NCBI GenBank assembly: GCA_024408105.1
Contig: JAKSVG010000001.1
Coordinates: 50,854 to 114,853, forward strand
From: Bacilli bacterium
Lineage (GTDB): Bacteria > Bacillota_I > Bacilli_A > RFN20 > CAG-826
Length of the DNA: 64,000 bases
Direction of reading: 5' to 3'
In this document: one piece after another, positions 1 to 64,000 of the stretch
How the letters are laid out: each line of letters begins with the position of its first letter
Position numbering within the stretch: position 1 is the first letter of the stretch
Position numbers and translations under genes: made by a program
The notes under the pieces: model-generated
The model's input: only the letters and a program-made list of their open reading frames with translations
What the model was told of the DNA's origin: nothing
The model's database searches: none

Positions 1-1335
1 AACGATAAAGGGCAACCTGGCCTATCAATTTTTGGAGCAAATGGTGCAGTTGCAAAAGTTACAATTAACTGGGCAACAGGAAAAGACAAAGTTGAAAGTA
101 GTGGCGAAGCCAAATATAGAAACGAAGGTAAAAAGATTTATCTTTTTGCTGGTGAAAATGACTTACCATTTGTTGATGTTAATGATTTAAAACTTGATGC
201 ATATAAAGTTGGCAATGCAATCAAAGTATTTGAATTTGATCCAGCACATGCCTCACAAACATTTATGATGCCTGGAGGTGTTCATTATATTGGTATCAAG
301 TCAAGTGGTTCAGTTTACTTAGACTCACTTGTATGCTCATGGTCTGATGTAGATAAACCAGCAACATTAAATTCAATGACACTTTCTGGCACAGTTCACG
401 CAGAATGTAGTGCAGATGATACATGGAATTTTGAAAATGTTACCGTTAAAGGTAAACTTAGCAATACTAGAGAAGTCGATGTCACTCGCTATTGCTCATT
501 CTCTTCAACAACACCAGTACCAACTTCCCATGTTGAAGGCCATCAAGTGTCTGTGAAATCTACATATTTACCAGATACCACAAAAACCCAAACAACTGAC
601 CTTAACGGAACAGCAATCGAGGTTGCTTCAATCGAATTAAGTGGAACAGTATCATCATCTACTGGTGAAACAAGCTGGAATTTTGAAAATGTTAGAGCAA
701 TTGCCACATATAACGATAATTCAATAAGAGAAATTACAGATGAATGTGACTTCTCATCAACAACACCTATTCCATTAACTCCAGTGGCAGAAATGGATGT
801 TGTCGTAAATGCTCAATGGCAAAAAGACGTCTCTAAGACAGGATCAGCTACACTTAAAGGAAGTGTAGAACAATCTTATCCAACAGCTGCAAGCTGGGCA
901 TATCCTGAAGTTGCAACAGGTGGCGATTTCACAAAAACTAATCTAAAAAATGACACAACAAATAAGTGTGTTACAGAAAATAGTGCAGTCGATGCAGTTG
1001 GATATATTCAAGTATTAAATGGAACTGAAGAAATTATGAACGCCAAATCTGCAACACTAACAGCATTAATAGGTGCCGGAAGTGCAAAAGAGTTTACCTC
1101 AGAAGATTATTACGTTAAAGCATCTTTACTTGACGCTAGTGGAAACGAAATAACTAATACAACAAAAGTTCTTGCAGCATCATTAGTAAAAGAAGCAACA
1201 GAATACACTGTAATATACAGTGAGCAAGAGTTATCAGGGCTAGATGTTTACGGTGTTAGAATCTCTCATAAAAAAGTTTCAGGTTATAACATTAGATTAT
1301 TCAGTTTCGAATTAAAATACGATCCAGCAGAATAA
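1..1335 (+). CDS. Surface-exposed repeat protein, 5'-truncated by the window edge (function unknown). The reading frame is open from position 1.
   Basis: Frame 1 has no stop from nt 1 to the TAA at 1333. The protein is Thr/Ser-rich with two ~82-aa internal repeats (xWNFENV ... C.FSSTTP[VI]P). No homologue recognised. Confidence 0.55.
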   Translation, partial: NDKGQPGLSIFGANGAVAKVTINWATGKDKVESSGEAKYRNEGKKIYLFAGENDLPFVDVNDLKLDAYKVGNAIKVFEFDPAHASQTFMMPGGVHYIGIKSSGSVYLDSLVCSWSDVDKPATLNSMTLSGTVHAECSADDTWNFENVTVKGKLSNTREVDVTRYCSFSSTTPVPTSHVEGHQVSVKSTYLPDTTKTQTTDLNGTAIEVASIELSGTVSSSTGETSWNFENVRAIATYNDNSIREITDECDFSSTTPIPLTPVAEMDVVVNAQWQKDVSKTGSATLKGSVEQSYPTAASWAYPEVATGGDFTKTNLKNDTTNKCVTENSAVDAVGYIQVLNGTEEIMNAKSATLTALIGAGSAKEFTSEDYYVKASLLDASGNEITNTTKVLAASLVKEATEYTVIYSEQELSGLDVYGVRISHKKVSGYNIRLFSFELKYDPAE

Positions 1336-1355
1336 TTGTAATATCATTAAATATC

Positions 1356-1390
1356 AACGCTTATAGATTCGTCTATAGGCGTTTTTATTT
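1356..1390 (+). terminator. Rho-independent terminator after the surface protein gene
   Basis: Inverted repeat AACGCTTATAG / CTATAGGCGTT around a 6-nt loop, followed by TTTTTATTTT. Confidence 0.6.
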
Positions 1391-1415
1391 TAATTTAAAT
1401 AAAGTGGAGTATAAT

Positions 1416-3638
1416 ATGTTCAATATGTCAAACGATGCTATTCAAGAAAAAGTTAAAAATAGTAAATTACATTCATTCGATGATGTAAAAGAACTTTTCT
1501 ATGCCTACATCACAAACCAAGAATCACGTAAACTTGTCGAAGATGCATACGAATTAGCAAAAGAAAAACACAAAACTCAATTTCGTAGAAGCGGCGAACC
1601 ATACATTCATCATTTAATTGAGGTTTGTTATATCCTTGCCACTTTAAACTGCGGTCCGACGACATTGGCTGCCGGTCTTTTGCACGATATTATCGAAGAT
1701 ACAGATACTTCTTTAGAAGAAATTAAAAATGCGTTTGGAAAAGAGGTTTGTTCAATTGTTAATTCTTTAACAAAAATCCAAAGAATGAAATTGTCTCATC
1801 GACCTGAAGATGAATTTGTAGCCGAAGATCATCGAAAAATATTTTTAGGAATGGCAAAAGATGTCCGCGTCATTGTCATTAAATTGGCAGATAGACTTCA
1901 TAATATGAGGACATTAGATTCTTTGCCTCCTCATAGGCAATTAGCATTAGCTAAAGAAACGTTAGAAGTTTTTACTCCAATTGCGCATAGATTAGGTATT
2001 AATACCATCAAAACTGAACTCGAAGATCTATCCATAAAATATCTTGAACCAGAAAAATATCAAGTTGTTGTAGATTTAGTTAACCGAAAAATAAAATATG
2101 GTCAAAAATCCTTGGACTCATTTACAAAAAGAATTGTCGGCATCTTGATGGAGAAAAACATTCCTTTTGAATTGGAATCAAGAGTTAAATCAATCTATTC
2201 TATTTATAGAAAAATTTACTTAAAAAACCACAAGCCAGAGGAAATTTATGATTTGCTCGCTATTAGAATAATTACTCATACAGAGTTAGAGTGTTACGAG
2301 ATTCTCGGAATCATTCATGCAACTTATACTCCTCTACCTGGGAGATTTAAAGACTACATCGCTGTTCCTAAACCGAATATGTATCAATCTCTACATACAT
2401 GCATAATTTCTGGAGATGGTAATATTTTCGAAGTTCAAATAAGAACCAAGGAAATGGATGAAATTGCTGAAAGTGGTATCGCAGCTCACTGGAGATATAA
2501 AGAGGGAACAAATTACAACCCAAAACAAGAGCAAAAAGAAATTGAAGAAAAATTGCATTGGCTCAAAGATTTGGTGAATTTATCAGAAAACGAAGAAACA
2601 TCTGACGCTAAAGAATATATGAATTCTTTATCTCACGATATTTTTGAAGCAAACGTTTATTGCTTTACACCTAAAGGAAAAGTCATTGATCTTCCAGCAG
2701 GGTCAACTCCTATCGATTTTGCTTACAAGATTCACACGGGTGTTGCTGAAAAAATGGTTGGAGCCATAATAAATAATCAAATGGTGCCTCTAACCACAGT
2801 TCTAAAAACAGGTGATATTGTTGAAATAAAGACTTCTAAAACTTCACTTGGACCTAATGAAGACTGGCTAAAAATAGCCACAACATCATTTGCGAAATCC
2901 CATATTAGAAAATTCTTATCGAAAAAGAATGCTAACTTTGTTAAAGATGAAAAAATAACTCGTGGCAAACAGGCTTGTTTGGAAGCATTTAAGAACATTG
3001 GATTCGGCGAATCACAAACATTCCAATATATAGAAAAACCAGAAGTGCTAAGTCATTTTGGTTTTGATGAAGTGGATGATTTATATGTTGCTATTTCGAA
3101 TAAAAATCCTATTCCTGCAGCAATAATCGATTTCTTAGGAATTAGACCTAAAGAAGAAATCAGATTAGACAAAAAAGAGCGATTTGAAAATGATGGTTGC
3201 CCAGTTTATGTTAACGGAGCAAGCAAAATAGCAATTAATCTTGCACCATGCTGTACGCCTATTCCAGGAGACGAAATTGTTGGCTATATTACCAAAGGTA
3301 AAGGAATAACTGTTCATAGAAAAGATTGCCCAAATATTATTAATGAAAAACAAAGATTAATCGAGGTATTTTGGAAGCCAAATCTTGAAAAGGGGAATTA
3401 TCCTGTTGATATTAGGATAACATGCAATGATAGGCAAAATCTTCTTACTGATGTGATGAATGTTCTAAATCAAAATGGAATCCCTGTAACTGCAATCAAT
3501 GCACACCTGCATACATCAACAATGGAAACAGTGATAAATGTCACAATATATGTGAGTGATTCAGAAAGATTGCAAGATATATTTAACATATTAAAAAATG
3601 TTAAAAATGTTAATCAATTGGAAAGATTGATTCATTAG
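1416..3638 (+). CDS. relA: Bifunctional (p)ppGpp synthetase/hydrolase of the RelA/SpoT family
   Basis: N-terminal HD hydrolase motif (HDIIEDT), synthetase domain, then TGS and ACT regions. The ORF-track start at 1404 is GTG. The ATG at 1416 lies 6 nt after GGAG and is preferred. Confidence 0.9.
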   Translation: MFNMSNDAIQEKVKNSKLHSFDDVKELFYAYITNQESRKLVEDAYELAKEKHKTQFRRSGEPYIHHLIEVCYILATLNCGPTTLAAGLLHDIIEDTDTSLEEIKNAFGKEVCSIVNSLTKIQRMKLSHRPEDEFVAEDHRKIFLGMAKDVRVIVIKLADRLHNMRTLDSLPPHRQLALAKETLEVFTPIAHRLGINTIKTELEDLSIKYLEPEKYQVVVDLVNRKIKYGQKSLDSFTKRIVGILMEKNIPFELESRVKSIYSIYRKIYLKNHKPEEIYDLLAIRIITHTELECYEILGIIHATYTPLPGRFKDYIAVPKPNMYQSLHTCIISGDGNIFEVQIRTKEMDEIAESGIAAHWRYKEGTNYNPKQEQKEIEEKLHWLKDLVNLSENEETSDAKEYMNSLSHDIFEANVYCFTPKGKVIDLPAGSTPIDFAYKIHTGVAEKMVGAIINNQMVPLTTVLKTGDIVEIKTSKTSLGPNEDWLKIATTSFAKSHIRKFLSKKNANFVKDEKITRGKQACLEAFKNIGFGESQTFQYIEKPEVLSHFGFDEVDDLYVAISNKNPIPAAIIDFLGIRPKEEIRLDKKERFENDGCPVYVNGASKIAINLAPCCTPIPGDEIVGYITKGKGITVHRKDCPNIINEKQRLIEVFWKPNLEKGNYPVDIRITCNDRQNLLTDVMNVLNQNGIPVTAINAHLHTSTMETVINVTIYVSDSERLQDIFNILKNVKNVNQLERLIH

Positions 3639-3705
3639 TATTGTTAGACAAAAGTTATCTTTTAATAGGTAACTTTTTTTATTTTTAATTTCAAAATGCT
3701 ATGTA

Positions 3706-3734
3706 TTGAATTTATACATAATAAAATGTATAAT
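3706..3734 (+). promoter_or_regulatory. SigA-type promoter for the hisS-aspS operon
   Basis: TTGAAT (3706-3711), 17-nt spacer, TATAAT (3729-3734). GGAG RBS at 3751-3754. Confidence 0.55.
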
Positions 3735-3762
3735 ACAAAAGATTAGAAACGGAGATTTTCGT

Positions 3763-5064
3763 ATGGCTATAAATCCTGTCAAAGGCACACATGATATCAT
3801 CGCAGACGAAGCGAATACCTATTCTGGCATCGAATATGATTGCCGAATATTAGCTGAATTATTTGGATATTCAGAAATTAGAACACCTATCATTGAACAT
3901 ACTCCATTGTTTTTAAGATCGGTTGGTGAATCAAGCGATATTGTTACAAAAGAAATGTATACATTCGATGATAAAGGCGGTCGTTCATTAACATTACGTC
4001 CAGAAATGACTGCTGGTGTCATGAGAAGTGTGGTAAGTAACAAGTTATATGCAACTAATGACTTGCCATTAAAGTATTTCTATATTGGTCCATGCTTTAG
4101 GTATGAAAGGCCGCAAGCAGGGCGATATAGACAATTCCATCAATTTGGTGTTGAAGCAATAGGTTCAACCTCCTATCTTCAAGATGTAGAAGTTATAACC
4201 TTGGGAAAAAGAGTGCTTGATTCATTAGGAATTGACAAAGTCAAAGTCTTAATAAACTCCCTTGGTGATGAAGAATCTAGAGAGAATTATAGGGCAGCAT
4301 TAAAAGAGTACTTCAGTAAGCATATTGATTGCATGTGTGAAGATTGCAAGCGCAGGCTTGAAGTCAATCCACTTCGCATTTTAGATTGCAAAGTTCCTGA
4401 AGATAGAAAAATAATCGAAGGAGCGCCAAAGATTCATGATTATTTAAGTGATGTTGCTCGTGGACATTTTGATAATGTTGTAGACATGCTTAAAAAAGTA
4501 GGCATCGATGTTGAAATTGATGATACGCTTGTGCGCGGTCTAGATTACTACACTGGCATTGTGTTTGAGTATCATATGAATGACTCTGATGATGTTGGAG
4601 CTATCGGCGGTGGAGGCCACTATAAAAATCTCTTAAAAGAGGTTGGTGGACCAGATCTTGAAGGTGTTGGGTTATCGTTTGGAATTGAACGTTTATACTA
4701 TGTATACAATAAAGTTAATGCTGGTGAGGAAATGTTTGTTAACGGTCCAGACTTCTATTTAATGGGCATGGATGCACACGCAATAGAACTCAACTTTACA
4801 TTAGCAAATATTCTTCGTATGAACGGATACGCAGTTGAAATGAACTACGAAAATAAATCATTTAAATCTTTATTTAAGATTGCAGAACATAAACATTCAA
4901 AATTTGCAATTATCGTTGGTGAAGATGAAATCAGAAACGGAACCTTGACAGTAAAGAATTTAAATACTCAAGAACAAACAACTGTAAAAACTGATGATAT
5001 GTTGCTTGTCTTTAAATCTATGCTCGAAGATTATATGCGTGATTTACGTAAGGAGGCAAAATAA
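3763..5064 (+). CDS. hisS: Histidine--tRNA ligase
   Basis: Class II aaRS motifs and HisRS-specific regions. The ORF-track start at 3706 is TTG and sits inside the promoter. The ATG at 3763 has a GGAG RBS. Confidence 0.9.
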   Translation: MAINPVKGTHDIIADEANTYSGIEYDCRILAELFGYSEIRTPIIEHTPLFLRSVGESSDIVTKEMYTFDDKGGRSLTLRPEMTAGVMRSVVSNKLYATNDLPLKYFYIGPCFRYERPQAGRYRQFHQFGVEAIGSTSYLQDVEVITLGKRVLDSLGIDKVKVLINSLGDEESRENYRAALKEYFSKHIDCMCEDCKRRLEVNPLRILDCKVPEDRKIIEGAPKIHDYLSDVARGHFDNVVDMLKKVGIDVEIDDTLVRGLDYYTGIVFEYHMNDSDDVGAIGGGGHYKNLLKEVGGPDLEGVGLSFGIERLYYVYNKVNAGEEMFVNGPDFYLMGMDAHAIELNFTLANILRMNGYAVEMNYENKSFKSLFKIAEHKHSKFAIIVGEDEIRNGTLTVKNLNTQEQTTVKTDDMLLVFKSMLEDYMRDLRKEAK

Positions 5065-6788
5065 TGGAAAGAACTTGTTATAACACCGATTTATCACTTA
5101 GTGATGTTGGACGAAAAGTTACATTGGTTGGATGGGTAAGCAAAAGACGAAATCTAGGAAGCTTATTGTTCATTGATTTACGCGACAGAAGTGGAATCAT
5201 CCAAATCGTTGTTAATGAAGATGTTAAAATTCCTGACGTCAGAAATGAATATGTTATATCTGTAAAAGGAACTGTTTCAAAAAAAGAGGTTCCAAATAAG
5301 TTATTAAAAACAGGAGAAATTGAAGTTATTGCTGAATCAATTGAAGTATTTAGCAAAGCTAAAACAACCCCGTTAATTATCGCTGATGAAACAGATGCAT
5401 TAGAAGATGTTCGTCTAAAATATAGATATCTTGACTTACGTAGACCATCGTTACAAAAGAATTTAATGAATCGTGCAAAAATTGTAAGAATTGCACATGA
5501 ATATTTTGATAACAATGGTTTTATTGAAGTAGAAACACCGTGTTTAACTCTATCAACCCCTGAGGGTGCAAGAGATTACTTGGTTCCTTCAAGAATCAAT
5601 CACGGAAGTTTTTTCGCACTTCCTCAATCACCTCAGTTATTTAAGCAATTGCTTATGATTGGAGGGTTCGAACGTTACTATCAAATCGCAAGATGCTTTA
5701 GAGATGAGGATTTAAGGCAAGATAGGCAACCAGAATTTACTCAAATCGATCTAGAAATGTCATTCCTTGATCAAGATCAAATCCTAACAATTATGGAAGG
5801 ATTCCTAAAAAAAGTTTTTAAAGAAACAGTTGGTTATGAACTTAAAACTCCTTTGAGGAGAATGACTTATGCTGAAGCAGTTAACGATTATGGCTCTGAT
5901 AAGCCAGATACTCGGTTCGACTTAAAATTAATTGATGTAAAAGGCATTTTGTCACAAAGCGATTTTGTTGGATATAAAGATGCTTTAATGATTAAAGCAA
6001 TTGTTATTCCTAATGTTGCTGAATCCACATCAAGAAAAGTCATTGATGGTTTGAATCTTGAAGCTAAGAAATTCGGGTTATCCGGAATTGGCGTTTACAA
6101 GGTTAACGGAAACTCATTGGATGGTTCATTAACAAAATTTGTTAACGCTGATATCCAAAAATCCCTTATTGAAAAAGTTAACGCAAAAACAAACGATATT
6201 ATTCTTGTTGCAAGCGGCAAGCCTGAACAAGTTAATTTTGGTTTAGGTGCTTTACGTAGTAAATATGGCCACGAATTGGGCTATGTAAAGCCAAACACAT
6301 ATGATTTATTATGGGTTGTCGATTTTCCATTATTTGAAAAAGACATTCACGACGGATCATATAAACCGTTACATCACCCATTCACAAGGCCAACACCAGA
6401 AACGGCTCAATACCTTAATTCTGATCCAAGCAAATGTTTATCAGCTGCTTATGATATTGTGATTAATGGTTATGAAGCTGGTGGTGGTTCACTAAGAATT
6501 TACAATCAAGATATGCAAAAGAAAATATTTGAAATTCTAGGCTTCACCAGTGAAGATATCAATCGTAAATTTGGCTATTTCGTGGGGGCATTTGAATACG
6601 GAACTCCTCCTCACGGCGGAATAGCGTTTGGTTTAGAAAGATTGTCGATGATTATTTGTGGCACAGATAATATTCGAGATGTCATTGCTTTCCCTAAGAA
6701 TCTTAAAGCAAGCTGCCCAATGAGTAGTGCGCCACAGCAAGTTGATGAACAACAACTAATAGATTTGGGAATAAAAGTTGATAAATAA
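5064..6788 (+). CDS. aspS: Aspartate--tRNA ligase
   Basis: OB-fold N-terminus, class II core, GLERL and FPKN motifs. AGGAGG RBS. Overlaps the hisS stop, as in the Bacillus hisS-aspS operon. Confidence 0.92.
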   Translation: MERTCYNTDLSLSDVGRKVTLVGWVSKRRNLGSLLFIDLRDRSGIIQIVVNEDVKIPDVRNEYVISVKGTVSKKEVPNKLLKTGEIEVIAESIEVFSKAKTTPLIIADETDALEDVRLKYRYLDLRRPSLQKNLMNRAKIVRIAHEYFDNNGFIEVETPCLTLSTPEGARDYLVPSRINHGSFFALPQSPQLFKQLLMIGGFERYYQIARCFRDEDLRQDRQPEFTQIDLEMSFLDQDQILTIMEGFLKKVFKETVGYELKTPLRRMTYAEAVNDYGSDKPDTRFDLKLIDVKGILSQSDFVGYKDALMIKAIVIPNVAESTSRKVIDGLNLEAKKFGLSGIGVYKVNGNSLDGSLTKFVNADIQKSLIEKVNAKTNDIILVASGKPEQVNFGLGALRSKYGHELGYVKPNTYDLLWVVDFPLFEKDIHDGSYKPLHHPFTRPTPETAQYLNSDPSKCLSAAYDIVINGYEAGGGSLRIYNQDMQKKIFEILGFTSEDINRKFGYFVGAFEYGTPPHGGIAFGLERLSMIICGTDNIRDVIAFPKNLKASCPMSSAPQQVDEQQLIDLGIKVDK

Positions 6789-6815
6789 TTTATTAATAAA
6801 TTAAGGAGAAATATT

Positions 6816-8786
6816 ATGAATCAAAAAGAATTAGACAAATTAGCAGTTAGCGCAATTAGAGCGACATGTATTGATGTAGTAAATAAAGCAAAATCAGGGC
6901 ACCCAGGAATGGCACTTGGTAGTGCTCCAATACTTTACACACTATTCAGTAAACATCTAGTTGCAAACCCAAAAGATCCTTTATGGATTAATCGTGATCG
7001 TTTCATTTTGTCTGCAGGTCATGCAAGTTCATTGCTTTACACAATGCTTCATGTATCAGGATACAGAGTATCACTTGATGATTTAAAATCATTTAGACAA
7101 CTCGGTTCTCTTACACCTGGACACCCTGAATATAAGCATACTGAAGGTGTGGACGCAACAAGTGGACCATTAGGGCAAGGCATTGCACAAGCAGTAGGTG
7201 TCGCTATGGCAGAAAGAGCAACAGCTGCTCAATACAAAGACGGAGAAAAGTTAATTAACCATTACACATACGCTTTATGCGGTGACGGTTGCTTGCAAGA
7301 AGGTTTGTCACAAGAAGCAATTTCTCTTGCTGGTCATCATAGGTTAAATAAGTTAATTCTTATTTATGATTCAAACAATGTTACTCTTGATGGAGGACTT
7401 GATCTTTCCTTCTCTGAAGATGTTAAACATAGATTTCTTGCTTCTGGATGGGATGTTTTAGAAGTTAATGATGGCAACGATATCGAAGCAATCGATAAAG
7501 CTATTACGAAAGCGAAAGATAGCAAAGATAAACCAACATTAATAATCGTAAAAACTGTAATTGGTTACGGAAGCGAAAAACAAGGCACTTCAAAAGTCCA
7601 TGGTAACCCACTCGGTGAAGAAGACGGCGCACATGCAAAAGCATTCTATGGCTATAATTACCCAGCATTCACAATTCCTGAAGAAGTTTATAACTACTTC
7701 AAAGATACATTTGCTAAACGTGGTGAAAAAGCAGAAGAATCATGGAAGAAAGTTTATGATAGCTATGCTAAAGCTCACAAAGATGAAATTAAAGTCTTTG
7801 AGGACGCATTCACAGGCAATGTTTCATCATATGTTGGAAAAGAGCCAGAATTTGCCGCTGACAATGCAGATTCAAGCCGTGTCGCAAGTGGTAAGGCTTT
7901 AAATGATTTACATAGTAAAGTTCCATTCTTAATGGGTGGTAGTGCCGACGTCGCTGGATCAGTTATGACAAAAATTACTGATGGTGTAAATTTCACAAAA
8001 GAAACACCTTCTGGAAGAAATATTAATTTCGGTATTCGTGAATTTGCAATGGCAGCTGCTCAAAACGGTATGTTACTCCACGGAGGCGTAAAAACATACG
8101 TTGGAGCATTCTTAGTATTTGCTGATTATATGAAAGCCGCTATAAGAATGGCTGCATTAAGCAAACTTCCAGCATTTTATTTGTTCTCTCATGATAGCAT
8201 TGCAGTTGGAGAAGACGGTCCAACACATCAGCCTATTGAAACATTGGCTATGCTTAGAAGCATACCAAATGTCAATGTGATTCGCCCATGCGACTCACGC
8301 GAAACATATGCAGCATGGAAAATCGCTTTAGAAAGCAAGGAAACTCCAACAGCTTTAATTCTTTCAAGACAAAATCTACCTTTACTAAATTCATCATATT
8401 CTGATGTTTCTAAAGGTGCTTATATAATAAGCAAGGAATCAAAAAAGCTTGATGCAATCTTAGTTGCAACAGGCAGCGAAGTATCTTTAGCGATTAGTGC
8501 ACAAAAGATTCTTTTTGAAAAAGGACTTGATGTTAGAGTTGTTTCCATGCCATCGACATTCTTATTTGATAAACAATCTGAAGAATATAAGCACAAAGTG
8601 TTATCGTTATCAAAAGACAAAATTATTTCAGTCGAAATGTTATCAACATTTGGTTGGCATAAATATGCAAATCATACATATGGCATAGATACATTTGGAA
8701 CAAGCGCTCCAGCAAAAGATGCAATTAAATCGTTCCATTTCATGCCAGAAGATTTAGCTGATTTTGTAATGAAATCAATTAAGTAG
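6816..8786 (+). CDS. tkt: Transketolase
   Basis: 656 aa with a thiamine-diphosphate-binding N-terminal domain and transketolase signature regions. AAGGAG RBS. Confidence 0.92.
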   Translation: MNQKELDKLAVSAIRATCIDVVNKAKSGHPGMALGSAPILYTLFSKHLVANPKDPLWINRDRFILSAGHASSLLYTMLHVSGYRVSLDDLKSFRQLGSLTPGHPEYKHTEGVDATSGPLGQGIAQAVGVAMAERATAAQYKDGEKLINHYTYALCGDGCLQEGLSQEAISLAGHHRLNKLILIYDSNNVTLDGGLDLSFSEDVKHRFLASGWDVLEVNDGNDIEAIDKAITKAKDSKDKPTLIIVKTVIGYGSEKQGTSKVHGNPLGEEDGAHAKAFYGYNYPAFTIPEEVYNYFKDTFAKRGEKAEESWKKVYDSYAKAHKDEIKVFEDAFTGNVSSYVGKEPEFAADNADSSRVASGKALNDLHSKVPFLMGGSADVAGSVMTKITDGVNFTKETPSGRNINFGIREFAMAAAQNGMLLHGGVKTYVGAFLVFADYMKAAIRMAALSKLPAFYLFSHDSIAVGEDGPTHQPIETLAMLRSIPNVNVIRPCDSRETYAAWKIALESKETPTALILSRQNLPLLNSSYSDVSKGAYIISKESKKLDAILVATGSEVSLAISAQKILFEKGLDVRVVSMPSTFLFDKQSEEYKHKVLSLSKDKIISVEMLSTFGWHKYANHTYGIDTFGTSAPAKDAIKSFHFMPEDLADFVMKSIK

Positions 8787-8795
8787 GTAAAAATA

Positions 8796-9140
8796 ATGTC
8801 TGACTATGTCAAAGTAAAAAACTATGCAAAAGATGGCGATATCGCTATATCTCGCAGAGTTTTTGAAGAGCTTGCAACAGAAGCAGCCAATCGTGTTATT
8901 GGCGCAGAAGTAAGCAAAGTAAAATCAAAAAATAAAATTCTTGTTAAACTTTACCGTCCGACGAAAGTAACATTTAGAAGTGACGGAAAGGTTGAAATTA
9001 GAATTTCAATCACCATAGCAAAAGGAGCGAATGCTAACGAAGTGTGTTTAAAAATTCAAGAAGAGGTTGCTCAATCGCTTTTGTTCTACACAGAAAGCGT
9101 TCCTTTCGACATTGAAATTAAAGTAGATTCTATTGCCTAA
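8796..9140 (+). CDS. Asp23/Gls24-family alkaline shock protein
   Basis: 114 aa, Asp23-like sequence. Sits upstream of nusB, as yqhY does in B. subtilis. Confidence 0.75.
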   Translation: MSDYVKVKNYAKDGDIAISRRVFEELATEAANRVIGAEVSKVKSKNKILVKLYRPTKVTFRSDGKVEIRISITIAKGANANEVCLKIQEEVAQSLLFYTESVPFDIEIKVDSIA

Positions 9141-9141
9141 T

Positions 9142-9750
9142 ATGAAAAAAGCAAAACGTCAAAAACACCAAATCACTTATAGTGAAGCCCATAATAAAGC
9201 GGTGAAGATGTATCAAAGAAGTGCAATCTTCCTCCTTTGGGCTGGAGTTGTAAACGTTTTTGCTATCGTAATAGGGGTAATTCAACTTGCTGCAAATTCA
9301 TTAGCAACTCAAGTTCAATTCCCTTGGCCAACATCAGGGTTCGCAATGAGTTTTAGCGTACAAATATTATTAAACAGCGTAATGATAAAATCATTAGATT
9401 CATTAGCTGCTGATATTTTAATGATTATAATCGGCCTTGTCTTAGGAGGACTTTTTGCTGCGCTAGGATTTTTCGCATCAAAAGGAAAACGTTGGGTTCT
9501 TCTGCTCGGCACCGCTTTGTATGCAATAGACTTTGGAATAATGTTTTTTGTTTATGAATCAGGCTTTGTTGCAAGACTATGGACAAACTATGCATTTACT
9601 CTAGTAACTCATATCGTCGTTTTAGTTGCATGTATTGTGGCAATAGTTGAATACTATAACGTTATTCATATTGAAAAAGTGTTTAAGGGCAATAAAGCTC
9701 TGAAATTAGATGAAGAAGTAGAAGGTGAGGTAATTGCTCGTGGAAAATAA
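9142..9750 (+). CDS. Integral membrane protein, possibly an AmaP-like partner of Asp23
   Basis: About 5 predicted TM helices. The ORF-track start at 9133 is TTG, and the first ATG is at 9142. Genomic context only. Confidence 0.5.
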   Translation: MKKAKRQKHQITYSEAHNKAVKMYQRSAIFLLWAGVVNVFAIVIGVIQLAANSLATQVQFPWPTSGFAMSFSVQILLNSVMIKSLDSLAADILMIIIGLVLGGLFAALGFFASKGKRWVLLLGTALYAIDFGIMFFVYESGFVARLWTNYAFTLVTHIVVLVACIVAIVEYYNVIHIEKVFKGNKALKLDEEVEGEVIARGK

Positions 9751-10165
9751 TTTATCAAGAAATAAACAGCATGAATTGAATACTATTTGCATCTATGATG
9801 CATTAACATACGTCTATTCCGGTCAAGAATTTTCTGTTGAAGAAATTATGTCATCCATATTTGAAAAAGAATATGTTGAAATACCTTCTTTCGATAAGGA
9901 AGTTGTTATAAAATCTCTTACCCATTTAGACGAAATTATTTCCATTTTTCAAGAAAAAATGCCCAAAATGTCTTTTGATAGGTTAAATTTACTTGAAAGA
10001 TCGATTCTAATTATGAGCTATACAAATTTTAAATTTGTTGGCGGGGTTGATAAAAGAGTTGTTATCGATACTGCAATAAAATTATCAAAAAAATATTTAG
10101 GAACAGACTATTCTGGCAAGGACGACTATAAATTTGTGAACGCAATATTGGATAATGTTTTATGA
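9734..10165 (+). CDS. nusB: Transcription antitermination factor NusB
   Basis: NusB-like about 140-aa protein located between asp23 and xseA, matching Bacillus synteny. The start is probably the GTG at 9740 (9 nt after GGTGAGG), not the TTG at 9734. Confidence 0.7.
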   Translation: MLVENNLSRNKQHELNTICIYDALTYVYSGQEFSVEEIMSSIFEKEYVEIPSFDKEVVIKSLTHLDEIISIFQEKMPKMSFDRLNLLERSILIMSYTNFKFVGGVDKRVVIDTAIKLSKKYLGTDYSGKDDYKFVNAILDNVL

Positions 10166-11376
10166 TGCAAAATAATGAAGCTTTCTCAGTTACAGCTTTA
10201 AACAAATACATCAAACTTATGTTTGATAATAATTTTTCGTTGCGAAATTTAACTGTGAAAGGTGAAATTTCAAATCTAAAAAAATATCCAAGCGGCCATG
10301 TGTATTTTTCATTAAAAGATGAAGAATCTGTCATCAAAGCTGTTATGTTTTATGATTATGCAAAGCATCTCAACCAAAACATCAAAGATGGCGATGAGGT
10401 ACTTGTCACAGGAAATGTCAGCGTATATCCATCTAGGGGTGAATATCAAATATATGCAGTCGCAATGGAACTAAATGGAGCTGGAGCTCAGCTTTTAGAA
10501 TTGGAACTTCTTAAAAAGAAACTTGCCGCAGAGGGATTATTCGACATCTCTCGCAAAAGAAAAATTAATATTTTTCCAAAATCTGTTGGCGTTATTTGCG
10601 CGCCTAACTCAGCGGCAATGGCTGATATAGTCACGAATTTGCTCCGCAGATTTCCTCTTGTAGAGGTCAAAAAATTCCCTAGCCTTGTCCAAGGTAGCGA
10701 AGCAGTAAAATCGCTCTTAAATGCCTTAAATGAGGCCAAAAACAGCAATTTAGATACATTGATTATCGGTCGAGGTGGTGGAGCAAGCGAAGACTTGAGC
10801 GCATTTAATGACGAAACGCTTGTGCGCAAACTCGCAAACTTCCCAGTCCCAACAATAAGTGCTGTCGGCCACGAAATTGATTTTACACTGATAGATTATG
10901 TTGCTGATGCCAGAGCATCAACTCCCACAGGAGCTGCAGAATTAGCAACAGTTGATAAAAGAGAGATATTTCAAAAATTAGATCATGCTGATTCATCATT
11001 AACTAAGTTAATAGAAGACAAGAATGAACGTTATAGATCAAAGCTTGAATCAATTAGCAAAAGACCTTTCTTTATTAATCCAAAAACAATGTATATTGAT
11101 AAGTTGAAGGATTTAAAAATCATTAGTGATAAACTTAATTTAGTTGTAAAGCATCTTATAGATGAGAAAATCAATTATATAAATTCTCAAAGCAAACATT
11201 TGCATGCATTATCTCCCAATGGAGTTTTAAAAAGAGGTTACTCAATATTGCAAAACGAGAATGGCGCAGTTATTAACAGCACATCGATGATAAAGTTAGA
11301 TTCTACTGTTAAAACAGTATTAGCTGACGGAATAATAACATCAAAAGTTATAAAAAAGGAGAGCAAAAATGGATAG
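10162..11376 (+). CDS. xseA: Exodeoxyribonuclease VII large subunit
   Basis: OB-fold N-terminus and XseA catalytic core. Followed by xseB. Confidence 0.88.
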   Translation: MMQNNEAFSVTALNKYIKLMFDNNFSLRNLTVKGEISNLKKYPSGHVYFSLKDEESVIKAVMFYDYAKHLNQNIKDGDEVLVTGNVSVYPSRGEYQIYAVAMELNGAGAQLLELELLKKKLAAEGLFDISRKRKINIFPKSVGVICAPNSAAMADIVTNLLRRFPLVEVKKFPSLVQGSEAVKSLLNALNEAKNSNLDTLIIGRGGGASEDLSAFNDETLVRKLANFPVPTISAVGHEIDFTLIDYVADARASTPTGAAELATVDKREIFQKLDHADSSLTKLIEDKNERYRSKLESISKRPFFINPKTMYIDKLKDLKIISDKLNLVVKHLIDEKINYINSQSKHLHALSPNGVLKRGYSILQNENGAVINSTSMIKLDSTVKTVLADGIITSKVIKKESKNG

Positions 11377-11557
11377 TAGTAAATTTGATTTTGAAAAATC
11401 ACTAAAAAGATTAGACGAAATTGTTGAAAAAGTAGAAAACGAAACCCTTCCTTTGGAAGAAACATTAAAATTGTATGAAGAAGGCAAGAAACTTATCAAG
11501 GAATTAGAGTCTACACTAAAAGAGGCTGAAAAGAAAATAGAGGAACTATCAAAATAA
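11369..11557 (+). CDS. xseB: Exodeoxyribonuclease VII small subunit
   Basis: 62-aa coiled-coil protein overlapping the xseA stop. AAGGAG RBS. Confidence 0.85.
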   Translation: MDSSKFDFEKSLKRLDEIVEKVENETLPLEETLKLYEEGKKLIKELESTLKEAEKKIEELSK

Positions 11558-11604
11558 CATAGTTAAATTGTGTTATTAGTATTTTTTTAGTATTTATTTA
11601 GTTT

Positions 11605-13476
11605 ATGTCAAAAAAGAGAATTAACAAAGTTAAACATATCGATATTAGTGAGATAAAAAATCCTAAGTTTTTAGGAGGGCTATCTTTTAACGAACTCAAA
11701 GTTTTGGCTGAAGATATCCGTTCTGAAATTTTAAGAGTCACAAGTGTTTACGGTGGTCATCTATCAAGCAATTTAGGTGCAGTTGAATTAACTATTGCTT
11801 TGAATAGAATTTTCGACTTTTCAACTGATAAGTTGATATTTGATGTTGGCCATCAATGCTATACATATAAAATTTTAACAGGAAGATCACTTGAAGGGTT
11901 GAGGACTGAAAATGGGGTTTCTGGATTCCAAAAAATCAAAGAATCAAAATATGATTGTTATGAAGCAGGCCATTCATCAACTTCCATAAGTGCTGCAAAT
12001 GGCTTTGCCATTGCTAGAGATTTAAATAAAGAATCATATAACGTTGTAGCTTTTATTGGTGATGCTTCAATTGTTTCCGGCTTGGCTTTTGAAGGTTTAA
12101 ATAATCTAGCATCATCTAACCATAAGGTTATTGTTGTTTTAAACGACAATGGTATGTCTATTTCTAAACCTGCAGGTGGTGTGGGGAAAATGTTCGCACG
12201 CATCTCATCAGCTGCAGGCTACAATCGTATGAAGGTCGCTTATAGAAAAGTAATGTTTAAAACCAAATTCGGTAAAAGCGTGTATAACACAACTCTTAAA
12301 TTTAAAAATTGGTTTAAACGAAAAGTCGTACCACAAACTATTTTTGACTCCATCGGTTTATCCTATATTGGGCCTATAGATGGTCATAATATTAAAGCTA
12401 TTGAAAAAGCATTAAAAAGAGCTAAAAACACAACAAAATCAGTTGTTGTCCATTGCTGTACCTTAAAAGGTAAAGGATACAAATTTTCAGAAAATGACAC
12501 AACAGGATATTGGCATGGCGTTACCCCTTTTGAAGTCGAAACTGGAAAACCAAAAAATGAACACCCTGGTTTTAACTCCTGGTCTCATATCTTTGGAGAC
12601 TTAACAATGAGAATTATGGAAAAGCATAATAATGCTTATCTCATATCTCCAGCAACAATGAAAGGCGCAAGTATGGATGAAGCGTTTACTAAATATCGTG
12701 AACGCTCTATCGATGTTGGCATAGCTGAAGAACACGCTGTTACACTAGCTAGTGGCATAGCAGTTAATGGCTATCATCCTGTTATAAGCATTTACTCTAC
12801 ATTTATGCAAAGAGCATACGATGAAATATCACACGATATAGCGCGTATGAATTGCAATGCAACATTTCTAGTCGATCGTGCTGGTTTAGTGGGCTCTGAT
12901 GGCGAAACACATCAAGGCATCTATGATGTAGCATTCTTATATAGTGTGCCTAATACTGTAATCACAATGCCTTCAAGCATAGATGAAGCAAATTATTTGT
13001 ATGAAGAGTCGTTCAACAATCATGGACCATTCTTTATAAGAATACCTAGATGTATGGTGAAGCATGAAGAAACAATACACGCTTTATCCTACGAGTACGG
13101 AAAATGGCCAAAACTCAAAGAATCCCAAAACAAAAAGTTGGCAATTGCTGGGGTTGGACCACTCTTAAGAGAACTTGCAAAACTCATTGAAGAGAATGGC
13201 ATCGACTGTACAATTTATAACGCAATTTATATTAAACCGATGGATGATGCAGCAATTTCTGAGCTCACATCATACGATAAAATCGTGATTTATGACCCTT
13301 ATTCAACCCAAGAAGGCTTTGTAAATGCGCTAATAAGCAATTTATCGTTAAAAAACTTTAAAGGGCTAATTTCGCCGTTTGTGATAAAAAATGAGTTTAT
13401 TACGCAGGCAACAGTTGAAAAACAATTAGAACGATATGGCTTAATGCCTCAACAAATAATTGATTCAATTAAATAA
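11605..13476 (+). CDS. dxs: 1-deoxy-D-xylulose-5-phosphate synthase
   Basis: 623 aa with transketolase-like ThDP-binding motifs. Position after xseAB matches Bacillus. MEP pathway. Confidence 0.9.
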   Translation: MSKKRINKVKHIDISEIKNPKFLGGLSFNELKVLAEDIRSEILRVTSVYGGHLSSNLGAVELTIALNRIFDFSTDKLIFDVGHQCYTYKILTGRSLEGLRTENGVSGFQKIKESKYDCYEAGHSSTSISAANGFAIARDLNKESYNVVAFIGDASIVSGLAFEGLNNLASSNHKVIVVLNDNGMSISKPAGGVGKMFARISSAAGYNRMKVAYRKVMFKTKFGKSVYNTTLKFKNWFKRKVVPQTIFDSIGLSYIGPIDGHNIKAIEKALKRAKNTTKSVVVHCCTLKGKGYKFSENDTTGYWHGVTPFEVETGKPKNEHPGFNSWSHIFGDLTMRIMEKHNNAYLISPATMKGASMDEAFTKYRERSIDVGIAEEHAVTLASGIAVNGYHPVISIYSTFMQRAYDEISHDIARMNCNATFLVDRAGLVGSDGETHQGIYDVAFLYSVPNTVITMPSSIDEANYLYEESFNNHGPFFIRIPRCMVKHEETIHALSYEYGKWPKLKESQNKKLAIAGVGPLLRELAKLIEENGIDCTIYNAIYIKPMDDAAISELTSYDKIVIYDPYSTQEGFVNALISNLSLKNFKGLISPFVIKNEFITQATVEKQLERYGLMPQQIIDSIK

Positions 13477-13481
13477 CATTT

Positions 13482-13521
13482 AAGCATATCTTGGTTAACA
13501 TAATATTGATATGCTTTTTTA
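13482..13521 (+). terminator. Terminator-like hairpin after dxs that carries a dif-like half-site in its loop
   Basis: 9-bp perfect inverted repeat AAGCATATC / GATATGCTT followed by TTTTTT. The 18-nt loop TTGGTTAACATAATATTG is the repeat copy described in the findings. Confidence 0.5.
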
Positions 13522-13540
13522 TTTTATCTAAAATAATAAT

Positions 13541-14743
13541 ATGTCAAAGATTATTCTCCATATTGATTTGAACCAATTCTTTGTTCGCTGCGAAGAAATT
13601 AAAAATCCTAACCTTATAGGAAAACCAGTTATTATTGGACACGATGGTCGAGGCGGAATTGTTTCAACATGTTCATATGAGGCAAGAAAATTTGGCATCA
13701 AAAGCGGTATGCCAACATTCATGGCTATTAAATTAAATCCAAAAGTGATAATGATTCCAGGCGATTATAAATTTTATTCGTCAATGTCGCGAAAATTTAT
13801 TAATTTTATTAAAACAAAAGCAACGAATATAGAACAAGCCTCAATTGATGAGTGTTATGTTGATATGACAAAAGAATTAAAAGACGTAAAAAATGTTGAG
13901 CAATATCTTTTAGATATGCAAAACGAGTTATATGAAAAAACGGGGTTAAAATGTTCAATAGGCGTAGCTCCCACCAAATTTCTTGCAAAAATGGGGAGCG
14001 ATATGAAAAAACCAATGGGATTAACTATAATTCGCCGAAAAGACATAAGAAAAATGATTTATCCGTTGCCCATTAGTGATTTTTATGGAATTGGTAAGAA
14101 AACTACGCCTAAATTAGAAAAGATTGGAATTAAAACTATCGGTGATTTAGCAATAAGAGTAAATAATGATGACAAAGTCATAAAAAACGAATTAGGCAAA
14201 TTCTTTTTTGCGGTAAAAGATATGATTAATGGACAGAGCAGCGATTATGTAGACTCTGAACCATTTGATCCAAAATCAATTGGTAATAGCCATACGCTTC
14301 CATTTGATACAAATAGCTATAATGATTTGAAAGAAAATTTAGTTATATTGGCCGAGGAAGTATCACAACGAGCAAAAGAAGCAAATAAGGTTGGAACAAC
14401 AGTTCAAGTAGTTCTAAAAGATAACGGATTCAAAGTTATCAATAGATCTATATCATTTAGCAAGCCAACCAACGATTTTGATGTAATCAAATCTTATACA
14501 ATTCAATTGTTAGACAAAAACTACGATAGCGAAAAAATGATTAGGTTAGTAGGAGTAACACTTCAAAATCTAATTAACCCTTCGGAGGTTACTATTCAAA
14601 TGTCTATTTTTGACGATTTTGAGAAGATAAAAGAAGAATGCGCAACAAAGTTGCTCATTTCAGAACTAAATAGAAAAATGAACAAGTCTGTTTTTAAGAC
14701 TGCTGCAGAATTGGAGTCAGAAAAAAGAAATGGAAGTAAATGA
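13541..14743 (+). CDS. dinB: DNA polymerase IV (Y-family translesion polymerase)
   Basis: N-terminus HIDLNQFFV...C..., with the conserved Y-family palm, fingers and little-finger layout. Confidence 0.88.
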   Translation: MSKIILHIDLNQFFVRCEEIKNPNLIGKPVIIGHDGRGGIVSTCSYEARKFGIKSGMPTFMAIKLNPKVIMIPGDYKFYSSMSRKFINFIKTKATNIEQASIDECYVDMTKELKDVKNVEQYLLDMQNELYEKTGLKCSIGVAPTKFLAKMGSDMKKPMGLTIIRRKDIRKMIYPLPISDFYGIGKKTTPKLEKIGIKTIGDLAIRVNNDDKVIKNELGKFFFAVKDMINGQSSDYVDSEPFDPKSIGNSHTLPFDTNSYNDLKENLVILAEEVSQRAKEANKVGTTVQVVLKDNGFKVINRSISFSKPTNDFDVIKSYTIQLLDKNYDSEKMIRLVGVTLQNLINPSEVTIQMSIFDDFEKIKEECATKLLISELNRKMNKSVFKTAAELESEKRNGSK

Positions 14744-15608
14744 TGCAATCGATTTATTTATCCAATACCTTAGAGTAGAAAAAGGCGTGAGCGAGGATAC
14801 GGTCAAGTCATACTTATATGATTTAAAGCAATTTTTCTTAGCGTTGCCTAAAAAAGATACAGCTGAATTTCTGCCAGTTGATATAGCAGACTTTATTAAA
14901 ATACAAAATAAAAAAATGCTATCAAGTTCTACGGTTTTAAGAAGACTTTCATCGACAAAAAACTTTTATTTATTTTGCCAAAGAGAACATATTATTGATT
15001 TTAATATCAATAAATTTGAAACGCCAAAAGGGATGAAACATCTTCCTATTTCAATATCAGTTGAAGAGGTTGAGAATTTGCTTAATGCACCAAATGAAGA
15101 AAAGCCTGAAGGATTAAGAGATCGTGCAATGCTAGAAACAATGTATTCTAGCGGACTTCGTGTTAGCGAACTTATTATGCTAAAAATATCACAAGTCAAT
15201 TTTGACAAAGGCATCATAAATGTTATCGGTAAAGGAAACAAACAAAGAAAAGTACCAATCGGAGATTTTGCTTTGGATTATGTCCAAAAATATGTTCAGA
15301 CAGCAAGATATAAGAATCCAGGAAAAAATACTCCTTATTTATTTTTAAATAGATATGGTCAACCTATTTCCAGGCAATTCTTTTTCAAACAAGTTAAAAA
15401 ATATGCAGAACAGGTTGGAATAGAAGAAAATATCTCGCCTCATACTTTAAGGCATTGCTTTGCAACGCATCTTTTGGAAAATGGGGCTGAACTTAGAGCG
15501 GTGCAAGAAATGCTCGGACACACAAATATTGCAACAACGCAAATTTATACCAATATTTCAAGCAAGCGCATTATGAGTGCGTATGATTTGTATGTGAAAC
15601 GAAAATAG
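14730..15608 (+). CDS. Tyrosine site-specific recombinase of the XerC/XerD family
   Basis: 292 aa. Xer-like core-binding N-terminal domain. Catalytic R...HxxR...Y region (LRHCFATHLL, GHTNIATTQIYT). About 3 kb from the dif-like site. Confidence 0.8.
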   Translation: MEVNDAIDLFIQYLRVEKGVSEDTVKSYLYDLKQFFLALPKKDTAEFLPVDIADFIKIQNKKMLSSSTVLRRLSSTKNFYLFCQREHIIDFNINKFETPKGMKHLPISISVEEVENLLNAPNEEKPEGLRDRAMLETMYSSGLRVSELIMLKISQVNFDKGIINVIGKGNKQRKVPIGDFALDYVQKYVQTARYKNPGKNTPYLFLNRYGQPISRQFFFKQVKKYAEQVGIEENISPHTLRHCFATHLLENGAELRAVQEMLGHTNIATTQIYTNISSKRIMSAYDLYVKRK

Positions 15609-15642
15609 TGATAATATAATTATCGTCTAAGGGAGTGAAAAA

Positions 15643-16836
15643 ATGAAATTTAAAAGAATATTTGTTATTGTAGCAGATTCAGCTGGAATTGGAGAAATGC
15701 CTGATGCTGCCAAATTTGGTGACGCAGGAACAAATACATTTGTTCATACTTCAGAAAAGTGTGGCGGATTAAATGTACCAGTCATGAATTCAATGGGTTT
15801 AGGCGAATTAGCTCCTGTCCTTGGAACAAGCAAAGTTTCTCATCCAAATTCATATTGCATGAGACTAAGAGAAGCAAGTGCTGGAAAAGACACTATGACT
15901 GGACACTGGGAAATGATGGGAATTTACACAACCAAACCATTCCAGACATTTACCGATACAGGTTTTCCTCAAAGTTTAATCGAAGAATTAGAAAAACGCA
16001 CTGGTCACAAAATAATTGGCAACAAAGCCGCAAGTGGAACAGAAATTCTTAAAGAATTAGGCGAAGAACAAAAACGAGATAATTCTTTAATTGTATATAC
16101 ATCCGCTGATAGCGTTCTCCAAATTGCTGCTCATGAAGAAACTACTGGTGTAAAAGAGTTATATAGATGCTGTGATATAGCCCGCGAACTATGTATGAAA
16201 CCCGAATATTTTGTCGGAAGAATCATTGCAAGACCTTTTATTGGTGACAGCGCAGAAACATTTAAACGTACTCCAAATAGACATGATATAGCTGTCAGCC
16301 CAACTGGTACGACTGTTATGAATATTTTGCAAGATAACCATTTTATGGTTAGTTGCGTTGGAAAAATAGGAGACATTTTCAACCAGGTCGGAGTTGTCAA
16401 AACCCAAAAGACTGTGAGCAATATGGATGGAATGGATAAAACAATTGACGAAGCTAAAAATCACGATTTTGAAGGATTGTGCTATGTCAATCTAGTTGAA
16501 TTTGATTCCGAATATGGTCATAGAAGAAACGCACTAGGATATGGAAAAGCATTAGAAGAATTCGATGTTCGCATAGGCGAACTCATAAAAGTTCTACACG
16601 ACGATGACTTACTAATGATTACAGCAGATCACGGAAACGATCCAACCCATACCGGGACAGATCATACAAGGGAAAAAGTTCCTTTACTTGTTTATAGTAA
16701 ATCATTCAAAAACGGAAGATATCTTGATGAAAGATCTACATTCGCAGATATTGGTGGTACAATTCTCAAAAACTTTGGGTTAAAGAAATCAGACAATGAG
16801 ATTGGAGAACCAATCTATGAGTTGTTCGAAGATTAG
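15643..16836 (+). CDS. deoB: Phosphopentomutase
   Basis: N-terminus MKFKRIFVIVADSAGIGEMPDA... and the metal-binding motifs of DeoB. GGGAG RBS. Confidence 0.9.
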   Translation: MKFKRIFVIVADSAGIGEMPDAAKFGDAGTNTFVHTSEKCGGLNVPVMNSMGLGELAPVLGTSKVSHPNSYCMRLREASAGKDTMTGHWEMMGIYTTKPFQTFTDTGFPQSLIEELEKRTGHKIIGNKAASGTEILKELGEEQKRDNSLIVYTSADSVLQIAAHEETTGVKELYRCCDIARELCMKPEYFVGRIIARPFIGDSAETFKRTPNRHDIAVSPTGTTVMNILQDNHFMVSCVGKIGDIFNQVGVVKTQKTVSNMDGMDKTIDEAKNHDFEGLCYVNLVEFDSEYGHRRNALGYGKALEEFDVRIGELIKVLHDDDLLMITADHGNDPTHTGTDHTREKVPLLVYSKSFKNGRYLDERSTFADIGGTILKNFGLKKSDNEIGEPIYELFED

Positions 16837-17791
16837 AAAAATTTCAATTTTGCCTTTATTGACAATAGCCTTAATTAGTTGTTCTAAAACTAAGCAAAGT
16901 CTCATGTGCGTGTGTCCTAAGGGAGCACCTGCACTTAGTTTTTATAACGTAAATTTCGAAGAAATTGAATTCAGATCAGAACCAACACTAGTTTTATCAG
17001 AATTACAAAAAAATGATTTTGATATGGTTGTTTTCGACTCGATTAATGGATTAAAAAGCTGCGTGAAAAACAAAGCTAACTATGCTTTAGCAAAGCTAAT
17101 TACAGGTGGCAATTTCTATTTAGTAGGAATTGATGTAAAGCCATTAAGCGATGGAAGTTATCCTCTCCCAAAGAGTGATGACATAGTTGTTTCGTTTGGG
17201 CAAAACCTAATACCAGATTTAGTTTATTCAAAACTATGTTCTGACTTTTGGCACATAGAAAATAATGCACATTACGTTAATAGCGTAAACGATGCCTTGG
17301 CCGTATTGAAAAGTGGAAGATATAGTGGTGGAAATGCCAATTACGTATTTATTGCTGAACCAGCATTAACAGCAGCATTAAACGACAAAACATGCGAAAC
17401 ATACGGAAAAGTTAACATAGTTAAAAATATACGTTCAGAATGGAAAATTTATTCTGGCCAAGATGGGTTAGCTCAAGCTGGTATATTCGTGAACAAATCT
17501 TCATATGAAAAGAGAAAAGATGAATTGCATAAATATATTGTTAATGTAGAAAATGCTATTGAAACCGCTATAAACGATCCTTTAAGTGTAAAACACGATA
17601 TGGATTCAAAGCTGAGTCTTAATGAACAAATTGAAAAATACGGGTTTAATTCAAACACAGTTCTTCAAGTCCAAAGTGATAACCGCAATGGATTCGGATT
17701 AGTGGGGAAAAATGAATCAATTGACGTTAATAAATTTTTGGAATACTTAGGACAAAGTCCTATACCAGAGGATTATTTTATTGAAGTATGA
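16817..17791 (+). CDS. Lipoprotein, putative substrate-binding component of an ABC importer
   Basis: Signal peptide with lipobox (LLTIALISC|SK). The ORF-track start at 16796 overlaps the deoB end, and the ATG at 16817 is 11 nt after GGAG. The stop overlaps the start of the downstream permease. Confidence 0.6.
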   Translation: MSCSKIRKISILPLLTIALISCSKTKQSLMCVCPKGAPALSFYNVNFEEIEFRSEPTLVLSELQKNDFDMVVFDSINGLKSCVKNKANYALAKLITGGNFYLVGIDVKPLSDGSYPLPKSDDIVVSFGQNLIPDLVYSKLCSDFWHIENNAHYVNSVNDALAVLKSGRYSGGNANYVFIAEPALTAALNDKTCETYGKVNIVKNIRSEWKIYSGQDGLAQAGIFVNKSSYEKRKDELHKYIVNVENAIETAINDPLSVKHDMDSKLSLNEQIEKYGFNSNTVLQVQSDNRNGFGLVGKNESIDVNKFLEYLGQSPIPEDYFIEV

Positions 17792-18561
17792 GAAGAATCA
17801 CAAGATTTTATAAAAATAATCGTATTCTAATTTGGACAATTATCGGAACAGGAACATTGTTTTTACTTTGGTGGATAATTTCATTGCTTGTAAATTCAAC
17901 ATTGTTTCCTGGCCCACAAGTGGTTGTTCCAGAATTTGTGGCGCATTTAGGCAAAGGGGGCACATATCTTGCAATTGGAGGAACATTAATAAGGTTATTA
18001 ATCTCGATTGCTTTAGGTTTTTTCTTTGGAATACTTCTAGGTATATTTGGTGGTCTTTCAGTTGGGTTTAGAGCATTTATGAGACCGTTTATTATTGTTT
18101 TTAGAACAATTCCAACGGCAGCAGTCGTTTTCATTATAGTCGCTTTGCTAAAACCAATGTTTGCACCGACAATTATCGTATTTCTAATTGTGTTCCCAAT
18201 TCTCTATGAATCGGTTGTCAGCGGAATTACAAACGTAGATCAATCAATTGTTGACGCACTAAAAATCGATGGAACAAATGTTAGAAAGGCAGTATTCAAA
18301 ATATATTTGCCATTATCATGGAGTTATATTCTTTTAGGATTGGTATCAAGCATTGGCTTAGGAATGAAAGTTGGAATAATGAGTGAAATATTAGCTGGAA
18401 GCGATTCGGCAAATGGGCTTGGAAAGCTAATTCGTGATGCTGCGACAATTGCTGATATGAAAGGCGTTTTGTCCTATTCGTTAATCGCTATCATATTGAT
18501 TGGGTTAATTGATATAGGAATGTATTTCCTGAAGAAAAAATTAAAAAATTATGCAAGATAA
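17788..18561 (+). CDS. ABC importer permease (binding-protein-dependent TMD with EAA loop)
   Basis: Six TM helices. EAA motif DALKIDGTNVRKAVFKIYLPL. No ATPase gene adjacent. Confidence 0.75.
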   Translation: MRRITRFYKNNRILIWTIIGTGTLFLLWWIISLLVNSTLFPGPQVVVPEFVAHLGKGGTYLAIGGTLIRLLISIALGFFFGILLGIFGGLSVGFRAFMRPFIIVFRTIPTAAVVFIIVALLKPMFAPTIIVFLIVFPILYESVVSGITNVDQSIVDALKIDGTNVRKAVFKIYLPLSWSYILLGLVSSIGLGMKVGIMSEILAGSDSANGLGKLIRDAATIADMKGVLSYSLIAIILIGLIDIGMYFLKKKLKNYAR

Positions 18562-18563
18562 CC

Positions 18564-18589
18564 AAGCCATTGAAATGTGGCTTTTTTTC
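18564..18589 (+). terminator. Rho-independent terminator after the permease gene
   Basis: AAGCCA-ttgaaatg-TGGCTT followed by TTTTTTT. Confidence 0.65.
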
Positions 18590-18760
18590 TTGCAAACCAA
18601 GCAAAAATTGGAGTGGTAGTGAATCATAATTAGTAGATATTTAGTAGTTTTTATCCACAAAAATAATTGTTGAAAGATGGTTATTAGATATTTTATGCAA
18701 TCATTTGTTTTCGAAAAATATTCAAAAAAGATTCGATGAATACTTATATTTATACATTTT

Positions 18761-18788
18761 GGTTAACATAATAGTGATTATACGAAGT
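18761..18788. other. dif chromosome-dimer resolution site (Xer target) at the convergence of + and - gene blocks
   Basis: Bottom strand reads ACTTCGTATAA-TCACTA-TTATGTTAACC. The XerC arm matches S. aureus and B. subtilis dif (ACTTCCTATAA / ACTTCCTAGAA) at 10/11 and 9/11. The XerD arm matches TTATGTAAACT at 9/11. Sits in a convergent intergenic region. Confidence 0.6.
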
Positions 18789-18796
18789 TATATGTT

Positions 18797-18826
18797 TTTA
18801 AGAAAACGTGCTTTTTAGTCAGCACG
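18797..18826 (-). terminator. Rho-independent terminator after rsfS
   Basis: CGTGCT-gactaaaa-AGCACG followed by TTTTCTT on the minus strand. Confidence 0.6.
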
Positions 18827-18833
18827 GCTTCTC

Positions 18834-19157
18834 TTACTTAGATTTTAGTAATTCATCAAGACTAATTCTATCGCGTTCTTCTTTCGTAAAGATGTTTACA
18901 ATTACATGATGAGCATCAATTAATATCCAACCAGATTCTGCTTTCCCTTCAATGTGCCCAATGCTTATTTTATTCTTTTCAAATTCATCTTCAATCAATT
19001 CGACAAGCGCTTTTAACTGTCTGTTACTTCCTGCTGTTGCTAAAACATAATAATCAGCGAATGGGGTTTTATCCTTAACATCAATTACTTGAATATTTTC
19101 AGCCTTATGTTCGTTTAAAACTTTTTCGGCTAAAGACACGGTTTTATCTTTTTTCAT
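18834..19157 (-). CDS. rsfS: Ribosomal silencing factor RsfS (Iojap)
   Basis: 107 aa, Iojap-like. AAGGAG RBS. Lies downstream of nadD/yqeK, as in Bacillus. Confidence 0.85.
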   Translation of the reverse strand: MKKDKTVSLAEKVLNEHKAENIQVIDVKDKTPFADYYVLATAGSNRQLKALVELIEDEFEKNKISIGHIEGKAESGWILIDAHHVIVNIFTKEERDRISLDELLKSK

Positions 19158-20262
19158 TATTTAACTCCTTTGGTAAATACATCTCAAAACATTTATCAGT
19201 TAATTCATTGGTAATATCTTTGTTGTGCGCCAATAAATATTTTTTATTATCAATTAACGTATCAATGAACCCTTGCTTGTAATTGGCAAGGCTTGAATTA
19301 ATTAGCCATCTAGAATCAAAACCTCTTGTAGGTTCTATTTTATCGCTCGTATAAACAACCATTCCTAATGGACTCATATTCTCGTTGCCTGTGCAATGAT
19401 ACTTGATTGCCTCTAACATTTCTTCATCTTCAATGCTAAATAATTCTTTGGCAAGGTATTCACCAATAAATTGGTGGTATGAAAACGAAGGAAAATTTAC
19501 ATATTCTGGATAATACTTTTTCATCAGCGAAACCATATTCTCATCTTCTTTATAATAAGTTTTGCCAACATCATGAAGTAATCCAGCAAAATAATATTTT
19601 TCTAAGTTAGACAATTTATTGACCTTTGCGATTCTAAGTGAGAGATTAGCAACTTGAATGCAATGTTCTAAACGATCTTTTGGTAAAATCTTTTCTAGTT
19701 TAGAAAAGAAATATAATTTATGTTTTTCAATATAGTCTAAAACTTTTTCAGGAATATCAATAGATTTCATCTCTCTAAAACTAGTCGAGCTTACATCTCC
19801 ACTCTCGAGAAAACTTAAATCAAGCATATGGTATGTCTTTATAACATTTTGATCTAGTTTTACGCTTGGTCGAGAAACAAATGTTATTTGAGCTAGATTA
19901 GCTATTTCCTCAGCGTTTTTCCATTCACTAAATCTATTGACCTGGTCTGCGCCAATTAATAAATACAATTTATCTTTTGGATATTTTTTCTTGAAATGAC
20001 GAACTGTATCAATTGTGTAGTTAATATCAGCATTACTCTTAATTTCAAAATCTGATATGGTAGTTCCACTCGGGCATTGCTTTATAGCCAATTTTAGCAT
20101 AGCTAATCGTTCTTTATATGTCGTTAATGGCGTTTTCCATCTAGGTGATCTAGCAGGAATGAAAATAACATCAGCATTCAACTTTAAAGAGGCAGCTGAC
20201 GCGATTCGCACATGTCCATTATGGATCGGGTCGAATGTTCCACCGAATAGGATATAATTCAT
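19144..20262 (-). CDS. nadD: Nicotinate-nucleotide adenylyltransferase NadD fused to a YqeK-type HD phosphohydrolase
   Basis: N-terminal GGTFDPIHNGH nucleotidyltransferase motif. C-terminal HD domain (H...LLHDVGK). 372 aa, where NadD alone is about 190 aa. Confidence 0.85.
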   Translation of the reverse strand: MNYILFGGTFDPIHNGHVRIASAASLKLNADVIFIPARSPRWKTPLTTYKERLAMLKLAIKQCPSGTTISDFEIKSNADINYTIDTVRHFKKKYPKDKLYLLIGADQVNRFSEWKNAEEIANLAQITFVSRPSVKLDQNVIKTYHMLDLSFLESGDVSSTSFREMKSIDIPEKVLDYIEKHKLYFFSKLEKILPKDRLEHCIQVANLSLRIAKVNKLSNLEKYYFAGLLHDVGKTYYKEDENMVSLMKKYYPEYVNFPSFSYHQFIGEYLAKELFSIEDEEMLEAIKYHCTGNENMSPLGMVVYTSDKIEPTRGFDSRWLINSSLANYKQGFIDTLIDNKKYLLAHNKDITNELTDKCFEMYLPKELNNEKR

Positions 20263-20263
20263 T

Positions 20264-21424
20264 TTATTTTTTCTTCTTAATTAATATTTTTGAACGTGAA
20301 TGATACATTGAAACATTCTTAGGCACATAAACTCTAATGGTTTGTTTGTTTGCTTCAAATGAAACCCATCCAAGACCTAATATGCCAATATCACGTTGAT
20401 TTGATTCGGTGACCACCACATCATATACATCCAAATCTTTTACTGATTTAATATACGATAAAGCTGGCTTTAATGATTTCTTTGAAATCATCTTTACAAA
20501 TCTTTCATCAATTGGCAGTGATTCTTTGTTATGGTGTTTTTTAAATTTAATATGTTCGTGGAAATAGCAAGAGAACGTAGTTTTTTTGCCACTTACAAGT
20601 TCAATAATTGCCATTCCTCCAATAAGCATGCATTGTTTGCGATTCAATGTCACTACACGTGGTTTAACACTTTTTGTGATCCAGATTTCACGCATAGTAG
20701 CCTTATCAAGGTTAAATAGAATAGAGTTATCTAAGGATATACCAGGAGTATTATAAAGATTTGATTTTGTACTTAGAGGAATTTTCATAACACTCAAATC
20801 TGTGTTTTTGTATGGTTCAGTAACAATATTTCCTTTGGAAAGATTGTTAAATACTCTTAAAAATGATGAAAGTAATGTTGACTTACCAGAAAGCTGACTA
20901 CCAACAAGATAAACATCCTTGCCATTTTTTAATTCATAAATTCTGGTCATGATTTCACGAGCTGTTTCATCATCAAACGCATTCGCAACAATAACGTTTT
21001 CAGAATGAATAGTTAAACCGGCAGCTCTAAATCTATGAGCAACATACTCTTTGGTTAATTCTTTGCTTGTTTTTGCAGGGAGAAGGTCAAATTTGTTTCC
21101 AACAACAAGAATATTCATCCCTTCTAATATTTCATTAATTTGATGATTAAATGCTGCTTCAAAAGAAAATAAGTTAACAACATAAACTATTAAGGACCCT
21201 TTCTTCTTTGCGTCATTTAACAAAGTTAAAAAGTCAGGATCAAGCAATGGCTCGTTACTTCTTTCTTTGAAACGTTCGAGTTCAAAACATTTGTCACAAA
21301 ATAAGAAATTTTGTGTCGCGTTTTCTAAAACCTCTTTTTTAACATATCCTTCTTTTGAAGGGTGCTCACATTGAAGTATTGCGCCACAGTTGTAACATCT
21401 TCTTACTTTACTTATTTCCGCCAT
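20264..21424 (-). CDS. yqeH: Ribosome biogenesis GTPase YqeH
   Basis: N-terminal CxxC...C zinc ribbon and a circularly permuted GTPase. The ATG at 21424 has a GGAAGGAGA RBS. The ORF-track start at 21445 is TTG. Confidence 0.85.
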   Translation of the reverse strand: MAEISKVRRCYNCGAILQCEHPSKEGYVKKEVLENATQNFLFCDKCFELERFKERSNEPLLDPDFLTLLNDAKKKGSLIVYVVNLFSFEAAFNHQINEILEGMNILVVGNKFDLLPAKTSKELTKEYVAHRFRAAGLTIHSENVIVANAFDDETAREIMTRIYELKNGKDVYLVGSQLSGKSTLLSSFLRVFNNLSKGNIVTEPYKNTDLSVMKIPLSTKSNLYNTPGISLDNSILFNLDKATMREIWITKSVKPRVVTLNRKQCMLIGGMAIIELVSGKKTTFSCYFHEHIKFKKHHNKESLPIDERFVKMISKKSLKPALSYIKSVKDLDVYDVVVTESNQRDIGILGLGWVSFEANKQTIRVYVPKNVSMYHSRSKILIKKKK

Positions 21425-21953
21425 ATAATTTCTCCTTCCAATCAATTATTAGGTTCTTTTTAAACAATTTCTTTTTTATAGGTCTTTCAAATATCCTATT
21501 AAATCTTGTTGTAGGTTGATCCTCTTTAACTAACTTTTCAACATATAACGATTTTATTTTAGCACGATTTGCAGCGGCAATATCAGTCATTAACTGATCT
21601 CCCACTAACATTACTTCGTTTTTACTGATATTTTTTGATTTAAGAAATTTATTAATTCCTCTAGCAAAAGGTTTTCCTATTGAACTTACATAAGGAACCT
21701 TTAACTCATCTGCATATATGCCAACACGCTTGCCTGTGTTATTTGAAAGGATATACATCTCAATACCATGATTATAAAGTTCTTCTTTAAGAAGAAAAAC
21801 TTGTTCGGATGGTTTCTTTGTTTTATATGAATCTAAAGTATTATCCAAATCAACAAGCAAAAATTTTACATTGTTTGCGACAAAAAATTCAACGTCAACA
21901 TCGAATATATTTTTAGCATGAACATAAGGAATGTAAGTTTTTAGCATATACAT
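21408..21953 (-). CDS. yqeG: YqeG-family HAD-IIIA phosphatase
   Basis: HAD motif LLVDLDNTL and the conserved position upstream of yqeH. Confidence 0.8.
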   Translation of the reverse strand: MYMLKTYIPYVHAKNIFDVDVEFFVANNVKFLLVDLDNTLDSYKTKKPSEQVFLLKEELYNHGIEMYILSNNTGKRVGIYADELKVPYVSSIGKPFARGINKFLKSKNISKNEVMLVGDQLMTDIAAANRAKIKSLYVEKLVKEDQPTTRFNRIFERPIKKKLFKKNLIIDWKEKLYGGNK

Positions 21954-22018
21954 ATTATAATGAAAAATTTACAAAAGAATATCTTTTGCAAAGAAAATAT
22001 ATAAATAACATATGCACG

Positions 22019-22050
22019 AAAAGAAAAATGTGGCAACTTTTGCCACAATT
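22019..22050 (-). terminator. Bidirectional rho-independent terminator after parC
   Basis: Perfect 7-bp stem GTGGCAA-ctt-TTGCCAC flanked by A- and T-runs. Confidence 0.65.
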
Positions 22051-22058
22051 TTCATTAA

Positions 22059-24677
22059 TTAGAAATCATCATCATCTTCAAATATTGAGATTTGTGTATA
22101 GCCTTTTTCTTCTTCAACTTTTTCTTCGGTTTGATTAGTAGAATTTTCGTTGTCAGATTCAATGGCAATTGGCTCAGTTTTTATTTCCTTTGATTCAATG
22201 TCTTTCGAGATATAATCATCGCCTTCGATGAACGGTATTTGAAGTGATAATTTTTTAGGCATATCGATTGTCATTTTCGCATAACGATCTATCGGTGTAA
22301 CATGATAGTCATCAACAACAATATCAACCACTTCTTTTATGTTGTTTAACACTCTAATGAGTGTTTTTTCACAATTTGTATCAAGTTTTTTAACATAAAT
22401 TAATTCGTGTGGTTCATTCTTAAATGAGCGGAAAACGATAGATGTTTTTCCAAGTCTATTTGTTAGATTTGTATTTGTAATATCATAGATGCGAACACAC
22501 CCTTTATCAGTAAGCAAAATTACCTTGCCTTTTGTATTATCTGCATCATATGTTTTTATAGCTGAAATAGTTGCTTTTCCTAGGTGAGAAAATGCTTTTA
22601 CTCCACCTGATTTCATGCCAGCAGATGGCAGTCCATTTTCGTTAAACATAGAAGAATTGCCATCACTAGTAAATAAGACGATATTAGAATTTCCAGTTGA
22701 GAAAGCAACATCGCATATTTCATCATCTTGAAGCAATTTCATGCACATTAATGGTTTGGAATATCTAATTACAGAGAAATCGCTTAAACGTAAACGTTTA
22801 ATTTGGCCATATTTCGAAACAAGAATAAAGAATAAATCATCTCTAAACTTTTCGATAACGTAGGCGCGCACAATTTTTTCATTAGGATTTAAGGAAATAA
22901 GATAATTTATGTGCTTTCCTTCATCTTTCCATTTATTTTCATTAATTTCGTGAATTGGAATATATAAGAAGTTTCCAACATTAGTAAAACAGATTAAATA
23001 ATCTGTTGTCATAGCCTTTCCAGAATAAATGCAAGCATCGCCATCTTTCATACCTGGCAATGGATTTACTCCACTGCTTCTATATGATTTAATTGATGAA
23101 TATTTAATATATCCATCACGACTAACAGCAAGCATAATTTCTTCCTTTGAAATAAGGTCACGTTTATCAATACTTATAGAGCCTTCTTTTTCAATAATTT
23201 GAGTTTTTCTAGGCTTACCATACTTGCTCGCAATTGCTTTCAAATCGCTTACTAATAAACGATCTAATTTCTTTCTATCTTGAAGTATTCCGTTAAGTGT
23301 GTCGATCGTAGACTCAAGTTGCTTTTTCTCATTGACTAAAGTAGTTAAATCTGTGTTGGACAACTTATAAAGTTGTAACATAACAATTGCTTCGCTTTGT
23401 GGCTCGCTAAAATTAAATTTTTCTTGTATGTTTTTCTTAGCATCAGCCTTGTCTTTACTAGCACGAATTGTATCAACAACATCATCCAAAATTGAAACTG
23501 CTTTAATTAATCCATCAACGACTTCAAGACGTGATTTAGATTTCCTTAAATCATAGTTCGAACGTCTGGTAATAACATCAACTTGATGGTCAATAAATGC
23601 ATCAATAAAATCTAATAAATTTAATGTTTTTGGTCTTCCGTTAACTATTGCAACATTATTTGCTGAGTATGAGGTTCTTAGTCCAGTTTTATTCATTAAA
23701 TAATTATGAATAACTTCAACATTTGCTTCTTTCTTTAAGTCGATTGCAATGCGTAAACCATCTCTTCCTGATTCATCTCTAACTTCAGAAATTCCGGAGA
23801 CGACCTTATCATGAATTAATTTATCAATCTCGTAAACGAGATTTGTTATTGTTGATTTATAAGGAATTTCACTAACAATAATTTGTTTTTCGTTTTTGTT
23901 ATCTACAATTTCAGTTTTAGCAGCAATTTCAATTCTTCCACGCCCAGTCAAATATATATCTTCTAAACCTTTGCTTTTATAGATATATCCACCACTAGGA
24001 AAATCTGGGCCAGGAATAAATTGCATCAAATCAATAGGTTCGACACGAACATGGCCAATTCGATAAATAACTGCATCTATTACTTCGCAAAGATTGTGTG
24101 TTGGTATTTCAGTTGCTAAAGCAACTGCAATTCCCTCGGATCCGTTAACTAAAAGGTTTGGGAATCTAGCAGGCATAACGACTGGTTCAAAATCAGTGTC
24201 ATCAAATGTTAAGGCCATATCAACAGTTTCTTTATCTATATCTCTCACCATTTCTTCAGCTATTTGGCTGAGTCTGGCTTCGGTATAACGATATGCTGCT
24301 GCTGGGTCACCATTTATAGATCCATTGTTACCTTGAAAGTCAATTAATGGATTATTTAATTTCCAATCTTGTGACATTCTCACTAAAGCTTCGTAAATTG
24401 ATGAATCACCATGTGGATGATATTTCCCCATAACTTCGCCGACTGTGTGAGCAGATTTTCGTGTTGGTCGAGTGAAAATATTGCCAGTTTTATACATAGA
24501 GAAGATTATTCTTCTCTGAACAGGTTTTAAACCATCTCTCGCATCAGGTATTGCTCGATCTTGAATAACATATTTTGCATATGTCGCATAACGAGTCGCC
24601 ATTATTTCTTCGACTGTTTCATTATGAATGTTTTCTTGTATTTCAATTTCGACGGGTTCTATTTTTCTTTTTGCCAT
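22059..24677 (-). CDS. parC: DNA topoisomerase IV subunit A (ParC). GyrA is not fully excluded.
   Basis: Type IIA topoisomerase A subunit with AAAYRYTEARL active-site Tyr and the QRRIIFSMY motif. No GyrA-box (QRRGGKG) is detectable in the C-terminal domain. Adjacent to plsY/yneF, as B. subtilis parE-parC is. Acidic C-terminal tail EDDDDF. Confidence 0.75.
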   Translation of the reverse strand: MAKRKIEPVEIEIQENIHNETVEEIMATRYATYAKYVIQDRAIPDARDGLKPVQRRIIFSMYKTGNIFTRPTRKSAHTVGEVMGKYHPHGDSSIYEALVRMSQDWKLNNPLIDFQGNNGSINGDPAAAYRYTEARLSQIAEEMVRDIDKETVDMALTFDDTDFEPVVMPARFPNLLVNGSEGIAVALATEIPTHNLCEVIDAVIYRIGHVRVEPIDLMQFIPGPDFPSGGYIYKSKGLEDIYLTGRGRIEIAAKTEIVDNKNEKQIIVSEIPYKSTITNLVYEIDKLIHDKVVSGISEVRDESGRDGLRIAIDLKKEANVEVIHNYLMNKTGLRTSYSANNVAIVNGRPKTLNLLDFIDAFIDHQVDVITRRSNYDLRKSKSRLEVVDGLIKAVSILDDVVDTIRASKDKADAKKNIQEKFNFSEPQSEAIVMLQLYKLSNTDLTTLVNEKKQLESTIDTLNGILQDRKKLDRLLVSDLKAIASKYGKPRKTQIIEKEGSISIDKRDLISKEEIMLAVSRDGYIKYSSIKSYRSSGVNPLPGMKDGDACIYSGKAMTTDYLICFTNVGNFLYIPIHEINENKWKDEGKHINYLISLNPNEKIVRAYVIEKFRDDLFFILVSKYGQIKRLRLSDFSVIRYSKPLMCMKLLQDDEICDVAFSTGNSNIVLFTSDGNSSMFNENGLPSAGMKSGGVKAFSHLGKATISAIKTYDADNTKGKVILLTDKGCVRIYDITNTNLTNRLGKTSIVFRSFKNEPHELIYVKKLDTNCEKTLIRVLNNIKEVVDIVVDDYHVTPIDRYAKMTIDMPKKLSLQIPFIEGDDYISKDIESKEIKTEPIAIESDNENSTNQTEEKVEEEKGYTQISIFEDDDDF

Positions 24678-24678
24678 A

Positions 24679-26619
24679 TTATTTTACCTCGTCAATGAAT
24701 GAGTCAACTTCGTTGAAGTTAACATTTTCTTCAACCCATTGTCTTCTTATAACTGTGTCATTTCCCATTAAAATCGATATTTCGCGAGCTGCAGAAACAG
24801 GGTCTTCAATAGTGACTTTGCACAATTGTCTTTGGGATGGATCCATTGTGGATTCCCATAATTGATTAGCGTCCATTTCGCCTAGACCTTTATAACGAGA
24901 AATTCTATATCCTGCGCCAATTTCTTTCTTTGCTTTTTCTAAATCAGCTTCATCCCATGCATATCTATAAACTAACTTATGATTCACTTCTTTAGAAACA
25001 CGATATAAAGGTGGCATTGCAACAAACAATTTTCCTTTTAAAATAAGTGGTTTCATATAGTTATAGAAAAATGTTAAAAGCAATGTTTGAATATGAGCAC
25101 CATCTGTATCAGCGTCTGTCATAATAATAACTTTTCCGTAATGTGAATTATCAGCTTTGAAGTCCTCACCAAAACCTGCTCCAATAGTATTAACAATTGT
25201 TGCAAATTCTTCATTTTTGAGCATTTTTTCCGTTGATACGGAATCCGTATTTAAAGGTTTACCACGAAGTGGTAGAATTGCTTGATGTAAATTGTTTCTT
25301 CCTTTTCTAGCGGTTCCTCCAGCAGACTCACCTTCAACAATAAAAAGTTCGTTTTTATCATAATCCTTTGATTGGCATGGAGTTAATTTATCAGACAAAA
25401 TCATTTCAGATTTTGCACGTTTCGTATTTCTTATCTCATCCTTTGCTTTTCTTGCAGCAACACGAGCATTTTGCGCATCAATGCATTTTTTAATTAAGTT
25501 TACAGCAAACTCTTTATTTTCGTTAAGATAATAACTAAAGTTATTATACACAAAGTTACTTACAATAGTTAGTGCCTCAGGCGTTCCAAGTTTTTGCTTT
25601 GTTTGTCCTTCATATTCTAACTTTTGTTCAGGGATCTTTAATGATATAACTGCGGTTAAACCTTCTCTTATATCAGTGCCCTCTAATTTAATTTTGCCTT
25701 TTAAAAGTTGGTTCTCTTCAGCATAATCATTTACTGCTTTCGTGATTCCTGATCTAAATCCGCTTTCGTGAGTACCACCATCTTTTGTTCTTACATTATT
25801 GGCATACGAATAAATATATTCGCCATAATCTCTTGAACAATATTGCATAGCAATATCTATCTTGATCGTGTCTTCTTCGCCAGAAAATGTTAACACTTCC
25901 CCGAGTTGCGATTTTTCTTTGCAAAGATTGGAAACGTATTCTTTAATGCCTTCTTTATAGCAAAACTCAACTTTTTCTCCATTTCTTTCATCAGTAAGAG
26001 CAAAAGTTACGCCTTTTAACAAAAATGCACTTTCTTGAATATGATTGGAAATAATCTCAAATTGAAAATTGGTTGTAGAAAATATTTTTGAATCAGGTTT
26101 GAACCTTACTAAAGTGCCGTGCTTCTTGGTACTACCAAGAACCTCTAGAGGTATAGCAAGTTTACCACCATTTTCAAAACGAAGATGATGGATACTGCCT
26201 GACTTAAAAACAGTAATGTCGCAATACTCACTAAGTGCGTTTGTAACACTTGATCCAACACCATGAAGACCAGCTGAAGAAGCATATACTTTAGATGAGA
26301 ATTTTCCACCACTATGCAGTGTGGAAAAAATTAATTGAACAGCTGGCATACCAGTTTGTTTATGAATATCGACCGGAATACCTCTGCCTTCATCTAAAAC
26401 GGAAACGGAACCATCTTTATGAATAGTTATGGTGATTTTATCACCATATCCGTTTAAAGCTTCGTCAACAGCGTTGTCTATAATTTCCCAAACAAGATGA
26501 TGTAAACCGGTCGAATTTGTTGAACCGATATACATTGCAGGACGTTTTCTAACGCCCGCTAATCCTTCGAGAATTTCGATGTCAGCCGCTGAATAATTAT
26601 TACTTTTCTCTAGTGCCAT
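24679..26619 (-). CDS. parE: DNA topoisomerase IV subunit B (ParE). GyrB is not fully excluded.
   Basis: GHKL ATPase, transducer and TOPRIM (EGDSAGG) domains. The first ATG is at 26619 (MALEKSN...). The ORF-track start at 26637 is TTG. Confidence 0.75.
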   Translation of the reverse strand: MALEKSNNYSAADIEILEGLAGVRKRPAMYIGSTNSTGLHHLVWEIIDNAVDEALNGYGDKITITIHKDGSVSVLDEGRGIPVDIHKQTGMPAVQLIFSTLHSGGKFSSKVYASSAGLHGVGSSVTNALSEYCDITVFKSGSIHHLRFENGGKLAIPLEVLGSTKKHGTLVRFKPDSKIFSTTNFQFEIISNHIQESAFLLKGVTFALTDERNGEKVEFCYKEGIKEYVSNLCKEKSQLGEVLTFSGEEDTIKIDIAMQYCSRDYGEYIYSYANNVRTKDGGTHESGFRSGITKAVNDYAEENQLLKGKIKLEGTDIREGLTAVISLKIPEQKLEYEGQTKQKLGTPEALTIVSNFVYNNFSYYLNENKEFAVNLIKKCIDAQNARVAARKAKDEIRNTKRAKSEMILSDKLTPCQSKDYDKNELFIVEGESAGGTARKGRNNLHQAILPLRGKPLNTDSVSTEKMLKNEEFATIVNTIGAGFGEDFKADNSHYGKVIIMTDADTDGAHIQTLLLTFFYNYMKPLILKGKLFVAMPPLYRVSKEVNHKLVYRYAWDEADLEKAKKEIGAGYRISRYKGLGEMDANQLWESTMDPSQRQLCKVTIEDPVSAAREISILMGNDTVIRRQWVEENVNFNEVDSFIDEVK

Positions 26620-26715
26620 ATATGTAAAACTCTTCAATTTGTGAAATTGATTATACCAAGAAAAAAGTTGAAAAGTAATCTACTTTTTTAGTATCATTGT
26701 TGAGGTTGTGAGGTT

Positions 26716-27453
26716 TTGAACATGGATATTATTTTATATAATATAGTAACAGCATTTTGCTCATTATTTTTTGGATATATTTTTGGAAGTATACCAACTG
26801 GAGTTATGGTTGGGAAGTTAATATATCATCGTGATCCCCGCCAAGAAGGTTCTAAAAATTCAGGTGGAACTAATGTTGGTCGGCTTTTTGGAAAAAAAGC
26901 CGGTGTGCTTGTAATTATATTAGATATGCTTAAATGTGTATTACCAACAATTTCTGCATGGGCAATTATAAGCTTTTCAGGATTAAGTGAAGCATTAGCT
27001 TCAGATACCTGGAGTCAATTCCATATTTTATACATTTATTTAACACCATTAGGCGTAGCTTTAGGACATTGCTGGCCATTATTCGGCGGGTTTAAGGGCG
27101 GAAAAGCAGTTGCGACATTCTGTGGATTCGCTGCTTGCTCATGTTGGGCAATATTGATTTTGGGTGTTATTACATTCTTCACAACATTAAAAGCAAAAAA
27201 ATATGTCTCACTGGCATCAATAATCACAAGTCTAGTCGCTAGTATTTTGGCATGGATTTTGTTTGTTCTAAAAATCACTGTTTTTCCAAGCCAAATTGAT
27301 ATCGTTATGTGGGGTGCTGGATCCTTCCTAGTTTGTGGGTGGGAATTCGCATCTGTATTAACGCTAATTTCTTTAATGCTAATAATTCGCCATAGAGCAA
27401 ATATCGTCCGTTTGGTTAGACACGAAGAAAGAAAGATAAAATGGATGAAGTAA
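26716..27453 (+). CDS. plsY: Glycerol-3-phosphate acyltransferase PlsY
   Basis: Multi-TM protein with PlsY motifs (GSGN-like NSGGTNVGR). Divergent from parE, as in B. subtilis. The first ATG is the third codon. Confidence 0.85.
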   Translation: MNMDIILYNIVTAFCSLFFGYIFGSIPTGVMVGKLIYHRDPRQEGSKNSGGTNVGRLFGKKAGVLVIILDMLKCVLPTISAWAIISFSGLSEALASDTWSQFHILYIYLTPLGVALGHCWPLFGGFKGGKAVATFCGFAACSCWAILILGVITFFTTLKAKKYVSLASIITSLVASILAWILFVLKITVFPSQIDIVMWGAGSFLVCGWEFASVLTLISLMLIIRHRANIVRLVRHEERKIKWMK

Positions 27454-27518
27454 TAGTATGTCGTTAGTAGTTTTTTAGTAGTTTTATTTATTGTGTGAAA
27501 TTCCTAGATAATTTGAAG

Positions 27519-27555
27519 ACTCCCAAAATTGTTTCGATGAATTGGGAGTTTTTAA
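27519..27555 (+). terminator. Rho-independent terminator after plsY
   Basis: 8-bp stem ACTCCCAA / TTGGGAGT followed by TTTTT. Confidence 0.6.
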
Positions 27556-27769
27556 TTGACGTTTTTTTACAGAGAGTTCGTATCTTATGAAAAAGTTACT
27601 TCTTCCACTACTATGATTTTTTTAGCTTGCAACAGAGGCCTATTTTAGCCTCGTAATATATGTCTATGAACAATTCCCTACCCTATTATTATTTGCGTGA
27701 TTCTAGCGCCTTTTCTGTAATAATTTTATTTTTGATTTTTGGCTTATATTTTTCGCAAAAATTCCCACA

Positions 27770-27800
27770 AAAAAAGCGCCGAATTTTCGACGCATTTTTT
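27770..27800 (-). terminator. Terminator after yneF (bidirectional hairpin)
   Basis: GCGCCG-aatttt-CGACGC flanked by an A-run and a T-run. Confidence 0.5.
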
Positions 27801-27811
27801 TGCATGTTTTT

Positions 27812-28033
27812 TTATTGATTTCGCTTCATTGAATTCATGACAGCTTTGATTTGTGCTTCAGATGGTTTGCGACCCATTTGCATAAACATTGCTCTTATCA
27901 TGTTTTCGTTTATTGGTGGATTTTTTTGGAGTTGTCTTTTGAGAAACCATCTCGTGACAATAAATCCGATTATCAATCCTCCAACCAAACAGCCGATTAG
28001 GGCAGCGACAAATACTCCTACTTCAATATTCAT
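27812..28033 (-). CDS. yneF: UPF0154-family small membrane protein YneF
   Basis: 73 aa, N-terminal TM helix plus a charged tail. The same neighbourhood as B. subtilis yneF/plsY/parE. Confidence 0.7.
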   Translation of the reverse strand: MNIEVGVFVAALIGCLVGGLIIGFIVTRWFLKRQLQKNPPINENMIRAMFMQMGRKPSEAQIKAVMNSMKRNQ

Positions 28034-28041
28034 ATAATCAC

Positions 28042-28599
28042 CTATGCACGGCCGTCATATATGCCTGTATCTGTGCGAACAAGTATAGTTTCACCGTTTT
28101 CAATGAATAATGGAACTTTAACTTGGAATCCTGTTTCTACAGTAGCTAATTTCATTGCTTTATTGACTGTATCTCCACGAACTCCTGGCTCACAATCAGT
28201 AATCTTGAGTGCTACACTTGTAGGAAGTGTGATACCTAAGATTTCCTCTTCAAAGAAGAGAATGTCAATTTCTGCATTTGATACAAGGAAATTTTGTTCC
28301 CACTCAAGTCTTGATTTTGCAATCTCAATTTGTTCATATGTTGTGTTGTCCATAAAGACAAGAGTTTCACCAGCATCATATAAATAAGCCATTTTCTTTT
28401 TATCTAATACGGCTTTTTCAACATCATATCCACTATTTCTAGCAAGTTCTGTGATTGCGCCTGTGCGCATATTCTTAGCTTTAACTTTTGCAACCATTTT
28501 TCTCATGGCTGTTTTATTAAGAAGAATATCCATAACTTGATAAAGATTGCCTTCATCAATGAAATAGTTTCCTGGTCTTAATTCAGTAACGTTCATCAT
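28042..28599 (-). CDS. efp: Elongation factor P
   Basis: 185 aa with the KOW-like N-terminal domain and EF-P signature. Confidence 0.9.
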   Translation of the reverse strand: MMNVTELRPGNYFIDEGNLYQVMDILLNKTAMRKMVAKVKAKNMRTGAITELARNSGYDVEKAVLDKKKMAYLYDAGETLVFMDNTTYEQIEIAKSRLEWEQNFLVSNAEIDILFFEEEILGITLPTSVALKITDCEPGVRGDTVNKAMKLATVETGFQVKVPLFIENGETILVRTDTGIYDGRA

Positions 28600-28634
28600 T
28601 AAATCCTCCTAATGTAAAAATATTATACTTATTT

Positions 28635-29252
28635 TTATATATTCCGCAAATACGGATTATATTTTGATTCTCTTTCAATCGTCGTGTTTGGCCCGTGCCC
28701 AGGGAAAACTTTTGTTTCTTTTGATAAAATCAAAAGTTTTCTCAAACTCGATTCAATTGTTCTACTGGATCCGCTAGGCAAATCAGTTCTTCCGATTGAA
28801 GACATAAATAATGTGTCGCCTGAAAATAGCACATTTTCTTGTTTAATATAAAAACACGAACTACCAATCGTGTGAAAAGGCGTATGAATCATTGTAATTT
28901 CATAGCCGCCCGCTTTAAATTGCTCGTTGTCGCATAAAATAACTACGTTTTTTGGAACATAAGTTAAACTATTTCTTAAATTATATTTTGGATCACCAAT
29001 TTCAATTAATGTATGATCCGAACAATAAATTTGTGCATTTGGAAACATAGAACAAATATCTTCTAATGCTCCAATATGGTCAAAATGACCATGAGTTATT
29101 AAAATTGCTGTTATCGTTAAACCAAGCTTTTTAATATGCTCAATTAAACAATTTCCGCCATTATATCCAGGGTCTACGATAAGCGCATTATTCTTATCTT
29201 TGTATAAAAAATAAGTGTTACAACCAAGTGCTTTTTCGTATTTATCTAACAT
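28635..29252 (-). CDS. MBL-fold metallo-hydrolase
   Basis: THGHFDHIG metal-binding motif. The ORF-track start at 29312 overlaps rpmG. The internal ATG at 29252 removes that overlap. Confidence 0.7.
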   Translation of the reverse strand: MLDKYEKALGCNTYFLYKDKNNALIVDPGYNGGNCLIEHIKKLGLTITAILITHGHFDHIGALEDICSMFPNAQIYCSDHTLIEIGDPKYNLRNSLTYVPKNVVILCDNEQFKAGGYEITMIHTPFHTIGSSCFYIKQENVLFSGDTLFMSSIGRTDLPSGSSRTIESSLRKLLILSKETKVFPGHGPNTTIERESKYNPYLRNI

Positions 29253-29275
29253 ATAAAAAAGAAGGATTATAAATC

Positions 29276-29425
29276 CTACTTTTTCTCCTTGTGCAATGTT
29301 TGCTTTTTGCATCTTTTGCAGTATTTTTTTGTTTCTAATCTGTCTGGATGCTCTTTTTTATTTTTTGTTGTAATGTAATTCTCTTCACCACAAACAGTGC
29401 ATTTCAATGTAATGTTGTCGCGCAT
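29276..29425 (-). CDS. rpmG: 50S ribosomal protein L33 (bL33). Not in the ORF track.
   Basis: Hand translation gives [57 protein letters not shown] 6 nt upstream. Confidence 0.85.
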
Positions 29426-29513
29426 AAGGTTCTCCTTTTATTTTCGCAAGTAGAATAATAGCACATTCAAAAAAAGATATCTACAAGATATTTTTATACT
29501 ATATAATGAAAGC

Positions 29514-30581
29514 ATGAAAAACAAATTGCCAAGAGAAAAAACAAAACGAATTCAGATCGGAAACACTTTCATTGGTGGAACCAATAATGTATTAATCCAA
29601 TCCATGTGTAATATTAAGACGGAAAGATATAAAGAAGTTGCTGATCAAATCAATCGTTGCGAAAAATTAGGAGCGGATTTGATGCGCGTTTCTGTTTTAG
29701 ATGAAAAAGATGCTGAAGCAATCAAAGAAATAAAGAAATTGATAAATATCCCTTTGATAGCTGATATTCATTTCGATTATCGCTTGGCGATAAAATCAAT
29801 TGAATCAGGAGCAGATGCTGTTAGATTAAATCCCGGAAATATCGGTTCTAAGGAAAACATAGAAAAAGTAGTCTCATTATGTAAACAAAAACATATACCT
29901 ATTAGAATTGGAGTTAATTCTGGATCAATAGATAAAGAAATAAATAATTCAACAAAATCAGTTCGCTCAAATGAGTTAAATGAATCAGCTAAAAGAACAG
30001 TTAAAATTTTAGAAGATTTAGAATTTTATGATATTGTAATATCATTAAAAGGGAGTCATGTACTAGAGACTGTTGAGGCATATAGACTCGCAAAAGACGC
30101 ATTTAACTATCCTTTGCACCTCGGAATAACAGAGGCTGGGCCAAAGGATATCGGTCTAGTTAGAAGCGTCGCCGGCTTAGCTCCTATCTTGTTAGAAGGA
30201 ATAGGTGATACAATTCGCATTTCATTGAGCGATGAGCCAGAAGAGGAAGTTAGGGCGTGTAGGAGATTACTAAAAGATCTAGAAATTAGAACTGATTATC
30301 CAACGTTGATTTCTTGTCCAACATGTGGAAGAACGCAAGTTAATTTGGTTCCTCTTGCAGAGCAAGTATTGAATTTTTTAGAAGAAAATAAAATTAATTT
30401 AACTGTTGCGATAATGGGTTGCATAGTCAATGGACCAGGAGAAGCCAAACGTGCAGATATTGGCTGTGCAGGAGGCAAGGGTCAATGGGTTATTTTCAAA
30501 AAAGACAAGATATTAAAAACTGTTCTTGAAAAGGATATCTACAAAGAATTAACATCTGAAATATTAAAAATGAAGTCTTAA
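29514..30581 (+). CDS. ispG: 4-hydroxy-3-methylbut-2-en-1-yl diphosphate synthase (IspG/GcpE)
   Basis: TIM-barrel N-terminal domain and C-terminal 4Fe-4S Cys ligands (CPTCGR...GC). MEP pathway. Confidence 0.88.
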   Translation: MKNKLPREKTKRIQIGNTFIGGTNNVLIQSMCNIKTERYKEVADQINRCEKLGADLMRVSVLDEKDAEAIKEIKKLINIPLIADIHFDYRLAIKSIESGADAVRLNPGNIGSKENIEKVVSLCKQKHIPIRIGVNSGSIDKEINNSTKSVRSNELNESAKRTVKILEDLEFYDIVISLKGSHVLETVEAYRLAKDAFNYPLHLGITEAGPKDIGLVRSVAGLAPILLEGIGDTIRISLSDEPEEEVRACRRLLKDLEIRTDYPTLISCPTCGRTQVNLVPLAEQVLNFLEENKINLTVAIMGCIVNGPGEAKRADIGCAGGKGQWVIFKKDKILKTVLEKDIYKELTSEILKMKS

Positions 30582-30596
30582 AGACTTCTTTTTATT
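30565..30596. terminator. Bidirectional terminator between convergent ispG and nfo
   Basis: Palindrome GAAGTCTT-a-AAGACTTC with flanking A- and T-runs. Overlaps the ispG stop. Confidence 0.55.
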
Positions 30597-31467
30597 TTCT
30601 CCAGTCAGCTTCGAATTTATTATTTAAAAGCATTTCGATTTCTTTTTTATATGGAGGTTTGCCATCATAATATGGAGTTTCAAGAATTTTTGGGATATTA
30701 ATTAACCGAGGATCATGAACGTATTTGGCAAGCGCTTCAAATCCTATTTCTCCATATCCAATATTTTCATGTCTGTCTTTATGCGACCCCATTGGATTCT
30801 TTGAATCATTAATGTGAATGCATAATAGATACTTTAAACCAACAATTTCATCAAACGATTTCAAAACATTATCAATATCATTGATATCTAGGCCCTCATC
30901 ATTCACGTGACAGGTATCTAAACACACTCCAACACGTTCAGGATTACGAACGTGAGTAATAATATAATGAAGCTGATCAAATGATGAACCCATTTCACCG
31001 CCTTTGCCTGCCATAGTTTCAAGAGCAATTTTAACTTCTGTACCATCTTTGGAAAAAACTTCATCCAAAGCCTTTACAATAGAATCTAGGCCGTTTTCAA
31101 CACCAGTGCCAACATGACTGCCTGGATGAAGAACAAGTATTTTTAAGCCAAAATCTTGAACACGTTTAAGTTCTTTTACCAAATTATCTTTAGATATTTG
31201 GTATAATGATTCATTTAACTGATTGGCAATGTTTAAAATATATGGAGCATGAACAACAATTTTATCTTCATTTAGCCCCGCTTCTTTAATAAGTTTTCTG
31301 CCTTCAGCAATTTTTAGTTTATCTGTTGGTATTCTAAAGGAGTTTTGTGGAGCACCTGTGTAAAACATAAAAGTAGATGAACCATAGGTTAAAGCTTCTT
31401 TAACAGAGCCAATATAATAATCGGGTCCAGACATCGATACATGTGAACCAATATAAATCTTATCCAT
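30592..31467 (-). CDS. nfo: Endonuclease IV (AP endonuclease)
   Basis: Xylose-isomerase-like TIM barrel with the Nfo metal-binding His/Glu/Asp pattern. Confidence 0.88.
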   Translation of the reverse strand: MDKIYIGSHVSMSGPDYYIGSVKEALTYGSSTFMFYTGAPQNSFRIPTDKLKIAEGRKLIKEAGLNEDKIVVHAPYILNIANQLNESLYQISKDNLVKELKRVQDFGLKILVLHPGSHVGTGVENGLDSIVKALDEVFSKDGTEVKIALETMAGKGGEMGSSFDQLHYIITHVRNPERVGVCLDTCHVNDEGLDINDIDNVLKSFDEIVGLKYLLCIHINDSKNPMGSHKDRHENIGYGEIGFEALAKYVHDPRLINIPKILETPYYDGKPPYKKEIEMLLNNKFEADWRK

Positions 31468-32821
31468 TATTGCGACCTTCTTTTTTATAACGTTCGACTC
31501 TTTGACGACGAATATCTTTTTTTATAATCTCACGTCTATGTTTTTGCTTAGCTTTTTCGATAGCTTGTTTCTGTTTCTTTTTATAACCAGGTTTAACTTT
31601 TTTATTTTTAGTTGATGATTGATTGCTTATTCTTTTAATTTCTTTTGCAAGCTCAGGATCGATATGTTTTTTGCTAGGATGAGTTCTTTCGATCGGCTTT
31701 CCGCTAACGAGTTCGCCTTCCTTTAAAGCGAGATATTCAAAAGAGAGTCCATTAGAAATTAATGCTAATGGTTTTCTCGTGGAATCATTATTATAAAATG
31801 TAAAACATTTTCCTTTTTTATCAAAACGACCCGTACGGCCCGCTCTATGATAATAAAATTCAAGATTATTAGGTAAATCAATATTCAAAACCTCGGTTAC
31901 GTTAGGAATATCTAAACCACGCGCAGCCATATCGGAGCAAACCAAAATAAAAATCTTGTCATTTTGGAGTTGCTTCATAACATTTTTGCGTTCTCTAGAA
32001 GATAAATCTCCAGTCAATAAACCAGCCTTATAGCCATTAAGTTTTAAAAATTTATAAACCGAATTCGCTGTTTCTTTTTTAGAAGCAAAAATAAGGAGCA
32101 AATAAGGATTAACAGCATCGATAAATTGCTTTGTCGCATTGTTAATGTCAATATGCTTAATGTCTACCATATAATGAGTGACATTACTTGATGTCATGAC
32201 CTCTTCATTAACAATAGGAGTATTTGGCCCAACGTATTTTTCTAATTGGTGGGCTAAATTTGCTTCAAGAGTTGCACTAAAAACTAAAAATTGTGGATTT
32301 TTTATTTGCAAAACAAATTTGTCTATTTCTTCAAAATATCCTTCTGATAAAAGCATGTCAGCTTCATCAAAGACAATAGTTTTCACATTATTTAATAATG
32401 TAGAATGTTTTTGAGCTAAAACTTCAGACAATCTTCCCGGTGTTCCAATTAAGATATGTGGAGAAATAGATAAGCCTTTCATGGAGTTTTCAATTTCTTC
32501 GCCAGATTTTAATAAACGAATTTTTAACCTGCGGAATTCATCAGCAAATGGAATTGCAAAATTATAAATTTGTTGTGCTAATTCTCTTGTAGGAGCAATT
32601 ATAATTGCTTGTGTTTCTTGCTTGCTTAAATTGATTGAATCAATAATTGGGATTAAAAAGCATAATGTTTTCCCGCTTCCTGTAGAAGATTGAACCATTA
32701 ATGTTTCGCCTCTAAGTGCCTTTGGAATAGTTCTTAATTGAATTTGAGATGGCTCAAAATATTTCTGACGATTCAGAGATTTAATCATTGATTCGGATAA
32801 ATTTATCGCTTTAAAAGACAT
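31460..32821 (-). CDS. DEAD-box ATP-dependent RNA helicase
   Basis: Q-motif, Walker A (GSGKT), DEAD (FDEADMLL), SAT and HRAGRTGR motifs. Basic C-terminal tail. The start is probably the ATG at 32821. Confidence 0.85.
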   Translation of the reverse strand: MSFKAINLSESMIKSLNRQKYFEPSQIQLRTIPKALRGETLMVQSSTGSGKTLCFLIPIIDSINLSKQETQAIIIAPTRELAQQIYNFAIPFADEFRRLKIRLLKSGEEIENSMKGLSISPHILIGTPGRLSEVLAQKHSTLLNNVKTIVFDEADMLLSEGYFEEIDKFVLQIKNPQFLVFSATLEANLAHQLEKYVGPNTPIVNEEVMTSSNVTHYMVDIKHIDINNATKQFIDAVNPYLLLIFASKKETANSVYKFLKLNGYKAGLLTGDLSSRERKNVMKQLQNDKIFILVCSDMAARGLDIPNVTEVLNIDLPNNLEFYYHRAGRTGRFDKKGKCFTFYNNDSTRKPLALISNGLSFEYLALKEGELVSGKPIERTHPSKKHIDPELAKEIKRISNQSSTKNKKVKPGYKKKQKQAIEKAKQKHRREIIKKDIRRQRVERYKKEGRNNG

Positions 32822-32876
32822 ATTTTCACCGCGATTTATTATACACGAAATATTACACACGTGTTATTATGAAGAC

Positions 32877-33740
32877 ATGAAAATTGAGATTTTAGAACCA
32901 AGTGGGTACTGTTCAGGCGTAAATCGCGCTATAGAACTTGCCATAAGCGCAAGAAAAGAAAATCCTTTAAAAAGGATTTGTGTCTTAGGAAAATTAGTTC
33001 ACAATAACGACGCTTTGCAAGAACTTAGTAAAATGAATATAGAAACATTGGATAATGATATGTCTGTTGTTGATAGTCTGTCAGATGATACAATCGTAAT
33101 ATTAACTGCCCATGGCCACGACAAAAATATTGAAAATATTTTGAATAAAAAGAATATTAAGTTTATTGATGCAACGTGTCCTTTTGTGAAACAAGCATTA
33201 AGAATTATTACAAATGCAATAAACACTAATAAAGAAGTTATTTATATTGGAAAGAAAAATCACCCTGAAGCAAACGCAGCATTGTCCATTTCAAACAAAG
33301 TACATTTGATTGATATTAATGAAAAATTCGACCCGTCTATTACAAACGACAAAAATCCATTAGTTATTTCCCAAACCACTTTTAGTGATTTAGAAGTCAA
33401 TGCTTTGAATAAAGAAATTAAGAATTGTATTCCTAATGCAACAATTCATAATGGGGTATGTAATGCTTCAACATCAAGGCAAAAAGCTTTGCTTTCATTA
33501 CCAAAAGATGTTGAATTGATTTATGTGGTCGGTGGGAAGAACTCAAATAACACAAAAACATTATTTAATTTAGCAAAAAAGAATTTTCCAAATTCAAAAG
33601 TATTAATGATTGAAAATAAAAATGAAATTAATAAAAAAGACCTTAAAGGTCTTAATTATATCGCAATATCTTCGGGAGCATCTACTCCGTTATCAATTGT
33701 TTCTGAAATAAAATCGTATATTGAATTACTCGGTAATTAA
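32877..33740 (+). CDS. ispH: 4-hydroxy-3-methylbut-2-enyl diphosphate reductase (IspH/LytB)
   Basis: 287 aa with three conserved FeS-ligating Cys (C12, C101, C195 regions). MEP pathway. Confidence 0.85.
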   Translation: MKIEILEPSGYCSGVNRAIELAISARKENPLKRICVLGKLVHNNDALQELSKMNIETLDNDMSVVDSLSDDTIVILTAHGHDKNIENILNKKNIKFIDATCPFVKQALRIITNAINTNKEVIYIGKKNHPEANAALSISNKVHLIDINEKFDPSITNDKNPLVISQTTFSDLEVNALNKEIKNCIPNATIHNGVCNASTSRQKALLSLPKDVELIYVVGGKNSNNTKTLFNLAKKNFPNSKVLMIENKNEINKKDLKGLNYIAISSGASTPLSIVSEIKSYIELLGN

Positions 33741-34502
33741 TTCAGGAAGATTTTCGTGATTAATTATTGTAACTTGAATATCTGGATCAATTTCTCTAAG
33801 TATTTTTTTCATTTGTGGCATAAAAATTCTTTCAACTTCGTGAGAGACATCTAAATAGTTGAATTTATTTGATATAACGTCCCGACGAATATGATGAGGT
33901 GTGTCGCCACTAATATAAATATCATATCCTTCAAGCATAGCATTCACATATTTATATGAACCGCCACCACCGATAATAGCGACTTTTTTAATCATATCTT
34001 TTCCGCCATGAACAAGATGCGAATATTCAATAGATAAACATTTATTTGCATATTTTGCAAATTCGTGAATTTCCATTGCTTCTTTTAATTCACCACCACG
34101 AGCCATCTTGCATGTTTCTAATTGAACAATATTTTGAAGTCCTAAAGCTTCAGCTAATGCATCGTTCATTCCATCTTTGCCCGTGTCAAAATTTGTATGC
34201 ATGCTATATACAGGGATGCCTAAATTATCAATCCTTTCACACAAATCCTTTTTTATCTCATCGTGTTTAAAAACACGATATTTTGTGCCGTAAATAAATG
34301 GATGGTGTGTCAAAATTAAGTCCGGTTTAATGCCTAATTTCTTGATTTCATCAAGAGCGACATCATCAAAATCAAGGCATAGAACAATTGACTTTATATC
34401 TTCTGGCAATTTTCCTGTCATTAAGCCAACATGATCGCCTGGAGTTTTTATTGACTTTGGGAATCTTTTTGCCAAAGTCCTAAGTAGTTTTATTGAATTC
34501 AT
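33726..34502 (-). CDS. Nif3-family dinuclear metal-centre protein (YqfO/GTP cyclohydrolase 1 type 2 homologue)
   Basis: NIF3 N- and C-terminal halves. Downstream of trmK and sigA, as in Bacillus. Confidence 0.8.
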   Translation of the reverse strand: MNSIKLLRTLAKRFPKSIKTPGDHVGLMTGKLPEDIKSIVLCLDFDDVALDEIKKLGIKPDLILTHHPFIYGTKYRVFKHDEIKKDLCERIDNLGIPVYSMHTNFDTGKDGMNDALAEALGLQNIVQLETCKMARGGELKEAMEIHEFAKYANKCLSIEYSHLVHGGKDMIKKVAIIGGGGSYKYVNAMLEGYDIYISGDTPHHIRRDVISNKFNYLDVSHEVERIFMPQMKKILREIDPDIQVTIINHENLPELITE

Positions 34503-35149
34503 AGTGATTCCAACCTTTCAATTTTTGATTCCAGTTTTTTTATTTGATCTGGTTTGATAATTTTTGCTTTCTTTTGTTTTATTAAGTTCAAACTTAGCCT
34601 TTTAATTTCTTGAGTTTTAAATTCTTGAAATAATGGGTCGCGAGATATTTGATAGCCAAATTCTATCTCAATATCTTTGTATGAGGAATTGCCTTTCACA
34701 AAAGATATTATAAAATAATATTTGCCGTTCTCTTGAATGATTTTTTCTCTTTCAATGCAATAACCAATTCTTGTTATTTCTCGCCTCACCAACTCAACAT
34801 CTTTATGAGCATCTATAACGATTTGACTTATGTAATTTAATTTTTGGATAAATCTAGTAAGAATATCTACAATAGCGAATCCACCCATACCGGCGATGAC
34901 TATCGTGTCGCAAGAATCATCCAAATCTTCGATTCCATCGCTTAACAAAACTGTTGCTTTATAGTCTTTTAGACTATTTTTTAAAATTTTATATGGTCCT
35001 TCTTTATTTTCAACCGCTACGATGTTTCTAACTAAAGAATTGTCCAATAGATACTTTTCTAATAAGCCGTGATCAGCACCGACATCAAAAACGCTCGCAT
35101 CTTTATGGATAAAATTTGCAATTGTTATAAGTCGATTTGATAACGACAT
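34499..35149 (-). CDS. trmK: tRNA (adenine22-N1)-methyltransferase TrmK
   Basis: SAM-binding DVGADHG motif. The yqfN position after sigA. Confidence 0.8.
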   Translation of the reverse strand: MSLSNRLITIANFIHKDASVFDVGADHGLLEKYLLDNSLVRNIVAVENKEGPYKILKNSLKDYKATVLLSDGIEDLDDSCDTIVIAGMGGFAIVDILTRFIQKLNYISQIVIDAHKDVELVRREITRIGYCIEREKIIQENGKYYFIISFVKGNSSYKDIEIEFGYQISRDPLFQEFKTQEIKRLSLNLIKQKKAKIIKPDQIKKLESKIERLESL

Positions 35150-36424
35150 TTACACTACCTCGTGATAGTCTCCTAGTTTTTTGAGTTTACTTTTCTTTCT
35201 TAACGTTCGGATAGCTTTTGCTTCAATCTGTCTAATACGTTCACGAGTAACGCCAAACTCTTTGCCAACTTCTTCAAGTGTTCTTGGGTGATTATCATCA
35301 AGGCCATATCTTCTACGAAGAACCTTTTCTTCACGTTCTGTCAAACTCTCAGCCATAACATCATAAAGTTCTTGTTTAAGAAGTGACTTAGTTGTGTATT
35401 CACTAGGCGATAATGTTTCTTTATCTTCAACAAAGTCCGATAACCTTGAATCATCTTCTTCACCAATTGGTGTTTCTAGAGAAACAGGTTCTTGATTCAC
35501 ACGTTGAATTTCTCTAATTCGATCAGCAGACAAAGCGCCTTGAAGTTTATCAGATATTTCCTCAGCTGTTGGATCACGTCCCAATTCTTGGACTAATTCG
35601 CGTTGAGCTCTTGTAATCTTATTAATTGTTTCCACCATGTGAACAGGAATGCGAATTGTGCGAGCTTGGTCGGCGATAGCGCGCGTAATTGCTTGCCTAA
35701 TCCACCATGTTGCATACGTAGAAAATTTAAATCCTTTTTGGTAATCAAATTTTTCAACTGCTTTAATAAGACCCATATTTCCTTCTTGTATCAAATCAAG
35801 GAATGGCATTCCCCTACCAGCATAACGTTTAGCAATGGAAATAACTAAACGAAGGTTTGCATTGATGAGTTGCTGCTTTGCGTCTTCATCACCAGCAACA
35901 ATTCTTTGAGCTAATTCTTGTTCTTGCTTTGCATTTAATAATGGGACTTTTCCTATTTCTTTAAGATAAATCTTAACAGAGTCATTAACTTTAACATCTC
36001 CGGTAACCAATTTACTTAAATCATTTAATTCTTGTTCAGATGGGACATCAGAATCTCCTATATCTAAATCGTCATCCAATAAATCGTCTTCTGCATCTTC
36101 ACTGAATTCTAGTTCGTCAATATCACCATCAGGATTATCAGTTAAAACGTTGACACCGTTTTTTCTGAAGAACTCTAAGAGTCCATCCATCGATCCATCA
36201 TCCATATCAAGGTGTTGAATTGCGTCAAAAATCTCGGATTGTTCAATCTCGTTTCCGTTATTCTTTGATTGTTTTAATAAGCGTTTCTTAATCTGTTCAA
36301 GATCTTCGATTTCATTTTCGTTGTCATCAAATTCGTCTTTGGCAGCTTTCGCTTTAGTTGGTTTTTTCGCTTTTTTAGCGCTTTTAGCAGCCTTTTCTGC
36401 GGGTTTTTTAGCTTTTGCTGGCAT
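35150..36424 (-). CDS. sigA: RNA polymerase primary sigma factor (SigA/RpoD)
   Basis: Regions 1.2 to 4.2 and the rpoD box. Lys-rich then acidic N-terminus. Confidence 0.92.
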
Positions 36425-36452
36425 AATTCCTAGTCCTTCTTTCTAACGAGTC

Positions 36453-38258
36453 TTATTTCGCCTTTTTCTCGTTTGTGCGTTTAATATAATCATCAAGCAG
36501 GCGTGCTTGTTCAGCAGGAGATTTTCCTTCAAGGGCAAGTTTAATATTTGTCCTATTGTAATTCTTGGTTCGTTCTTCGTTGATTGTTATCAAACAATCA
36601 TTAAGAATTTCGTCAAGCTCATGCTTTTGGAATTTATGCAATGGAATTGCACTCAGTTCGTATAACAGTTTCCCCTTATTTGGATTATCGCTTTGCGAAA
36701 TATAATCCATTACCATTGATACATCCACTGAATTGTATTTTGATGCATACTCCACAAAATAATTTGCTAAGTCCCTATGTAAATCAATATTGAAGTAACC
36801 TATATTTTTTTCATAAAAATCTATTGCGTCCTTATCGTTTGCCATAAGTTCAAGAACTTGTCGCTCAGCACAGGCGAGTCTTCTTAGTTCGCGACTCACA
36901 TTAATGCCTTCATATTTTGGTTCATCTATTAAAATAGATTTGTCTGTTTTATCATGATTATCTGCTTTGTATTCTTTAATGAAATTTTTAATTGCATTCG
37001 CATTAAATCTCGTTACATCTGCGAGTTTATATATGTAATCCTCATATTCTAATTTTGACTTTATTCCAATTAGCATTGGAGCAAAATGAGAAATAACTTT
37101 TTTTCTATCCTCAACGGTTTCTAGAGGCGAAATATTTTTGTAGTAATTTAATGCAAAGTTAAACGGATCAACTAATGTCTTTACAAAAACTTTTAGTTTT
37201 TCTTCCCCATCTTGCTTAAGTATTTCATCTGGGTCACGAATTTCTCCAGGAAGCGATACAACTCTATATGAAATTCCAGCCTTATCAAGTGAGGACATAA
37301 TTTTCATCATTGCTTCTTGGCCTGGTTTATCTCCATCAAGGCATAATCTAATTTCTACATTTAGTCTGCGAATGAGCTCAATATGCTTATCTGTCAATTT
37401 TGTGCCCATTATAGCAACAGAAGAAGATATTCCTATGGAATCTAACGCAAATACATCCATAAAACCTTCAACCAAATATAGATATCCGTCATGTTTTGCT
37501 GACTGCTTTGCGATATGGTAGTTGTATAAAATTGATTCTTTTTTAAAAATTTTGGTTGTTGGAGAATTCACATATTTAGGTGCATCATCACCACTAGTCA
37601 TTTTTCTAGCAGAAAAACCTACCACTTGACCATTTGAGTTTTTTATTGGAAATATTAAACGACCAGCATTTGAGTCAGAAGTATCGGATGATCGAACTAA
37701 CGCAATACCAATATCTTCAATATTTTTCAAAGAAAAACCTTTCTGTTGCAAATAAGAAATAGTCATTTTTCCATTTTGCAATGAATAACCTAATGAATAT
37801 TTTTCTATTTGTTCTCTTGAAATTTGTCTTTTAGCTAAATAATCTAGAGCGGGCTTACCCTCATCGATCTGAAGACCGTATTCATAAAATTTTTGAAGTT
37901 CATTAATGCAGTTATAAAGAGTTTGTACATCTACATCAACAGGTTTTATTACCTCGTGTTTATGTAATCGTGGGTCATCGAAATTGATAATTTCGCAAAC
38001 CCTTTTAACTGCTTCACTAAAAGTAATTTTTTCGTAATCAGCGACAAAAGTAAAAACGTCTCCACCGTGATGACACACATAGCAATGGAATGTTTGTCTT
38101 TCTTTGTTAATGTCCATACTAGGAGTATGATCATCATGAAATGGACAAAGAGCAACGTAGCGTCTTCCTTTTTTAATCACGTTTAAATAGGAAGAGATGA
38201 CATCCACAATGTCGGCTCTACTTTTTATTTCTGCTAATAAATCGTGATCAAATACCAT
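36453..38258 (-). CDS. dnaG: DNA primase
   Basis: CPFHDDHTPS...CYVCHHGG zinc ribbon, TOPRIM domain and a C-terminal helicase-interaction domain. The first ATG is at 38258. The ORF-track start at 38279 is TTG. Confidence 0.88.
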   Translation of the reverse strand: MVFDHDLLAEIKSRADIVDVISSYLNVIKKGRRYVALCPFHDDHTPSMDINKERQTFHCYVCHHGGDVFTFVADYEKITFSEAVKRVCEIINFDDPRLHKHEVIKPVDVDVQTLYNCINELQKFYEYGLQIDEGKPALDYLAKRQISREQIEKYSLGYSLQNGKMTISYLQQKGFSLKNIEDIGIALVRSSDTSDSNAGRLIFPIKNSNGQVVGFSARKMTSGDDAPKYVNSPTTKIFKKESILYNYHIAKQSAKHDGYLYLVEGFMDVFALDSIGISSSVAIMGTKLTDKHIELIRRLNVEIRLCLDGDKPGQEAMMKIMSSLDKAGISYRVVSLPGEIRDPDEILKQDGEEKLKVFVKTLVDPFNFALNYYKNISPLETVEDRKKVISHFAPMLIGIKSKLEYEDYIYKLADVTRFNANAIKNFIKEYKADNHDKTDKSILIDEPKYEGINVSRELRRLACAERQVLELMANDKDAIDFYEKNIGYFNIDLHRDLANYFVEYASKYNSVDVSMVMDYISQSDNPNKGKLLYELSAIPLHKFQKHELDEILNDCLITINEERTKNYNRTNIKLALEGKSPAEQARLLDDYIKRTNEKKAK

Positions 38259-38290
38259 ATATAAATTACTATTAATCAACTAATTTTTAA

Positions 38291-39664
38291 CTATTTTTCA
38301 ATTTTATCTAAAAGATAGTTTCTAACATCACTTATAGGCATTCTAATTTGTTCCATAGTATCGCGGTCTCTAATTGTGACACAATTGTCTTTTTCGACAG
38401 TATCAAAATCTACTGTTATACAGTAAGGTGTGCCTATCGCATCCTGCCTTCTATATCTTTTGCCAATCGAGCCTGTTTCATCATAAATAACAGAGAAATG
38501 CTTATTAAGCATCGATAACACTTCTTTCGCTTTTTCTCCAAGCTGCTTGCTTAATGGTAATACGGCTGCTAAATATGGTGCAAGAATTGGCTTTAAATGC
38601 ATTACGACTCTTGTATCATTTTCTTTTAATGTTTCAACATCATATGCTTCGCATGCAACCATCAAAAAGATTCTCTCCACCCCCATCGAAGGCTCAATGC
38701 AATAAGGAACATACTTTTCGTTTGTTTCTGAATCTAAATATTCTAATGATTCACCACTTGCTTCCATGTGGCGTTTAAGGTCATAATCCGTTCTATCGGC
38801 TACGCCGAGAATTTCTCCCCAACCAAATGGGAACATATATTCAACATCGGTGGTTGCTTTTGAATAGAAGGCAAGTTCTTCCGGTTCGTGATCCCTGTAT
38901 CTAAGGTTTTCTTGACTAATATTTAAAGATGACAAGAAATCTAATGAAAACTTTTTCCAATAGGAAAACCACTCTAAATCAGTACCTGGTTTGCAGAAAA
39001 ATTCCATTTCCATTTGTTCAAATTCGCGTACTCTGAATATAAAGTTCCCTGGAGTGATTTCATTGCGGAAACTCTTTCCTATATTGCAAATGCCGAAAGG
39101 TATTTTTCTTCTTGATGTTCTTTGAACATTTTTGAAGTTCACAAACATTCCTTGGGCTGTTTCTGGACGTAGATATACTAAGCTTTCGGAAGCTTCGGTC
39201 ACGCCAATGTGGGTTCTAAACATTAAATTAAATTGACGAATATCAGTAAAATCTGACTTCCCACATACAGGACACGAAACTTTGTTATCTTTGATAAACT
39301 TAACCATTTCTTCATTAGTCATCCCGTTTACGTCAACGTCTGGATATGCTTTTTCAATCAAATTATCAGCGCGATGGCGTGAATGGCAATTTTTACAATC
39401 AATTAAAGGATCAGCAAATGTGGCAACGTGTCCAGTTGCTTTCCAAACATTAGGATTCATCAATATTGCTGCATCAATTCCAACATTAGTTGGAGATTCA
39501 CGAACGAATTTCTCCCACCAATATTTTTTAATATTATTTTTTAGCTCAACACCTAGCGGACCAAAATCCCATGAATTGGAAAGACCACCATAGATTTCAG
39601 AATCTTGATAAACAAATCCGCTAGTAATTAAGTGTGTAACAATTTCATCAAATTTCTTTTTCAT
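38291..39664 (-). CDS. glyQS: Glycine--tRNA ligase (single-chain alpha2 type)
   Basis: Class II motifs and a C-terminal anticodon-binding domain. 457 aa. Confidence 0.88.
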   Translation of the reverse strand: MKKKFDEIVTHLITSGFVYQDSEIYGGLSNSWDFGPLGVELKNNIKKYWWEKFVRESPTNVGIDAAILMNPNVWKATGHVATFADPLIDCKNCHSRHRADNLIEKAYPDVDVNGMTNEEMVKFIKDNKVSCPVCGKSDFTDIRQFNLMFRTHIGVTEASESLVYLRPETAQGMFVNFKNVQRTSRRKIPFGICNIGKSFRNEITPGNFIFRVREFEQMEMEFFCKPGTDLEWFSYWKKFSLDFLSSLNISQENLRYRDHEPEELAFYSKATTDVEYMFPFGWGEILGVADRTDYDLKRHMEASGESLEYLDSETNEKYVPYCIEPSMGVERIFLMVACEAYDVETLKENDTRVVMHLKPILAPYLAAVLPLSKQLGEKAKEVLSMLNKHFSVIYDETGSIGKRYRRQDAIGTPYCITVDFDTVEKDNCVTIRDRDTMEQIRMPISDVRNYLLDKIEK

Positions 39665-39744
39665 AATAGTTAATTATCCTCGTCAATAAACGCAACATAG
39701 TATATGTGCGTGTGAATATCTTGTCAACCTATTATAAGTGTATT

Positions 39745-40464
39745 TTATATCTTATTCAAAAGATTTATAGATTTTATATCTATTTGGGCATTATCATAAG
39801 CAAACTTCTTAAGATCATTAATTAATTCTAAGCATTCTTGTTTTGTAAATATAACTTTATCAAAGTTATTGATATCTACTTTAAATATGTAACGAATTAT
39901 TTTAAGTTTTCTACTGTCACATTGAACGTGTTTTGAAGGCATATAGCAGTCTTTGCATATAAATCCTCCATCTAGATATGAAACGGCTGTAATTTGGCTT
40001 GTTTTGCCACAAATAACGCAACTATCAACGTTAAGTTGGTATCCAGTTTCTTTTAATACAACTGCAAAATAAATTAAACCAATGGTAAACGGATCAAATC
40101 CTTCATCCAATAATTCTAAGGCTTTGCTAAACCAATTATAAACTTTAGCGGCGTCATCATTTTGGATAAATTTATTTGTTATTTCTCCAATCATATCCGC
40201 AATGGCTAGTGTGGAAATATTATCTTTGATATGAGGGAAACTAGTATGTAATTCTCCACTTCTTAAAGAAAAACCTTCTTTACCTTTAGATAATTGAAAT
40301 TTTGCCTTAGAAAAAAGATTTACAGTTGGTGCGTTTTTGCTTTCAAATTTTAATACGCCTCTAGCCAAAAACGAAATGATTCTATCATTGGTTAAGACAT
40401 TTACCACTGCATCATTTTCACGAAAAGGGGTGGCTCTAATCACAATGCCTTCAATCTCGAACAT
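39745..40464 (-). CDS. recO: DNA repair protein RecO
   Basis: OB-fold N-terminus plus a C-terminal CxxC...CxxC zinc motif. Follows era. Confidence 0.82.
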   Translation of the reverse strand: MFEIEGIVIRATPFRENDAVVNVLTNDRIISFLARGVLKFESKNAPTVNLFSKAKFQLSKGKEGFSLRSGELHTSFPHIKDNISTLAIADMIGEITNKFIQNDDAAKVYNWFSKALELLDEGFDPFTIGLIYFAVVLKETGYQLNVDSCVICGKTSQITAVSYLDGGFICKDCYMPSKHVQCDSRKLKIIRYIFKVDINNFDKVIFTKQECLELINDLKKFAYDNAQIDIKSINLLNKI

Positions 40465-41336
40465 TATTTATAGCCTAATTCCTTCAGTATTTTTGGATTA
40501 TTAATCCAATCTTCTTTTACAGAAACAAATAGGTCGAGGAAAATGTGCTTATTAAAGTACTCTTCTAATGTTTTTCTAGACTTGATGCCAATAGCTTTAA
40601 TTTTCTTCCCGCCTTTTCCAATTACAATTCCTTTATGCGATTCACGGTCAACAATTATTGTTGCCTTGATATAAACTGCATCAGACTTGTGCTGTATTTC
40701 ATCAACTCTAACAGCCAGTTCATGGGGAACTTCTTCCTTTAAAAATTTAAGTAATTTTTCACGTATTATTTCAGAAACATAAAACGCTGCATCCTTATCA
40801 GTGATAGTTTCTTCATCATAGTACCGCGGCCCTTCTTTCATTAATGGCTTAATTTTTTCAAGTAATTCCCTAATGCCAAAATTTTCTATCGCACTCATCT
40901 CAAGGATTTCTGCATTTGGGTATTTATTTTTATAAATTTCTTTAATAGCCACAACTTCAGGAAGCCTAAGCAAATCAATTTTATTGATAATTACAAATAA
41001 AGGGCAATTTTCCGGAATGTTCTTTGCTATATATTCATCACCAGCATCAAACTTCTTAGATCCGTCAACAACTAAGACGATTGCCTCAACTCCTTTTGTG
41101 GAATCAATCGCACCTTGATTCATGATTCTTCCAAGGGAATGGCGTGCCTTATGAATTCCAGGTGTATCAACAAAAACAATTTGATAATCGCCATCATCAA
41201 ATATTCCTCTAATTGCGTTACGTGTCGTTTGTGCTTTTTCGGTAACTATTGATATATCTCGCTCTAAAAGAGCGTTAATCAAAGTCGACTTTCCCGCATT
41301 AGGCCTTCCAATAATAGCTACAAAGCCAGAACGCAT
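40464..41336 (-). CDS. era: GTPase Era
   Basis: G1 to G4 motifs (GRPNAGKST, DTPG, NKID) and a C-terminal KH domain. Confidence 0.92.
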   Translation of the reverse strand: MRSGFVAIIGRPNAGKSTLINALLERDISIVTEKAQTTRNAIRGIFDDGDYQIVFVDTPGIHKARHSLGRIMNQGAIDSTKGVEAIVLVVDGSKKFDAGDEYIAKNIPENCPLFVIINKIDLLRLPEVVAIKEIYKNKYPNAEILEMSAIENFGIRELLEKIKPLMKEGPRYYDEETITDKDAAFYVSEIIREKLLKFLKEEVPHELAVRVDEIQHKSDAVYIKATIIVDRESHKGIVIGKGGKKIKAIGIKSRKTLEEYFNKHIFLDLFVSVKEDWINNPKILKELGYK

Positions 41337-42181
41337 TATTTCAAATCATCCTCAGAAAATGCAAACGGAAGTAGTTCATCAATAGATGTTTCTTGAACTA
41401 AACCTTTTAGGTTTGCCATAAATATAGGGGCGCTCTTTGGCATAAGTTCTGACATAACTTGTCTACATGCGCCGCATGGAGCACAAGGACCTTCGGTATC
41501 CGCAGCTAATGCTAAGGCAGCAATATCGCCCTTTTTAACGCCATGCATATATGCATTATAGAGAGCGTTTCTTTCAGCACACATGCAAAGTGGGTAAGCA
41601 GAGTTTTCAATATTAGCTCCTAAAAAGACTTTGCCATCGGTTGTCAAAACTGCTGCACCAACTTTGAATTTTGAATAAGGAGAGTAAGATAATTCTCTCG
41701 CCTCAATCGCTTTAGTAACTAATTCATTCTTTTCCATTTTGTGTCCTCCGAGGATTTCATCCTGCAATTGAAACATAACGATTTCATCGTTCTTTTTCAT
41801 ATGATCATAGCCTAATAAATGAAGCATTCCATGAACAAAAAGAAATGACATTTCTCTGTTAACTGAGTGACCGAATTCTTTAGCTTGTTCTTCGGCTTTT
41901 TCATATGAAATAACAATTTGCCCTAAAGATAAAGGAATATCTGAAGAAATTGTTTCATTTTCATCATCAAAAAATGCAAAACTGATTACATCAGTCGGCT
42001 TATCATTTTTTCGATAATCGCGATTAATTTCTTGGATAGATTTATTATCTACAATAATCACATCAACGATATAATTTTCTTTAATACCTAAATGATTAAA
42101 GACCTTCTCAGTTAAATTTGAGAACTGATTTTCAAATGCATCATAAGATGCAGGTCCGTGATTGATAAAATCTAATTCCAT
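41336..42181 (-). CDS. ybeY: Fusion of endoribonuclease YbeY and cytidine deaminase Cdd
   Basis: Residues about 1-150 carry the YbeY H3xH5xH motif (HGMLHLLGYDH). Residues about 155-281 carry cytidine deaminase zinc motifs (CAERNA...PCGACRQ). In B. subtilis these are separate genes with dgkA between them. Confidence 0.8.
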   Translation of the reverse strand: MELDFINHGPASYDAFENQFSNLTEKVFNHLGIKENYIVDVIIVDNKSIQEINRDYRKNDKPTDVISFAFFDDENETISSDIPLSLGQIVISYEKAEEQAKEFGHSVNREMSFLFVHGMLHLLGYDHMKKNDEIVMFQLQDEILGGHKMEKNELVTKAIEARELSYSPYSKFKVGAAVLTTDGKVFLGANIENSAYPLCMCAERNALYNAYMHGVKKGDIAALALAADTEGPCAPCGACRQVMSELMPKSAPIFMANLKGLVQETSIDELLPFAFSEDDLK

Positions 42182-42223
42182 ATATTAGGGATTTATATAA
42201 TAACATACATTTAATGCTATGTC

Positions 42224-43411
42224 CTATAAATTGCATTTATGAATGAATTTAGCCTTGTCTTTTTTGTAATCAGAAATTTCCCAATCCGCATTAAGAAAAA
42301 CGTCAAAGTTCATCAGAAGAACATAATATAATCCAAAGTGAAAAATCACATAATTTACACTGATTTCTTTAGCAGATAACATAAGCAAAAAGCTAATTAT
42401 AATAACTATAAATGTATTAATACATTTTCTTAAAGCAATTTTTAAAGCAAAAGAAGATGATTTATTACATACTGATTTAATATCTTCAACTAAGTTTGAT
42501 CTTGCAGAACTGCAAAGTGCTTGTTCATTGATAGATATATCATCTTTAATTTTGCAGTCACCTTTATGAAACATAATTTTTTCAATGACACACACTAATA
42601 AAAGAATTAAGAAAGCTATACAATTTTTTGAATCATTTAAAATTAAGCTAACAACTATAATTATCGTGAGAATTAAACTAGAAAATAATTTACGAGAATA
42701 AGAAAAATATTTTGACTTAAAACTTGCATAAAATTTATAGTCATTTTTTGATATATTATTGCTTGAGAAAAATAATGGGATATATTTATTATCAAAGAAT
42801 TTAATTTCTTTGATTAAATACCATTTTTCTACTAATTCGAAAATCATAAATATAGTCAATAAAATAAATGGAGTAAGAATAAAAGAATCACCTTTTATGA
42901 AATATAAACCCGTTACCAAAGAGGCTACTCCTAGTATCGAAAGTGAAAGAGAAATAATTTGGGAAATTGGGGATAGGATATTTTTGTTTTTTATTTTTAG
43001 TTCCTTTCTTTTATATTCTGCTATTTCAAGAGTTTCTCCACTCCAACTATTTAAAAATTTATCAATTTTAATTTTGATAGAACCAAGTGATGGATCATTG
43101 ACTAGGATGAATTTTGTTGTGATCTTTTTCACTAATACTAAATGATTAGAATTAATAAGCACTAAAGCAGGAATGTTTATCTTTGATAAATCTTTATCAA
43201 TATATTTAAACGCACAAAGTTTAACGTTATATCTTGAAGCGATTTCGATTAAATTCGAAAAAGAATATGGACGGTCTTTAAAAGGGGAATTAAGACGCAG
43301 AAAAGATTTATTCTTGTTTATTGTGGCTAAAAGCATTTTTAATGACGCAAAGCCACAATCATGTTCGCTCCCTTGATAGCAAAAATATTTTGACACTAGT
43401 TTCACCTCCAA
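42224..43411 (-). CDS. C39 (bacteriocin-processing) peptidase domain fused to a 6-TM domain, with no ABC ATPase domain
   Basis: N-terminal residues about 10-135 carry the C39 catalytic triad context: Q...DCGFASL (Cys), SNHLVLV (His) and NDPSLG (Asp). Then six hydrophobic helices. The protein ends at 395 aa with no Walker A/B or ABC signature. GGAGGTGA RBS. Confidence 0.7.
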   Translation of the reverse strand: MEVKLVSKYFCYQGSEHDCGFASLKMLLATINKNKSFLRLNSPFKDRPYSFSNLIEIASRYNVKLCAFKYIDKDLSKINIPALVLINSNHLVLVKKITTKFILVNDPSLGSIKIKIDKFLNSWSGETLEIAEYKRKELKIKNKNILSPISQIISLSLSILGVASLVTGLYFIKGDSFILTPFILLTIFMIFELVEKWYLIKEIKFFDNKYIPLFFSSNNISKNDYKFYASFKSKYFSYSRKLFSSLILTIIIVVSLILNDSKNCIAFLILLLVCVIEKIMFHKGDCKIKDDISINEQALCSSARSNLVEDIKSVCNKSSSFALKIALRKCINTFIVIIISFLLMLSAKEISVNYVIFHFGLYYVLLMNFDVFLNADWEISDYKKDKAKFIHKCNL

Positions 43412-43440
43412 TATCTAGTAGTCAATTTTCAAGAAAAAAT

Positions 43441-43471
43441 GCTAAAAGAAAAAGGGAAGCAAATGCTTCCC
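43441..43471 (-). terminator. Rho-independent terminator after rpsU
   Basis: GGGAAGC-attt-GCTTCCC followed by TTTTTCTTTT on the minus strand. Confidence 0.65.
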
Positions 43472-43490
43472 AATTATTGATTAGTACGTA

Positions 43491-43664
43491 TTAGTAAGTT
43501 TTACGTCTTGCCATTTCGCTTTTTAGTTTACGCTTAAGTCCTTTTTTAAGGTAGAACTCTCTTTTACGTGTCTCAAGGAGAACGCCGGATTTGTTCACTT
43601 GGCGTTTAAAACGGCGAAGTGCTTCGTCTAATGTTTCGTTTTCACGAACAACTGTCTTTGGCAT
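43491..43664 (-). CDS. rpsU: 30S ribosomal protein S21 (bS21). Not in the ORF track.
   Basis: Hand translation gives [67 protein letters not shown]. Confidence 0.85.
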
Positions 43665-43702
43665 TTAATTCATCTCCTTCCTTACGTACAGAATAACTAA
43701 TG

Positions 43703-44347
43703 TTATTCACCTTTTACGATTTTAACACCGCAAGAGGCGCCGATGCGAGATGCACCAGCATTAATCATATCTTCAGCTTCAAAGCGATTATGGATACCAC
43801 CACTGGCCTTAACACCAAATGTAGGTCCGACTGCTTCACGCATCATAGCAACATGACGCACTGTAGCTCCGCCTTTTGAGAAGCCTGTAGATGTTTTAAC
43901 ATAGTCTGCGCCAGCACGCACACACGCTCTACAGCACTCAACGATTTCTTCGTCGGTGAGTAAACATGTTTCAAGAATTACTTTTAGTAATTTGCCACCG
44001 CATCCTTCTTTAACTAATCTAACTTCTTTTTCGATAAAATCATAATCATGCTCTTTAGCCATTGAAATGTTTAGAACCATATCAATTTCTTGAGCACCTG
44101 CTTTAACAGCTTCGCTTGCTTCAAACTTTTTAACCTCTGGAAGCGTTGCTCCTAATGGGAATCCAATAACTGTGCAAACCTTAACAATTGAGCCTGCAAG
44201 TAGTTTGCTCGCCACTGGGACAAAGCAAGGGTTGACGCACACAGATGCAAATTCATAACTACGTGCTTCTTCACACAATTTTTTAATTGCTTCTATAGAA
44301 GCATCTGGTTTTAAAAGTGTGTGATCAATCATTCTATTAATTTCCAT
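43703..44347 (-). CDS. deoC: Deoxyribose-phosphate aldolase
   Basis: 214-aa class I aldolase with the Schiff-base Lys region (GFPLG...KTSTGF). Confidence 0.88.
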   Translation of the reverse strand: MEINRMIDHTLLKPDASIEAIKKLCEEARSYEFASVCVNPCFVPVASKLLAGSIVKVCTVIGFPLGATLPEVKKFEASEAVKAGAQEIDMVLNISMAKEHDYDFIEKEVRLVKEGCGGKLLKVILETCLLTDEEIVECCRACVRAGADYVKTSTGFSKGGATVRHVAMMREAVGPTFGVKASGGIHNRFEAEDMINAGASRIGASCGVKIVKGE

Positions 44348-44394
44348 TTTTGTTACCTCTTTGTTAGATTATAACACAAAGTGTTGATTTAAGA

Positions 44395-44643
44395 CTACTC
44401 TGCTTTTTTAGAAGCTGTTTTCTTAGTTGCTTTCTTTGGAGCAGGTTTTACATCAACTGCTTTTGTGTCTTTTTTGCTCATAACGTCTTTTCCGTTATAG
44501 TAACCACATTTAGGGCACACATTATGAGATTTAATAGTTGCACCACAATTTGGGCACTTAACTAATCCAGAAACTGAAAGTTTAAAGTGAGTGCGGCGCA
44601 TTCTTTTTGATGTTTTTGATGTTCTTCTGAATGGGACTGCCAT
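44395..44643 (-). CDS. rpmF: 50S ribosomal protein L32 (bL32) with a Lys/Ala-rich C-terminal extension
   Basis: [22 protein letters not shown]...CPNCG...CPKCG zinc ribbon. The 82 aa total includes about 25 extra C-terminal residues. Confidence 0.85.
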
Positions 44644-44745
44644 AGAATTTTCCTCCTAACAAACTGCAGTTAATTATAAATTAATGATATATAAAAGCAA
44701 TATTTTTTAATACAATGTTTAAAAATTTACTATCTTTTCTCGACA

Positions 44746-45999
44746 CTATCGAACTTTTAATTTAACGATTTTGCCAATATATTCATCAGGCAAATCTGCT
44801 GATATCTTAAGATAATTCGATGTAAAACCAGACAATAATCCTGTTGTTTTATTTCTCTCTTCTAAAAGAACTTCTAATTCTTTGCCTCTAAATGAGTTGA
44901 AATACTTATCATAAAGAACGTTAGACAATTCAATTAGCTTACTGACTCGTTCGTTTTTAACCTTAGGGTCGACTTGCTCACTCATCTCGTAAGCTGGCGT
45001 TCCTTCTCTAGCAGAAAACGGAAAAACATGTAACTCAGCAAAATTAACTTTTTTTATAAATTCATATGTTTCGTTGAATTCTTCTTCGCTTTCGCCAGGG
45101 AATCCAACAATTACATCTGTCGTGATTGCAATATCCGGTCGCACTTCTCTAATTTTATTAACTTTGTTAACGAAGTCTTGAACATTATATTTTCTGTGCA
45201 TTCTTTTTAGCACACTTGATGATCCACTTTGCAAAGGCATGTGCAAATGGTTTGCAATGTTTGGATAGTTTTTAAGCAAATTAATAAATTTATCGTCGAT
45301 TTCACTTTCTTCAATTGAAGATATCCTTAATCTATATAAGCCAGGTATTTTCAAAATTTCTTCAACTAAATCTGAAAACGTGATTCCTTTTAAATCAATC
45401 CCATAGAACGCTGTGTGAATTCCCGTTAGCACGAATTCTTTGAATCCTTGAGAAATAAGATGCTTTATTTCATCAATAATTTCATCTTTGTCTCTTGATC
45501 GAACATTGCCTCTTGTGTATGGTATTGTACAATATGTACAAAAATTATTACATCCATCTTCAACTTTTATGTATGCTCGAGTAGATTCTGGCAATGTGAA
45601 AACACCAAAAGATTCATATTTTAAATGGCGAACATCGTCATCTATCATTTTTATTGGCTTCTTAGTTTTTAAAAATGTCTGAATCAACTCTAAAATCTTA
45701 TTTCTGTTTGAAGTTCCGACAACAATATCAGCGTTGCATTCTTTTATTACATAATCTGCATTCTTCTGAGAATAGCACCCCATCACAACCACAATAGAAT
45801 TGATATTGTTTCTTTTTTCTCGTCTTATTATCTGCCGAGATTTTTGATCTGCAACAGATGTAACAGAACATGTATTGATAATAGTTACATCTGGTGAAAT
45901 TTGAGATTCCTCATAACCATTTAAAAAAAGCATCTGGCGAATAGCGTTGCTTTCATATGAATTAACTTTGCAACCAAGTGATATTAATTTAAATTTCAT
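44746..45999 (-). CDS. mtaB: tRNA threonylcarbamoyladenosine methylthiotransferase MtaB (radical SAM, MiaB-like)
   Basis: MTTase N-terminal domain, CNNFCTYC radical-SAM motif and a TRAM-like C-terminus. The yqeV position. Confidence 0.8.
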   Translation of the reverse strand: MKFKLISLGCKVNSYESNAIRQMLFLNGYEESQISPDVTIINTCSVTSVADQKSRQIIRREKRNNINSIVVVMGCYSQKNADYVIKECNADIVVGTSNRNKILELIQTFLKTKKPIKMIDDDVRHLKYESFGVFTLPESTRAYIKVEDGCNNFCTYCTIPYTRGNVRSRDKDEIIDEIKHLISQGFKEFVLTGIHTAFYGIDLKGITFSDLVEEILKIPGLYRLRISSIEESEIDDKFINLLKNYPNIANHLHMPLQSGSSSVLKRMHRKYNVQDFVNKVNKIREVRPDIAITTDVIVGFPGESEEEFNETYEFIKKVNFAELHVFPFSAREGTPAYEMSEQVDPKVKNERVSKLIELSNVLYDKYFNSFRGKELEVLLEERNKTTGLLSGFTSNYLKISADLPDEYIGKIVKLKVR

Positions 46000-46781
46000 T
46001 TTGCTTTTCTTTCTAATGAATGTTTAATCTTAAAATCTCTATGTTTAATTTTATAAATTAATTTTTCTGATACTAATTTATTTTGAATTAAAGCTTGCAG
46101 CATCCCCTCTTTATCATCATCAAGATAATTTTCAATAACCGGTCTAATTCGTTCAATAATACGACTGGTAGGTGGATGTTTTAAATACTTATCAAATAAA
46201 GGAATTTTTGCATCTAAACGTCCTTGATTATTTATTATATAAATAGTCTTAAAATCGAAATGATAGACCGCCATAACTTTTTCTGTTTTTTTAACAACAA
46301 CAAGTTTCGTAAACAAAGAATCATATAAATCAAAGTTATAAAGTTCAAATAAATCTATACACGAAGTGTTAAAAGAAGAAATCAATTTAGCATAAGGCGC
46401 TTTTAAAAGTTTTCCATGTTGATTCGAATAAAATCCATTGATTGCTCGTGAAAAAATTGGGACATATATTTTTGTTTCGTTTTCTTTTACATATGGAGCA
46501 TTTTTCATTTGCTCACTAATATATTTTTCAACCTCATTTGTTTTCATATTGCTTTCTTTGAAAGCATATAAAATGGCTTTTTCCAATTTTGATTTGTTTT
46601 GCAACGCTTGAATTATTATGTTTGCTCGAATAACGTCGAATTCATCACGAGCATCTAAAAGCATTTTGTACATTTCAATTCCGGAAAATAAATGTCTATT
46701 TGTTAAATAAAAGTAATAGTCTTCAGTTTTTCTAAAGTCTATGCCTTTTTGATATTTATCTAATAATTCGTATAACTGCAT
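45996..46781 (-). CDS. Hypothetical protein of 261 aa with no recognisable domain
   Basis: A clean ORF translationally coupled between rsmE and mtaB. The equivalent position is empty in B. subtilis. Confidence 0.5.
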   Translation of the reverse strand: MQLYELLDKYQKGIDFRKTEDYYFYLTNRHLFSGIEMYKMLLDARDEFDVIRANIIIQALQNKSKLEKAILYAFKESNMKTNEVEKYISEQMKNAPYVKENETKIYVPIFSRAINGFYSNQHGKLLKAPYAKLISSFNTSCIDLFELYNFDLYDSLFTKLVVVKKTEKVMAVYHFDFKTIYIINNQGRLDAKIPLFDKYLKHPPTSRIIERIRPVIENYLDDDKEGMLQALIQNKLVSEKLIYKIKHRDFKIKHSLERKAK

Positions 46782-46782
46782 A

Positions 46783-47502
46783 TTATTTTTTCTCTAACAG
46801 GCAGGATATAACACTCAATGCATATATAGAGGCAGTTTCTGCTCTAAGAATGCGCCTTCCTAATGAAACAGGTACAAACCCTTCGCACTTAGCAATGTTA
46901 ACTTCGTATTCTGCAAAGCCACCTTCAGGCCCTACCATAACCGCAATTGTTTGATCTTCTTTAGCTTTATTTATTTCATCAATAAATGTTTTGGTTATTC
47001 CTGCGTTTAATTCATAAGGAATTATTTTTATATCAGCTTTTATTCGTGAAAGTTCATTAATGCTAATGACTTTTGAGACATCAGGCACAGCTAAACGGCA
47101 TGATTGTTCAGCGGCCTCCTTAGCAATTCTTTTATATCTATCAAGTCTATTGCTGTTGTCACGCCTATTAACTCTAATTATCGTTCGTTCACTTTCTAAA
47201 AAAACGATTTCATTTACGCCTAATTCTGTCGCTTTTTGTACAACAAAATCCATTTTCTCGCCTTTTAATAAAGCTGCAATGAGAATTATCTTGCATTTTA
47301 ATTCTCTTTTTTCGTTAATTTTTCTTTTAACTTTTATCGCTAATGGTTTTATTGATTTAATCTCGCATAAAAAAACTTGATGATTATTTACAACTTCAAT
47401 TTCATCATTGCAGCGAGCTCGCATGACTTTGGTTAGATGAAAAATATCATCATCGGAAAGCAATACATCTTTATCAACGATTGAAGCAAAATATCTTTGC
47501 AT
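46783..47502 (-). CDS. rsmE: 16S rRNA (uracil1498-N3)-methyltransferase RsmE
   Basis: N-terminus MQRYF..., a PUA-like domain and a SPOUT domain. The yqeU position. Confidence 0.82.
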   Translation of the reverse strand: MQRYFASIVDKDVLLSDDDIFHLTKVMRARCNDEIEVVNNHQVFLCEIKSIKPLAIKVKRKINEKRELKCKIILIAALLKGEKMDFVVQKATELGVNEIVFLESERTIIRVNRRDNSNRLDRYKRIAKEAAEQSCRLAVPDVSKVISINELSRIKADIKIIPYELNAGITKTFIDEINKAKEDQTIAVMVGPEGGFAEYEVNIAKCEGFVPVSLGRRILRAETASIYALSVISCLLEKK

Positions 47503-47942
47503 TATTTTAAAAATTCTCCATCTCCGTCAACTAAATCGTGGCGAATAAAAATCATTATGCCAGAAATAATCATCATAATTTCTAGAACAAAATACGGAAT
47601 TAAAAACGCTAAAGCGTTTGGGATTGCATTTGTAAAGAATAAAATAGAACCTAATGTAGCGATAAACACTACTGTTATTGCTATAAGAATAAATCCGATT
47701 TTTTTACGATTTAAATAAAACATATGTGCACCAAAAACGCCTAAGAAAATAGCTAATATGCCGGCAATTTTTCTACTTTTATGTTTTATTTCTTCAACAT
47801 TACATTCAATTGGATCAAATGCTTTAGTAAAATCTTGAGTCACATTATCGTTGCCTTCAAGAGGCTTTCTTGTGCCACAAAATGGACAAATGTCTTTGTC
47901 TAATCTAGATATTTCTTCACCACAGTTTTTACATTTAGCCAT
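47502..47942 (-). CDS. Zinc-ribbon-containing membrane protein
   Basis: N-terminal CKNCG...CPFCG ribbon followed by 3 TM helices. Confidence 0.55.
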   Translation of the reverse strand: MAKCKNCGEEISRLDKDICPFCGTRKPLEGNDNVTQDFTKAFDPIECNVEEIKHKSRKIAGILAIFLGVFGAHMFYLNRKKIGFILIAITVVFIATLGSILFFTNAIPNALAFLIPYFVLEIMMIISGIMIFIRHDLVDGDGEFLK

Positions 47943-47969
47943 AAATACTTCAATAGTATAACACGAAAA

Positions 47970-49502
47970 TTAAAAATTAATTTCGTAATCTACTAGACCA
48001 TCATAAAAATCTTTCTCATGCGAAACAATAATTACGCATCCGCTAAATCTTTCAATAGCGGAAAATAATGCCTCCTTTGCTTTTTGATCCAAATGATTTG
48101 TAGGTTCGTCCAAGATAAGGAAATTTGACTTTATTAAAGTCATTGCAGCGAATCGTGCCTTAGTAACTTCGCCTCCAGATAATTCCTTCATTTTTCTAAT
48201 AGCTAATTCTTTTCTTAGACCGCAAGAACCAAGAATTGTTCTAATTTGAGTATTAGTTAATTCAGGATGAAGGTTATGAATATAATCAAATGGACTTTGA
48301 TTTAAATCAATTGATTTCTCTTGATCATAGTAATTAATTACTGTGCCTTCTAACCACTTAAAAGATCCATCGATTTTTTCTATATGGCCAAGTATCGTCT
48401 TTAAGAATGTTGTTTTCCCAACGCCATTCTTACCTAATATCGCTATCTTTTGTCCTTTTTTTAACGAAAACGATATTGAAGGAAGCAAAGCTTTGTTGTA
48501 TCCAATTACTAGTTCATCAATGGAAAGAACATCTTTGCCAACATCTTTTGTGAAAGGAAAATTAAAATGAACAATGCCTTCTTCTTTTCCTGGAGCTTCC
48601 ATTCTATCTAAATGTTCTAGTTGTTTTCTATGGGATTTAGCGGCTCTAGATGAAGTTGCTCGAACAATATGTTTTTCGATAAATTCTTCCTCTTTTTTTA
48701 TATATCTTTGTTGAGCGTTATATCGTTTTTCATACATTTCTTTATCAAGAGCGTGTTGCTCTAAAAAGTGGTCGAATGATCCTCTATATCTAACAATTGT
48801 TTTATTTTCTAAAGAAAATACAACATTTGCAATTTTTCTTAGAAATTCTTGGTCATGTGAAACAACTAAAAAAGCCTTTGGATAACTATTTAAATAAGAT
48901 GCTAACCAATCAACTTGATTTGCATCTAAAAAGTTAGTTGGCTCATCCATAATCAGTACATCTTTTTGTTCGAGAAGCATTCTCACTAAATACACTTTTT
49001 CTCTTTGGCCAGATGAGAGTTTTGATAAAGGCAAATTAAGTCTATCTTCTTGGATTCCTAAACCAGCAATTAATTTAGCTATATTTTCTTTCAAAGAATA
49101 GAAACCATCTACAGTAAGTTCATCTTGCAATTTAGATGCTTTTTCTAGCAATACTTCGTAATTTTCAAAATCTAATGCAGACTGCTCATACAATTTTTCC
49201 ATTCGTTTTTCTTTTTTAAATAAAAACGAAAATACTTCGTGCAGATAGTCAATTGTTATTAAATCCTGATTAACTTTAAGATTTTGATCCAAATAAGAAT
49301 ATGTTACATGTGGAGTCCATACAACTTTTCCCTTATCAGGAGATAGTTTCTTTGTAAGCAAATTTAAAATAGTTGTCTTGCCTGAGCCATTTACCCCAAC
49401 AAGAACGCAGTGCTCACCATCATTAATTTTCATATTAATAGAACGGTAAAGTTCTTTGTCAGCATAATTAAATTCAATATCCTGTAGTTCAATTAAAGCC
49501 AT
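47970..49502 (-). CDS. ABC-F family ATPase (tandem NBDs, no TMD). A translation factor or ribosome-protection type, not a transporter.
   Basis: Two Walker A/B sets and two signature motifs (LSGGQREK, LSGGEVTK) separated by a linker. 510 aa. Confidence 0.8.
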   Translation of the reverse strand: MALIELQDIEFNYADKELYRSINMKINDGEHCVLVGVNGSGKTTILNLLTKKLSPDKGKVVWTPHVTYSYLDQNLKVNQDLITIDYLHEVFSFLFKKEKRMEKLYEQSALDFENYEVLLEKASKLQDELTVDGFYSLKENIAKLIAGLGIQEDRLNLPLSKLSSGQREKVYLVRMLLEQKDVLIMDEPTNFLDANQVDWLASYLNSYPKAFLVVSHDQEFLRKIANVVFSLENKTIVRYRGSFDHFLEQHALDKEMYEKRYNAQQRYIKKEEEFIEKHIVRATSSRAAKSHRKQLEHLDRMEAPGKEEGIVHFNFPFTKDVGKDVLSIDELVIGYNKALLPSISFSLKKGQKIAILGKNGVGKTTFLKTILGHIEKIDGSFKWLEGTVINYYDQEKSIDLNQSPFDYIHNLHPELTNTQIRTILGSCGLRKELAIRKMKELSGGEVTKARFAAMTLIKSNFLILDEPTNHLDQKAKEALFSAIERFSGCVIIVSHEKDFYDGLVDYEINF

Positions 49503-49523
49503 GCAAATATAATATCAAATATT

Positions 49524-49551
49524 CTAAAAATAAAAAGGGATTAATCCCTTC
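49524..49551 (-). terminator. Rho-independent terminator after dnaJ (end of the dnaK operon)
   Basis: AAGGGA-ttaa-TCCCTT followed by TTTTTATTTTT on the minus strand. Confidence 0.6.
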
Positions 49552-49579
49552 TTATCATAATTGTATATTATTATGCGAA

Positions 49580-50716
49580 TTATTTTTTAAATGCCTTAAC
49601 AAATTTATCAAATGCCGTATCGCCTCTTGATTCATTTTTTCTGAATTCTTCAAGAAGTTTCTTTTGTTCCTTAGATAATTTTGTAGGAGTTTTTATTTGC
49701 ATATGTAGATATTGATCACCTGGTGTTCCTCTGCGTAAATCTTTTACCCCACGGCCTTTTAATCTAAGGGTTTGATTTGGCTGTGTTCCAGCAGGAACAT
49801 CAACTTCTACAGTGCCATAAACAGTTGGAACTTCGATTGTCTTACCTAATGAAGCATCAGCAAAGCTGATTGGAACATCGATATGAATATCATTTCCATC
49901 ACGCTTAAATATTTCATGAGGAATAATGACTATCTCTAAATACAAATCTCCATTTTCTCCTCCGTTAACACCGCGTTCGCCTTTGCCTTTAATAACAATT
50001 TGCTGTCCAGCGTTAATGCCAGCAGGAATATTTACTTCTAAATCGCGTTTAATATGTTTATAACCTTTGCCACCACATTCATCGCATTTAGTTTCAATAA
50101 TTTTTCCCGATCCACCACAATGAGGGCACGGAGCTTGACCTTCCATTACGCCAAACAATGTTCTTTGTTGAGTTCTTACATAACCCCTGCCTCCGCAATG
50201 AGGACATGTTTTTATATCATTAGGAGTTTTTGCACCTGTGCCACCACACTTTGAGCATTTTTCATCATAACTGACAGGAACCAATACCTTTTTGCCTAAA
50301 ACAGCATCCATAAATGGGACTCTAATGCGTTGCAACGCATCATCGCCTCTTCTAGGGCCATAACTTTGTCGTTGTTGACGGCCACCACCGAAGAAAGATG
50401 AAAATATATCTCCTAAATCAACTCCGCCAAATCCTTGCGAAGAAAATCCGCCACCAGCAAAAGGATTGCCGTTTCCACCAGTTGATGCGCCTTGCTCAAA
50501 AGCAGCCATGCCGAATTGATCATACATTTGACGCTTCTTATCATCATAAAGAATGTCATAAGCTTCTTGCACTTCTTTAAATTTTTCAGCAGCATCAGGC
50601 TCGTGATTTAAATCTGGGTGATATTTCTTAGCTAATTTTCGATAAGCACTTTTAATTTCATCCTTTGAAGATGATTTGCTAATGCCAAGCACTTCATAGA
50701 AATCTCTTTTAGCCAT
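49580..50716 (-). CDS. dnaJ: Chaperone DnaJ
   Basis: J-domain (HPD), a G/F region and four CxxCxGxG zinc repeats. Confidence 0.93.
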
Positions 50717-50790
50717 ATTAGTTCCTTTCTTACTGAGAAAGCGAAGGGTTTCCCCATTCGCTTTCAGAGTATAGTTTTAACTTTTATAAG

Positions 50791-52608
50791 TTAATTTTTC
50801 ATTTTGCTGTCAGCATCAACAACATCATCTGCTGTTTCTTGTCCTTCAGCTTTAGGTGATTCTTGGGCAGATTTGCCTGTTTGGGTTTGCGCCATCATAG
50901 CAGCAGCCTGCTCAAGTTCATTGATTCTATTCTTAAGAGTTTCGATATCATTATTATCTAAAGCAGTCTTAAGTTCATCTCTAAGTTTTTGAGTTTGTTC
51001 TTTTTGAGATGCCTCGATTGAGTCACCTTTTTCTTGCAAAGCTTGATCAATACTATTTATGTATTGTTCGGCTTTGTTTTTGAGTTCAACTTCTTCTTTA
51101 CGTTTTGCGTCTGCTTCAGCATTCGCTTCAGCTTCGTGAACCATGCGGTCAATATCTTCTTTTGATAAACCATTTGAACCAGAAATTGTAATTTCTTGTT
51201 CTTTTTGAGTATCTAAGTCTTTGGCTGTAACCTTAACAATACCATTAACGTCGATATTAAATGTAACCTCAATACGTGGTTCACCACGTCTTGCTGGTTT
51301 AATACCAGTTAATTGGAAGTGACCAAGTAACTTGTTGTCGGCTGCCATTGGGCGTTCACCTTGATAAACCATGATATCAACAGCTGGTTGATTATCTGCT
51401 GCTGTTGAGAATATTTGACTCTTTGTTGTAGGAATTGTTGTATTTCTTTCAATAAGAGGTGTCATCATTCCACCAAGTGTTTCAATACCAAGAGTTAATG
51501 GTGTGACGTCAAGAAGGACGACATCTTTGATGTCACCACTGACAACACCGCCTTGAATTGCAGCACCGATTGAAACTGCTTCGTCAGGATTAACTGATAA
51601 GTTTGGTGTTTTACCTGTAAGTTTCTTTACTAATTCTTGAACTGCAGGCATACGAATTGAACCACCAATGAGAATAACTTGATCTAAATCACTAGCAGAG
51701 AGTTTTGCATCGCTTAATGCTCTCTTAACTGGTTCTTCTGTGCGAGCAAGTAAATGCTTTGTCATATCTTGGAATTTAGCTCTTGATAGAGTTGCTTCGA
51801 AGTTGACTGGACCATTTCCGCTCATTGCAATAAATGGAAGGGAAATTGTTGTTTCAAGTGAACTTGAAAGTTCAATCTTTGCCTTTTCAGCAGCGTCAAT
51901 GAAACGTTGTTGAGCCATTTTATCAGTAATATCAATTCCATGTTGAATCTTAATTTGAGCACGAATCCAATCAGCAACAACCTTATCCCAGTCATCACCA
52001 CCGAGTTTGTTATCACCGGCTGTTGAGACGACTTCGAATGTGCCATCACCAATATCAAGGATAGAGACATCAAATGTACCACCACCAAGATCATAAACAA
52101 GAATCTTTTCAGATTTGTTTGTATCTAAGCCATAGGCTAATGCAGCAGCTGTTGGTTCGTTAATAATACGAACAACATCAAGACCAGCGATTTGACCTGC
52201 ATCTTTTGTTGCTTGTCTTTGAGCGTCATTAAAGTACGCTGGAACTGTAATAACTGCTTTTGCAATCTTTTGTCCTAAATTTTCTTCTGCATATTTTTTC
52301 ATGTATGCGAGAACTTTTGCAGAGATTTCTTGAGGTGTAAAATCTTTATTTAAAGATTTAATAAAGACCTTTTCACTTGATCCCATTTTACGTTTAATTG
52401 ATGAGACAGTGTCTGGGTTTGTGACAGCTTGACGTTTTGCGGCGTTTCCAACGATTTCTTCACCGCCTGCTTTAAATGCGACAACGGATGGTGTAGTCAT
52501 AGTGCCTTCTGGGTTAGGGATGACCTTAACCTTTCCATCAGCTTGTAAATATGAAACAACTGAGTTTGTTGTACCTAAGTCGATACCAAGAATAATTTCT
52601 TTTGCCAT
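50791..52608 (-). CDS. dnaK: Chaperone DnaK (Hsp70)
   Basis: [11 protein letters not shown]-terminus, Hsp70 signatures and an acidic C-terminus. Confidence 0.95.
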
Positions 52609-52624
52609 GTTTATTTCCTCCTAA

Positions 52625-53197
52625 CTAGGCATCCATTTCTGGACTATTATCAATTTTTTTGTCATCAATTTTTTCTTTAACCGAGACGATGACCATCGCG
52701 GGGCGAACAAGATGTTCGTGCAACATATAACCTTTGGTTATAACTTTTGTAATTTTGTCTGGATTTTTTTCATCGACGACTGTTTCGACCGCTTGCATTA
52801 GGCTTGGATTGAACTTGTCATTAATTTTTGGAGAAATTTCCTTAACTCCTTCATTTTCTAGAACCGTAACAAGATTTCTATAAATATATTCAAACCCTGT
52901 TAAGAAATTTTTCATTTCAATGGATGAAGGTTCGTTTTGAAGAGCCATTGAGAATCCATCTAATATAGGAAGTAAGTCTCCAACAAAACCTTCTAATCGA
53001 TATTTCATCGCGTCTCGATGATCAGCTTCAACTCGTTTTCTTAAGTTTTGCATATCAGCATAGGCACGGTAATATTCGTTTTTCCAATGCTCTAAATCAG
53101 CGCTTAATTTCTCTATTTGTTCTTTGGTTTTGTCCACCTTTTTGGTTTCTTTGTTTATTTTCTCTTTCACGCTTATCTTCCTTTCTTTCATCTTCAT
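52625..53197 (-). CDS. grpE: Nucleotide exchange factor GrpE
   Basis: A coiled-coil followed by the GrpE beta-domain. The N-terminal 100 nt overlap the hrcA 3' end in another frame. Confidence 0.85.
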   Translation of the reverse strand: MKMKERKISVKEKINKETKKVDKTKEQIEKLSADLEHWKNEYYRAYADMQNLRKRVEADHRDAMKYRLEGFVGDLLPILDGFSMALQNEPSSIEMKNFLTGFEYIYRNLVTVLENEGVKEISPKINDKFNPSLMQAVETVVDEKNPDKITKVITKGYMLHEHLVRPAMVIVSVKEKIDDKKIDNSPEMDA

Positions 53198-54185
53198 AAT
53201 ATGAATCTAACTGATTAATTAGATATTCAAGTGATGAAACTACTTTGTCGTAGTCCATTCTTTTAGGACCTACAACTGCGATTGACCGCTCTTGCTTACC
53301 TGGCATTTTAACTTTTGCCTGGACGATTGAGACATCTTCATCTCCTAATGCTTCACCGCCAATATGTATCGAGATATTTTCATTATCATTTTCTACTTCT
53401 CTGAATACATCAGGTCTATTAAGAAGTTCCATCAGTTTTTTCATTTTATTCGCGTCATTTGCGAATTCTGGCTGTTCGAACAATTCTTCTTGCCCAAATG
53501 CTGATAGTCTGTCTTTCGCGAATCCGACAAAGGCTTCAAGCATTGCTTTGTAAATCACATCGTGATTTATTACCATATCATTAATTAATGGTCGAATGGC
53601 TTGCATCTTAGGAATGAGTTCTGAGATAGACGTTCCTTTTAATCTGTCATTTAATAGTTTTACGCAATTTTCTACATCATTAAGTTTATTTTTCTCGTCG
53701 ATTACAAATGTCTTATTTTCGACATATCCTTGATCTGTGACGAATACACATGTTGCGCTTGTATCACTAATAGGAACGAGTTGAACCGAGACAAGGTGTT
53801 CATTGTTTGCTCCAGGACCTAAGACAATGCTGGCAAGATTTGTCATTTGCGACAATATTTCGCAAGATTGTTTGATGACATCTTGAATTGACTTAACTTT
53901 TTGATCTAATACTGTCTGCATCTGATATTTAAATTCTTCGTCAATACTTCTGTCACGAAGATTTGCAATGTAGTATCTATATCCTTTGGAAGAAGGAACG
54001 CGTCCGCTTGATATGTGCGTCTTTTCTAGATAACCATCAACTTCCAAGGCATTCATTTCACTACGAATTGTCGCAGATGAATATTCAAGACCATATTCTT
54101 CGATAAGTGTTTTACTGCCAACTGGTTGAGCGCTTTTAATAAAATGTTCAACAATGAGCTTGAGTACTTTATCTCGTCTATTCAT
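53097..54185 (-). CDS. hrcA: Heat-inducible transcription repressor HrcA
   Basis: Winged-helix N-terminus (PVGSKTL). The ATG at 54185 has an AAGGAGG RBS. The ORF-track start at 54206 is GTG and lies inside CIRCE. The C-terminal tail is highly charged. Confidence 0.88.
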   Translation of the reverse strand: MNRRDKVLKLIVEHFIKSAQPVGSKTLIEEYGLEYSSATIRSEMNALEVDGYLEKTHISSGRVPSSKGYRYYIANLRDRSIDEEFKYQMQTVLDQKVKSIQDVIKQSCEILSQMTNLASIVLGPGANNEHLVSVQLVPISDTSATCVFVTDQGYVENKTFVIDEKNKLNDVENCVKLLNDRLKGTSISELIPKMQAIRPLINDMVINHDVIYKAMLEAFVGFAKDRLSAFGQEELFEQPEFANDANKMKKLMELLNRPDVFREVENDNENISIHIGGEALGDEDVSIVQAKVKMPGKQERSIAVVGPKRMDYDKVVSSLEYLINQLDSYYEDERKEDKRERENKQRNQKGGQNQRTNREIKR

Positions 54186-54199
54186 TTTAGCCTCCTTTT

Positions 54200-54226
54200 T
54201 TGGCACTCATATTTTCCGAGTGCTAA
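54200..54226. promoter_or_regulatory. CIRCE operator (HrcA binding site)
   Basis: TTGGCACTC-N9-GAGTGCTAA, which matches the consensus TTAGCACTC-N9-GAGTGCTAA at 17/18. Lies between the promoter and the hrcA RBS. Confidence 0.8.
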
Positions 54227-54230
54227 TCAT

Positions 54231-54258
54231 ATTATAGATTGAATATTGGCACTGTCAA
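54231..54258 (-). promoter_or_regulatory. SigA-type promoter of the hrcA-grpE-dnaK-dnaJ operon
   Basis: On the minus strand: TTGACA (54258-54253), 16-nt spacer, TATAAT (54236-54231). A second imperfect CIRCE-like inverted repeat (54246-54272) overlaps the -35 hexamer. Confidence 0.65.
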
Positions 54259-54280
54259 GCGGTAAGTGCTAAATTTTTTT

Positions 54281-54307
54281 AAATAAAAGAAAAACCGCAA
54301 AGCGGTT
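54281..54307 (-). terminator. Rho-independent terminator after the RDD-family gene
   Basis: AACCGC-ttt-GCGGTT followed by TTTTCTTTTATTT on the minus strand. Confidence 0.65.
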
Positions 54308-54334
54308 AAGAAACAATTTGATAATTAAAATTTG

Positions 54335-54763
54335 TTAAATAGAACGATTTCTCCAGTCAGCAACGAGTGTTTTTGTAACTCTATCAAATATTGATTTTTC
54401 AGTGTGACTAATCATTACATATAATGTGTTTATAATCGCTAAAACAATGAGTCCATTCATTGCCGAGCGAGAAATGCAGTCTCCAAATGTTAATTTGCTA
54501 ACATCATTATGAACTACTCTAAGACCTATTATTAAATTTCCTAAGGTTCTTCCGTTAGATGTTTTTAGCCATATAGAATACATCAACGTATAAATTAACC
54601 AATCGGCAGCAATAAACATTAACACTACAAAAAATGCTGGTATAGTGACAAAATCTCTAAACAAAAATATCGCAGCAACCAATACTCCAGCAGAAATTAT
54701 TAATGCAAAAACAAAGTCTATTACATAGGCCCAGGTTCTTTTCATATAACTTGCGATATTCAT
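54335..54763 (-). CDS. RDD-family membrane protein
   Basis: 142 aa, 3 TM helices and an RDD-like N-terminus. Confidence 0.6.
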   Translation of the reverse strand: MNIASYMKRTWAYVIDFVFALIISAGVLVAAIFLFRDFVTIPAFFVVLMFIAADWLIYTLMYSIWLKTSNGRTLGNLIIGLRVVHNDVSKLTFGDCISRSAMNGLIVLAIINTLYVMISHTEKSIFDRVTKTLVADWRNRSI

Positions 54764-55848
54764 AATAATTCCAATAAGACACGATCGAGGGTAACTATCC
54801 CTTCATCGCTAAGCATTATTCTATCATTATTTATGATAAGAAGGTTATCATTAATTAATTTTGTGATTTTAGAAGAAAATATTTCTGTGAAATCGTGCCC
54901 AAATCTTTCTTTAAAATCTAATCTAGAAAAACCATCTTCTAATCTTAAGTTGCATAGCAAATAGTCTTCAAGAATTTCTTCTTTGCTAAGTTTTTCACTG
55001 GTTCCAATAAAATCGTGTTTCAAATAATTGGTCAGGTTTTTTGTGTTTGTATATCTAACGCCATTGACATAACCGGATGCGCCTAAACCGGCCCCATAGT
55101 ATTCTTCATCTTTCCAGTATGTAAGATTATGTCGTGAAAATTTTCCGTTCTTTGCAAAATTACTAACTTCATAACGCTTAAACCCATGCTTTCTCAATGC
55201 ATTTACGATATGATCGTAATATAAACGCGAATCGTCCTCGTTTTGTTCTTTGATTCCTTTGTTGTAAAAAGCTGTATTTTTAGAAACGATAAGAGAATAA
55301 ATAGAAACATGGTTTGTGTTTAAATTGATTATATTGTTTAAATCATTTTTTAGGTCATCCAAACTTTGGTGAGGAAAACCGTAAATCAAATCAACATTTA
55401 CTTCAAAATATTTTTGTAATTCTATGACGGCGTTAATAGCGTCTTGATATGTATGATGTCTGCCTATTGCTCTTAAAAGAGCATCATTTGTAGATTCCAC
55501 CCCTACAGAGACTCTTGTGACACCATATTTTTTCATCAAAATGATTTTTTCTCCAGAAAGATTTTCAATGTTCGCTTCGACAGTGAATTCTCCTCCTTGT
55601 TCGAGCAATGGAGAAACTTTTTTTAGTAGACTTTCAAATTCATCTAGCGATAATGCTGTCGGGGTACCACCGCCAATATAAATCGTCTTTACATGATCAA
55701 TATTGAATGAATCAATTTCATAGAAAAGAGCCTTTAGATAGGGCTCGGAAAATTTTTTGTTATAGAATAGTTTTGTAAAATCGCAATATTCACATATATG
55801 TGCGCAGAAGGGCACATGGATGTACAAAGAATTAGTCTTTTTTGGCAT
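54760..55848 (-). CDS. hemW: Radical SAM haem chaperone HemW (HemN-like, oxygen-independent coproporphyrinogen oxidase-like)
   Basis: CxxxCxYC near the N-terminus (CAHICEYC) and a HemN C-terminal domain. Lies between lepA and hrcA, as B. subtilis yqeR does. Confidence 0.82.
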   Translation of the reverse strand: MPKKTNSLYIHVPFCAHICEYCDFTKLFYNKKFSEPYLKALFYEIDSFNIDHVKTIYIGGGTPTALSLDEFESLLKKVSPLLEQGGEFTVEANIENLSGEKIILMKKYGVTRVSVGVESTNDALLRAIGRHHTYQDAINAVIELQKYFEVNVDLIYGFPHQSLDDLKNDLNNIINLNTNHVSIYSLIVSKNTAFYNKGIKEQNEDDSRLYYDHIVNALRKHGFKRYEVSNFAKNGKFSRHNLTYWKDEEYYGAGLGASGYVNGVRYTNTKNLTNYLKHDFIGTSEKLSKEEILEDYLLCNLRLEDGFSRLDFKERFGHDFTEIFSSKITKLINDNLLIINNDRIMLSDEGIVTLDRVLLELL

Positions 55849-56098
55849 CGTTTTTAGTTACATCTTTTAATGTGGCTTCTTCCATTTGCTTTTGGATATT
55901 TTCATCCTCGATTGGAACTAAAATACGATCAAGTTCTTGCTTTGCAAGTTCTTCTTCTGAAATATCGTCTTTTTTGATTTGAAGCGATGTAAAATGTTTC
56001 TTAACTAAAATAATGATTAAAATCAATAATCCAAAAAATGCTAAAACAGAGATTAAGATAACACCTGTTAATGCTGGTCCGTCCAATAATAATTTCAT
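55832..56098 (-). CDS. Small single-pass membrane protein
   Basis: 88 aa with an N-terminal TM helix and an acidic/basic tail. Overlaps the hemW start. Confidence 0.45.
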   Translation of the reverse strand: MKLLLDGPALTGVILISVLAFFGLLILIIILVKKHFTSLQIKKDDISEEELAKQELDRILVPIEDENIQKQMEEATLKDVTKNDAKKD

Positions 56099-56118
56099 AA
56101 TTTTTTACCGCCCTTATT

Positions 56119-57495
56119 TTACTCTTTAGTGATTGGTGTGTAAACAAACTTATTTTTTACTTGCTCGCGTCTGTAATAGCCAGCACGCGCTAAATTATCC
56201 ATAGATGTGCGCGCTGTTTCATAAACACATTTTTCACATTGTTTAAATTGTTGAATTGTATAATATTTGCCCATTGTGCAATGCCTCACATAAAAGTGAG
56301 CATGGCTTGGTCTTAATGTAGGATCACTTTCCAACAAATCTTCTGCAGCTCTTTTAAGAGCTTTTTCATCTAACTCTTGGAAAACTTTTACATTTACTTT
56401 TGGTTGATTATTAGCTGGCTGAGCAGGTTTTTTGTTATCAACAACAGGTTTTGTTTCATTGTTTATAGATGGCTGAATATATACTTTTTCATCTTCAACT
56501 TCAGGTTCATCGCTATAAAAAGCTTTTTCAGTTGCGTCTCTAGAAACTGTAACAACTCTATCAAGAACCAAAGATAGAATGTCATCAGTCATTTTAGCTG
56601 ATTCAATAACATAATATGTTAAATCATTATTTTTTTGAGCTTCTTTAGAGCAATTCGATAATAATCCTCTAGTATCAATTAGCAGGATCTCCATAGGAAT
56701 TAATGCTGCCGCATGAATTTTATGATTTTTTTGAATTACTGATTTAATTAAAAGAGCAGTCATCTCTTCATTGTAATTCTCAAAGGGCATAATGTAATTC
56801 ATAGCAAAGCTAATGCCAGCAATTTTTGTCAGAATATCAACATTTGAATCATTCAAAAATACAATCAAATTCTCCATCATCGATTCAATAGCAGATGTTG
56901 GTGCGCCATTATATTCTCGATTTATTAGTACTTTTTGACTAGGAGCGCTTATTTCATTTTCTCTATAAAATGAAGTTAATTCGCCACCCTCGAGTATTTC
57001 TAAAAATTTAGCAATTAATGACTCATCAATAATTAAATTATTAGTTTGTTCTAGCATGGTAAGAGCGGAGTAATATCTCGAAATTGGCTCATATAATAAG
57101 TCACAGCTTCTACCAGCGATAATATTATCTAAAGCTATATCATTTACAATGATGTTTTTAACTTTGGCGATATGTCGTAAACTTTGACGCATCATATCTT
57201 TACGGAAAGTTTCTTTTTCAATAGAGCCGTCCTTTAATGAATCAAACTCAGAAAAGACTTGTTCTATTCTAGAATTTATTTTTTCGCATTTGTTCAATAC
57301 ATTGCTTGTCAATGTTACATAATAAGAGTATTTATTAATATCTTTCAAAGAAAGATAAGACATAAAAGTCTTACGATAATTAATAATTTGAACCCAAATT
57401 GAATCAATTAAATTTGTTCCTAATGATTTCGCAACATCACTTCTAGTTGCGTAAACTTCATCCGTGAAACGAATAGCAAGATTAGAATTAGCCAT
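56119..57495 (-). CDS. Hypothetical protein with a degenerate Fic-like motif (possible pseudo-Fic)
   Basis: 458 aa. The segment MPFENYNEEMTALLI aligns with the Fic core HPFxDGNGRxxRLL, with the catalytic His and the GNGR replaced. GAGAGGT RBS. No terminator separates it from lepA. Confidence 0.4.
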   Translation of the reverse strand: MANSNLAIRFTDEVYATRSDVAKSLGTNLIDSIWVQIINYRKTFMSYLSLKDINKYSYYVTLTSNVLNKCEKINSRIEQVFSEFDSLKDGSIEKETFRKDMMRQSLRHIAKVKNIIVNDIALDNIIAGRSCDLLYEPISRYYSALTMLEQTNNLIIDESLIAKFLEILEGGELTSFYRENEISAPSQKVLINREYNGAPTSAIESMMENLIVFLNDSNVDILTKIAGISFAMNYIMPFENYNEEMTALLIKSVIQKNHKIHAAALIPMEILLIDTRGLLSNCSKEAQKNNDLTYYVIESAKMTDDILSLVLDRVVTVSRDATEKAFYSDEPEVEDEKVYIQPSINNETKPVVDNKKPAQPANNQPKVNVKVFQELDEKALKRAAEDLLESDPTLRPSHAHFYVRHCTMGKYYTIQQFKQCEKCVYETARTSMDNLARAGYYRREQVKNKFVYTPITKE

Positions 57496-57579
57496 AATTA
57501 TTTACCTCTCAACCATTTTACTATAAAGAATTATCTTATACAATAAGAAATATACTAAATTTAAACTAAAAAACAACTA

Positions 57580-59391
57580 TTAATCTTCGTCATCAATAGA
57601 AAGAACACTCATAAAAGCTTCTTGTGGAACTTCAACTGAGCCAATAGCTTTCATGCGCTTCTTTCCTTCTTTTTGCTTTTCAAGCAATTTGCGCTTTCTA
57701 GAAATGTCACCACCATAACATTTAGCAAGAACATCTTTTCTGACCGCTTTAATATCTGCTCTAGCTATGACTTTGCCATTTATGGCAGCTTGTACAGGAA
57801 CTTCAAATTGCTGACGTGGAATAATTTCTTTTAGTTTTCTAACAACTATGCTACCTCTTTCATAGGCTGTTGATCTATGAACGATAATCGATAAAGCGTC
57901 AATTACATCTCCATTTAGGAGAATATCCATTTTTGCTAATGTTCCGCTCTTATATCCACAGTATTCATAGTCGAATGATGCATATCCTTTTGTATAACTT
58001 TTTAATTTGTCAAAGAAATTGTAAACAATTTCAGATAATGGTAACTCATATGTAATCACCATTCTTGTATCATCAAAATATTGGAGATCTTTATAAATAC
58101 CTCTTCTGTTTTGACATAATTCCATAACAGGGCCAACATATTCCTTAGGAGTCATTATATCGGCTTTAACATATGGCTCTTGGATTTCCTTAATTAAAGT
58201 AACATCTGGCAATTTTGACGGATTATCAAGCTCAATCATATCACCTTTGGTGAGATAAACATGATAAATAACACTTGGCGCAGTCAATATTAAATCTAAA
58301 CCGTATTCTCTTTCGAGTCGTTCTTGAACTACATCCATGTGAAGCAAACCTAAAAAGCCACATCTAAATCCAAAACCTAAAGCTTGCGAGGTTTCAGCTT
58401 CGAATACTAAAGATGCATCATTCAAACAAAGCTTTTCTAAGGCATCTTTTAAATCTAAAAACTTCTTACTATCCACAGGATAGAGTCCGCAGTAAACCAT
58501 TGGATTCATTTTTCTATAGCCAGGCAATGCTTGGGAACATGGGTTATTAGCATTAGTCACTGTGTCACCTGGAAACACATCTTTGATGTCTTTTATTTGT
58601 GCTGCAATATATCCAACTTCGCCAGCAGACAATTGAATCTTTTTTAACTCCTTAGGAGTTCTTATGCCGACTTCGGTAACAAGATATTCTTTTCCTGATG
58701 ACATGAGTCTAATTGTATCGCCAACCTTCACAACACCATTCTTAATATTAACCAAAACAACAACTCCACGGTATGAATCATAGAAGGAATCAAAAATTAA
58801 GGCCTGCAAAGGCGCATTAGAGTCGCCTTTTGGCGCTGGTATATATTTGACTATTGCTTCAAGCACATCGCCCACTCCAACGCCTGTTTTTGCACTGACG
58901 TAACAAGCATTATCGCAAGGAATGCCAATTCTTTCTTCAATTTCTTTTACAGCATTTTCCGGCATTGCACTAGGCAAATCAATTTTATTAATAACAGGAA
59001 TAATTTCCAAATTGTTATCAACTGCTAAATAGACATTGGCTAATGTTTGGGCTTCGACTCCTTGAGTCGCATCAACAACTAGCAAACATCCTTCACAGGC
59101 AGCAAGCGACCTACTTACTTCGTAAGAAAAGTCAACATGCCCCGGGGTGTCGATTAAATTAAACACATAATCTTCACCGTTTTGAGCATGATATTTTAAG
59201 GTAACTGCATTTAGTTTAATTGTAATGCCACGTTCTCTCTCTAAATCCATCGAATCAAGAAATTGCTCTTTCATTTCTCTTTTAGAGATTGTTTCAGTTA
59301 ATTCTAAAATTCTATCAGCCAATGTTGATTTTCCATGGTCAATATGAGCAATGATTGAGAAGTTTCTTATATGTGCTTTATCAAAATCCAT
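57580..59391 (-). CDS. lepA: Elongation factor 4 (LepA)
   Basis: N-terminus [13 protein letters not shown] and the LepA-specific C-terminal domain. Confidence 0.93.
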
Positions 59392-59420
59392 ACTTTAGTA
59401 TTTTATTACAATCCTAATTT

Positions 59421-61748
59421 TTAGTCATTCCAAAATTTTTTAACTGTTCTATTAACATCTTCTGGGCATGTTACTACTATGTAGTCATTCCATTCGTTTT
59501 TAAACAAATCCCTATAGGTTGAATTCATATATCTTTCGTCAATTAGCAAAGCAACTCCTCGGTCAGATTCACTTCTAATTACTCTTCCGACTGCTTGCAT
59601 AACCTTATTCATCCCTGGATTAATGTAACTATAGTTGTAACCTTTATTATTTTCTTTATCAAAGAACTCGCGAATCTTTTCTTTCTCAAAGCATATTTGT
59701 GGTAATCCAACACCAACTACAACAACGCCAATAAGTCTATCACTCACAAGATCTATACCTTCTCCAAATGCTCCTCCGACTACAGCAAGACCAACAGTTG
59801 TAACTTTAGGCTTGTCGGTAAATAACGATAAAAAGTCGCGCTTATCAACTTCGCTCATATCTTTTTCTTGAACGATTAAATTTGCATCATCAAGATTTAA
59901 AACATTTTTCAAATTTTCAAGATATTCATAACTTGGAACATAAATAAAATAGTTTCCTATTTTGCCTTTAACAAACTCTTTGATGTATGATGCAACAACT
60001 TTATAAGTTGAATTTCTATCTTTATATTTTATTGAAACTTTTGGAGCAATCATTAAACACAAGTTTTCTTTTGGAAATGGCGACGGTAACATTAAAACAG
60101 GACTCTCACCGCTGCCACCAATCATATTGATATAGTAATCAATAGGAGAAAGGGTAGCAGAAAAAACTACTTTACTTCTCACTTTGTCCAATGATTTTCT
60201 TAAAAAATCGCTTGGGTTTAAGCACAACAAGCAAATCTTTGTATCGTTATCGCTTTTAGAGATGTAAAGGCAGAAGTTTTCGTTAAAATACTCAAGCAAA
60301 CGATTAAATCTAACTAAATCATGCGAAAATGAAACAAATTCATCTGTTATGAATTCATGATGATGTTTTGACACATCAATTGATGCTAAAAGATACGCTT
60401 CAATTGCATTCAGCGAGGTTTGGCTTAAAGATTCAATTATTGTTTCGCCATTTTCTAAATTGCTATATTCAGAAAATATCTTTGATATTCTTTTTATGGC
60501 ATTCTTAATCTTTTTATGTTCTAAGTGCTTTAATGAACGCTTTACTTTTTTAAATAGCGATTCACTAATAGATGAACTATACATTCCTCTGCCTCTTTCC
60601 ACAAGATTGTGCGCTTCATCAACTAAGACAGCCATTTTTGAGGCATCTTCATCAAAATAACGTTTCAAGTAAACCATCGGATCGAAGAAATAGTTATAAT
60701 CACAAATTATTATGTCAACATATAAAGACAAATCTAATGATAATTCAAATGGGCATATTCCTTTTTTGGATGCGATGCCTAAAATTACTTCACGTGAAAA
60801 TTCGTTATATGCTTTTATCGAATTAATTAATATCTTTCTGATTTTTGTGTAATAGCCTTTTGCATAAGGACATTCATCAGGATTGCAGGCTTTGCCTGGG
60901 CAATAACACATTTTGTCTTTTGCAGTTATTAGAATGTCACTTGCAATAAGACCATTTTTTCTCATAATTGAGACAGTTTGAAAAGCTGTTTCTTTGCCAG
61001 AGCCCTTCGCAGTTAAGTAGAAAATTTTATCATTGGTTTCATTAGCAAAACTTTTTGCATACGGATAAAGAGTTGAAATTGTCTTTCCAATGCCTGTTGG
61101 GGCTTCGCAGAATAATAAACCACCATCCTTGGCGATGCCATATGAGTATTTAGCTAATTTCTTTTGCCCTTTTCTAAAATTGTCGAATGGGAAAGTGAGT
61201 TTTTTTGCAGATTCATTTCTAATTATTGTTCGATTATAAATTAATTTATAAAAATCAAGGTATTCTATTAGAAGTTTATTTATATCGGTTTCTAATTTCG
61301 ATGTTTTGAATGTAAATTTCTTAATCATTCTTTCATCCGTTAATTGATGGATGTATGTAAGATTAATATTCACATGATCCAGTCCTTTTTCATGAGCGTA
61401 CATTAATGCATAGCATTTTGCTTGACCTAAATGCCATTCTTTCTGCTCATTAAAAAATGACTCTAGAGGGGAAATGGTTGATTTTATTTCATCAATCGTG
61501 ACCTCATTTTTATCTACGATAATTCCATCTGCTCTGCCTTCTAAAGATATTTTGAAGTCATCCACATCAAATGTTTCAAATAATTGGTATTCAGAAATAT
61601 AATTTTTGCCTTGTTTTGTTTGATAAAAGCTATGAATGCGTGTGCCTTCATTCATAGTAGTTTTATTAAAAACGCGATTATCGATATCGCCGGTTCTAAG
61701 CAAAAAATCAACTAACTGATGAACAGATAATTTCAAATTCTTATTCAT
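59421..61748 (-). CDS. PD-(D/E)xK (RecB/Cas4-like) nuclease domain fused to an FeS-cluster XPD/DinG-family SF2 helicase
   Basis: N-terminal about 170 aa carry GRADGII (D), IDEIKS (ExK) and QAKCYALMY (QxxxY). Then Walker A (APTGIGKT), four Cys (CYCPGKACNPDECPY) and DEAH (VDEAHNL). Confidence 0.7.
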   Translation of the reverse strand: MNKNLKLSVHQLVDFLLRTGDIDNRVFNKTTMNEGTRIHSFYQTKQGKNYISEYQLFETFDVDDFKISLEGRADGIIVDKNEVTIDEIKSTISPLESFFNEQKEWHLGQAKCYALMYAHEKGLDHVNINLTYIHQLTDERMIKKFTFKTSKLETDINKLLIEYLDFYKLIYNRTIIRNESAKKLTFPFDNFRKGQKKLAKYSYGIAKDGGLLFCEAPTGIGKTISTLYPYAKSFANETNDKIFYLTAKGSGKETAFQTVSIMRKNGLIASDILITAKDKMCYCPGKACNPDECPYAKGYYTKIRKILINSIKAYNEFSREVILGIASKKGICPFELSLDLSLYVDIIICDYNYFFDPMVYLKRYFDEDASKMAVLVDEAHNLVERGRGMYSSSISESLFKKVKRSLKHLEHKKIKNAIKRISKIFSEYSNLENGETIIESLSQTSLNAIEAYLLASIDVSKHHHEFITDEFVSFSHDLVRFNRLLEYFNENFCLYISKSDNDTKICLLCLNPSDFLRKSLDKVRSKVVFSATLSPIDYYINMIGGSGESPVLMLPSPFPKENLCLMIAPKVSIKYKDRNSTYKVVASYIKEFVKGKIGNYFIYVPSYEYLENLKNVLNLDDANLIVQEKDMSEVDKRDFLSLFTDKPKVTTVGLAVVGGAFGEGIDLVSDRLIGVVVVGVGLPQICFEKEKIREFFDKENNKGYNYSYINPGMNKVMQAVGRVIRSESDRGVALLIDERYMNSTYRDLFKNEWNDYIVVTCPEDVNRTVKKFWND

Positions 61749-61788
61749 AATTATATTTTATACAAAAAAAGACTAATTTAATAGTCTT

Positions 61789-62721
61789 TTATTTAAGAAT
61801 GATTCCGCTTAGGGATTTGTTTCCGTTAGCAAAACTCTTTCCGTCCATTTTTTTCTTTCCTTCAAGTTGAACAATATCAAGTTCTATCAGACCATCGATT
61901 AGCTGAAGTTTAATTGTTTTGTTAATATCAATTTTCCCAACCTCTCCTATTTGGTCACTAACTTTATGAGCTTTGAAAATTTTAAGTTTCTTTCCATCTA
62001 TATATAGATATGCTCCAGGCTCATCACTTAATCCCCTTATGTAATTTATAAATTCACATGAAGGTTTTGTTAAATCAAGTTTTTCATCTTCAGGTAAAAT
62101 TTTATCAGCAAAGGTCACAAGCGACTCGTCTTGACTGGCTCCTTGAAGATTTCCATTTAAATAATTTAACAAATTATTAATAGTAACATCTATTGCGGCA
62201 TCAGCTAGCTTATCACACAATGAACTATAATTATCATCTTTATCTATAACTACTTCTTTGATGGCAAACATGCGACCAGCGTCCATCTTGTCGATCATTT
62301 CCATAAGAGTTATGCCGGTTTTTTCTTCGCCATTTATAATTGCACGCTGAATGGGAGCTGCGCCTCTATATGACGGAAGAATTGAACCGTGAAGATTCAA
62401 ACAACCATAGGTTGGTATATCAAGCACAGTTTGAGGAACAATCTGCCCATAAGCCATTGTTAAAATCAAGTCAGGTTTCAAGTCTTTTAAAAAATCAAAA
62501 TCTTTTCTAATTCTGTGTGGCTGAAATACAGGTATTCCATACTTAAGAGCAATAGCCTTGGTCGGAACTGGTTCTAGTATAGCTTTTCTTCCTACAGGTT
62601 TATCTTCTTGAGCAACAAGGCCAACAAAGTTGAATCCATAATTAATTAATGCCTCAAAAACCTTTGCGGCAATGCTTGGTGTCCCCATAAAAACTAATCT
62701 ATATTCTTTCATTGTTTTCAT
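61789..62721 (-). CDS. fmt: Methionyl-tRNA formyltransferase
   Basis: Formyltransferase N-terminus (VFMGTP...) and C-terminal domain. The ORF-track start at 62760 is TTG. The ATG is at 62721 or 62712. Confidence 0.85.
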   Translation of the reverse strand: MKTMKEYRLVFMGTPSIAAKVFEALINYGFNFVGLVAQEDKPVGRKAILEPVPTKAIALKYGIPVFQPHRIRKDFDFLKDLKPDLILTMAYGQIVPQTVLDIPTYGCLNLHGSILPSYRGAAPIQRAIINGEEKTGITLMEMIDKMDAGRMFAIKEVVIDKDDNYSSLCDKLADAAIDVTINNLLNYLNGNLQGASQDESLVTFADKILPEDEKLDLTKPSCEFINYIRGLSDEPGAYLYIDGKKLKIFKAHKVSDQIGEVGKIDINKTIKLQLIDGLIELDIVQLEGKKKMDGKSFANGNKSLSGIILK

Positions 62722-62802
62722 AACGATAGTTATTATAAGAAAAACATTTAGTATTTTCAAATATTGAAAAAAGTTATAAGATTAAATTTCCGGAGGTTAT
62801 AT

Positions 62803-64000
62803 ATGTACTCTGAATACAAACAAGTTAAACAATTTTTCCAAAGTGCAGAAGATTTACTCAAAACATCCAAAACAATGGAAGATATTTTTTTAAGAGCAAC
62901 TTCTTTGCACAAAAAAGAAAAAGCCATTACATGGATTAATGAAAAAGGAAAAGTTTCATCTTTTAAATATAAACATTACAAAACATATTGTTTTGAATAT
63001 GCATCTAGAATTTCACAAAAATTAAAGGATTATCCTCTTGATTCTGTTGTTGCTCTAAAATTTCACAATTGCCCAGATTGGCCATTAGTGTTTTGGGGTA
63101 TTTTAATGAGTGGTTATATCCCATTCTTAATTGATGCAAAACTTCCAAAGGAAAATACAGAAGTTTTGCTAAAAGAATCACACGCTGTCGCCATAATAAC
63201 TCAGGAAATTGTTACATATTCTGTCACAAGTATAAACTTTAATTCTCTCAAAGATGTTAAAGTTAACTTTAAATTTGCAAATAAATGGGCAAATAATGTT
63301 ATTTTTTGTTCCTCTGGCACAACCGGAAATGTCAAATTAATGAAATATGATGGCAAAAACCTTTGCTATCAAATCGCAGCTGCAATTGATATGCCAGAAG
63401 AAACAAAGGATATTATGTATCCTGGTGAGATAAATATTCTCGCTATCATACCTTTCCATCACATTTTTGGCTTTGTTGCAGTCTTTCTATGGTACACATT
63501 CTTTGGTAAAAATATTGTTTTTACAAAAGATCTATCGCCAAAAGAGGTTGCAAATGTTTCTCAAAAATGTTCCGTTACTCACATATATAGTGTTCCACTA
63601 TTCTGGGATTCATTAGCTCAACAAGTTAATAGAAAAGCCGAGTTAGAAGGCGAAAAGAAAATGGATTTACTTGCAAAAATGATCGCTTTCCATACTCACA
63701 AAATTTCAAATGAAGAGGCTGGAATGGCTGCAAGCAATATTGCGCTAAATACAGTTCAATCACAACTCCTTGGTAAGAAAGTTAGATATTGTATTTCTGG
63801 TGGAGGTTATTTATCAGCTGACACATTAAATACCATTAATGGTATAGGATACAACTTATATAACGGCTTTGGCATGACTGAGGTTGGGGTTGTTTCTGTT
63901 GAATTATCGAGTTATGTTGAACAAAGACTTAAAGGTAGCATTGGAAAGCCGCTCCACGGAGTTACATATAAACTAGCAAACACAACAAAACTCGAACCTA
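62803..64000 (+). CDS. AMP-dependent synthetase/ligase (acyl/aryl-CoA ligase-like), 3'-truncated by the window edge
   Basis: ATG at 62803, 6 nt after GGAGG. The frame is open to nt 64000. Carries SSGTTGNVK (adenylation motif I) and GYNLYNGFGMTE (motif II-like). Confidence 0.75.
   Translation, partial: MYSEYKQVKQFFQSAEDLLKTSKTMEDIFLRATSLHKKEKAITWINEKGKVSSFKYKHYKTYCFEYASRISQKLKDYPLDSVVALKFHNCPDWPLVFWGILMSGYIPFLIDAKLPKENTEVLLKESHAVAIITQEIVTYSVTSINFNSLKDVKVNFKFANKWANNVIFCSSGTTGNVKLMKYDGKNLCYQIAAAIDMPEETKDIMYPGEINILAIIPFHHIFGFVAVFLWYTFFGKNIVFTKDLSPKEVANVSQKCSVTHIYSVPLFWDSLAQQVNRKAELEGEKKMDLLAKMIAFHTHKISNEEAGMAASNIALNTVQSQLLGKKVRYCISGGGYLSADTLNTINGIGYNLYNGFGMTEVGVVSVELSSYVEQRLKGSIGKPLHGVTYKLANTTKLEP

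Follow-up and report, generated by a model that had tools for sequence, protein, structure and literature searches.

A probable chromosomal dif site in an uncultured Bacilli bacterium, and a copy of its XerD arm at the dinB-xerD promoter

The 28-mer ACTTCGTATAA-TCACTA-TTATGTTAACC, read from 18788 to 18761 on the - strand of the window (the whole 64-kb stretch of DNA that was analysed), is very probably the chromosomal dif site of this uncultured Bacilli bacterium, lying in the terminus region of its chromosome. As an identification this is routine, the site being an ordinary canonical one at the terminus; it fixes the terminus and the replichore polarity for a lineage of gut and rumen Bacilli known only from MAGs, and supplies a dif consensus specific to this clade. 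Outweighing the dif call in importance is a lone copy of the right arm, a half-site at the promoter of the dinB-xerD operon, which we tentatively read as an operator for XerD.

Results

Sequence and layout of the dif site

Re-reading of the sequence returned the 28-mer exactly as the initial annotation had given it, together with the 11-6-11 layout claimed there: two 11-bp arms round a 6-bp centre.

18761..18788, - strand: dif core site, 28 bp, ACTTCGTATAA-TCACTA-TTATGTTAACC; information block of ~28-29 nt
18778..18788, - strand: left arm (XerC/CodV-type), ACTTCGTATAA, identical at 10/11 positions to the S. aureus left arm
18772..18777, - strand: central strand-exchange region, TCACTA, varying freely among relatives
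18761..18771, - strand: right arm (XerD/RipX-type), TTATGTTAACC, identical at 9/11 positions to the right arms TTATGTAAACT (S. aureus) and TTATGTTAAAT (E. coli)

The arms are imperfectly palindromic: the inner halves, CATAA/TTATG, form a palindrome and the outer halves are unlike one another. By homology with the dif sites of B. subtilis and E. coli, the left arm would lie on the XerC side (PMC5357621).

For comparison, the dif site of S. aureus is ACTTCCTATAATATATATTATGTAAACT, with arms ACTTCCTATAA-TATATA-TTATGTAAACT (PMC11040001), that of B. subtilis is ACTTCCTAGAATATATATTATGTAAACT and that of E. coli is GGTGCGCATAATGTATATTATGTTAAAT (PMC3025954 for both). The match at 19/22 arm positions that had been claimed for the 28-mer was recovered against S. 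aureus dif, with 18/22 for B. subtilis and 16/22 for E. coli. The B. subtilis (CodV/RipX) and S. aureus systems share with this locus the 28-bp 11-6-11 layout and the terminus location, and the XerD encoded here is RipX-like; their arms read ACTTC(C/G)TA(T/G)AA on the left and TTATGT(A/T)AAC(T/C) on the right, identical here at 18-19/22 arm positions, whereas the centre TCACTA replaces their TATATA. The E. coli dif/XerC-XerD/FtsK system has the same architecture, with a right arm identical at 9/11 positions and a left arm at 7/11; the left-arm consensus of the present clade, ACTTCGCATAA, lies part of the way towards its E. coli counterpart GGTGCGCATAA.

When the window was searched with the arms of S. 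aureus dif round 6 unconstrained nt, one match with <=3 arm mismatches was found, dif itself; 100 dinucleotide shuffles of the window gave 0 such matches, and an independent-base calculation puts the chance expectation at 0.004 matches per window, or ~0.12 per 2-Mb genome. There is no second site in the window within <=6 mismatches of the clade consensus, and 1.03 Mb of unrelated control loci yielded 0 matches at <=4 mismatches.

Position in a convergent gap

The site sits in a 272-bp gap between the end of an ABC-permease gene at 18561 (+ strand) and rsfS at 18834-19157 (- strand), where it is placed between two convergent intrinsic terminators.

18564..18583, + strand: intrinsic terminator of the ABC-permease gene, followed by TTTTTCTT
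18807..18826, - strand: intrinsic terminator of the rsfS-nadD-yqeH operon, followed by TTTTCTT

To the left of the gap lie relA, hisS, aspS, tkt, nusB, xseA, dxs, dinB, xerD, deoB and the ABC genes, all on the + strand; to the right, on the - strand, lie rsfS, a nadD-yqeK fusion, yqeH, yqeG, parC, parE, efp, sigA, dnaG, glyS, recO, era, dnaJ/K, grpE, lepA and others. The initial annotation had every coding sequence on the + strand to the left of the gap and on the - strand to the right. Its left half stands; the right half is on the - strand save for three + strand genes, each with a strong Pfam match.

26716-27453, + strand: plsY
29514-30581, + strand: ispG
32877-33740, + strand: ispH

Of the 50 long ORFs in the window, 47 point towards dif, and the single large strand switch is there.

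An extremum of GC skew had been predicted near 18.7 kb, and the cumulative maximum over the 64-kb window does fall at 18810, 22 nt from the core. This maximum is not independent of the strand switch, because skew follows the coding strand: local skew turns positive over the three + strand genes to the right of dif. The GC3 skew of leading-strand genes is negative (-0.14 on the left, -0.08 on the right), so that the skew of the sequence as a whole comes from the first and second codon positions of the co-oriented genes. As the three lagging-strand genes flip the skew and GC3 is negative, GC skew was rejected as independent evidence for the terminus. Strong gene-strand bias is typical of PolC-using Bacillota (PMC11040001), and it is on a strong bias of this kind, together with the dif site, that the assignment to the terminus rests, as an inference from local polarity. 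That dif lies at a terminus-type strand switch, as first suggested, is supported by the convergent terminators, the strand switch itself, the conserved position described below and the linked XerD-type gene.

A plasmid origin of the stretch was considered and rejected, given no PLSDB megablast match and a housekeeping gene content. Neither Rfam nor ARAGORN found RNA genes in the window, and polar motifs of the KOPS/SRS type (GAGAAGGG, GGGNAGGG) are all but missing from it; GAAGAAG is skewed 16:3 towards dif, which within 64 kb is inseparable from the coding-strand effect.

Conservation among relatives

Related loci were gathered by a scan of a genome collection (L002-L010), by a scan of metagenomes (L082-L112) and, for more divergent XerD proteins, by exact-protein look-ups (L283-L290). 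Among species representatives the nearest are MAGs from rumen and horse faeces that bear the label Erysipelotrichaceae or Bacilli; Candidatus Fiminaster, placed in Bacilli incertae sedis, is among the relatives, and RsfS is identical in GCA_024500545.1. Across more than 30 loci of related, uncultured Bacilli (XerD proteins 51-73% identical), dif keeps both its orientation and its place in the convergent gap, between a dinB-xerD-deoB(-ABC) block and a (deoD-)rsfS-nadD block, at 1.4-6 kb from xerD. The dif-like site is single in the 64-kb window and, within the scope of these loci, in every one that reaches far enough.

When 26 distinct contexts were anchored on dif, the arms carried 1.1-2.6 bits per position, as against 0.4 bits at central positions 13-14 and ~0-0.7 bits, mostly <0.4, in the flanks; a MAFFT alignment of the related dif loci likewise supports conserved arms and diverged flanks. 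The centres found in relatives are TCACTA, TGACTA, TAACTA, TGTCCG, GGTATA, TTGTCA, TTTCCG, TGTATA and CATTTA, among others, whereas the arms remain ACTTCG(C/T)ATAA and TTATGT(T/A)AA(C/G)(C/T/A), which gives a dif consensus of ACTTCGCATAA-N6-TTATGT(T/A)AA(C/G)(C/T). Fixed arms round a variable centre are, in sequence terms, what a tyrosine-recombinase core site should show, and this pattern rules out chance.

The XerD-type recombinase and its operon

A Xer-family gene had been reported about 3 kb from the site; it is present, 3.15 kb from dif, behind the gene for DNA polymerase IV.

13541..14743, + strand: dinB (DNA polymerase IV), overlapping xerD by 14 nt
14730..15608, + strand: xerD-type tyrosine recombinase gene, 292 aa, assigned by HMM, Pfam and alignment with 1A0P

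The dinB-xerD operon arrangement is kept in relatives, and in the window deoB and the ABC-transporter genes lie between xerD and dif. The position of xerD next to deoB is presumably equivalent to that of ripX next to drm in B. subtilis.

The protein (MCQ2792850.1, named tyrosine recombinase XerD at NCBI) scores 326.4 bits with the NCBIfam XerD model TIGR02225, missing the equivalog cutoff of 329.6 by 3 bits, and 295.3 bits with the XerC model, below its cutoff of 335.15; it passes the tyrosine-recombinase subfamily model NF001399 (307.4 vs 279). Pfam finds a SAM-like N domain and a Phage_integrase domain, and among solved structures the best homologue is 1A0P, E. coli XerD (8.5e-53), with which the motifs GLRVSEL, GKGNK, HTLRH (HxLRH), LGH and QIYT align. 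With its Arg, Lys, His-x-x-Arg, His and Tyr motifs all conserved, the protein appears catalytically intact. A search for a second Xer paralogue (XerC) through the 64-kb window and ~0.6 Mb of lineage loci surrounding the terminus gave none, and no FtsK/SpoIIIE gene occurs in the window or in any related lineage locus.

A copy of the XerD arm at the dinB-xerD promoter

A relaxed search for half-sites showed that the right arm of dif recurs once, exactly and by itself, within the 64 nt separating dxs from dinB, next to a promoter-like sequence.

13493..13503, - strand: solitary TTATGTTAACC, identical to the right arm of dif (reads GGTTAACATAA in the dinB sense), a putative operator for XerD
13506..13534, + strand: promoter-like TTGATA-N17-TAAAAT for dinB-xerD, 10/12 consensus matches

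At this position 20/22 nt equal the dif spacer, right arm and flanking AA, and the half-site falls also within the loop of the dxs terminator hairpin. It stands 2 nt upstream of the TTGATA -35 element. The predicted -10 ends 6 nt before the dinB ATG, and the dinB-xerD mRNA therefore looks leaderless. Since no left arm lies beside it, the half-site cannot be a recombination partner.

Promoter-like elements equivalent to those of the window occur in relatives, and 21/26 upstream regions contain the core TTNACATAA, in the same sense as dinB and at 35-60 nt from its ATG, against a background rate of 0.055 per kb per strand. In most lineages TTAACA within the half-site is spaced 17-18 nt from TATAAT/TACAAT, so that it would itself serve as the -35; in the subclade of the window and in L009/L010/L283-285 the half-site adjoins a separate, better -35, from up to ~10 nt upstream. 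Its orientation is reversed in L286, L289 and L290.

The half-site follows the dif arm of its own locus. It reads GGTTAACATAA where the locus has a dif ending in ...GTTAACC, and ACTTTACATAA where dif has TTATGTAAAGT (L010, L283, L284); in L290 it is TTATGTTAACT, exactly as in the dif of that locus; and in L004 it reads TGTTAAC..., the dif there ending in ...AACA. Among 22 non-redundant loci, 18 have a copy with <=1 mismatch to their own dif arm within <=110 nt upstream of dinB, 11 of them exact, whereas in equal-sized null windows from the same loci 0-2 of ~300 reach <=1 mismatch at nearly all loci (6/272 at L286). Mismatches to the own arm sum to 20. With arms shuffled among loci the sum averages 39.9 and never falls below 27 (0/2000 as low as the observed value), a test that overstates independence in that the loci are phylogenetically related. 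Four lineages (L098, L101/103, L102 and L288) have no clear half-site copy upstream of dinB, and in L099, L104 and L289 the outermost base of the half-site differs from dif. An extra 'half-site' at 5884 in L111 was dismissed as probably the start of a - strand coding sequence (ATG TTA ACC ..., read as rsfS). The upstream region of E. coli xerD contains no dif half-site.

The half-site has been kept long in evolution, in either orientation, co-evolving with the dif arm.

Discussion

In the mechanism that we propose, Xer tyrosine recombinases would act at dif towards the end of the cell cycle to resolve chromosome dimers, within the gap that the terminators bound and at which two opposed gene blocks, the presumed replichores, converge. 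In characterised systems XerC/CodV takes the left arm and XerD/RipX the right, CodV preferring the left half-site and RipX the right half-site (PMC5357621). On the model of the homologous B. subtilis and E. coli sites, ACTTCGTATAA would be bound here by a XerC/CodV-type protein and TTATGTTAACC by the XerD-type protein encoded 3.2 kb away; strand exchange across the 6-bp centre would then swap two strand pairs and resolve the dimer. In E. coli FtsK activates XerD, and in B. subtilis SftA and SpoIIIE position the terminus, direct activation of Xer by translocases not having been demonstrated there (PMC5357621). It is by analogy with such systems that we infer Xer binding and catalysis at the present site, dependence on a FtsK/SpoIIIE-type translocase and the existence of a XerC partner.

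Other readings of the site itself fare poorly. loxP, like dif, is a tyrosine-recombinase core site, and when the two are aligned the cleavage points are 6 bp apart. The 13-mer of a loxP arm noticed in the initial annotation, TATACGAAGTTAT, is indeed present at 18779-18791 (+ strand), and the identity with the loxP of phage P1 (the Cre site) extends to 15 nt (ATAACTTCGTATAAT on the - strand), covering the arm and two spacer bases, which might point to a cloning artefact containing loxP, if not to a chance match in AT-rich DNA. Yet loxP has two inverted 13-bp arms round an 8-bp spacer, and here there is one such arm, the other arm and the lox spacer being absent, as had been said; the site is kept in independent metagenomes; and most relatives carry ACTTCGCATAA, so without the loxP identity, which depends on a T at left-arm position 7 that occurs only in the window, L002, L087 and L102. 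On this comparison the lox resemblance is incidental to a minority T variant and the site is not of the lox family; with 0.004 matches expected per window, the probability that we would give to chance or artefact is negligible. This type of dif is clearly exploited by mobile elements, as the same dif-type core is present in more than 120 viral contigs of IMG/VR, frequently close to a contig end, and in L101/L103 further dif-like fragments and a GC-rich insert stand next to dif (the insert of L101 has no Rfam match). The site could accordingly be the attachment site or junction of a Xer-exploiting element, an IMEX or prophage, rather than the primary dif of the host, but this is very improbable: housekeeping operons and their terminators directly flank a single site in the window, no integrase, phage or mobile gene lies nearby, no second site occurs at <=6 mismatches, and the position is the same in >30 relatives.

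Granted a chromosomal dif, it must be asked how many recombinases read it and what the promoter half-site does. The linked XerD-like protein might bind both arms, as XerS and XerH do, in a lineage without XerC; this would agree with the lack of a second Xer paralogue in the window or ~0.6 Mb of terminus loci, with the linkage of gene and site (1.4-6 kb) across the lineage, which recalls single-recombinase modules (PMC1914069), and with a protein that falls under both the XerD and the XerC equivalog cutoffs. We consider it unlikely, as a classical xerC is normally unlinked to xerD, so that its absence from DNA near the terminus is expected, and as the promoter of xerD carries a copy of the right arm only. 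Two recombinases are probably at work, because the outer halves of the arms differ and are each strongly and separately conserved, and the left arm is close to the CodV/XerC arm of B. subtilis and S. aureus, which argues for a conserved XerC-type reader. As for the half-site, it might be a mere promoter element, a -35 hexamer with conserved flanks to which XerD does not bind. Its core TTAACA/TTTACA does resemble a -35 hexamer and in most relatives stands 17-18 nt upstream of TATAAT/TACAAT, so promoter function may explain part of the conservation; some distant xerD genes are preceded by unrelated TTGACATAA strings; and E. coli xerD manages without such a site. This possibility, to which we give a smaller though appreciable weight, does not explain the displaced copies beside a separate, better -35 (the subclade of the window and L009/L010/L283-285), nor does it fit an identity that spans 11-15 nt rather than 6, flipped copies (L286, L289, L290) that keep the arm identity, or copies that track the arm changes of each lineage (TTATGTAAAGT, ...AACT, ...AACA) with 0/2000 shuffles as good.

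On balance, and by a narrow preference, we read the half-site as a putative operator through which XerD would repress the dinB-xerD promoter or tune it in some other way. XerD bound there would repress its own operon, so that the levels of both XerD and Pol IV would be tied to free XerD; that free XerD would repress its own synthesis and that of Pol IV is suggested because the half-site in or next to the dinB-xerD -35 is kept and co-evolves with the dif arm. Judging from these sequences, the chances are about even that XerD is a transcription factor as well as a recombinase in this lineage. Autoregulation through the half-site, if true, would be a simple homeostatic circuit for Xer dosage, and would bring with it an unexpected co-regulation of Pol IV with dimer resolution, linking the latter to damage tolerance.

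The closest precedent for such an operator comes from Le Bourgeois et al., who speculated that binding of XerS at difSL autoregulates xerS (PMC1914069). The papers searched contain no report of a XerC/D recombinase regulating its own gene via a decoy half-site, and a full-text search on XerD autoregulation gave nothing closer than this xerS speculation. In the difSL-xerS modules of streptococci and lactococci, and in difH-xerH, the recombinase gene is linked to its site, as it is here; in those modules a full, atypical 31-bp site abuts the gene and one recombinase acts, whereas here a canonical 28-bp dif lies kilobases away (3.15 kb from xerD, so that it is not an atypical site adjoining the gene) and a separate, non-recombinogenic half-site stands at the promoter. 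The locus differs equally from B. subtilis and S. aureus, in that xerD is 1.4-6 kb from dif, is predicted to be co-transcribed with dinB and has a copy of the XerD arm at its promoter, and from E. coli, where no dif half-site lies upstream of xerD.

Outside the XerD arm of dif there is also a short motif at a nearly fixed distance.

18731..18740, - strand: flank motif TTCATCGAAT, a weak dyad GAW-N3-4-WTC, ~18-20 nt outside the XerD arm

In other loci the dyad reads GAATTAATC or GATATTATC. A TTAATCGAAT-like motif stands at the fixed offset +20 in 8-9 loci, and the stricter pattern GAW-N3-4-WTC occurs at +17/+18 in 9/25 non-redundant loci, compared with ~0.4 matches per 10-nt bin elsewhere; this dyad flanking dif may be a candidate site for an accessory protein.

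A dif-arm copy at the likely promoter of dinB-xerD

The dinB-xerD operon is preceded by a second occurrence of the sequence that forms the right (XerD) arm of dif, and this lies beside the likely promoter:

13493-13503, minus strand: isolated copy, identical to the right (XerD) arm of dif, directly upstream of the dinB-xerD operon
13506-13534, plus strand: promoter-like element of dinB-xerD, adjoining the arm copy

The copy is kept in 18 of 22 non-redundant relatives, where both orientations occur, and it co-varies, species by species, with the XerD arm of the dif in the same locus. We regard it as a putative XerD operator.

In most of the lineage the dinB-xerD mRNA itself looks, from the upstream sequences, to be leaderless, because the ATG of dinB follows the predicted -10 element by only 5-9 nt (13529-13543 in the window; dinB upstream regions of the related loci L002, L003 and L082-L110) and these same regions lack a Shine-Dalgarno sequence before dinB. 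The L009/L010/L283-290 group differs in having a GGAGG leader ahead of the gene. Upstream of dinB, spo0A and a SpoIVB-type peptidase gene (Peptidase_S55) adjoin dinB-xerD in a divergent sublineage (L283, L284, L287-L289), a place occupied instead by dxs in the window; this neighbourhood hints at sporulation capacity in that sublineage.

The surroundings of dif

Beyond the XerD arm of dif there is a weak dyad of the form GAW-N3-4-WTC, and on the same strand lie the topoisomerase IV genes and two gene fusions:

18731-18740, minus strand: weak dyad
19144-20262, minus strand: nadD-yqeK fusion, 372 aa
22059-26637, minus strand: parC and parE, 3-8 kb from dif
41336-42181, minus strand: ybeY-cdd fusion, 281 aa

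The dyad (TTAATCGAAT / GATATTATC) keeps a constant offset, 17-20 nt outside the XerD arm, which is the same in the window and in L002, L005, L006, L087, L089, L092, L096, L097, L099 and L104. Possibly it serves as the site of an accessory protein. The closeness of parC/parE to dif is likewise kept across the lineage (L002-L004, L285, L289, L290); in L288 (12872-14314) there is a nadD-yqeK-rsfS triple fusion of 480 aa.

Third-codon-position GC skew is negative in the leading-strand genes of the window (-0.08 to -0.14), opposite in sign to the positive whole-sequence skew; therefore codon positions 1 and 2 generate the skew signal, and a mutational bias favouring G over C at silent sites is not its source.

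Possible mobile elements, and repeats near dif

Exact matches to ACTTCGYATAA-N6-TTATGTWAA occur in more than 120 IMG/VR viral contigs (L163-L242); many of these contigs measure 4-13 kb and have the site close to one end, a pattern suggesting that this type of dif is used by Xer-exploiting elements. Two relatives, L101 and L103, share the following arrangement (L101 coordinates):

within 11251-11812: GC-rich non-coding insert of ~360 bp, adjoining the primary dif, with no Rfam match
11639-11666: second dif-like site, inverted, after the insert
within 11251-11812: further dif arm fragments, also past the insert

The layout resembles that of a small module bounded by dif sites, or of an IMEX remnant. 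In L102, a direct duplication of ~700 bp (15577-16381), with repeated CATGTTTACATAACTT and CAAGTTTACATAATAC strings, lies ~0.6 kb from dif.

Follow-up and report, generated by a model that had tools for sequence, protein, structure and literature searches.

The gene and its product

The window, which is the whole 64-kb stretch of DNA that was analysed, contains a block of conserved Bacillota core genes coding for an AMP-binding protein, Fmt, a helicase, LepA, HemW, an RDD protein, HrcA, GrpE, DnaK and DnaJ. A first-pass annotation had described the helicase gene from its letters as a nuclease domain fused to a FeS helicase, and the open reading frame with every motif named there was recovered exactly on the minus strand (Table 1). 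The protein is identical to the NCBI entry P0001, "ATP-dependent DNA helicase [Bacilli bacterium]". Two antisense open reading frames on the plus strand inside the gene, at 60460-60660 and 60572-60826, were unsupported.

Table 1. Features of the helicase gene and its neighbours, in positions of the window
Feature	Coordinates	Strand	Remarks
lepA, downstream neighbour	57580..59391	minus	GTP_EFTU and LepA_C; 29 nt past the helicase stop codon
Complete EndoDinG gene	59421..61748	minus	775-aa ORF, ATG start; full-length match to 9kqh_A, E=4e-144
Motor domain 2 (Helicase_C_2), residues 590-754	59487..59981	minus	PF13307, E=6e-37
Arch domain (Pfam HBB), residues 453-577	60018..60392	minus	PF06777, 33.8 bits against a 30-bit cut-off
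DEAH box (motif II), residues 377-380	60609..60620	minus	D377 and E378 conserved 74/74; D377 corresponds to FmaDinG D378
FeS-cluster domain, C281/C288/C293/C332 and extra C283	60753..60908	minus	Aligned to the FmaDinG cysteines
Walker A (helicase motif I), APTGIGKT, residues 216-223	61080..61103	minus	Invariant; K222 conserved 74/74
PD-(D/E)XK endonuclease domain, residues 1-185	61194..61748	minus	PDDEXK_1, 9kqh match, AF2 model, Foldseek
QxxxY (Q109-Y113) within GQAKCY (108-113)	61410..61424	minus	Q109 and Y113 conserved 74/74; includes C112
GRADG (71-75; R72, D74) and IDEIKS (85-90; E87, K89), residues 71-90	61479..61538	minus	Correspond to FmaDinG R73, D75, E88, K90
Metal-ligand residues H39, E53	61590..61634	minus	Equivalents of FmaDinG H40, E54; invariant in relatives
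Putative DNA-entry gate loop, residues 18-31	61656..61697	minus	Position of FmaDinG loop 18-28 / helix 20-25
fmt-helicase spacer, 40 nt	61749..61788	minus	Weak hairpin AAGACTA/TAGTCTT and T-run, then TATAAA and TATAAT hexamers
fmt (methionyl-tRNA formyltransferase), upstream neighbour	61789..62718	minus	Formyl_trans_N 7e-33, Formyl_trans_C 9e-18

Residues 1-753 of the protein were collinear with the DinG protein of Finegoldia magna (FmaDinG, PDB 9KQH) at 37% identity (E=4e-144). The AF2 model of the whole protein reached a pLDDT of 86.5 and a pTM of 0.82, and its top Foldseek match was again 9kqh_A (E=5e-66, TM 0.75/0.79), followed by archaeal XPD. The DEAD_2, HBB and Helicase_C_2 domains each scored above their Pfam cut-offs. 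FmaDinG was the first protein of the EndoDinG subgroup to be characterised, and it couples a 5'-3' helicase to an endonuclease for ssDNA with a preference for Mn2+ (Li et al. 2026, PMC13650095); the subgroup itself had been named by Cheng 2025 (PMC11981726). The architecture, the fold and the family of our protein are established by these comparisons. We are confident that it is an EndoDinG-subgroup nuclease-helicase of the bacterial XPD/DinG-like SF2 group, which would process chromosomal DNA as a single polypeptide. With the naming of the family in 2025 and its characterisation in 2026, the architecture is already known and the protein is an ordinary further EndoDinG member. The database entry could be re-annotated from "ATP-dependent DNA helicase" to EndoDinG-type nuclease-helicase with named catalytic residues, which is of small practical value.

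The N-terminal nuclease domain

When the N-terminal 188 residues were searched alone, they matched the 9KQH chain with E=7.5e-21 and Pfam PDDEXK_1 with E=2e-4 and 21.8 bits, the latter slightly below the 22-bit cut-off. The AF2 model of the domain had a pLDDT of 91 and contained six strands and four long helices; EndoDinG proteins are defined by an N-terminal PD-(D/E)XK domain of six strands and five helices (Cheng 2025, PMC11981726; Li et al. 2026, PMC13650095). The Foldseek matches of this model were PD-(D/E)XK nucleases only, with FmaDinG (9kqh, 1.6e-16) and the Cas4 protein SSO0001 (2.5e-7) accompanied by AddA, EXO5, MGME1, RecE, RecB and lambda exonuclease. Pfam, the 9KQH match and the predicted structure thus agree with the PD-(D/E)xK signature that had been noticed at the N-terminus. 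The label "RecB/Cas4-type" given to it was right in its first half, as the domain is RecB/MGME1-like. A strict Cas4 type was rejected, because C112 is the sole cysteine in residues 1-185, leaving the domain without a FeS cluster of its own, and the cas4 model TIGR00372 gave 17.4 bits against a cut-off of 65 bits.

Conservation was analysed in two samples, 43 close relatives and 73 full-length sequences that each stand for a different cluster at 50% identity; the latter sample makes 74 sequences with the query. The residues of the nuclease, Walker A and DEAH motifs were invariant in the 43 close relatives. Among the query and the 73 distant representatives, H39, E53, D74, E87 and K89 were conserved in all 74 and R72 in 63. 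In FmaDinG, the H40A and E54A mutations left almost no nuclease activity (PMC13650095), and by alignment all six residues whose mutation nearly abolishes the nuclease (H40, E54, R73, D75, E88 and K90) are present here. The substrate-contacting R10 of FmaDinG is replaced by H10, and both residues are common across the family (H in 41, R in 33). As judged from the sequences, the motif set, the N-terminal matches and the invariance of the motifs are far beyond chance.

Residues 24-31 were the only N-terminal segment with a pLDDT below 50 in the AF2 model. In FmaDinG, the loop 18-28 with its helix 20-25 was proposed as a gate for DNA entry (PMC13650095), and by homology the loop 18-31 may act as such a gate here.

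The helicase core, the FeS domain and the Arch domain

C281, C288, C293 and C332 aligned one-to-one with C282, C289, C294 and C333 of FmaDinG and lie between Walker A and the DEAH box, so the first-pass reading of a four-cysteine FeS insertion at this place was correct. The four cysteines were invariant in the 43 relatives and conserved in 72 to 74 of the 74 sequences family-wide, and C283 is an additional, clade-specific cysteine that varies across the family. The protein is predicted to be FeS-competent on the basis of this alignment to the FmaDinG crystal structure, in which the Fe-S density is visible (PMC13650095). The D378 mutant of FmaDinG is ATPase-dead (PMC13650095), and our protein lacks none of the catalytic, ATPase and FeS residues.

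Five of the seven FmaDinG DNA-binding residues that had been mutated are identical here (K249, K278, K280, R578 and R733); the other two are changed, F698 to Y and the Arch residue F478 to H. The Arch contacts D475, F478 and K482, reported as EndoDinG-specific (PMC13650095), correspond to S473, H476 and R480 and are not kept. This loss might hint that the protein has kept a single working activity, as a helicase only or as a nuclease only, and that the other is vestigial. A precedent would be the S. aureus DinG, for which the evolution of a helicase into a nuclease has been described (ref 18 of PMC13650095). However, clear purifying selection is seen on all metal ligands of the nuclease and its catalytic lysine, and on Walker A, the DEAH box, the arginine finger region and the FeS cysteines, all of which are invariant, and we regard a vestigial activity as extremely unlikely. 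From the homology with FmaDinG we infer that the protein would have both nuclease and helicase activity.

Genomic setting and gene expression

The GC content was unremarkable. The fmt-helicase-lepA order was kept in relatives at 54-60% identity, and the adjacency to fmt and lepA was lost in Anaeroplasma, Listeria and more distant relatives. The gene has a housekeeping and vertically inherited setting. It had been remarked that fmt stands where def or priA would be expected. Indeed fmt lies upstream and neither def nor priA is adjacent, but this has no functional meaning because the fmt-helicase-lepA order is a conserved housekeeping synteny in relatives.

The three genes fmt, helicase and lepA lie on the same strand with spacers of only 40 nt and 29 nt and are apparently co-transcribed. 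Together with the conserved order in the clade, this might suggest a role in RNA or translation quality control, such as the processing of RNA or R-loops. ExoDinG proteins have been linked to RNA metabolism (ref 25 of PMC13650095), and a role in rRNA quality control has been reported for the exonuclease-type DinG of Listeria. This role belongs to another subgroup, though, with a DnaQ-type nuclease. FmaDinG cuts DNA far more efficiently than RNA (PMC13650095), the helicase gene has lost fmt and lepA as neighbours in the relatives named above, and the Listeria homologue has a LexA operator that points to DNA damage. We consider an RNA or translation role highly unlikely.

Inspection of the fmt-helicase spacer showed that the TATAAA and TATAAT hexamers abut the ATG and that no Shine-Dalgarno sequence precedes it. 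In the relative L005, a comparable hairpin and a TAGAAT stand ahead of the ATG. A consensus promoter scan made no call in the spacer; its strongest promoter-like sequence in this region was TTGAAA-17-TATAAT (11 of 12 matches) at 62760-62732, upstream of fmt. We speculate that the spacer might carry a promoter of its own with a leaderless start.

The Cheo box CGAACNNNNGTTCG had no match with up to one mismatch near 59,400-62,800, and SOS (LexA) control of the window gene was rejected. In the full-length homologue of Listeria monocytogenes, WP_014600392.1 (probably lmo0157), which is 38% identical, a perfect Cheo/LexA box, CGAACGTAGGTTC, directly adjoins the -10 element. With its perfect GAAC-N4-GTTC core, the box was the only perfect match in the 16-kb locus. 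Such a box would be consistent with a DNA-damage role of the EndoDinG family.

We also considered whether the EndoDinG of Bacilli and Clostridia has a functional tie to the stress block lepA-hemW-hrcA-dnaK, beyond its location there. EndoDinG adjoins lepA here and in close relatives, and in a Lachnospiraceae-like clade it lies directly downstream of lepA-hemW, where hemW and EndoDinG read as one protein of 1192 residues. HemW is a radical-SAM heme chaperone. If the tie were true, HemW or the heat-shock regulon could supply the helicase cofactor or control the expression of the helicase, and this would be the first handle on the in vivo role of the family. A search for the HemW-EndoDinG junction gave one more case from the same small clade, and the fusion was rejected as a widespread Rosetta stone. 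A functional tie to the stress block is unlikely in our view.

Genome maintenance or defence

The first-pass annotation had offered an anti-foreign-DNA function as an alternative. A protein of this kind would be related to CasDinG of the type IV CRISPR systems or act as a stand-alone, restriction-like degrader of invading DNA. Defence systems often contain helicase-nuclease fusions, and residues 181-758 matched the PADLOC profile typeIV_DinG PDLC01439 ("CAS-IV-A; associated") with E=1.4e-115, a profile that has no curated cut-off. This high score probably reflects a profile of generic DinG/Rad3 type. With TIGR03117, the curated Csf4 model, 33.3 bits were obtained against a cut-off of 400 bits, and CasDinG structures were poorer matches to our model (E about 1e-17, TM about 0.5) than was XPD of archaea (E=1e-31, TM 0.63/0.77). 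In addition, the pseudo-FeS domain of CasDinG is devoid of cysteines, whereas four are present here.

The gene context gave no support to a defence function either. The window contained no CRISPR array, no Rfam match and no cas gene, and no other recognisable defence gene lay nearby. Co-occurrence with defence islands in relatives had been proposed as a check, and the nine inspected neighbourhoods held housekeeping genes and no restriction-modification, cas or abortive-infection genes. Full-length homologues were detected by tblastn in 22 records labelled "phage" and 19 labelled "plasmid", which might speak for mobile carriage. However, most of the listed "plasmid" matches lay in records between about 0.5 and 3.5 Mb in length, and two were recognisably chromosomal (Listeria by holB, Enterococcus by holA-rpsT), and all ten listed "phage" matches were unannotated records. 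The listed records were taken to be chromids, mis-filed chromosomes or unannotated metagenomic contigs named "Bacteriophage sp." or "Listeria phage LM", and carriage on phages or plasmids was rejected on this ground, although true carriage by some phages may occur.

With the Csf4 model failing, CRISPR and cas genes absent and all inspected neighbourhoods of a housekeeping type, the defence reading was rejected and we hold it to be very unlikely. Since no cas, CRISPR or defence genes are nearby and the helicase gene order is vertically conserved in relatives, genome maintenance is favoured, and we infer a role in repair or in the processing of replication forks or DNA ends.

Distribution of EndoDinG

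A search with the nuclease domain alone returned clusters, formed at 50% identity, that number about 1,400. EndoDinG members were found in gut Erysipelotrichales-like Bacilli, Anaeroplasma, Enterococcus, Paenibacillus and Listeria monocytogenes. Of the representatives listed, about half were short and were considered as stand-alone nuclease-domain proteins. This was rejected: the one examined on a long contig, L014, is a frameshift-fragmented gene in a long-read assembly, and the other short representatives were on short contigs. Finegoldia is hard to manipulate genetically, and the Listeria homologue with its LexA operator would be a genetically tractable, SOS-linked model for EndoDinG. The subgroup is far wider spread than the six orders given in the 2025 survey (PMC11981726). 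Each order was represented by one strain in that survey, and a row for Erysipelotrichales was not found in the available text of its supplementary files.

A possible mechanism

If the protein works as its homologue FmaDinG does, its two RecA-like motor domains would hold the 5' single-stranded tail and translocate 5'-3' on ATP. The other strand, ended 3', would thread through the gated opening (near residues 18-31) and so reach the N-terminal PD-(D/E)XK site. There, a site made of H39, E53, D74, E87 and K89 would cut the threaded strand endonucleolytically, probably with a preference for Mn2+. As the unwinding would be driven by ATP, the cutting could advance into duplex DNA.

Comparison with known systems

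The eukaryotic Dna2 (PDB 5EAN) differs from our protein in having a SF1B helicase instead of a SF2/XPD helicase and a FeS cluster inside the nuclease domain, and the whole proteins are not homologous. The nucleases Cas4, AddA/AddB, RecB, EXO5 and MGME1 share the fold and the catalytic constellation including QxxxY, and MGME1 retains all active-site residues of FmaDinG (PMC13650095). Cas4, AddB, EXO5 and Dna2 carry a 4-Cys cluster of their own in the nuclease, in contrast to the one cysteine here.

CasDinG (Csf4) has in common with our protein the XPD-like 5'-3' helicase core, as reflected in the strong PADLOC match. It differs by its cysteine-free pseudo-FeS domain, by having no PD-(D/E)XK domain and by its position beside csf/cas genes, none of which is true of our protein; csf/cas genes were absent from the window gene inventory and from the inspected neighbourhoods of relatives.

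The ExoDinG proteins of Staphylococcus aureus and Bacillus (PDB 8zef, 9ii8) are likewise found in Bacillota and couple an N-terminal nuclease to 5'-3' translocation. Their nuclease, however, is a DnaQ/DEDD 3'-5' exonuclease and their FeS domain is a pseudo domain without cysteines. Our protein had no match to an exonuclease Pfam domain, and the ExoDinG models TIGR01407, PRK08074 and PRK07246 matched it from residue 413 onwards only, far under their cut-offs. With four cysteines and no exonuclease domain, it was rightly set apart from the DnaQ-type, non-FeS DinG of Firmicutes in the first-pass annotation.

XPD/Rad3, represented by Thermoplasma acidophilum XPD (PDB 9p55, 4a15, 2vsf), shares the 4-Cys FeS and Arch domains and is the closest helicase relative. 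In phmmer the helicase core was nearer to XPD (5.5e-29) than to the DinG of E. coli (3.8e-4), the NCBIfam rad3 match was 2e-51 and the Foldseek match 1.4e-31 (TM 0.63/0.77). XPD has no N-terminal nuclease, and the rad3 model TIGR00604 gave 175.5 bits, below its cut-off of 246.95 bits; the protein is not an orthologue of XPD/Rad3.

FmaDinG differs from our protein in R10, which is H10 here, in the extra C283, in the Arch residues S473, H476 and R480 and in a C-terminal extension of about 20 residues in our protein, with an identity of only 37%. The host is also different, a MAG of uncultured Bacilli with Faecalibacillus (Erysipelotrichales) as its closest genome. The two proteins have the same five-domain layout of PD-(D/E)XK N-terminal domain, MD1, FeS, Arch and MD2, with the same nuclease residues H, E, R, D, E and K, the four FeS cysteines, Walker A and the DEAH box, and the low-confidence loop of our protein lies at the position of the proposed gate.

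The 775-aa protein is an EndoDinG

All motifs named in the first-pass annotation were found in the ORF. In the Pfam search, DEAD_2, HBB (the XPD Arch domain) and Helicase_C_2 scored above their cut-offs in the 775-aa protein, and PDDEXK_1 matched the N-terminal 188 residues alone with E=2e-4, marginally below the gathering score. The protein is identical to the NCBI entry "MAG: ATP-dependent DNA helicase [Bacilli bacterium]".

Positions of the features discussed (nucleotides of the window, residues of the 775-aa protein, or contigs of relatives)
Feature	Position	Strand	Remarks
Helicase ORF	59421..61748	minus	775 codons, uninterrupted
GRADG	residues 71-75		D74
IDEIKS	residues 85-90		E87, K89
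GQAKCY	residues 108-113		Q109, Y113
Walker A	residues 216-223
Cysteines	residues 281, 283, 288, 293, 332		between Walker A and DEAH
DEAH	residues 377-380
fmt-helicase spacer	61749-61788	minus	40 nt
fmt, listed TTG start	62760	minus
TTGAAA-17-TATAAT	62732-62760	minus	promoter-like site
458-aa protein	56119-57495	minus	between lepA and hemW
88-aa protein	55832-56098	minus	between lepA and hemW
xseA	10162-11376		exonuclease VII large subunit
dinB	13541-14743		Pol IV
nfo	30592-31467		endonuclease IV
recO	39745-40464		DNA repair; from translated sequence only
HemW-EndoDinG fusion (P0222)	L009 100-3678
lepA-hemW-EndoDinG-rnhA	L015 750-4319
Short "nuclease-domain-only" fragment	L014 6213-8206
Listeria LexA core	L016 6951-7006		region upstream of WP_014600392.1 with the core

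The decisive result for its identity came from the PDB sequence search, where 9kqh_A (748 aa) was collinear with residues 1-753 (E=4e-144); the N-terminal domain alone matched the same chain with E=7.5e-21. 9KQH is the Finegoldia magna DinG (FmaDinG), the first "EndoDinG" to be characterised, published in July 2026 (PMC13650095). The subgroup received its name in 2025, in a survey of DinG-like proteins across bacteria (PMC11981726), and its hallmark is an XPD-like helicase that contains FeS and carries a PD-(D/E)XK nuclease at the N-terminus. FmaDinG is a Mn2+-preferring ssDNA endonuclease and a 5'-3' helicase that digests into duplex DNA in an ATP-dependent manner, and Fe-S density is present in its crystal (PMC13650095). 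We conclude that the 775-aa protein belongs to a family already named, crystallised and assayed. Judged by its sequence and predicted structure, it lacks no defining EndoDinG feature. It is a new member, itself uncharacterised, and comes from a lineage of gut Bacilli that resembles Erysipelotrichales.

Predicted structure and conservation

The whole protein was modelled with AlphaFold2 from a 43-sequence alignment (pLDDT 86.5, pTM 0.82) and the matches in the PDB were ranked by Foldseek. 9kqh_A (E 5e-66, TM 0.75/0.79) was followed by archaeal XPD (1e-31, 0.63/0.77), E. coli DinG (6.5e-24, 0.56/0.62), the S. aureus ExoDinG with its DnaQ-type exonuclease (about 1e-21, about 0.5/0.44) and the type IV CRISPR helicase CasDinG (about 1e-17, about 0.5/0.65). 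Residues 1-188 modelled on their own (pLDDT 91) matched 9kqh (1.6e-16) and Cas4 SSO0001 (2.5e-7), and also AddA, EXO5, MGME1, ACE1, AdnA, RecE, RecB and lambda exonuclease, which bears out a PD-(D/E)XK nuclease at the N-terminus. The narrower assignment to a RecB/Cas4 type held for the fold, which matches Cas4 and RecB, but not for the cluster: the nuclease domains of Cas4, AddB, EXO5 and Dna2 carry their own, whereas here there is one cysteine and no cluster, and the curated cas4 model scored 17 bits against a 65-bit cut-off. The proposed 4-Cys FeS insertion in the helicase is supported by alignment, where C281/C288/C293/C332 correspond to the FeS cysteines C282/C289/C294/C333 of FmaDinG.

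The nuclease, ATPase, FeS and DNA-contact residues compared with FmaDinG were invariant in 43 relatives at 59-69% identity. A wider count of the nuclease, ATPase and FeS residues took in the query and 73 full-length representatives, each from a separate 50%-identity cluster (n=74). The nuclease residues together with Q109, Y113, K222, D377 and E378 were present in 74/74, with R72 in 63/74, and the FeS cysteines were kept in 72-74.

Genomic setting

The window is a core Bacillota chromosome stretch with relA, hisS, aspS, tkt, xseA, dxs, dinB, xerD, parE/parC-like genes, efp, nfo, sigA, dnaG, glyQS, recO, era, dnaJ, dnaK, grpE, hrcA, hemW and lepA. As first annotated, the helicase gene adjoins fmt, which lies upstream, with lepA downstream, both on the same strand. 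The order comEC, holA, rpsT, ..., fmt, helicase, lepA, ..., hemW, RDD is common to relatives at 59-60% identity, in one of which the block runs on into hrcA, grpE and dnaK. The nearest genome match, Faecalibacillus (54% identity; a genus within Erysipelotrichales), also has fmt-helicase-lepA. Distant members have different settings that are still housekeeping: in Anaeroplasma MAGs (35% identity) the neighbour is a two-component system, in Listeria holB is five genes away, in Enterococcus holA-rpsT is at a distance of 6 kb, and elsewhere the setting is clpX-lon-engB, a gerA operon or Mut7-C/TrkA.

Between lepA and hemW, the 458-aa protein has no Pfam or NCBIfam match and the 88-aa predicted membrane protein no Pfam match. 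Relatives keep both intervening proteins in the same place (490 aa, and 463 aa with a weak Fic match).

In the window, hemW is three genes downstream of the helicase. In one relative, P0222 (1192 aa) joins HemW (radical-SAM, HemN_C) to EndoDinG, directly after the 3' end of lepA and upstream of RNase H, and on a second contig the hemW frame runs into the nuclease domain. Since a junction search gave no further HemW-EndoDinG fusions, the fusion is a rare, clade-restricted event. A stand-alone nuclease was rejected for the one short "nuclease-domain-only" protein inspected on a very long contig (L014), which proved to be a fragment from a frameshift-riddled long-read assembly; domain-architecture counts in metagenomic protein sets should be read with this caution.

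The anti-foreign-DNA role suggested in the first-pass annotation was not borne out. Co-occurrence with defence genes was sought in relatives; the inspected neighbourhoods are all housekeeping, and neither they nor the window showed any gene for restriction-modification, cas or abortive infection. The 64-kb window had no CRISPR array or Rfam match. The PADLOC profile PDLC01439 ("typeIV_DinG, CAS-IV-A associated") did match the protein with 385 bits. A type IV DinG is in conflict with the curated model of Csf4 (CasDinG), which gave 33 bits against a 400-bit cut-off, and with the four FeS cysteines, of which CasDinG has none; the predicted structure also matched CasDinG more poorly than XPD. The profile appears to be generic for DinG/Rad3-type helicases and could yield false "defence" calls on non-CRISPR housekeeping EndoDinG. 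Among the tblastn matches listed, most plasmid records were about 0.5 to 3.5 Mb and two were recognisably chromosomal; the phage matches were unannotated contigs.

Start sites

The fmt-helicase spacer contains a weak hairpin and T-run, then two hexamers, TATAAA and TATAAT, that run directly up to the ATG, and no Shine-Dalgarno sequence precedes this ATG. A comparable hairpin and TAGAAT stand ahead of the ATG in one relative (L005). Shine-Dalgarno sequences were also absent at dinB (13541), dxs (11605) and ispG (29514), and dinB and ispG have -10-like hexamers near the ATG. Leaderless transcripts and translation are possible. The best promoter-like site lies within the TTG-start extension of fmt, 10 nt upstream of ATG 62721 and 19 nt upstream of ATG 62712, so the true start is probably one of these two (MKTMKEY.../MKEY...), with a very short leader.

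Function and a LexA link

Upstream of WP_014600392.1, a full-length EndoDinG (38% identity) of Listeria monocytogenes NCTC7974 (NZ_LR134402.1), a perfect LexA (Cheo) core, CGAACGTAGGTTC, adjoins the TGTTATAAT -10 element and is the sole perfect match within the 16-kb locus. From its order relative to holB, this gene is probably lmo0157. A review names lmo0157 among H2O2-induced DNA-damage genes (PMC12371860). No Cheo box was found at the window helicase gene or the Enterococcus homologue. Since the window repair genes xseA, dinB, nfo and recO also have none upstream, LexA control may be absent from this lineage. The vertically conserved core-genome location and the Listeria LexA core lead us to favour genome maintenance as the in vivo role of EndoDinG, and the Listeria homologue offers a practical, SOS-linked and genetically tractable entry point to its physiology.

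Comparison with FmaDinG

Identity to FmaDinG is 37% overall, 34% in the nuclease domain and 38% in the helicase. The FmaDinG mutants H40A, E54A, R73A, D75A, E88A and K90A each nearly lost the nuclease, and D378A was ATPase-dead and lost the ATP-dependent duplex digestion (PMC13650095); the corresponding residues here are H39, E53, R72, D74, E87, K89 and D377. The DNA contacts K249, K278, K280, R578, P677, I679 and R733 are identical. Differences are minor: R10 is H10 here (the family is split H 41 / R 33), C283 is an additional, variable cysteine, and the Arch contacts D475/F478/K482 are S473/H476/R480. Residues 24-31, the sole poorly defined N-terminal stretch of the AlphaFold2 model, coincide with the loop proposed by Li et al. 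to gate DNA entry in FmaDinG.
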